Positions 1 to 64,000 of a DNA stretch of 64,000 nt are shown in pieces. Numbering within the stretch: position 1 is the first letter of the stretch; every line of letters starts with the position of its first letter. The notes under the pieces were generated by a model, which was not told the origin of the DNA, did not search any database, and saw nothing but the letters and a program-made list of their open reading frames with translations. Where the stretch lies: NCBI RefSeq assembly GCF_040938485.1, contig NW_027270906.1:5022001-5086000 (forward strand), read 5' to 3'. The position numbers and the translations under genes are program-made. The DNA is from Diadema antillarum (lineage: Eukaryota).

Positions 1-2048
1 TGCCATGATTAAGATCAAATCCACAAATGAATGTTCGTTTTGCCAAATTTTGGTGCGTTTCAAATTCCATGAAACCGTGGTCCCGAAACCGTACCGTACC
101 GGCGTACGTCTGATAAAGTCCATCTTAACGTGTTGATAACCATAATCTGAAATTTGATCGATAAATCAATTAGGGAATGGTATTGGTATAGGTACAGCTG
201 TAATTCTCGGTGTGCATCATCCATGAATGATTACCGCTTTATCGACCCGTTCTTTTCACTGAAGTCCATTTTAGCCGTATATTTCAGGCCTAACGTTATG
301 CAGATGGTCTACTCTAGATCTAACAATAACATAGGCCTAGGCTACAACTGTTACATTGTATTTATGTACATTTACAATCATGATAAAAAATGTTGATTTG
401 ACATTTACTGATTTAGCACAACTTAAACTCAAGCCTGAGCTGCTACTTCTGGTACAGGTAGGCAGTAAAACAATTGATTTAAAGAAAATGTCTCCATGCG
501 CCGTGTGAATAGTGCATTAACATAAGCATCGGTGTCAATTCGCGAAAACGTCTCGCAAAAGTGTCTATAGCCTTGTCAGCGAAAATATCTACGCAAAAAT
601 AACAGCGTATACATTAGTAGAGATTGTGTGTTATGCTGAGACTAAGAAAAAATGCACTAAGAGGATAAATGTGTCAGAAAGAGAGAGACTTAGATAGAGA
701 AAAAAAAGTGGAAGAGAGGGAGAGAGAATGTGGCACAGACAAAATGAGTAGAATTTACATGTACACCAATTCGACTTTGCCATAGAAAATTGGTAAATGT
801 ACTTCTGAGGGGGGGGGGGGGAGTACAAATGGGATATACTGTAAAAAGTGGGGGAGAGGCATGCCCCCTCAATTTTTTTTTCTGGGGGATGCCCCCCCCC
901 CCTTTCAATTTTGAAAATTAATAGGACTGTAATGTTTGTATTCATTTAAATTTTAAAAAACGACAAATTTATATCAATAATTTTCCTTAACTTAAGGTTG
1001 AGTCTATTTTGATGGCAAATTTTCACACACACACACACAAATCAGCTCGCTCTCTCACATATCATTAAGTATCATGCATTGACCCTCTCCCCCAGCTCAC
1101 AATTAATCATGTATTTGTAGCCTGTTTGAAAAATTCCAGGATATTCTTGTAAATTCCAGGAGTTTTTAGTGTTGATTTCAGGAGGACTGACCTTGAAAAG
1201 TGGAAGCACTGATGATATGAAACAATAAGACAGACGCAGGATCTTGCCTGCTTTTGATGAGCAACTGAAACTCTGGGCCTAACTTCTTTTAGTGGCGAGC
1301 ATTATGCCTAAATTAAAGTGCTTATCAATGAAGAAACTTGATTTATTTACGGTGCATATGTAATTATAGGTTTAATAAAGCAATCTAGAAATTCAACAGC
1401 AAGAAAAAAAAAACGCCGCAAACATGTTAAAAGAACTAATGTGAGTCCTCCGCATAGCCGCCATACAGCCTACACACAGCGCCCGTGCACACATGATTTT
1501 CGTCGAGCTCAGGACCCTTTCTATCGACTTTGTCAGACTGGCAAAAGATCGAGAAGTTTAACTCGAAGTTTTGCCAGTGTGACCGCAAACTTTCCACGTA
1601 ACTTTCCGCCAGACTTCTCGATCTGTTTGCGGGCTATTGTCTCCGAAGCGCAAGGCCATTGTCATGTACAAACGTGCATTGTTACGTCATAATCAATAGC
1701 CACTGGACGGCGTACTCTTGCTTGCGCGCGTACCAGTGGCCCAGTCTGACCGCGCCTAAGCGTGCACTCCATATATGGAAAAATTGACCTAACAAGATGG
1801 CGACGCAACACGGTAAATTTGGCTGCACGGTCTCGTGTATGTTGGGAATAGGGACACGCATTCAACTATGTTTTAGTTCGGTGCGTAGGATCTTTTTACA
1901 GGCTCTTACATGTTCGCCTGCAGGAATTATTTGTCAAAAATCGCGTACGGAGACAGTTTTTAATTTCCACCCGTATAAACTGGTGAAAGGTTATATTTTT
2001 GACTATTCTTAATTATCAGTACATTGAAAATCTCAGGACTGTCTCCCT

Positions 2049-2450
2049 TTAAAGGGACTTTACAGAACTGGTAGAGGTTAGGTTTCAGCTTGCGACGTTT
2101 TGCGAGATATTCAGAAGCCACTCTACTGATATGAAATGTTGATTAATAGCGTACAATTCTAAGAGGAATCAAAAGTTATTTGATGAAAATTGGTTTTGAA
2201 ATGACCGAGATATCTAAAAACAATGTAAAATAAAGAGATCCTATAAAAGTCGTGGCCAGTCAATTTTACTATGATCGTTTTTTTTTTACATTAGTATCTC
2301 AGCCATTTCAAGACCAATTTTTATCAAATAAATGTTGAATCCTTGAAATCACGTTCTCTTTCATATTTCATAAGATGTTTCTCATTACTTCACCAAAAAA
2401 TGTTATAAACCTGAATCCTCACCTCAACCAGTACTGTACTTTCCCTTTGA
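2049..2450. mobile_element. TTAA|AGG-type (Kolobok-like) MITE
   Basis: TTAAAGGGACTTTACAGAACTGGTAGAGGTTAGGTTTCAG versus CTGAATCCTCACCTCAACCAGTACTGTACTTTCCCTTTGA; imperfect long TIRs. Confidence 0.6.
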
Positions 2451-3044
2451 AAAGCCGTGTATTACCTCCGACAACCAACTATCTATCGGACTGCCTATAT
2501 ACCAATGATTTCAGAGGTCAAAGAATGGTCACCGACAGGCCTTCGCCCAAGTGGGAAGGGGGGGGGGGGGGTGTCGGCTGACCGTAAACAATATGGTAGC
2601 TTTATACTTTTGCGTGTATTCATGTGGGTTATATACCTTAAAGATTTGGGCAAAGAATAATTATGTCTGGCGTTTTATCTGGCATTGATGTGTGAAAGCG
2701 AAGTCACACAGCACTGCTCTCCCAGACAGGTATTGTTGACCCTCTTACTGTTTTCAATACATCTTTTCATCTTATTCGAGATTTTTTTCCCGTATATTGT
2801 AGGGATATTGTAGGCTCCAGCGTATGCTTATCTGGCTTCAACACGCATGATGATACATGTATTGCCAAATTGCACAGTCTGATTGTATTTTGTTATGTAA
2901 CGTTATGTCATGTTATTGAATGCTTATCACACAGGTTTTTTTTTTTCTATTTTGAGAAATACGAGATTTAAAGAAACTGAATTGAAGTTGGCCTTTATCA
3001 CAAGCAAAACAAACAAACTGGTGCATTGCTTCATTACATCGCTA

Positions 3045-3265
3045 ATAGAGCAGAACGGTGATATGCCTCAGTCAGTCTGCCTTCGAATCCAAATGATCCA
3101 GGTTCCATTCCTGAGTCATGCCTTGTGTCAACTCAATCTGTCACTAAAAGCTTGGGTAGAACATTATTGTGATCCCGTGTGTGAGTTACACCCCACGCGC
3201 GTAAAGATATTCTATTTCATTCATCGCAAAGAGCACGGTGCTAACCCGTTGCAGTAGCCCACCTA
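3045..3265 (+). mobile_element. Degenerate tRNA-derived SINE (tentative)
   Basis: B-box-like GGTTCCATTCC at 3101-3111 followed by a body ending AAAGAGCACGGTGCTAACCCG. Pattern recognition only. Confidence 0.3.
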
Positions 3266-3935
3266 TTTAATTCCCACACAAGATCATCTTCATGATAGGC
3301 TGCATAGCCATTTGAAGATCGCGAAAAGAAGAAAAATAAGTGTACTGCAACGAGTATCTTGCACGCCAAGAGGGTTTGTCCAATACCTGCACAGCCTGCA
3401 ATGTTGATTGACCAACCCCCCCCCCTCCAAAAAAAAAAAAAAAAAAAATCGCGTCAAGATGTATTATCTGAGCAGTAAGAAACGGCTTAAGCATATCTTT
3501 CCCGTCGCTAAGCTTCGTTCTTGTTTTCGTTTACTTCTCAGTCGCTCTTATCAAACGTCTTTTATCCTTTATATCCGATGTCTCGTCACGGTTTGTTCAG
3601 CGTATAAACGTTTTGATTGACTTAGGAAATCTCGTCAAGCTGTCTGGATTAACGCAAAGAAAACTTTTCATGCACGTCTCTCATGTCTTCAAGCTGCGTT
3701 CTTGTTCTTAAAAGAAAGTCATTTTGCTCTTTTCCCCATTAGTATAGTTTTTGTAACACAACTAGATGACGCAGCTTCTCAATAGTTCTGTTATGCAGCA
3801 TAAATATGTTTTTATCTTTACCGAAAGGGATCTGGAAGGGGGGGGGGGGGAGGGGAACGCTGGAAAATATCAAGTTGTTCTAAAGATTTAAAACCTTGCT
3901 TCTGTGTATATGTACATCACTGTGGCCGAGGAACA

Positions 3936-3936
<1 letters not shown>

Positions 3937-3987
<51 letters not shown>
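3937..3987. repeat. (ATTG)n microsatellite
   Basis: Direct reading of the sequence. Confidence 0.97.
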
Positions 3988-4193
3988 AATTAATTGATTT
4001 GAATTTATTTCCACTTTGTGTTCACAAGAACAAAAAAACACAATTGAGTTACGACGATTACGCGATAACATACAAGTCTTTTAGGATATCATGTATGAAC
4101 AGGTGTTATTAACATCAACAATCTTCATTTTATGCTGCTACTCTACCGCATCAACTATCTCATTTTAATTATCATCTTAAAACATTGTGATAG

Positions 4194-4426
4194 GGGACTG
4201 GGACTTCTCAGCACCAGACATCCCTACAACAGCAGCGTCATGATCAATGACACCCTGCCCATGAAGGTCATGTCTGGCGCTGTCAAGGTCAAAGGTCAGA
4301 TCCAGCGCTTCGACGGTTCGACCGTCGTCTTTGATGACGGGTCTCGGGCGGAGGACGTGGACTGCGTCATCTTCGCCACCGGTTTCCAATTCGAAGCGAC
4401 GTTCATCGACAACAGCATCATCGCTG
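4194..4426 (+). CDS. FMO: Flavin-containing monooxygenase, internal exon (first FMO exon visible in the window)
   Basis: TAG|G acceptor at 4191-4193, GTAAGT donor at 4427. Encodes (R)GLGLLSTRHPYNSSVMINDTLPMKVMSGAVKVKGQIQRFDGSTVVFDDGSRAEDVDCVIFATGFQFEATFIDNSIIA, matching the FMO 'NDxLP..I.SG.VKVK...F.DG...D.VIFATG(Y/F)' block. Enters in phase 2, leaves in phase 1. Confidence 0.93.
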
Positions 4427-5985
4427 GTAAGTATGGAGCTTTAGTTTTTCGCGATGGGGACGTTCAGAGGGGGGAAAAACTGTTCTGAGCATGCGCAGAA
4501 TCACGTATCAAAGACGATCTAATTAGAGCTCGCGTCGTCTTGTGCTTTCACTACGCGTTCTGTGCTATTTTTACGTCCGCTCAATTCACGACGTAGAGAG
4601 CTACTTTTATGCACCTGTCATATTACAGGGGTGCCATTTTTGTGGTTGCGCTCGGCGCAGTAATCTAAACGTACTTTTGAATTTCAACACGACGCAGGGA
4701 AGAGGAGAACGTTCAGCTCAAACGTCCGCGCCGCAAATCTAAAGCTCTCCTCTTCTCTTCTCCGTCTCTTTCTATAGAATACTCGTACTGTAAATGTGAT
4801 CAAGTGGACTCATATCGATCGAGCAGAAATGATCAAACAATCGAAACAGTTCAAAATATTCGAGGGGATTCAGAATTTCGCTGTTCACATGTTCTTCACA
4901 AGGACGTGAAACAGATTTCGGTTGCAATCACATTTTACACGATAAATGAGATGATGCCATCTCTTTATAACAAATTTCGCTTCATCCCGATCTTTAAAAA
5001 TAACAATTATATCGATAAATCACTACTTCTTCAAACATTAACGTTTCAATCTTTGTGACAAAAAACAAAACAATGACGCTGTCCGAAGTAATAAAAACGG
5101 AAAATATAGGTACCCACCACGAGGGGGATTAAAAACGAGTGACAGAGTGACCAACAAATCCGAAAGCGTAACGTCTCGCCCACAGCGATTCAAAATCTGT
5201 GGTCGTACAGGCCCCATTTAGTATATGAACTCAGGCTGTTTGGACATTCAAGAAAAATAGGAAATCCTTATACTTTCGAATCTTGCGTTTCTGAAATTAA
5301 CATCAGAAAACAACAAAAACAAAGAGGCAAACAAACCAAAATCAACAAATTTCCAATTTCAAGATGTCGTGAGCTACTTATATAGTTCCCTTGTTCTTCT
5401 GTATTTTGCGGACTTACTACAGTATTTGTACAGTGTTCGATTACATGTCTGTATGTGTATGGCCGGCATGTGTCAGTCAGGTAAGTGAATCATGTGAAGA
5501 CCTACACGGATTGATAACCACAACCAGTTCGTGCGTTAAAGCTCTTTAGTTGAGACTATCTGAGCAGATTAGTTTTAACAATGAGTTACAGACAGACCAT
5601 CAAATCCTCAAGAGTGACGTCTCGCCCGCACCGTTTAATCAATACGATCTTCTGAACTCAAATTGCGTTTTAGTTTATGTACCTTTATGACTCTTTTTAC
5701 TCGGACCGGTAATTCAGTGTACGCGACAAGCCGTAAGAGGGTGTGATAATTATGTACAAGAGGATTGCGATACGCCGAGGTAGAACTGCGTTGGCAGACT
5801 CATGATGATTATCGCAATCAGAAAATTTGCGCCCTCTCTTTGGTTTGTCGTAATTGGCATAATATCGCACCAAATTTATTCAACCATTCTTGTTAAAACA
5901 GCTAAGACAATTTTTTCATGAATTACTGTAGTTTCATATGTATTGATTCTATGTTTTGGTCTGTTTTGTTTTGTTTTTCTCTCAG

Positions 5986-6230
5986 ATGATCTCGGTAAAC
6001 TAGAGCTGTTTATGCATGTTCTGCCACCCCGCCTAAAGCACCGAACCCTGACCGTGATCGGATTTGTGGAGTGTCGCGGCGGGACGGGCCCGATGGCCGA
6101 ACTGCAGGCACGCTGGTCCACGCAGTTGTTCAAGGGGAATATCGTCCTGCCCAGCTTAGAAAACATGCTTGCCGATATACAGACGACGAGGGACGAGGGC
6201 TACAAACGCTACCAACTCTTTCGTCCACGA
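5986..6230 (+). CDS. FMO: FMO penultimate exon
   Basis: Polypyrimidine tract plus CAG acceptor at 5983-5985, GTGAGT donor at 6231. Phase 1 joins the previous exon (G|AT=D). Encodes DLGKLELFMHVLPPRLKHRTLTVIGFVECRGGTGPMAELQARWSTQLFKG..., the FMO 'TL..IG......P..ELQARW' motif. Confidence 0.93.
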
Positions 6231-6451
6231 GTGAGTGAAAATATAATTAATATGCAACCCCCAGTTAGAAAACAGCGTGAAATCGTATTACAAAAAGTGA
6301 AAGTAATACGAGTTTCACCATTGGTAAAGTAGGACATGATGTAAACTAACGAAAATGATGTTTTTGGAAATCTAAGATTTTTACTTCACCTTCACCAACT
6401 GACTACGGAAATGAGGGCTTAATTGCCTGGCAACTTTCCTATGTCTATACA

Positions 6452-6850
6452 TTAAAGGGGAATTTCAGTTAAATGGGAATGTTCACCCCAATGCACATGT
6501 GGATTGAGTGAATGTAGTAATCTCTATAATTATCATAGTTGAAGACATCAGCGAAAATGAGAGGACAAGCGGACAATCCGTTCAAAAGTTATGAGTTTTT
6601 AAAGTTTCGATGCAGCCGTCGCTGAATGAGAAGAACAGTTTGTGGCGTCACTATGAAGAACAATGTAAAGAAAGTATACAAATACAAAAATAAACACATT
6701 ATCACTTTAATTTCTAGCAGTAATAAAAGAGCACTTATGACTTGTCTCTTTCAGAAAGAAGAGGGAATAATATATACCTTTAACATGATAAGTCAAGCAA
6801 TAAGTCGAGGGAATGTGTTGGCCCTACTTTTCAAAAAGAGAATTTGTAAA
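6452..6850. mobile_element. Truncated copy of the same Kolobok-like family in the last FMO intron; right boundary approximate
   Basis: ACATGTGGATTGAGTGAATG...GGACAATCCGTTCAAAAGTTATGAGTTTTTAAAGTTT shared with the 9431 and 49006 copies. Confidence 0.55.
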
Positions 6851-6919
6851 CTAAGCTCTATGTAGTGATTGGTTTGAACTTAATGATGAATATTTTTTCT
6901 TGACTTTTTCCTCTGCCAG

Positions 6920-7321
6920 GCGTCAACCGTGGAGTACCAGGACATGCTGGCAAAGAGCATGAATGCTTTACCGTCCTTTCTGGACCTGGTCTTCCGCGAC
7001 CCGGTCCTGGCCCTGCATCACTACTTTGGACCAGCACTACCACAGAGCTACCGTCTCGTTGGCCCTCATGCACAGAAGAACGCGCGGGAACGGGTCATCG
7101 AGAGCGCGCGCAGGTTGATGCACGGAATCACTCTGTCCACTGTGCGGCGGCTAGCCGACCCGAAGTGCAAAAGCGCTAACAGCCGCGGAGGAGAAGAGTG
7201 GAACTGTCGAGTTAACGTAGATGACGGGCTTTTGGACAGGTTATTCAAAGGCCCAGGTTTTCTGTTCTGCTCCGGCTGTGCTTTGATTTGCTGTTCTCTG
7301 TTGATAGCGAGCCTCATGTAG
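6920..7321 (+). CDS. FMO: FMO terminal exon with C-terminal hydrophobic membrane anchor
   Basis: CAG acceptor at 6917-6919, phase 0. Encodes ASTVEYQDMLAKSMNALPSFLDLVFRDPVLALHHYFGPALPQSYRLVGPHA... (FMO 'DP.LAL...FGP.....YRL.GP'). Ends FLFCSGCALICCSLLIASLM-stop (TAG 7319-7321). Confidence 0.93.
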   Translation, partial: ASTVEYQDMLAKSMNALPSFLDLVFRDPVLALHHYFGPALPQSYRLVGPHAQKNARERVIESARRLMHGITLSTVRRLADPKCKSANSRGGEEWNCRVNVDDGLLDRLFKGPGFLFCSGCALICCSLLIASLM

Positions 7322-9430
7322 TTGAAAATGTCATGCAGAGAACGACAGTTACCACCGGACGAAGCAAAGGAGGCTTTTATTATAACCACGGGCATCTATT
7401 CCCTTACAAGGTGTTACTAAGTAACCTATCATAATTACAATTATTATACTCCGTATGAAGAGTAAACCTAAATGTGTGCTTAATTTCTTTGACCAAAACA
7501 AGACAACACAAAGACAGATGCTCTCATTGGTTAACTAGTCTAAATTTTCAACCAATCAGCCCTCACCTAGACCCGGCTGGAGACCCACGAGGCCTCCACA
7601 TCCTTCATGGTGCTACCCTGTGACTGTAACTGTCATTTTTGCTTCAGTTTGTTAGGGTGTGAAACAGCCTCTCAAATGAGAAGTGCATTTTTTTGCAGTG
7701 ATCTGAAATTGGTCGGCAGAATTGGAAACAGTCGTGACTTACAACATACACTGTGGTACACAATAAACCTAGTAGTGTAAAGAAGTCTTAGTTTTAAGTA
7801 TAAGACTTCTGACGCAGTGCTGTAAATTCGCTTGCCCAAAATAATTCTTCACACTTCCTAAGGTGTATAATTTTCTGTCTTGCTTCAGTAGATTGTTGTG
7901 TTATGTCTTTTTTTTCAGTAATGTTGGCCATACAGTTAGAAGGAGTATAAGTCTGAAATTCTAACAGTTTCTTCTTGATGTATCTTTATGTATATCTTGA
8001 TTTGAGAATTATGACAATAAAGAAATGATTCCACAGATTAGTTAGTTTATTCCAATTCACCCAGCCTGAATGTCGAGCGAAATAAAATTGTGTTTGTTAC
8101 GGGCTCATGCACATTGTTTGTATAACAAGGATACGCATTCGTGACATCACAGTACATATATTTTGTAATGATAGAACATGGACTATTGTGGCGGGGCTGC
8201 ACCTGCAGATATTGGCTAACAGTGCTTGACTTTGACACTTCAATGAGAACAATGAATGTTACGTGATGTTAGATCGACCAATCACAAACCTTGTTGCTAA
8301 TAAAATGTTAACACCAGCTTCAGTGATTTCCTTTGTTCTACATAGCGAACTTAGTACAAATTTGTGGCTGATTTTAGAGTTTGGTATCAGGGACTTGAAG
8401 CAGCTGCGAACCATTCACACATTAAATGTATTTACCAATTTTCTCTATGCACATTAAATAGAGCCTGATATTTGATATCGTACTCAATCTCCCATATTTT
8501 GGTGCTTAGTAGAGTAACGATTTTTCATGAAGTTCCCACCTCAAGTGTACCACATGGCATGTTGTGTATATACGGATGATGTTATGCTTTATGTGTTTTG
8601 TGTGTCATGAGTAGCATATAGGGTGACTAATGGCAATATCGAAATACATTTTCTTTTGATGGAAGCACGCTTCTTTGCAATAATATTCGTGATGCTCTGT
8701 ATTGTCTTTAAATATAGTTCAGACTTCAGAAAAATACTGTTGTGAATGTTTGCGGTTCCGATATTTATTTTACATTTGCCCCAATATCAAGTCTTAATTT
8801 GACTGTTGGTGATTTATGTTTTGTTGCTTATAAAAAGAAACTTGTTAGCTTATGTACATGTTGCGAATCGAGTTGCTTTAAATAAATTGCATTGTCTTCA
8901 AGCGCTACACATTAATTATTTTGTGTAATGGTCAATGAAGTCTCTTTCGACAGAAATTAGATCTCGCACAAGAAAATACGAAAAACTGTCACGTTGGGAG
9001 TAATGAATAGAGTGGATTGCAGCATACAAAACGATACATTTTGACTGGATTCGTACAAGAAAGTTTGGAAGTTCGAACGTTTTCATGAATCGGTGATGTC
9101 GGTTGCAATTAAATACACTGTATGCAAATTAGATGGGGTAATGATGTCATCGCCTCACTATGGACATGCCTTTAAAATTGACAGGATGAATGATATCATC
9201 TTCATCAAAATGATTGATACAGATAATTAAGTATATACAACTTTCAGAACTGGGATGTAGATGCTAAATGTTTGACCAAAAATATGAATTCATATTCATT
9301 GTTGTCTCACTTGGCAACAGCTATTACTGTTATGTGAAAACATGAAGGGACATTTTAATGTAAGGTGTATTATGACGACAAACAAACACCTGCCTGCATT
9401 CGCTTTTAAACAGTTTATAATTCATGTTCC

Positions 9431-9835
9431 TTAAAGGACAAGGTCACCTGCATGTAAATATGGATTGAGTGAATGCAGTGATATCAGAACATTCTCGGTG
9501 AACGTTTGAAGAAAATCGGACAATCAGCGATAAAAAGTAAGGAATTTTTAAAGTTCTTGTGCAGTCACTGCTGGATGAGAAGACTACTACAGTTGTTATG
9601 TCACAAAGAAAATGTAAAGAGAATTCCATAAAATTTCTTTTTCTTAAAGTACACACTCACTCGACTTGTTACTGACGTATGATTATAGGGTAATATTATT
9701 CCCCTGCCTTCTGAAAGAGGCAAGTCGATTGCTCTTTTTATTATGGGAAAAAAAGTGAAAATATGATTTTGCTTTCTATCTTCTGCATTCAATCAATCCA
9801 CATGTATATTACTGTAAGTTGAACTGGTCCTTTAA
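9431..9835. mobile_element. Kolobok-like MITE, 'TTAAAGGACAAG' family
   Basis: TTAA|AGGACAAGGTCACC...TGGATTGAGTGAATGCAG left arm and CTGCATTCAATCAATCCACATG...GAACTGGTCCT|TTAA right arm. Homologous to 6452-6850 and 49006-49524. Confidence 0.65.
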
Positions 9836-9857
9836 CTAACTTGAACATCCACAAGGT

Positions 9858-9861
<4 letters not shown>

Positions 9862-9903
<42 letters not shown>

Positions 9904-10023
9904 CTACATTCGGTGACGTATACAGCTACGTTTATACTATCTTGTATATAATATAAAAGTGACGTAGAATATCTTATGGACCACTAAGTCTTTGAAGTTT
10001 TGTAGTAGAAAGGTTTATATGTA

Positions 10024-10067
<44 letters not shown>

Positions 10068-10241
10068 AATGAATAACAGCGATAGGGTCATAATAAATAG
10101 GTTCACACATGGTTCATAATAATTCATTTATGTATTTATTATATCCATTCATTTCATTTCATTCATTTTATTGTTTCTGTATGGTACAATATAATCAACT
10201 ATGATCACTTTCAGAAATAAAGACATGGTTCATGAAAATTC

Positions 10242-10276
<35 letters not shown>

Positions 10277-10483
10277 CTACATACACCTGTCTATTAAAGT
10301 AAACGAAATAAAGGGCGATACATAGTGTATCCGGTGGCGTATACAGCTACGTTTTGACGCTTAAATATATCATGGTTCGCTAAGTCTTTGAAGTAGGCCT
10401 ATATTCCGGTTTTAAAACAACAAAAAGTTTTGTAGTATACAAAAAAAGTAATTTGTTTCGAAGTCGGTTGGTCAATGCGCCCG

Positions 10484-10529
<46 letters not shown>

Positions 10530-10536
10530 CACACAC
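9862..10536. repeat. Cluster of (TA)n tracts (~9862, ~10028, ~10246) and a (CA)n tract (10489-10536), with a degenerate ~130-bp duplicated unit following the first and third TA tracts
   Basis: TAATTTCTACAT...CGTATACAGCTACGTTT...CTAAGTCTTTGAAGT occurs at ~9898-10010 and ~10271-10435. Confidence 0.8.
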
Positions 10537-10959
10537 ACAAACCAGAACTTTGACCAGACAGTGCTGTACTGCGAGATTTTCATATCAGTTGAATGCTTTG
10601 ACACTGCAATTCGGATTAATCATTAACTGCACCAGACGACTCGAACAAATTTGTACAATGCGTCGTGCCGTGCTGCCCCAGCGCACAAACGTTTGCGCGT
10701 AAAATGAAGTAAAGAAATCATTAAAAAGATGTATATGACTCACCAATGAAGACGCCTTGCTTGCATGACATTACTTACCACCTGCACGTAGATGATACAG
10801 ACCGACACTAATGAAAAATGGTGGTCATTCATGGCAGGAATTGCGATTAAAAATAAAACAACTATGCAGAGTTCCAGAGGGTTGACCGTGATCTGGGATC
10901 TCTGAACAAGCAATTTACCCTCTTGCTTTTTTGTACCTGTACCGTGAACCTGTTTCATC

Positions 10960-11190
10960 AACGAACTGCGTGTACATGCGAGCGATATAGTCGCGTTTAC
11001 GATGTATATTCCTGGAGCTTTCGACATGGCTACATGGATTCGAAGTGGAAAAGAATTCAACATACAACGGGGATAGTTTCATGCGAAAGCTTCCTAACTC
11101 GAGGAATAACTCGTTTCAGACTAGATCGGTTTAACAAGAGCGAAAATCATCGTTGTTCGCTTCTCGAGCCATTCAAGTACATCCCATAAT
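10960..11190 (+). other. Probable non-coding first exon (5' UTR) of the ST8Sia-like gene; start approximate
   Basis: CpG-enriched stretch ending in a consensus GTAAGT donor at 11191. A matching acceptor (TTTTTCCTTTACAG, 12941-12954) precedes the first coding exon. No transcript evidence. Confidence 0.35.
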
Positions 11191-11784
11191 GTAAGTACAG
11201 TGTATTCTATTGAAGATTTGTCAGTTCACTGTTCATAAGATTCAAGCCGCACAAACAGGTGCATATTGATTAAGTATGTAAATAGATATATATGCAGAAT
11301 AATGAATATAAATAACTATAGGCATAAGTGAGACCTACGCTCGTATCTATGAACACACAATGTAGCCAAATCAAATTCTTTTGTTTACTCTATGAGACCT
11401 AATTTCACCATTTGATAGCGTGTAAAATGAGACGATATCTGGTTTGTTTGTGCATTAGTGTGTGTGTGTGTGCTTTTTTTTCTCGCATATTGCATTAATC
11501 AATGCCAGAAATACTGCAAAACGTACGAAAGAACGTTGTTATGAAATGTAACTTTGAGGACTGCTACTATATGAATGAAGATGAAGACCATTATTAAATG
11601 TTTGTTTTTCCCCTAAAATTTCAAAGAATCTATCGTCGAATTATCTACTTCTCCAGTAGAAAATTCAATCAACACATTGCAATTACCACCGAAGTGTCAG
11701 CTGATTAGCGAATTATGAAAAAAAAATATTTACAGGTACGAGTCTTAGTGTTGTGAAAAAAAAATCACAGTAAGTTGGATGCCT

Positions 11785-12520
11785 TTTCTATGATATCAAA
11801 CCATCCTGTGACGTCAAACCTTATTATGACCTCAAACATTTGAACAGTGTGATATTCTAACCTTATCGTCATATCAAACGTTTCAGTTTCAGTTTCAGTC
11901 TTTTTTAAACAAATATTCACAGTCACCACTTACACATACACGTGGGAACATGTAGGCCTACATGTATCAGTCACAAAACTGAAGCAGGTTTATATACAGT
12001 GAATGTTGTGAGGGATTTAAATCAAGCACAGTTTTTTTTTTACATTATTATGATATTAAACCTAAATACTATATCAAACCCTATTCTGGTACCTTATTGT
12101 GATATCAAATCTTATCATATATTCATACTTAATCTCTTTGTGATATCAGACCATATTGTTTCATCAAGCCTTATTCCATTGATGTAAGTTTTCATTCATC
12201 CAGTTGAGATTCAATTAAGAAACAATAATCAGATTGCTACATGATCTGCACTTGCTGAACGATTTCACGTCTGATCCTGGACGCTCCATCAGCTCAACGT
12301 TTTTCACCCACAAACTGAGACAAGCTGATAGCATCCCAGGATCGGACATGAAACTGTTCTCGGAATTTAACAGTAGCAAGTCCAGATGTTATGATTTAAG
12401 TCTTGTTTCATAGCCAAGCCTTATCGTTTAATCAAACCATGTTGTGACATTGAACCTTTTTGTGATATTGAACCTTATTACTGTATCAAAACTTATTTTG
12501 ACATCAAAGCTTTGTATATT
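11785..12520. repeat. Degenerate ~18-bp minisatellite (consensus TTATTGTGATATCAAACC) in three blocks
   Basis: Blocks at ~11785-11880, ~12045-12180 and ~12410-12520 with recurring GATATCAAACC(T)TAT variants. Confidence 0.7.
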
Positions 12521-13005
12521 GTAAGAACAAACAGCAATACAAATGCATCTCGAAAAGATTGAGTGTACTCTATAATCATGAAGTACAGGCACTTAGCATA
12601 ATTATCAAGCAATTTTACGTTGCTGTTTAAAGCTTAGCAAGAAAGTGCTACTCAACGAAACGATTGTAATGCACTCCAAAATTACTACACAAGAAAACAT
12701 TTTTTTTTTTGTTCCATTATAATATTTTGTAAAGGTCACAAATCGATGCTATTTTCAAGTACAGATGGTATGAAACAATCTAATAATCTAAAGTTGAATA
12801 CAGTCATGCATATCGTTAGATTCTATAATTTTGAAAGGGAAAAACCAATTTATACAATACATTGGCACTTGTTGCAGCGATTATGTTTGTGTGCATTTGA
12901 AAATTTGAGTATTTTAGAATGGCATTGACATTGCTCTCTGTTTTTCCTTTACAGTGATGAATACAATTCTTTCAGCGTAAAGTACTGAAGTATAACATCC
13001 TTACC

Positions 13006-13121
13006 ATGGCGGGAAAAACGTCGATGATGAAGATGTGTGTCTTCCTGTTTGGATTTGTTGCCTGTTACGTCCTTCTGTCTGAAGTTCATCTCACGAGAGA
13101 ATGCTTCAAATTTTGCAACAG
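13006..13121 (+). CDS. ST8SIA: ST8Sia-like sialyltransferase (GT29), coding exon 1: cytoplasmic tail plus type II signal anchor
   Basis: ACCATGG start. Encodes MAGKTSMMKMCVFLFGFVACYVLLSEVHLTRECFKFCN. CAG|GTAAAT donor, phase 2, splicing in frame (AG|C=S) into the sialylmotif-L exon. Confidence 0.8.
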
Positions 13122-14280
13122 GTAAATCTGTCCTTTAAGTTTACTGGAATCTGGGTTGTAGTACCTCATGTAGTTGATGTATATGGGTCTACTTGGGTCA
13201 AGTACACTACAGGCTTCCTATGATTTTTTCCACATTAATTGCATTTAATTTCTGGTTTAGATAATATATAATTGATCAACGTTCAGAAGTAAGAGTGAAA
13301 ATAAAACTAAGACTCCACAAAAAATGGGAGGAGCAATCTGTCAGTACACGTAAAAATATTATAATAATCTTATATGCATTTTATTAATTATGTATTATAC
13401 AGATATGGGCTTTATAGAGATATACCTTTATAAACAACAATAAAGATATACTTGACATTACCGCGCAGGTGATTATTATCATTCCCCAGGAAAAGATTGT
13501 ATTTTCCCCAAAGCGTGCAGGGTAAATATTGTCAACAATATAGAAAAGACAATTTGTGTTATACTATAATATGTGGTCCACATTCACACAATCATCATTT
13601 CATTCTAGCTCCATCGCCAACCAGTCCAATTCTTGAATTATATTGCTCACTACATGTTTCAATGCTTATTTGAGTCATCCGTGATAATCTGGATGAAGGC
13701 GTGGCCGATATTTTCTTGCTCTCTGTTTCACTATGCAGAGTAGAAAATGTATCAAGTCAAAAATGGAGATTGCAAATATGCTGTATAGGTCCCTGCTCGG
13801 CATAGTTAATTCCTGTCATATTCCAACGCTTGTTAAGAGTATCCCACTGGAAAGAAAAATACAAAAATGAAGTAAGAAAAATAAACAAAGCGAAAAAAAA
13901 CCTTGAAGAATCCCAGTTACCTTTGAACGGCACAACTTGGGAACTCTCTTGATGTAGCACGATTCATGTTGAAGTCACAGTATTTGAACAGCACGAATCG
14001 TATTGAAACTTTCTCCAGTCATGATAGATACGTGGTCAGCATTTCAAATGTTGGTGCCTTAGTCATCTATAATTTTTATAGGTTTTTGTGATCAATATCA
14101 TTTTGACTTTGTCTGCTGTGTAAAAAGTGCGTTGATGTCCCAGTGTAGAAATCAAATAATGAATCACTGCACTGTGAGATAGTGCTGTCGGCTAAAATGA
14201 ATTTGCACAATAATAATGGTGAAAAAAAATCGCGCTGTCTGTTTCATTATTCCTTTTTTTTTTTAATCCTCTCCCACCAG

Positions 14281-14880
14281 CGACTCGAGTCAAGATTGCT
14301 ACTTACGAAGGACAGCCGTACTCGTTTACGACCAGAATGTCTCATCCCACGAAATGAGTTTTTCACAGAACACCCATCCAAGCATCAACCTTGGCAGCTA
14401 CGCCATGGAGGTCCTGTCGGGTCGCTACTTCGACATCAACTGCCCCGTCGACCACTACTGGCCCAGGGTCTCGACGCTCAGCCGCCGGAACGACTGCGCC
14501 GTGGTCGGCAACAGCGGCATACTGAACGGCGCAAACTGCGGCCGAACGATTGACAAGCACGACTTCATCATACGTGCAAACATGGCACCCATTCAGGGAT
14601 ACGAGGCGGACGTGGGAACGCGCGCAAACCTGACGGTTCTCAACTTCGAGACGCTGTTCTACATGCACAAGAACTTGACGCAAACGCACCCAGACGACAA
14701 ATGGCACCGTACCTACGTCGACAGGGCGACGTATCTCAATGACTCCGTGCTGTGGTACTCGAAGTCAACACTGCAGAGAAATAGCAGCGTGTACCTGAGG
14801 AACGTGGCCCATGTCCTGCAGGACCTTTACCGGTTGCCCATCCGACTGGCATACAGCTGGCGATCTGTGTCTGTCGAGAA
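14281..14880 (+). CDS. ST8SIA: ST8Sia-like coding exon 2: stem plus sialylmotif L
   Basis: Long T tract plus CAG acceptor at 14278-14280, GTGAGA donor at 14881. Contains CAVVGNSGILNGANCGRTIDKHDFIIRANMAPIQGYEADVGTRANLTVLN, sialylmotif L with the ST8Sia-type second Cys (xxCG). Confidence 0.95.
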
Positions 14881-15820
14881 GTGAGACTTTGAACACTTTT
14901 CTGAAAACATATACACACATTCTTATTCGTACAAACATGAAGTTTATGCAAATAATATACAATAATCATTGTTGACAATTCTGGCCAGAAACAAAATCAA
15001 CCACTCTAGCATCAACAAAACACCCCCTCCCGAAAAAAAAAAAAAATATATATATATATAAAACAACAAAATTAAAATGTAATTTCCGGTGGTGCCGCGT
15101 CCAATAGCGAAGAGACATCAATTCATTTTGTTTCACAGGGCTGATCAGTAAAGAAAAGTCTTTCCGAAGTCAGGTAGGGTAGAAGAGCCGTACCTTCTGA
15201 GCCAATTGGTGTATATCTTAACTATGTGCTCTCGCAGGGAAAGAAGACGCTGGGCATAAAGAAAGAAAATAACTATTTATCACTTGCGGGGATAATGCGT
15301 ATAATAATTGTCTTCCATGATGGTATATAATTTTACAGTAGAAGTATTATATCGTACCATGAATCTAACTGTTCATTGTTCCTATTTGCCGGGGTTTTCT
15401 TCTCTTTTTTCTTCTTATCTTCAGAGGAATACCAATAAGTGAAAAGTGTCACAGCCTATGTTATTACTGAGTACTCGTAGTTTGTTCATAGTTCCTTTAT
15501 GCATATTTTCTTTCACAGCTTTAAGGATTAGAATTAAACTGTATGTCGTAAGTCAAATAGCAACAGGAATTGTCATCGAGAAATACTGATAGTATTTCGA
15601 ATGAACACAACAATTTGGGGGTATTTCTATAGAGAATGAAGAATGTTTAGGCATCTAAAATTTGTGATAAATGACACTTTTTTTTCCTGCATAGTAGACC
15701 TATATATTGTGTGCTTTGGTGAAATAGATTATAATAGATCGTAAATAATCGTAAATAGTAGTAAATGGGAAAACGTATAGAGACACTATTGAGTATATAT
15801 TCATGTTATCATTACTGCAG

Positions 15821-16934
15821 GTTCTACGGCTTGACGCACTTCGCCACCACCGGTTTCAATGCATACGTCATTGCCAAGACTTTCTGCAATCATGTGACCC
15901 TCTACGGCTTCCACCCATCCAATCAGGACGAACTCGGCAATCACGTGGCGCACCATTACTACGAGGACGTCGAATACGAGTACAACAATGACGTTCACAA
16001 CATCCGCAGCGAGTTCAGAAAGTTACAGGAGCTGGAGAAGAAAGGCGAGGTCACCATCGTGACCGACGTCTGTCCCGGAGGCGCCCGAAAGAAGACCTTC
16101 AGCAACATCAACAAGGAGGAACTCTTCGACCCAAAGTTTCTGTTCATGCCAAAAGCCAACAAGCTGAAGAAGCTGTTCGACGTTGAAAATGAAGGAGAGG
16201 AAAACGATGAAAAGCTACACGATGATGCTGCAGACACGGCTGGGCCTGGCGGAGAGAACAGGGCGGGTGAGAAGCCTAGGACTGATTCACAATCTAAGAT
16301 GGCTACCGCCAGCCCTGGTCTTGGCATTGGAGGAAAAACCAGTGATACGGCATCGAAACAAGTAGCCTTTAGTAATCGTGTTTCGGGTGATCTAAAGTCA
16401 TTGACCGCAGAGATCAATAAGAGACTAGACGCTAGCGATGGCCTTAAATCAAAGACAGCGTCTGTAGCGGAGCCCAAGGATGACCTTATCATGGGGAAAG
16501 CTAACCTTTTAAGGAATTGGCAACCTACAAAGGAGGTTGCTCTTGCTGGCCTTAAAGACGATGATGACAATCGTGTCAGCGGAGGACTCAAAGATGAGAC
16601 AGTGTCGTGGAGAAAGACTGAAGCGCATCCTCAAAATGGATTCCCCGACGAAGGAAACGACTCTGACGATGTCTTTGCCCAACTGGAGCAGTGGAATTTA
16701 GGCTTTGATAGTGCGGCGTCAGATACCAGAACTGACACTCGTAGCAAGGGAGAAAAGACTTCGGGCCATGCAGACAGAAGTCTTGAATATGGCCAAACTG
16801 GCTCAGTTGGTGCCAGGGACTCTGACCATAAGATGGATGTGGCAGGCAGTCCCATTAGGACAAACTACCGCACAGACTATGGTAGGAACAACGGGAACAT
16901 GCTGGACCTTGGCGAGGGATCATCTAATAAATAA
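15821..16934 (+). CDS. ST8SIA: ST8Sia-like coding exon 3: sialylmotifs S, III and VS, C-terminal Cys, then a long extension
   Basis: CTGCAG acceptor at 15815-15820, phase 2 (AA|G=K). ATTGFNAYVIAKTFCNHVTLYGFHP (motif S), HHYYED (motif III), HNIRSE (motif VS), TDVC. Frame stays open to TAA at 16932-16934. Spliced CDS is 1830 nt = 609 aa. Confidence 0.95.
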
Positions 16935-17553
16935 CAGCTAATCTTTTTTGAGATTCTCAGCATATTTCAATGTATTTCTATTGAAATTTGGAATTTGAAG
17001 ACATATCGAACATTATTTGCTGACTTGGTGACTAATGCAAGAACAGAAAGAGTAGACGTAGCATTGTCTTAGCTCAATAGTTGTTCGTGTCCATACGCAA
17101 GAGGAAATTCGGACACGTTGTACTTTTCGTGGAAGTGGCTTTCTTTCTGAAACATCATTACTTTATTCTTTCAGAACCTTGCCTCCCCCTTCCCCCATCT
17201 TTCAAAATCAGTGCTATCCGTGTACCAACATGGTGTTAGTAAACATAATACACTGTGACAGCCGTTGCAACTTATAATTTACATTGATGGGAGCACTTAC
17301 TGAAATAATGGTTATACATAGCAGTGTATTATGAACAGAGAAGTGGGTTGTTCCACTGATGTTGTACAAACTACAGGGATGTCACCCGTGGATGTGTTAC
17401 AGGTAAGGTGATAATTTTACTGGTTGTACTACTCTCCGTATTGAAAATGGATTTGACCCGTCACCCACTGCTAACAAATTAAAATTCACATCAAACATTG
17501 TATTCGTTGTGAGATACAATTACCCAAGAAGTTGAGAAGAGAATACCAGCACT

Positions 17554-17589
<36 letters not shown>

Positions 17590-18053
17590 GTGCGTGTGTG
17601 TGTCTGTTTTGTACTGTCTTACTATTATTATTATTATTCGTCTTATCAGTGTGTTTATAATTTGCATTACTAAGTATGGTGATTGGGAAAAATGAAAATT
17701 ATGCATTGAGAACTGCCTTGTGTCTCAATGAATAAGATGAGTAACAGTAAAATCCTTGGTAAAAAGCGCAGTGAATTATAATTCATGATTGTTATCTGGA
17801 ACGTTATACTAACAGAGGTTTGCATTTGATTGAAGCATTAATGTATCACCCCTCCAGATTACAGGTACCTCAGCAACGACTTAAAAGCTCATAGCTGATT
17901 GGGAGGAGCTTGGCGGCTGCCATGGTACTAACCGGAATTCTGTAAAATACAATAATTGTTGCATATTAAACACGAAACAGGTCCCTGGACATCTTGTTTT
18001 AGTTCTCACACGGAAACAAGAGAAAAGATTAAAGTCTTTTTTTTTCTCCTTTT

Positions 18054-18441
18054 TTAAGGGGATGGCTAGTAAGTAACTGATCAGTGGGAATCAGTGGGAA
18101 TGCTGGGGGATGATTGTTCCAGTCCTTGTGGGATTCATTTAAAAGTACATTATTGTTGTGTGAAAATTATTTGCTTCAGAATGGTCTCATATTCAAGTAA
18201 TGTGCAGTGACGGGGCGATCGTTAACGGCCTGTTCACGATCGCCCCGTCACTGTACAGGCATGCTTACCTGAAAACATTAAACTGCACATTATTTGAATA
18301 TGAGACCATTCTGAAACAAATAATTTTCACACAACAATAGATATATAATGCACTCTTAAATGATTCCCACAAGGTTTGGAACAATCATCCCCCAGCATTC
18401 CCACTGATTCCCACTGATCTGTTACTAGCCATCCCCTTTAA
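18054..18441. mobile_element. Foldback MITE (TTAA-flanked) with ~150-bp inverted arms and a nested hairpin
   Basis: Arms 18058-18208 and 18282-18437 are near-perfect reverse complements. Internal perfect 18-bp inverted repeat at 18205-18222 / 18236-18253. Confidence 0.8.
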
Positions 18442-19413
18442 GTATGTTTTGATTAATCATCTTGTCTCCAGGATTTACTAAGTTTCACAGGGCAACTGAA
18501 CGGTTCCGGGAAAAAGAAAAAAAAAAGTGTTTGATATACGATCATTGATACAACATTCCTGATTATATGATGAATAAAATATTAAGTGCCTACAATATGC
18601 CAATGCACCATATACAGTTTCCACATGAAAATGAGCGTGTTCTGAGGATTTTCTTACGAAACCAGTAGAAACATTGAGGGTGTGGCCCTTTCTCTCATTA
18701 CCGAACAGACCATTATACGACTCTTTGGGGAGCAAACACTTCGTCTCATCGTTGCCTAGTTTGTCACAACATCAAAGGGTCTTACTGCAATAGTTCTCTC
18801 GTCTATCCTAAAGTAACAGGTGAACGTTCTTTTCAGCGTTATATTCACAATCCATCTCAGTAGGTAGTACAAAAGAAGTATAGAAGAGGGCCAGGAGGAA
18901 GAAGAAGGAAGTCAGTATTCTTCTCGAGATGTCCCGGGATTTATTTTCTCTTCATGGTTTCCAGTCTCTGGTAAATCCAGAAGCAGCAAAATGATGAAAA
19001 CAAAAGAGTCTCGTAATGTCTGATACTAAACGCTTTGTAAAGAGCAATCATACTCTTCTTTACATATTTGTTGTTGATGTTGTTTTTGACAATTAACATG
19101 CCCATGAAAACCCTCAGTAATAATTATGTTTATGTTTATGCAACAATAGATGATAAATTAGTCGAATTTTGACTGACATTGCCTTACCGCCACTGTGGAG
19201 AGAAACTTACAATGTAGTTCTATCACTGTGTCTTTGTCTTTGTCTGGCCTGTTAACCAGTTTTCAAGTTTGGGGTAATTGATTTTATACAACACACAGTA
19301 GGCCTACATGTATAGAGGAATCTTTCAGGCCACGTCCTTCAATGGAGAACTTTCTTGATGTCGTGACTTATGATCATTCGGTTGCTTTGTGTGAATCCGT
19401 TTGAGCGGGTGTG

Positions 19414-19450
<37 letters not shown>

Positions 19451-22400
19451 TACAGTATATCACTTTTGTATACATGGTATCATTTTCACAAAATGTTGTA
19501 TGTTAAAAAAAAAGTGATTCAGTAGCACATGTGAGAAGAATACAGCTGCTTATTTTCGTTCATACTATTTTCATTGTGAAAATGAGCGTGATATTGAATG
19601 ACAATAATTCAAATAAAGAACATCATAAAAGAAGTATGTGTATTTGTCTGTGTGTGTGTGTGTGTGCGTGTGTTGTGTGTTAGTCGATAAAAACTTTCCT
19701 GACGGAGAGAGTAAAATAATTTGTCTACCAACAAAAGAGGAGACAGACACACACCTGGAATCACTGTCTTGAGTGTAAAAAATCAAACATCGTCTTTTAA
19801 TGAGAATCGTGAAATAATACCTTTTGAGATCCACAAGTGAAGTGACAATATTTCGCCTCTCTTTGTGTCTCTTAATTTCTCTCTCAATTAAATTACAACT
19901 ACTACGATGACACATAAGAACAACAACATCACAAAAATGTCGGCCGAACCCGGGCAGGACTACCTACTATATACCATCTGGGATCAATTCCTCGCCCTTC
20001 TCTTCAGCACCTCTACACTTGAAATCACGCCATAACACTTTTGACAAAATATATTCAACAGAAACACTAAGGGTAACTATCATTCAGAATTCCTGTGTCC
20101 TGCGGAGAAATAGCATGATATAACTTTTGAATGAAATCGGGGGGAAAAGAAACTTGTATATTTTGTAACGGATGGGTATAGTAATGAATGAGACACAATA
20201 TATAGCGATATTCACTGCATGTTATTATGAACACATCTATCCATAGCAGGAATATTTTCAATAAAATACAGCTTATTGTATATATTTTCTCTTTTATCTT
20301 ACTTTTTTTTTTGCACAAGATACTGATTTGAGACAATGCTCTTCATTAGAATCTGTACTGCTTCACTGAGTTTTAGCTCTTTCACTGACAATTTAAAAAG
20401 AGTGTAATGAACATACATGGAAAACACAATAGATATTCTTGCCCCGAAGGAACAGAGACTATGAATTTGTATACGAAGTAATGAAAACGAACATGGCACA
20501 CAATTCGAGAACTTTGCAACTTTCGGCATTTCTAATAGAATTTGAAATCTCAATGCTCTTCAACTGTCAATTAAACCAATCTCACCACATCAAAGCATAA
20601 TCAGCAATTCTCCATTTCTCAATATATATAGAATACGTGATTAAGCCACGATAACCATTCTCGTACTTCACTGCTATTTTCTATTCTTATTCCCGTTTGA
20701 CGTCACACGCCTGACCTATAGAACACACTTCACATCTTGCCTCCCATCAGTATATTCACTCACTAATACTCACTCTCTCACACACACACAGACACACATA
20801 CAAACACAATCTCTCTCTAGTGATTCTACTACATGTAACTGTCATCACAGTGGAACGATGTTATCATAATTATTTCAACTAAATCGAAGAAGTACGGAGT
20901 GTATGTATAAACTATATAATGTGATTATGATACACACGCAGATGAACAATCCAATGCACATTTGTGTCAAGAACACAAGAGAAAGTACATACCCAGCACT
21001 ACAGGAATAACTCTAATTAGTATTGCTGCTGTGTAGAATTGGTATGGTAATGGTTAGTAAAAACAACGACACCAACAGACACGAGTAAAACGACAGCAAG
21101 AAAGAGACACATTTTTGGCATAGTTGCTAGTAGAGACTTGATGTACGCTCGGCATAATATTTGCTGTATCGCGTTCACTATTACGCCCAACATCATTCTA
21201 CGAACAAGAAGAACATCATAAATACTTGTTCTATTCTTCTCGAGATCACTGAACAAAGATATTGTAGAATAGTTACAAGCTAAGACAAGAGGAGCGCTTT
21301 AAGACATACTGCCTATAAAAGTACTGACCTATTGTTATTTGGAAACAAAACAATCAACTGATGTAATCACACAGTAATATATGCCTGTAACTCTGCCTGT
21401 GTTTATGTGCTCTCTAGCATTTTTCTCTTTACTTTCTTTTGTTTTTGCAAGTACAAATCATCTAGCTGGTTCATAGAATCAAGAATACATGGAACATTGG
21501 GATCACTACACATTTATCAAAGCAGACTTCAACAGAGATTCTCTCTATACAGATGTTGATTTCATATTAACACTACATGGGGCATTAACTATGCTTGGCC
21601 ATAGGTCATGGGTGCCGTGTTGCCACCGGTTACAGTATGCACAATGTAAACAGATTATTCAATGCACCTGTGTTGGCATCATTTGAACCCAGTGGCCTCT
21701 TCCTTTCCGTGTTCATGTTTAGACCAAATGCGTAACAAACACAGGCTACAACTGTCAATAAGATCTGGCAAAATTTGTAAATATAATATGTTAACATTCA
21801 TTCATTCATGCACTGAAGAATCTTTGTTTCTTTTAAATTGAATTGAAAAAAAAAAAAATACAATCCCAAAAGACCTGGTACACACCTCGTAGGAAGATGA
21901 TGTCTTTAATGAAGCTTGGAAATGAGCAGACAAACTCAGCACATGAAAGTATTAAACTAGACTCTGACTACTCTCAACTCGTACCCTCTTACATGTCCAA
22001 TTCATAGCTCCCACTAAGTATTCATACAATGTCAAGTCTATGTGAGTTCGACATTTTTTTCCAAAATGCTACATGCAGTATGAAGAAGACCCATGAGCTT
22101 TCAAATAAAAGAGCAAATAAATGAAACAAAAATATAAATACACACCACGGAGGATGTGGCTCAACTATCTCATCAATACAATCCACAGCATCATCACAAG
22201 CCACAATCCCGTATACCAGAAATCGCAAGTTACAATGACTGAAAAAAGAAGAAGAAATCATTTCAGTTTGCTCTAAGTCTTATGTGCTAGTGCTTGTATT
22301 CTCTTACATACTACATGAAGCAGCTAACTCACACACATATTCTCCTGTTGTTAACAGCTAACACTGATGTAAAGATATGAAAGAAAAAAAAAATGTGTTA

Positions 22401-23321
22401 GGTCACAGCCCATTTCACAACATTTCACATTTTTTTGAAAAACCAAATTAAATCAAATACTGAAGGGAAACATTGAATTTCAGAGTATGTTCTCACACAA
22501 TATTACCCACTGGTACACATCCTCTGTTATACCCAACGCAAACTGACACAATAACTATAATGTCACACGAAAAAAAGGTTCCATGTAAAACGGTGTTCCA
22601 AAACATGACGTGGATACAGAAAATGCCAATCGTGACCCCCTACATTGTTAAATCTCAACTCAGAGGTACAAAAATCAAACTTTTTATTCCAGTTGTCAGC
22701 TTGGACCCATCCTTGGGCCACATTTGGGCAACAGCAAATCAAACTAATCCAATGATCATGAAAAACTGCCCTGAATCAAGCCATGTCTTACTTACTAAGT
22801 GTCAAATAATGAAGAAAAAAAAAAATGATTGTTCTAAAATCACTCTTTTCATCAGATCTACATTTATTTCTTCACACATCATCAGATACTGAATCTACTC
22901 AGTGTCATACGCAATTGCCTTTTTTCATAGGCCTATGTGTATGAGAATGTGTGTGTGTGTGTGTGCATGTGTGTCTAGGGGGGGGGGGGGGGGGGGGGTT
23001 GAAGACCTTCAGATATAGATACCGGTAGCTGAATACAGTATGACATGTCCTGACTTCACATCATAGGGGTGGAAAAAAGGTACCAAGAAAAGCACAGTCA
23101 AGAGCAAACCCTGCTGCCCGACTCTTGTCACAGAATAGCAGGCTGCCAAAATAATCCCCAAAAGGCTGGAAAGGGCTCTTTTCTGTCAAAAGTAAGTGAA
23201 ATAGAGGATACCTGCATTCCACTGAGTCAGGAGTCACAAATGAATGGATGAAAAACAAGACACAATGCACAGAAAACCACGTATCTACTGAGTATTGAAT
23301 GGATGGTAAAACAGAAAAAAA

Positions 23322-24019
23322 TATGTGACCCTGCATCACAAAACCAACAAAGAGTCACAAGTCATGTATTTTTTTTTTTATAGTTAAGAGCAGATTCTAA
23401 AAGAGCAGACTTTTAGCTTCAAAACGATGTATAACTCATTTTGAATGGACTCTCCTAACTTATCCAATTATTGGTAAGGAAACACACACTCTAGAAAAGT
23501 GTTACTGAGTAAAGAGGCTCTAAAAGTACAGCATTCATTCAAGCGCTTAATTTCACCGAGCTATGCTGGCTGCGCAATGAATGGGACAAAAAGCAGGATG
23601 TAAAACATTCAGTAACAACAATGAAGGGATTGTCAGAGTACGCCAAAATTCAGCATGCTCAATTAACACGTTCTATCCATTAGCAATGCCAACTTTTAAA
23701 GCAGCAGCATTATTCTTTCAAAAGTTATTAGAGTCGAAAATGTAGTGTAAAGGATTTTTACGATATGAAAAGAGCCCTCCGAGACATACAAAAATCAAAC
23801 TATTTAAGAAAAGTGTCCTAGAAAAAACTGCTAAAAAAACAATTTTCCATTCAATTTATGATCCCCAAATTTAGAATAATGTAAGAGAAGAATTTCTCCT
23901 GCAAGAATTATGAAAAACTCAACTAGGTTGACTAGGTTGGCCCATTTCACCTATTTTCAGTCCTCATGTAAAATTAGGGCATGCAACTTTTTGTCGGGTT
24001 TCTGATGCACGGTCACATA
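23322..24019. mobile_element. MITE with TGTGACC termini and TA target-site duplication
   Basis: TA|TGTGACCCTGCATCACAAAACCAACAAAGAGT versus ACTTTTTGTCGGGTTTCTGATGCACGGTCACA|TA; ~32-bp imperfect TIR. Confidence 0.7.
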
Positions 24020-27000
24020 TGCCCTTCACTCATTCAAATTGCCGATGATCAAGTTTTAAACCTCACTTTCTTTTTCACCTCTATGTAACCACATGAGAGG
24101 TTGAATGTCAGAAGACTCACACAGGATAATTGCCTTCACTTTCCTACATTGTTTCAGCATCATGGCAGCTGATAAAACATCTTGGTCTGCAAACACACAA
24201 TCAAAAAGGAAAAAAAAGGGAAGTTAGAACTACTGTTTGCAACTAACACAACATATACAAACTGTCTTACTTTTCTCTTCATACACGTAAGTACTAATAT
24301 GATTCTGATGTTAATACAAGATGGGATTGGTATAGTCTAGCTCTTCTCTCATGAGCGGAATTTATGACTCTGACGCACACCCTCGTGGATGCTATGGATA
24401 CAAACTTCTAAGATACTTATTCATACAGTCAATATACTTTTAATAAAGAGATGAAAATAGCTGGGCTGCACTGATAGAAACTTTGATATATAGACATTCT
24501 GTTTGGATGTCTTGCAAACCAACTGCTCTGGGATACAGTGTATGTGAGAAAAGTGCTGAAGTCTGTCATACATATCTATCTCCTTTTAGAAGCATGTAGC
24601 ATCTCAAAGGAGAAGCCATCAATGTATACTGCAGATTTCCACATTATTGTCAATATATGATGCTACTATAGGGTGTGTGATAAAAAGTATGCAGTTTTGT
24701 ATCTTCACATCTACAATGCAAACAGAAAAACACAATTAGAGCACTAGGCATATATCCTCTGCAGAATGTTGGCATATCTATAAAGGTATAAGGAAATATT
24801 AATGAGAGATTTAATAACCTCGTAGTTAAACTGGCGGTTCACATCCCTAAAAGGTATCGAGAATACAGTACATCCTTTCCATTTGCCCCATGAAGGTGTG
24901 TGATTATTACGTCATCAGCACTGGGCCCTATCACACAAAGTAAGTTATCAGTTTGTACATATAACAATATGAAATGTAAGTCCTAAAACTCTCATCTTTA
25001 TCTAAGTGAAAGTCAAGCAATATCTTATTTGTCCTCCTGAGCAATTATTTTGGTGTTTTAATGACACACAGCTGATGCCTACGCAGCAACCAGAAACTGG
25101 ACAACTGAGCCATATCAATCATAAAAATTAAATTTTCATCTTTCATTATGCAATCGTTATGCACTGCTGCGGGGTTTCTTAAACCACCATATGTTGCTGG
25201 ACTGAGACAATATAACACAATAGAGAGGGCTAGTCATAAGCATGTGACCTTTTCCATGTAATACAATATTCTCATACGAATCACTGCAGAGCCAGATTTG
25301 CACATTTTCTTGTAGCAATTTTAAAGCTCAATGGTAGTGTCGGCGAAGTAAAAACAAAGGAAACAATTTGCTTAATATTCATCCAGTTGTGAAAGTCATA
25401 TTGGAAAATTTTCCAGATATAACAATCATAATTATTGTTATTGGCATATAACCTTGAGCAGCACTTGAATAGCAATCATTATTTTCACAGTGACTGGTTG
25501 CATGGCACAGTGAAGTGATTTTGTATGAAATCAAGTCTCCATAGTACATAGATTCCGAATTGACCGTTTCATCTACATCTATATATACCAGACAGGCAAA
25601 CAGCCCATCCACACAACTGGTGAGTGCATTAATCCTTTCAAATCCTGTGACTTAAAATCCTACTAACATCGAATATAAACATGTTGCCAATTGGGCTGAA
25701 GGAGTTAAGACAATGCAAGGATTTTACAATATTGCAATAATAGTGCCAAGTTGAATATATGCAACGCTGCCTATGACTGGTGTGCTAATTGGCTGGGCAC
25801 CAGTGATGCTGCCTAGCTTTGAGGGGAGACATGGCATACTCTTCAATACTGAATTCTGAAATGCCTATAGACTTAATGGGCAGGCCACCAGGTTCCCATA
25901 TAGAACAGGTTAAGCACAGATCACATCCATAACATTTGGAAAAGAGTTGCTTAGACTCGTGTTCCCAGTGAAAATACTGTCCACTAAAAGGCCAACACAT
26001 GTTAAGTCTAAACCATCTGTTTGAATTGTCACCTTTGAGAATACTGAAGTCAAGAGGGAATACAGATTATTTTTGCCAGGAAGATGCTCGGATGCACATC
26101 AAAGATTTTATACCTTTTTTTAAATAAAGCATCACCAAAGAGATTTGAAGGATACCCAAGACAGACACAAAAATCGAAATCAAATGCATTTGTTAATTCA
26201 TACCCATGCACATTGCTAACAAAGAGAAAAAAATACCATATGCAACAACAAAAAATTTCCGCAGGGCCACTGCAAACGGGGTGAAAAAAAAAATTTTGTA
26301 AGATCTTTTTCTTCTTTTTAATAACACAATCAACAAACATGTAACACACAAGAAACGCTATGAAAATTATTTCCTAAGACGGACAGAAGAGGAAAACACC
26401 TATGCCATACACTCACTGTACATTGTTAAGACTGTGTGGCTTGCAGTCGGTTCGCAGTTTTGATAGACGAACAAATTGAGAAAAACCCTTGTAAAATTTA
26501 TGAGAATACTTCCTTTACGTTCACTAGGAGAATGTTACATAACTAGAGGTATTACGATTCACCTGTCCTTCATCACTTGAAAATAATGAAAAAAGAAAAA
26601 AAGATCAATTACGCAGGTTTGCTCCTTGGTAGCACGAGCATTTCTGACAAGTGAGCCATAAAAATTGACAGTCACTGCTCACATGAAAGCTATATCCACC
26701 TGCATATCGATCACACCAGAAGTTTCCACCTACTGCTCACTACTAAACTGCCTGTGGCTGAAACAGTGAATGCTCGAAGTTCCCCCTCAGTACTAAAGCG
26801 CCAAGTCTTGAGCTAGACTGGCAATGCATGCTCAACACAGATGCTTCTGCCTACAGACTTGTATCAACAAGACAAAAAAAAAAAAAAGACAATTAACACT
26901 TATTCTCAAACTCTTCACAGACTAATGTACAATACCTTATTGCATACACATCTCCATTGTACATATTATTTACAGAAGGAACTATACAATCACTAGATAC

Positions 27001-28322
27001 TAGTTCATTTATTAATCAACATCTAGTGAAAAACAATATTATTTTTGCTGTCTCAGTCTAGTTGGTACTTGTGTATAACCATTCACAAGGAAATCACTCA
27101 AATGCATCTATATTCTATTCAATCTAGTCTTAACACTAGACAACAATCGTCACTTTCTCGGTACAAATGAATGTTTCAAATAATCACTTGAGAAGTAATC
27201 CTCCACATTAACTTTGCATTCACTCTTTCTTCCTTAGCCCCCTCTCCTTTCCAAGAGCTCTCAAAGACTTCAGGGGTAAGCCATGAGGGTTTGAGAAGGG
27301 GGTGGTGATCACAGGATTTCTCCTCGATGGCACGGGGGCAGGAAAGGAAGGGAAGAAGCTGGTCTCTGACGTCAAACTTGAAAGCTCAATCTACCAACAT
27401 CCACAGCGCCTTGCTCTTTCACAGTACAGCTAGAGTTCATCCATCATATGCTTGTGATCCAATCATACACATATTAGATGCACATTTGCTCTTAGAATCT
27501 ATGGCAAAAAAACCAAAAAAAAAAACCATCAAGAAACAGCAGCACAACTTCGCCTCATCATTTTCTCTGGAGTATACTTTTAAACTCACTGTCATTCTTG
27601 TTGTGCACGCTTTTCTTGAAAATGTACCTCCATGGCCATTGCTGCACTGGTGTTGAATGGCAATGGGGGGTAGAGGGTCCAGGGGTACAGTGAAAACTGA
27701 CATTTGCATGATCAAGTACAAAAATGTAACATCACACACCACAAACACATCCAAAGGCATTTTGCACTGTGTGATTAGTCTCTCCTTCAATTACATTTAT
27801 AGAAATTTGAAAAAACATAATTTGTTTGTCTGTGTGCTTTCTTCTTTTTTTTTTTTGCTTGAGGATGAAAGAATACATTATTTTCTGTGAGACTAATTAA
27901 TGCATTTTGATAAATGTAAACATATTCTATACAAGGGGTTAAACAAGAGTTTAGTGGATTTGCTCAATTAAAAGCAACTGCATAGTGATGCAAAGTTTTT
28001 TTATTTAAGGAAGAACTTGCAGAAAATCCTAATTGGGCAAGTTTCCCTCCAACTCAGGCTGATCAAGCACACTACATTTGAGAAACTCTGTAAACAACTG
28101 TCAATCTCACAGGCAGAAACGAATGCACGACCTTCGTCAGACTCTTTCAATACTCTTGTAGCAAGCCGGTCAGCTGTTTTGCTAAGTGACAAAGAGAACA
28201 CTTCACATAAAACTGGGTTTTCACAATTATGTGCTCACTCGAGTTTCTGCCTTGGGTGTTATTTGAAGTTTAAGTTACCCACTGTCTCAAGCAATGTACA
28301 CGCTTGCCAACATTCAACTTAC

Positions 28323-28377
28323 TGTATGCACGAAGTATGTCTTGAAATTCTTGGCTTCTACTCTCAACTGTGGTGAC
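28323..28377 (-). CDS. PDPK1: PDPK1 exon (55 nt): PH domain; last exon recognisable by homology
   Basis: (W)SPQLRVEAKNFKTYFVHT; GTAAGT donor in phase 0, so at least one further exon is required. Confidence 0.94.
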
Positions 28378-28739
28378 CTATCAATGTGTACCAGAAAAAA
28401 CAAAGACAGAGAGAGAAGAAACTAGTGTCATGAAAAGTCATATTTCACATTGCACAATGATGAAGAAGGTAAGATATAGAATCACATTCTTGATTCAGTC
28501 CAAAGGTAATTCAGCTTGCTATTGTTGTCATCTTTCTCAGAAATGAGATAATTTACAATGAAGGTTTCATATACCCGCCATACGATATCGCAATCGAGCA
28601 CTACCAAAAAACAATTTCCAACTACAGAAACAAAACTAAAAGTAATATCATGTGCAATGAGATTTATAGGCCCGAAATGCCGCTGAGCATGTATACAATG
28701 GGACAAGCGATATGTTGTAATGAAACAAATGAAACTCAC

Positions 28740-28837
28740 CAAGGGATTTCCCCCTTTAAGACCATGTTCTCTGGGTCAACATAGTACAGGTGGGGGCCTT
28801 CCGTTAGTAGTAGCATTCTCCTCCTCGCAAACAGACC
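28740..28837 (-). CDS. PDPK1: PDPK1 exon (98 nt): PH domain
   Basis: [32 protein letters not shown](W); TTTAG acceptor, GTGAGT donor. Confidence 0.96.
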
Positions 28838-28947
28838 CTAAATGGACAGTGGAAAATACAATGATAGTGCATATACTCAGCATCTTTAATGGATTTCTTT
28901 AAGATCTATAAATTAGATAGCTATTTACTGCCAGGATATGAAAAACC

Positions 28948-29457
28948 TTTGTTACCTCCACCAAGGGAGGAGGTTATGTTTTCATTACTGTTGGTTTTGT
29001 TTGTTAGTTAGTTTGTTTGTTTGCCGTGTGCAAAATAACTAAAAAAGTAGTTAACAGATTGGGATGAAACTTGCAGAAAAGGTTGAGAATGACACAAGTA
29101 AGAAACGATTAACTTTTGGTAGTGATCCGAGAATTTTGGGGGAATTTATGAAGGATTTTTGATATTTTGGCAGGTAGGGTCAATGAACGTGGGAGTTCAG
29201 GCTGCGCGTATTTGAGGTTTGCATGCGCGCACTAAAGTGCGTGCTCTAGTTTCTGCTAGGGCGAGGCGCGCCGTGCAGCTGAGGGTTTATGACGGAACAA
29301 AGGCTTCTATATTGGGAAATTGAGCGACTTTAAGCACACAACGCTATAAGTACTTATGGGTAGAAATCATTGATATCTCTATAGAAGAACAAGATCAGTG
29401 GTGTAAATTAGCTGCATGCTTGGCGGAGGTCTGCGCTCTCAGAGTGCTTTTCTAGTT
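28948..29457 (+). mobile_element. HINE-like non-autonomous element (second family)
   Basis: Subterminal inverted repeats CCTCC(A/G)CCAAG ... CTTGGCGGAGG, (GTTT/GTTA)n microsatellite near the 5' end, 3' hairpin GCGCTCTCAGAGTGC, ends CTAGTT. Confidence 0.6.
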
Positions 29458-30067
29458 CATTCTCTTTTTGCTTTAAGGACACAACCAATGAAATATCTAA
29501 AGTTTGGCTCTACGGTTGGCACTGCTAAGAAAAAGCTCAGATTTTTTTGGGATTTTTTTTTGGGTGCATTTTTGCATTTTTAAGAAACGTGAGCATTCAA
29601 TGCATATATTTTCTAAATTCTCAATACACAGAAGACAACTCTCTTGTCAAAGCACGAAAAGATATCAAGTATTATTTACCACTTGTAGATGAAACAAAAA
29701 CCCAGTTTTAGTGCTTCAAAATAGCTCTAAAATGTGAGTTAGGGATAGAAACAACCAGAGTAAAAATGTTAATCAGAATAATCAATGTTAAGTATTGTTA
29801 CAAAATGTGAACAATACTTATAACAAAACTGTTTCTAGAATGAACCATCTACAGTTATGGTTTATTGAGAAAAATAGTGACATCTCCTTAAACTTTAGGC
29901 TTTATTGCAAAATGTTAACATAGTAGGATGTTTTGCGATACAACTGACCTTCACATATGCATCAAATGTGATAACTCTTTTAACATTCTTTTAAATAACT
30001 GCTCCCAATGGTAAACAGTACCTTTAAGGGAACCTCATGCAGAATCAGGGCAACTTGACAGCTTTAC

Positions 30068-30268
30068 TACTGTAAAACTAGAAACATTCACGCCATAAAA
30101 CTTTTGCGAATTGGAGCCGACAGCCTTTTTCATGGCATGAGACTTTCGTGAACTGCTACTGGCATTCAACTCATCGTGCAGACAAAGACTTTTGTGTGCA
30201 TTTTACTTTCATGAATCTTGGCTCCTTGCAAAAGTTTCGTGGAAGCGGAGACTTCATATTTTACAGCA
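30068..30268. mobile_element. ~200-bp TA|CTGTAAAA...TTTACAG MITE
   Basis: Terminal motif and interior (TTTTCGCG/GAATTGGAGC-like) shared with 37703-37917, 39756-39965 and 62619-62839. Confidence 0.6.
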
Positions 30269-30282
30269 ATCCCATGGCTTAC

Positions 30283-30510
30283 CTTCCGCTTGTCACCCCA
30301 GCCATTTTTCAGGATGAGGTTGCCCTCCACAAACTGGTGCCACTTGTTCTCCTTGCGCTGCTTCTCTAGCCGCTTGGCCCGCTCTGCATGAGTCAGGTCC
30401 ACGATGTACTTGTTGTCCCGTGTCGGGCTGCGCGGTCGGTCTGGGGTCTCGATCCGCTTCAGGTAATCGCTGAGGCTGGTCGGATTGGACTCCAAATCAA
30501 AGTCATCCAG
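30283..30510 (-). CDS. PDPK1: PDPK1 exon (228 nt): linker plus start of PH domain
   Basis: LDDFDLESNPTSLSDYLKRIETPDRPRSPTRDNKYIVDLTHAERAKRLEKQRKENKWHQFVEGNLILKNGWGDKRK; GTAAGC donor. Confidence 0.94.
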
Positions 30511-31580
30511 CTGTGTGAATGAATCAGGGTCAGAAAATTAAAAAATCACTACCTGGAATAGCATAGAGGAGGAAAGTGGACATGAATACTAAATTAGATC
30601 AAAGAAATCTAATGCAGTTCAACCGCTGTGCAGAGTCAACTGCTACAAATGTATTTACCATAATTATATGGCCCTTCACTTACCTCTTGATCACACTCAT
30701 TGTTAGTGATAACCGACAAAGGATTGACCTTTACCCCCTCAGCATTAAGGAAGAACTTCCAATTTTTCTATTCATTTTACAACAACTTCTGATTTTTCTA
30801 TCAATTTTACTGAATAACATTGTCAGAAGACTTATAGCTTCTGGACTTTTTAGCCAGAAATGACTTTTAAGCCAAATTTTGGTGACCTGTGACCTTTCAT
30901 CTTTCACATTGTCATTCCAGACAACTGATTGCTCATCCACTTCTATCCTCCTTACCATACAATATTATCACTTGACACTTGTAGGTGAAGTTATATGTAA
31001 AGAATGCTATTTGGCTAAAGTGAAGTGACTGTTGACTTCGACCTTTGAACTTTTACTATTATCATATCCATATAAATACCTGTCAATTTATTTCTACCCT
31101 GTCCAAAATCTACTATGATCTCTGGACATTCCCAGCTCAGGTAATGGCTAAAACATTTTTTTTTTCCTAAACTTACATTTGGATCAAAAGCAGTGACCTT
31201 TGACCTTGCACAGTTAAAAACTTATGGAAACAAACACCTATGTATTTTCACTCTTCTTACCAAATCATACTTACAACTGGACAGTCCTATTTGGAGATAC
31301 AGCTGGAGAGTGTTACTTTTAGCCAAAGTTTGATGACCTTTGACCTTGATCTTGAGCACTTAGTATATCTATACCTCACGAAGCATACCAGGGCAAGCAG
31401 CAGGAATTCCCACTGAGTGTTCTATTTCAAAACGTAAGTTCAACAAGATGTGGGATGGACAAAGGGGCATAGGGATGAAAAACCTGAAAACATGACAAAG
31501 GAGAAAGAGGAGGGGGGGAAGGAGGAGAGGGAATAGATGATAGAGCAAAGGAGGACTTAAAGGGGGATGGGAACACTCAC

Positions 31581-31751
31581 ATAGTAATCGCTGTGAATCT
31601 CTTTCCCGTCCACAACCGTACAGGGCTTGAGCTCTGGAGCTTTTTGCTTGTGGAGGTTCTCCCAGTCCACCCCATCGAGGAACGAATGTGCCTGCAGGGC
31701 GGGGTAGCCCCCACACTCATCGCAACCTAGACGCTTACTGGGGTCAATGAC
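31581..31751 (-). CDS. PDPK1: PDPK1 exon (171 nt): end of kinase domain
   Basis: VIDPSKRLGCDECGGYPALQAHSFLDGVDWENLHKQKAPELKPCTVVDGKEIHSDYY; GTGAGT donor. Confidence 0.95.
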
Positions 31752-33411
31752 CTGGAGGAGGGCGACAGAGAGAGAGGGTGAACATTTATACAAAGAAGTA
31801 ACAGCAAGAAACAAAATATCTTGTTCCACCTTCCCAGCTGGGGACATTTTTCATCAAAAGAAGGTCCACCATAATATAAGACTTGGGACTCACACAGAGA
31901 ATATCCCGGGTTTGAATCCTGCCAGTGGTATTTTAAAGCATCCTCAGACTTCTATGCACCCAGGCACTCACCTTGATTTGCCAAGCTGTATTATCAGCAT
32001 CAGTAATTCTCGCTATCGCCAATGACGTAAAAAACTCCTGCGCATGCTAAAGAGCTCTGTCACAGGTGCACCGTGGGATTCCTCGGTCCATTGTTCGCTT
32101 CCAGTTGTCTAACGCGAGTCGCAGTTCCCATACGATTCAATGGAGTTCTTTGTCTGCTTTTCCGTTGTTAGCCCTTTTTTTCTTGGCTATAATTCAGCTT
32201 AAAAAAGTTGAAAGTGTCTAAGCTTTACTGATTTGCGGTCACTAGAGTCATGGTTCACTACTGCAAGGCTTCAATGTGCTGGTCACATGATGGAAAGCGA
32301 AGAGATCTTAAACAAAAAATACCTCTTTATAAAGACAGAGCATGTTGTAAGTGCATGTGCAGCCAAAACCGGGGCTAGTTTGCCACCCGAGCTATCCCAT
32401 AATGCATCTAAAACGCTGCTCTGCGCACGGCACCTACGTATTGGCGATACCCTCAATTCATCCAAACTTGGCCTGGTTGTAAAGTTAGCAAGTCAAATCA
32501 GGAATAGCTACGTGCTTCGGTCCAACAGGGAGGACATGGTGACACAATAGGGATCAAAGGGATTAAGTAATCTCTATTCATTGCCAATTAGTTTCTAGAC
32601 AATCTGAGCCAACAGGAGAAGAAAACACTTCAGAGTGTGTGCCGACTGGCGAACAAAGCACAGTAGGGGGCAGACGCGATATAATGTGTATGTCCATCCT
32701 GAGCAAGTTTACGAAAGGCAACTGATGATACTGAAGTAATAAGACATGGCACGAGCATTGGGAAGATCAATGCTAACACTGCAGTTGCAACCCAAGGTTA
32801 ATATCATCTCATTAAACATTTCCTTGGTATAAGATGTTTATTCTCACACTCCAGGGCCTCAGGGAGGAATGCAACGAGAGAGAGAGAGAGAGAGAACCTC
32901 TTACAATATGAAACATAGAACACGTAATTACACAAACCCTCAAATTTCTTGTTTTGCCTAAGAGGTTATGGATAGTTTTGTAAAGAATATTTTCTTTCCA
33001 GAAAGTTAGTCTGTTCGCCATTCTTATTCATTCACATCCACCTTGGAAATGTCTTTTGGAATATTAGATATATACAAATGTCATTCCAGATTTCATATCT
33101 GGAACATAACTTTGTTTTGTTCCTGTCTTATTAAATCTTATGGAAAACTTTAATTATTTTATACAACCGAAACAAAACACAGCATTGTGATGTTGTTGAT
33201 GACATTTTGGCTGTCAACTATCAAATGCCATGGGTGATGCAAAACTACCAGGTACATGTACGAGCAGTTTTTATGATGTGCTGCAGCACAAATGCAGCTG
33301 CACACATATATATGAATATATTTCATAGCTCTGTAGAATGATTTACAATTCAGCACTTGGAAGAAGAAATGGCCACACACACAACCAGGTGCAAGGGTAC
33401 GTAGATCTTAC

Positions 33412-33508
33412 CAAGAGTTTCGACACCAGATCCCGCGCTTTCTTTGAGAAGCCATCTGGGTAGTCATATTCTAGCTTGATAATCTTCTGGAATATCATGT
33501 ATTCATTG
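33412..33508 (-). CDS. PDPK1: PDPK1 exon (97 nt)
   Basis: (S)NEYMIFQKIIKLEYDYPDGFSKKARDLVSKLL; GTAAGA donor, phase 0. Confidence 0.96.
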
Positions 33509-35170
33509 CTGCAGCATGAAAGAGAGGGGAGGGGGGGGGGGGGGGGAGAAAGATACCAATATGAAATGAAACATGATTTTTTTGTATCTTTTATTTGCAG
33601 ATATGACTTCCTCACGTATATCATAGCACTTACAAACAAGAAATATGATCCACATTTACAATTGTACCAGTAACTTCAGCAATTGTGCAGGAATTTGGGG
33701 AGCTTCACGCTTTTTTATTTGCTGTATGTAAAAACCCGTATATCTAAAAAAAAAAACAGGAAGCCCACAAAATATGTATGCAGGAGCCATTGATTAAACA
33801 AATATAACAAAAGACTTACACTGTAGTTTAATCTATCTCACTTAACTTCTTATAATTGTTTTTAAGAATTAAAAAAAAAAATGAATATAATACCATACTG
33901 TTAAAACATTAACAATTATTTGGACTGTGTTTCTGGAAATGATATAAATTCTTTTTTTTTTCTAGATATTTTAGATATCTCTTAACCAAAAGGTCTTTTT
34001 TTTTTCTTCAGGAAAACAATAGATAACATCATGAATAACATCAAATAGATAAATCATAAACAATTCTGCTCAGGTGAACAGGCTACATCCCACAGATGCT
34101 ATGTGCCAAAATCTTACATTTGCAAAACTGTGGTACAATACGTATCAAATATCTCCAAAAGCACATTCTAACAAATTCATGCAAACTACAACCATAAAAC
34201 AACTAACTTGGAATTCATCAGTAATGTTTCAACTGAAGCAACATGAAGTAGAATTCTTACTGTTGGTCAGGAATCATGGGATGCAATATCTTCAAAATTT
34301 GATGCATTGAAAATTCACTTGAATTTCTTTTTTTTTTAAATCAAAGGAAAAAAAGCATGTGTTCAAAGTTGTTTTCTTCCAAGAAATATTCATCGATCAT
34401 GAGAAAGTAGTGAAAGAGGATAGCACAATATAAAAAATCTCAAGAAAAGAGAAAACATACAAATGACATGACAGGATGGCAACAACAGATCAATTGCCTC
34501 ATGCTCTCTCTCTCAACAACAAAAAGAAAGAAAGGAAAAAAGTATATATATATCTTTGCAAATAACAGCAGTGAAATAAAAACCACCATCACTGAAAGCC
34601 TGAGCAAAGCCCCGGGTACAAACATCAATCAAGGTACAACAACAAGAATGTCAGAGAGTCGATATGAATAGGGCAAATCACTGGGAAACATACAATGTGA
34701 TTCTTTCATGCCATTGTATTTTTTTTTTTGAGGAAAACATCTGATTTGATTCATATTTTTGAAAATGAAAAACATCTTCATATTACTGCTTATTGCTTTG
34801 AGGAGAAAACAACTTCTAAATACAGGCTGCATCACAATGTAGAAAAAACAGCAAAAAAAAAATAAAAAACAGCAAAAAACCAAAAAAAAAACCAAACAAG
34901 AAAACAAAACATGCTATCTACACCACAATGTAAAAAACAAAACAAAAACAGGTGAAGAAAGCATGCGGCTGGCGGGGTATACAAGATCACTATCAACCCT
35001 CTTGGGTTAATCACCTTACACCTGAAATCTTTTTAAGCCTGAAAGTCTCAAAATTCTTGAAATTCAATGTAAAATAGATAGCCAGGGGTACCAATGGAGT
35101 CAAGAATTAACATGCTGTATTTCATCACTGTACCGTACTGGACTGTACTGGCGATTATCATGCATACACT

Positions 35171-35925
35171 TTAACCCTAAAAGGGCCGGGCTTTTTTGGC
35201 TATGCTCAGACCGGGGGGGATGGATTCCGCCCCCCCACCCCCGAGATCTCGGCCATTGGTGGTGCGATCGCAATGAAATTTTGCATGCGTGAGACCCACG
35301 TTATAATCTACAAGATTGTGTCATAAGATTTTTTGAATTAATCAATTTCTAATTTTAATTAATTAATTATGCAAATTAAGCTCAAGATTATATTTTAGCC
35401 TAATTAAAAGCATTGAGAGTCTAATCTTTGATCTGTAAATGTTTTAGCATATTCAACAATTGTACATCACAAAAACTTCCAAAACTCATTTCAATTCGTA
35501 TGTATTTTATTGTTTTCAGAATTTATGTATTTCTTTGTTTTTCAACTTTGTTTTTCTTTGTTTTTTCATTGGAAATTGTCACTGACCACTTTTCTACCAT
35601 AATTAGCAGAAAATTAATCAATGAAAGTGATTAATTCTAAAAATAATCAGGTTTTTCTGACTTTCATGACAAAGCACTGTTTTCCATAGGAAATGTACAC
35701 AAAATCACAAAATTGTGCCCGTTTTGGGGCAACATTCCGTTACAAAAATGGGCGTGGCTTCGCAAAAGTATGCGCGGACGTTGCAAATTTGGTCTTAAAA
35801 GTTGTGCGAGACTTGAACAAACAAAGTCAAGAAGCCTTGCAATGAGGCCTTCTCGCGTTACAGAATTATAGCGCGAAATGTCGAGGGGGGGGCGGATTCT
35901 GCCCCCCCGGCCCTTTTAGGGTTAA
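35171..35925. mobile_element. piggyBac-like MITE (747 bp) with TTAA target-site duplication
   Basis: TTAA|CCCTAAAAGGGCCGGG ... CCCGGCCCTTTTAGGG|TTAA; perfect 16-bp TIR; no ORF. Confidence 0.85.
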
Positions 35926-36078
35926 ATGTGAGTCGACAGTAATGGTCCTGAGAAGGTTTAATTTACAGTGTGAATGGGACCCTGTCCTAGAGAGAGATAT
36001 ATGTGTGGAAAAACTTATGTTTTCTTATGTTCTCCGCGGAAAACAAACAAACAAACAACGTATGTTCTCTGCACATAC

Positions 36079-36147
36079 CTTGCTCTAAATGGAGGTAGAC
36101 CTGCTTGTAGTTGATAGACTATACAGCCAAGAGCCCACAAATCAGAG
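36079..36147 (-). CDS. PDPK1: PDPK1 exon (69 nt)
   Basis: (S)SDLWALGCIVYQLQAGLPPFRA; TTTTCAG acceptor, GTATGT donor. Confidence 0.96.
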
Positions 36148-37145
36148 CTGAAAAGAAGAACAAACAAGGGGCATGTAGCATTCATATCAAATAAAAAACA
36201 ACTCTTCCTGACATACAGTGTACATGCCATTCCTTCAAACAGATAAATCTCCTTACTTGAGCTGGGCAGTCATATTTGTTTTTCCCTATCAATGAGCCAA
36301 CTTTGACTATTTTATCAAGACGAGGGATTCTTCTAAGTTGGCATTGGCTCTATGATCCTAGACAAGCATAGACTTTCATGAAATAAATTTGATTGAAAGT
36401 TCTCTTCTGTTTTTCTGGACTCTGGTGTGATCTTCGTTACCAGTTCATCAACTTACTTAGATAATTACTAAAAAGGTTGTTTTTGGTTTTTTTGTATATG
36501 TGAAATACTTACATTACCCCAAAATAACAGGCCATTGAAAGTGAAACTTCCCCAAACATACACACGGATTCAGTGAGTGCAGAAAGGTTACTGGAGTACT
36601 CAGTGAAAGTATGGAAAAAAGTACACAATTCATCCAAAAAGTATCGCTTTTCTTAACTTTGATGATTAAGTTTATGTGTTGCCCTCTCTCAAGTATATCT
36701 CTATGAAAAAAAAAAATGTACTTAAAATTTCACATATAATTGTACCATAAAACTGAAAAAACACTTGACCTAGCTCTTCCAGAAACAATAGATTTGCCTT
36801 AAAATATGTAACAAGTCAAAGAAGTGTTTACTTGTCATTAAATATGAATATTTCTTGAATTCTTCTTAATTTCCATGTACTATTGAACTCTCCTGACATT
36901 GAAATTGTTCCAGTGTTCCATCTCCAAAGGGTAGCACATGAAATTAATCAAAGCTTTAAAATTCATAAACTTTCCATTCAATTTATGATTTTGAACAAAT
37001 GTCTCCCTATCCTATCATGGAGTGCTTTATCAATACATGTATTAAAATGGGAAAAAGTCCAGTGAGATAAAATTCGTTTAACTATGTTATGTGCAAAACA
37101 GCACCTTCGAAAAAAAATGAGTCCTGACGAACTTTCTGATGAAAG

Positions 37146-37329
37146 TACAGTCAACCTTGCCTAAGTCAAATCTATTTGGACTAAAGAAATAGCCTCAACT
37201 TAGAGAAAATGTGACTTAGAGGGATTAAAATCAATGGAATATGAAGAAAAGAGGACTTGAAAAGACATTTGACTTTAAGGCGATAATTCGACTTAGATGC
37301 GAGGTCGACTTAAGCAAGGTTGACCTGTA
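37146..37329. mobile_element. Tc1/pogo-like MITE (TA|CAGT termini)
   Basis: TA|CAGTCAACCTTGCCTAAGTC ... GACTTAAGCAAGGTTGACCTG|TA. Confidence 0.7.
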
Positions 37330-37365
37330 TATCGTTTGGCAGGGTCCTTAGTAGTCAGCTCTCAC

Positions 37366-37441
37366 CTTTTCGTTGCGGATTTCTCAGTGAGGAGTTCTGG
37401 GGATACATATTGTGCCGTCCCGACGAACGAATTCGCACGGA
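37366..37441 (-). CDS. PDPK1: PDPK1 exon (76 nt): activation loop
   Basis: (V)RANSFVGTAQYVSPELLTEKSATK(S), containing the PDK1 T-loop serine motif; GTGAGA donor. Confidence 0.97.
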
Positions 37442-37702
37442 CTGCAGAGAGGAGAAGGCAATAATATTCATTGACAAAAGAAAAACAAATATAATCACTA
37501 CCATCAGCACAGATTTGTGTAATATGTTTTACTGCATCACAAACCCTACAAATTACGTCCCAAGACAAGACTTTTTTTTAAAGAGTCAAAGTTAAACGCT
37601 GAAGGGGAATCCTCAGACTTAAAATACAATATACAATAACAATTGTTACGTAGAAATTCCCACTTAGCAGTACTCCTTTAAGAACATCAACATGAGAAGC
37701 AG

Positions 37703-63331: not shown

Positions 63332-63957
63332 GGCCCGGTCACACTGCCCAAAAGTCACGTAAACGCATGAATCACGCAAGAAATTTGGTTGTGCGTGCTT
63401 GTCTGTCAAGAATTTTCGCTGATTTACACGATGAAAATCACTGATGAATTGCGCAAGAACTACGGAAAGATCACGCAAAAATCACTAACAAACCACGCAC
63501 TTTCAGCGCATAGGCACACAAAGGCCCCAAATAGGGCGAAATCGTGGTTGTGCGTGACGACTGAGGTCCACGGAAAACCACGCATAATTTGCACATTATT
63601 ACTAATGAACTGCGTATGAATCGCGCATGAACGCGATAGCGGTTGCAACATTTTCGCGAACGATCACTAATATTCCACGCATATTTCGCGCATTGTTTGC
63701 GTAAGAACTACGCAAACTACGCAAAAATTACGTAAAACAGCGCAATACTGCGTAAACTTTTACGCGAAGCCAAGTTTTAAGCTGCTCAAAATCTGAAATC
63801 GCGTAAAGTGCCGATCCGGCGCACATCGGCGGACAACTACGAAGGTTCCACTTCAGACAAACTCATGAAATGCGCAAATCGGGCATGTATCGCCTAAGGT
63901 TCGAATTTCTTACATGATTCATGCATTTACGCGACTTTTGGGCAGCGTGACCGGACC
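63332..63957. mobile_element. CpG-rich PIF/Harbinger-like MITE
   Basis: GGCCCGGTCACACTGCCCAAAAGTCACGTAAACGCATGAATCACGCAAGAAATT versus AATTTCTTACATGATTCATGCATTTACGCGACTTTTGGGCAGCGTGACCGGACC; ~54-bp TIR. Confidence 0.75.
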
Positions 63958-64000
63958 TTTACATCATTTCCAGTAAATCGAGTTCGAAGTTTCCCAAACC

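What the first reader, a model, noticed from the sequence alone, without database searches (positions are those of the whole stretch)
16074..16934. Sialyltransferase with a ~286-aa C-terminal extension beyond the terminal cysteine
Seen: after ...GEVTIVTDVC (Cys at 16071-16073) the frame stays open for 286 more codons in the same exon. The tail is charged and Gly/Ser/Asp-rich, starts with a basic site (GGARKK), has an acidic run (DVENEGEENDEKLHDD) and an N-glycan sequon (NDS). Third-position GC appears to drop from about 16190 onward. Established: vertebrate ST8Sia enzymes end a few residues after this Cys, which is disulfide-bonded to motif L, and GT29 catalytic domains are normally C-terminal. 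Inference: a near-doubling lumenal, probably disordered, appendage retained by selection. It could act as acceptor-recruiting module, self-acceptor for sialylation, Golgi-retention or condensate module, or a cleavable secreted peptide. This is the most unusual coding feature in the window.
Basis: partly seen in the sequence, partly recalled or inferred. Interest (0 to 1): 0.72.

Follow-up and report, generated by a model that had tools for sequence, protein, structure and literature searches.

The report
Long disordered tail on urchin sialyltransferase
A sea-urchin (Diadema antillarum) Golgi sialyltransferase really does carry a 286-residue, disordered C-terminal tail that selection has kept, but it is an enlarged version of a 120-130-residue tail found on the same enzyme in other sea urchins, and the protein is already in RefSeq as an unnamed model.

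Summary
After the terminal Cys (16071-16073) the frame stays open for 286 codons to TAA at 16932-16934, in the same exon (15821-16934).

The window is Diadema antillarum. The gene has three exons and equals RefSeq XP_071493892.1, a 609-aa "uncharacterized protein".

The tail is coding sequence under purifying selection:
- Against the D. setosum ortholog (606 aa), dN/dS is 0.35 for the tail and 0.02-0.05 for the catalytic domain.
- The tail shows 8% nucleotide divergence with three in-frame indels. The 3' flank shows 15% with 18 indels.
- Both species stop at the same position.

It is not unique. S. purpuratus, L. pictus and an echinoid mRNA contig have 119-131-aa tails in the same exon, and starfish orthologs have 26-31 aa. 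In contrast, 46 of 54 other homologs end 1-8 aa after the Cys.

Only the first ~39 residues, a basic segment with catalytic-like GC3, are conserved across echinoids. The rest is acidic, predicted disordered (pLDDT below 50), fast-evolving, and has no homolog elsewhere.

The NDS sequon is not conserved. No Diadema RNA data were available, so a hidden intron is unlikely but not excluded. Function is unknown.

Verdict: a lineage-expanded variant of a known enzyme kind, of moderate interest.

The parts
13006..13121 (+). Exon 1: start codon, short cytosolic end and TM/signal-anchor helix
   Evidence: tblastn of P0001. GT donor at 13122. The exon peptide is found in P0090. AF2 predicts a helix at residues 2-24.
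14281..14880 (+). Exon 2: stem plus the GT29 catalytic part with sialylmotif L
   Evidence: Pfam PF00777 E=1.3e-25. AG acceptor at 14279-14280 and GTGAG donor at 14881. dN/dS 0.047 against D. setosum.
15821..16073 (+). Exon 3, catalytic part: sialylmotifs S and VS, ending in the invariant terminal Cys (16071-16073)
   Evidence: Pfam PF00777 E=5e-13, matching profile positions 202-271 of 272. The Cys is invariant in alignment A1. dN/dS 0.022.
16074..16190 (+). Proximal tail module, 39 aa: basic (K+R 23%), with high GC3 like the catalytic domain; conserved across echinoids
   Evidence: Alignments. It is 36-44% identical to other echinoids and 97% to D. setosum. GC3 is 0.74. dN/dS over the first 36 codons is 0.12.
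16191..16931 (+). Distal tail, 247 aa: acidic/polar (net charge -12), no Cys, no hydrophobic segment, predicted disordered, low GC3
   Evidence: Composition. pLDDT is below 50. dN/dS is 0.37. There is no homolog beyond the Diadema orthologs. It is not reliably alignable with other echinoid tails.
16665..16805 (+). Conserved island inside the distal tail: 47 aa starting DDVFAQLEQWNLG, with a predicted short helix; a candidate linear interaction motif
   Evidence: 46 of 47 residues are identical to D. setosum. Codons 201-240 have 5 synonymous-only and 1 amino-acid-changing difference. AF2 predicts a helix at residues 518-528 of P0001.
16262..16273 (+). G-run followed by GGTGAGA: site of the +1 G that truncates the model on the duplicate contig, and the only donor-like GTRAG in the exon
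   Evidence: L005 carries an extra G here, giving a TGA directly after ..ENRAG and the 388-aa model XP_071501622.1. The donor-like site is conserved in D. setosum, but it also encodes Gly-Glu.
16932..16934 (+). Stop codon TAA, at the same aligned position as in D. setosum; an AATAAA hexamer at 16926-16931 abuts it
   Evidence: The hexamer is not conserved in D. setosum.

Best explanation
The tail is real, translated coding sequence: the C-terminal part of the last exon of a three-exon GT29 (ST8Sia-like) sialyltransferase gene of Diadema antillarum.

The protein is a type II Golgi membrane enzyme, so the tail lies in the lumen behind the catalytic domain. That placement is inferred from topology. 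The tail has two layers.

(1) A 39-residue basic proximal module, G-G-x-[R/I]-K-[K/R] ... D-[P/T]-K-F-x-F ... L-K-x-x-F-[D/E]. All sea-urchin orthologs share it, and it has the same codon usage and nearly the same constraint as the enzyme. I infer that it works together with the catalytic domain, for example as an added basic surface for an anionic sialylated acceptor or product.

(2) A 247-residue acidic, intrinsically disordered region. It evolves fast and changes length between lineages: about 80-92 aa in other echinoids and 247 aa in Diadema. It still evolves at about one third of the neutral rate and holds at least one strongly conserved island. I infer that it is a flexible, charged appendage carrying short linear motifs for lumenal protein contacts, such as partner or acceptor recruitment or enzyme complex formation.

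Shown here: the open frame, its conservation and selection, its phylogenetic spread, predicted disorder, and the lack of homologs. Inferred: the lumenal location and every functional role.
For: - Identity. The window is identical to the D. antillarum contig. The exon peptides match XP_071493892.1, 609 aa.
- Selection, D. antillarum vs D. setosum. Tail dN/dS is 0.35, with Fisher p=3e-5 for dN against dS. Substitutions fall 21/13/35 by codon position, p=0.005. The tail shows 8.0% divergence and 3 in-frame indels, against 15.3% and 18 indels in the 3' flank. Only 0.7% of simulated tails with 16% random substitution stayed open.
- Second lineage pair. S. purpuratus vs L. pictus gives the same gradient: 0.05-0.08 catalytic, 0.18 proximal, 0.30 distal.
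- Transcript evidence in another echinoid. Logan contig L002 (2,663 nt) carries the whole 443-aa CDS including its tail without introns, so it is a spliced mRNA.
- Same exon architecture in S. purpuratus and L. pictus. Both S. purpuratus isoforms keep the tail.
- Disorder. pLDDT is below 50 for residues 332-606 of the ortholog. Mean hydropathy is -1.04 and there is no Cys.
- No polyA hexamer lies inside the tail.
Against: - No RNA run was listed for this locus, so retention of the whole tail in Diadema mRNA is inferred from selection, not observed.
- A donor-like GGTGAGA at 16267 is conserved between the two Diadema species.
- A second D. antillarum contig encodes a version truncated at exactly that spot, which might be a real allele.
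- The middle of the tail (residues ~101-200) shows no codon-position bias (11/7/12) and may be close to neutral.
- The proximal module is not predicted to dock or form a confident helix: pLDDT is 36-47, and its helical hydrophobic moment is below that of shuffles.
- Every functional role is inference.
Confidence: 0.75

Rival explanations
1. Hidden intron, exitron or alternative 3' end. The main mRNA uses the GGTGAGA donor at 16267 (or another site), so most of the distal tail is not in the major protein. The long ORF would then be a minor retained form.
For: There is one donor-like GTRAG in the exon, conserved in D. setosum. The GC3 drop begins close by, at ~16182. No Diadema RNA data are available. 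A RefSeq model on the duplicate contig ends exactly at this point.
Against: That 388-aa model ends because of a 1-bp insertion that creates a TGA, not because of splicing. Downstream sequence is conserved in the same frame, with position-3-biased substitutions, in-frame indels only, and a 47-aa island that is 98% identical. Introns of this gene diverge by 24% or more with many indels. In another echinoid the tail is in the mature mRNA. The GC3 drop occurs in all five echinoid orthologs.
Confidence: 0.12
2. A largely functionless read-through. The Diadema-specific extra ~165 residues arose by loss or shift of a stop codon or by insertions. They are tolerated as a neutral disordered spacer, and only the proximal module matters.
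For: The distal tail has no homologs. It has low GC3, unlike the rest of the CDS. Its length varies widely between lineages. Residues ~101-200 show no codon-position bias. The sequon is not conserved.
Against: Distal dN/dS is 0.37 with Fisher p=1e-4. Nucleotide divergence is half that of the flank, and indels are 6-fold fewer and all in frame. The stop position is conserved, and there is a highly conserved island at 16665-16805. Distal constraint is similar in camarodonts.
Confidence: 0.1
3. The conservation belongs to something else, such as an antisense gene (the 198-aa ORF at 15995-16591, minus strand) or a regulatory element, and the sense ORF is incidental.
For: A 198-aa antisense ORF exists. 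The minus-strand frame concerned has only 3 stops across the tail.
Against: Substitutions are biased to position 3 of the sense frame. The sense frame has 0 stops across 286 codons in two species. The purine-rich sense strand explains stop-poor antisense frames. Pfam finds nothing in the tail.
Confidence: 0.03

Closest known systems
RefSeq models XP_071493892.1 (Diadema antillarum, 609 aa) and XP_072167964.1 (D. setosum, 606 aa), both named 'uncharacterized protein'
   Same: The first is this very gene: the locus is identical to the window and each exon peptide matches. The second is the ortholog, with catalytic domain 98.6% and distal tail ~85% identical.
   Different: Nothing differs for the first. 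The models carry no name or functional note, and no paper found in the library mentions the tail.
Echinoid orthologs: S. purpuratus XP_001200590.2 (443 aa), L. pictus 'alpha-2,8-sialyltransferase 8F-like' (463 aa), Logan mRNA contig SRR6173504_31938 (443 aa)
   Same: They share the same three-exon gene, with the tail in the last exon, the same conserved 39-aa proximal module, the same GC3 drop, and the same gradient of constraint.
   Different: Their tails are 119-131 aa against 286 aa. Their distal parts are not reliably alignable with Diadema's.
Vertebrate ST8Sia enzymes: ST8Sia IV models and human ST8Sia III, PDB 5BO6
   Same: They share the GT29 fold family, sialylmotifs L, S and VS, and the invariant terminal Cys. 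ST8Sia III is the best PDB match (E=2e-24). Vertebrate ST8Sia IV proteins are the best hits outside echinoderms, at ~34% identity.
   Different: The vertebrate enzymes end 1-4 residues after the Cys. The urchin protein lacks the polybasic character of the ST8Sia II/IV PSTD and PBR regions (motif positions recalled from memory).
Asteroid orthologs (Asterias, Acanthaster, Patiria; 353-357 aa)
   Same: They belong to the same orthogroup (45-48% identity) and have a short post-Cys extension of 26-31 aa. Part of it aligns weakly with the K-x-[L/I]-x-D end of the echinoid proximal module.
   Different: They have no long disordered region.

Membership tests
GT29 sialyltransferase (Pfam PF00777) | Significant match to the family profile above the gathering score | tested here: met
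   Exon 2 peptide scores 90.8 bits (E=1.3e-25) and exon 3 peptide 49.5 bits (E=5e-13), against a cut-off of 23. The tail alone gives no hit.
GT29 sialyltransferase (Pfam PF00777) | Sialylmotifs L, S and VS with their invariant residues, including the motif-L Cys and the C-terminal Cys | tested here: met
   Invariant columns in A1 include C111, G115, N116, S117, G118 (L); T248, G250, C261 (S); H283, H284, Y285, E287 (VS); and C323.
GT29 sialyltransferase (Pfam PF00777) | Disulfide between the terminal Cys and motif L | not testable with these tools
   Both cysteines are conserved, but the bond itself needs a solved structure or biochemistry.
GT29 sialyltransferase (Pfam PF00777) | Type II membrane topology (N-terminal signal anchor, lumenal catalytic domain) | tested here: met
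   A hydrophobic N-terminal segment is predicted as a helix at residues 2-24. The lumenal position of the tail follows by inference.
ST8Sia (alpha-2,8-sialyltransferase) family | Closest sequence relatives are ST8Sia enzymes | tested here: met
   The best PDB match is human ST8Sia III, 5BO6, E=2e-24. The best hits outside echinoderms are vertebrate ST8Sia IV. No rooted tree of all subfamilies was built.
ST8Sia (alpha-2,8-sialyltransferase) family | Formation of an alpha-2,8 sialyl linkage | not testable with these tools
   This needs an enzyme assay.
Polysialyltransferases (ST8Sia II/IV) | Polybasic PSTD upstream of motif S, and a polybasic region (PBR) in the stem | tested here: not met
   In the columns aligned to the PSTD, vertebrates have K+R=9 and D+E=0, while echinoids have K+R=3-4 and D+E=2-3. 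The PBR-aligned region is shorter and not basic. The motif coordinates come from memory, so this is a rough test.

The most novel reading that the evidence does not exclude
The echinoid tail is a functional lumenal module that sets what this enzyme sialylates. The conserved basic proximal segment would supply the polyanion-binding surface that vertebrate polysialyltransferases carry internally (PSTD/PBR) and that this enzyme lacks. The acidic disordered region, expanded in Diadema, would act as an intramolecular regulator or as a docking platform for lineage-specific acceptors such as gamete sialoglycoproteins. If so, this orthogroup would be a candidate for one of the still unassigned sea-urchin oligo- or polysialyltransferase activities, and its fast-evolving tail would be a specificity determinant.
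Probability: 0.1. Interest if true: 0.65.

Novelty: new variant of a known kind. Interest (0 to 1): 0.4.

Why it matters
Animal GT29 sialyltransferases are described as ending at the catalytic domain, a few residues after the conserved Cys. An orthogroup that has kept a C-terminal lumenal extension across sea urchins, more than doubled in Diadema, departs from that architecture. No paper found in the searched library describes it.

If the tail affects acceptor choice, complex formation or enzyme turnover, it would be a new way of tuning a Golgi glycosyltransferase. Sea-urchin gametes and embryos carry unusual oligo- and polysialic acids whose transferase genes are not assigned (background in PMC2564942).

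If it is only a tolerated disordered spacer, it remains a clean example of stepwise growth of a disordered region: about 3 aa, then ~30, then ~125, then ~285.

On a practical level, the 388-aa RefSeq model on the duplicate contig is probably an assembly artefact.

Tried and rejected
- **RNA evidence.** The look-up of sequencing runs listed no run for the locus.
- **Homology of the tail.**
  - Pfam gave nothing.
  - The word search found only the D. setosum ortholog.
  - Full phmmer against 1.84 billion representatives gave 0 hits.
  - The tail is therefore not a captured known domain.
- **Internal duplication as the source of the extra length.**
  - TRF and repeat finding gave nothing.
  - The NRVSG[D/G]LK pair scores no better than shuffles.
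  - A BLAST self-comparison was uninformative.
- **Origin from the 3'UTR of other echinoids.** tblastn of the tail against the S. purpuratus, L. pictus and mRNA loci matched only the proximal 45-92 residues inside their CDS. The divergence is too deep to test further.
- **Amphipathic helix in the proximal module.** The hydrophobic moment is below that of shuffles, so this was rejected.
- **Mucin-like self-acceptor.** S+T is only 15-17%, and the single N-glycan sequon is not conserved. This is weakened but not excluded.
- **Polysialyltransferase membership.** The polybasic motifs are absent.
- **Truncated 388-aa form as a real allele.**
  - The duplicate contig shows 0 substitutions but about 22 small indels across ~8.8 kb.
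  - That pattern fits assembly error better than polymorphism.
- **Literature.** No paper in the searched library mentions a C-terminal extension on animal GT29 enzymes. The run accession of the mRNA contig was found in no paper.
- **Joined protein.** Each exon peptide was checked by reference against database proteins instead.

Full report
**Observation**

The ORF 15765..16934 on the + strand is real. The true exon begins at 15821, after an AG at 15819-15820. The Cys codon TGT is at 16071-16073 and TAA at 16932-16934, with 286 sense codons between them.

None of 20,000 composition-preserving shuffles of the tail stayed open. The other five frames hold 3-34 stops.

- GGARKK at 16077-16094
- the acidic run at 16179-16226
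- NDS at 16656-16664

GC3 is 0.73-0.83 up to about 16181, then 0.33-0.50 for most of the remainder. Total GC stays near 0.49 until the stop, then drops to the 0.36-0.42 of the surrounding non-coding DNA.

**What gene it is**

Pfam places the exon 2 peptide (E=1.3e-25) and the first part of exon 3 (E=5e-13, up to profile position 271 of 272) in GT29. It finds nothing in the tail.

A word search with the tail found one protein, a 606-aa "uncharacterized protein" of Diadema setosum, 86% identical over 99% of the tail. Its 90% cluster also holds XP_071493892.1 of Diadema antillarum, 609 aa.

The genomic locus of XP_071493892.1 is identical to the window from position 10006. Each exon peptide of the window is found in it. 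The window is therefore D. antillarum, assembly GCA_040938485.1, contig JBFRCO010000018.1, and the long protein is already a RefSeq model without a name.

The exons are 13006-13121, 14281-14880 and 15821-16934. I did not build a joined protein from the window. Database proteins were used by id, and the window exons were checked one by one.

**Is the tail coding and under selection?**

Nei-Gojobori estimates against the D. setosum locus (L001) are as follows:

| Region | dN/dS |
|---|---|
| Exon 2 | 0.047 |
| Catalytic part of exon 3 | 0.022 |
| Whole tail | 0.35 |
| First 36 tail codons | 0.12 |
| Rest of tail | 0.37 |

dS is about 0.18. The deficit of non-synonymous change in the tail is significant (Fisher p=3e-5 for the whole tail, 1e-4 for the distal part).

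| Region | Nucleotide divergence | Indels |
|---|---|---|
| Tail | 8.0% | 3, of 3, 15 and 3 nt |
| Next 1 kb of 3' flank | 15.3% | 18 |
| Introns | 24% or more | many |

Further points:
- Both species stop at the same aligned codon.
- Substitutions fall 21/13/35 on codon positions 1/2/3 of the sense frame (p=0.005). This argues against the 198-aa antisense ORF as the conserved object.
- Only 0.7% of simulated tails given 16% random substitutions remained open.
- Constraint is uneven. Residues 1-100 and 198-244 are nearly invariant. Residues 101-200 and the last eight are loose.

**Phylogenetic spread**

A search with the catalytic region found the orthologs of S. purpuratus (443 aa) and L. pictus (463 aa), an unnamed 443-aa protein from a Logan contig, three starfish (353-357 aa), a brittle star and a crinoid.

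I took all 89 proteins collected and measured the post-Cys length with an HMM of the catalytic part. Of these, 54 reach the Cys column:

| Group | Post-Cys length |
|---|---|
| 46 proteins (all vertebrate ST8Sia IV/VI, brittle star, crinoid, starfish paralogs) | 1-8 aa |
| 1 protein | 13 aa |
| Starfish orthologs | 26-31 aa |
| Three non-Diadema echinoids | 119-131 aa |
| Diadema | 283 and 286 aa |

In S. purpuratus and L. pictus the gene has the same three exons, and the tail sits in the last exon.

The Logan contig (L002, 2,663 nt) carries the complete CDS with no intron, followed by about 1 kb. It is therefore a spliced mRNA that keeps its tail. Both S. purpuratus isoforms keep the tail and differ only at the N-terminus.

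So the feature is an orthogroup trait of sea urchins, enlarged in Diadema.

**Anatomy of the tail**

Tail-only alignments show one clearly homologous block, the first 39 residues: G-G-x-[R/I]-K-[K/R] ... D-[P/T]-K-F-x-F ... L-K-x-x-F-[D/E]. This proximal block has these properties:
- It is 36-44% identical between Diadema and other echinoids.
- It is basic, with K+R 23% and net charge +4.
- It shares the high GC3 of the enzyme, 0.74.

Beyond the proximal block, the alignment with other echinoids is unreliable. The distal 247 residues have these properties:
- Net charge is -12, S+T is 16.6% and G is 11%.
- There is no Cys and no hydrophobic stretch, and the mean hydropathy of the whole tail is -1.04.
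- GC3 is 0.45, and the same GC3 drop occurs in all five echinoid sequences.

S. purpuratus against L. pictus gives the same gradient of constraint: 0.05-0.08 catalytic, 0.18 proximal, 0.30 distal. dS is near saturation there, so these values are rough.

AlphaFold2 was run on the D. setosum protein with the 10-sequence alignment. It gives a confident catalytic domain and pLDDT below 50 for residues 332-606. Only short helices appear, at 337-340, 351-358 and 518-528. The last helix lies in the conserved island at 16665-16805.

A full phmmer scan of 1.84 billion representatives found nothing similar to the tail. No tandem or internal repeat explains the extra length. The tail DNA is single-copy in the window.

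The NDS sequon is replaced in D. setosum.

**The truncated twin**

D. antillarum has a second RefSeq model, XP_071501622.1, of 388 aa. It lies on contig JBFRCO010000604.1 and ends after ..ENRAG.

That contig is 99.3% identical to the window over 14.9 kb. It has one extra G in the run at 16262-16264, which creates a TGA.

Between window positions 12922 and 21732 the two contigs differ by no substitution at all, but by about 22 small indels, mostly 1-bp insertions. Real haplotypes of an outbred urchin would differ mainly by substitutions. I therefore read this as a poorly polished duplicate of the same haplotype. A real frameshift allele is not excluded.

The same spot is the only donor-like GTRAG in the exon and is conserved in D. 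setosum. It also encodes Gly-Glu, so its conservation proves nothing.

**Hidden intron or early polyadenylation**

No RNA run was listed for this locus, so this was not tested directly in Diadema. There are four arguments against it:
- The frame, codon-position bias and in-frame indels continue to the stop.
- The island at 16665-16805 is more conserved than the synonymous rate allows for non-coding DNA.
- No AATAAA or ATTAAA occurs between 15800 and 16926.
- The homologous tail is present in a mature mRNA of another echinoid.

**Family placement**

The best solved relative is human ST8Sia III (5BO6, E=2e-24). The best hits outside echinoderms are vertebrate ST8Sia IV at about 34% identity.

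The columns aligned to the polybasic PSTD and PBR regions of ST8Sia IV are not basic in the urchin proteins (motif positions recalled from memory). I therefore file it as GT29, ST8Sia-like, and not as a polysialyltransferase.

The 2008 survey of ST8Sia genes (PMC2564942) lists S. purpuratus sequences, including a divergent "ST8Sia EX" group, but says nothing about C-terminal extensions. Searches for such extensions on GT29 enzymes found no description.

**How it most likely works**

Shown: a translated-looking, selectively maintained, disordered C-terminal region with a conserved basic proximal module and at least one conserved distal island.

Inferred:
- The tail lies in the Golgi lumen.
- The proximal module acts with the catalytic domain, possibly as an extra basic surface for anionic sialylated substrates.
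- The distal region is a flexible charged appendage with linear motifs for protein contacts.

An amphipathic helix in the proximal module was tested and is not supported. A mucin-like self-acceptor role is weakened by the modest S/T content and the unconserved sequon. Cleavage at the conserved dibasic site remains possible but untested.

**Verdict**

The tail is the longest known version of a trait shared by sea-urchin orthologs, already present in public protein models but not described in the literature searched. It is a new variant of a known enzyme kind, of moderate interest, with function open.

Noticed in passing
window 7027-21899 vs L005 (D. antillarum contig JBFRCO010000604.1): A second contig of the same assembly duplicates at least 15 kb of this region at 99.3% identity. 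A long central stretch has no substitutions but many 1-bp indels. This looks like an unpurged, poorly polished duplicate, and it yields a truncated 388-aa RefSeq model of the same gene (XP_071501622.1).
   Followed up: partly
L004:6338-7042 (Lytechinus pictus): About 0.7 kb downstream of the L. pictus ortholog lies a second copy of its last exon, including the tail and 3' flank, ~99% identical in DNA over 875 bp. It is either a very recent local duplication or an assembly artefact.
   Followed up: partly
window ~5674-9033 (aligned to L001:1967-5725): An FMO-like (flavin monooxygenase, PF00743) gene lies upstream of the sialyltransferase in both D. setosum and on the duplicate D. antillarum contig. 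The window aligns to that region at ~85%, so synteny is conserved.
   Followed up: no
window 15995-16591 (-): A 198-aa antisense ORF lies inside the tail. It is best explained by the purine-rich sense strand, and the substitution pattern follows the sense frame.
   Followed up: yes
window 54922-55378: A run of 457 N (assembly gap or masked). It was left untouched.
   Followed up: no
window 49019-49159 and 49406-49511: Short dispersed repeat copies matching L001:3165-3318 at ~74% in both orientations. Probably an interspersed element.
   Followed up: no
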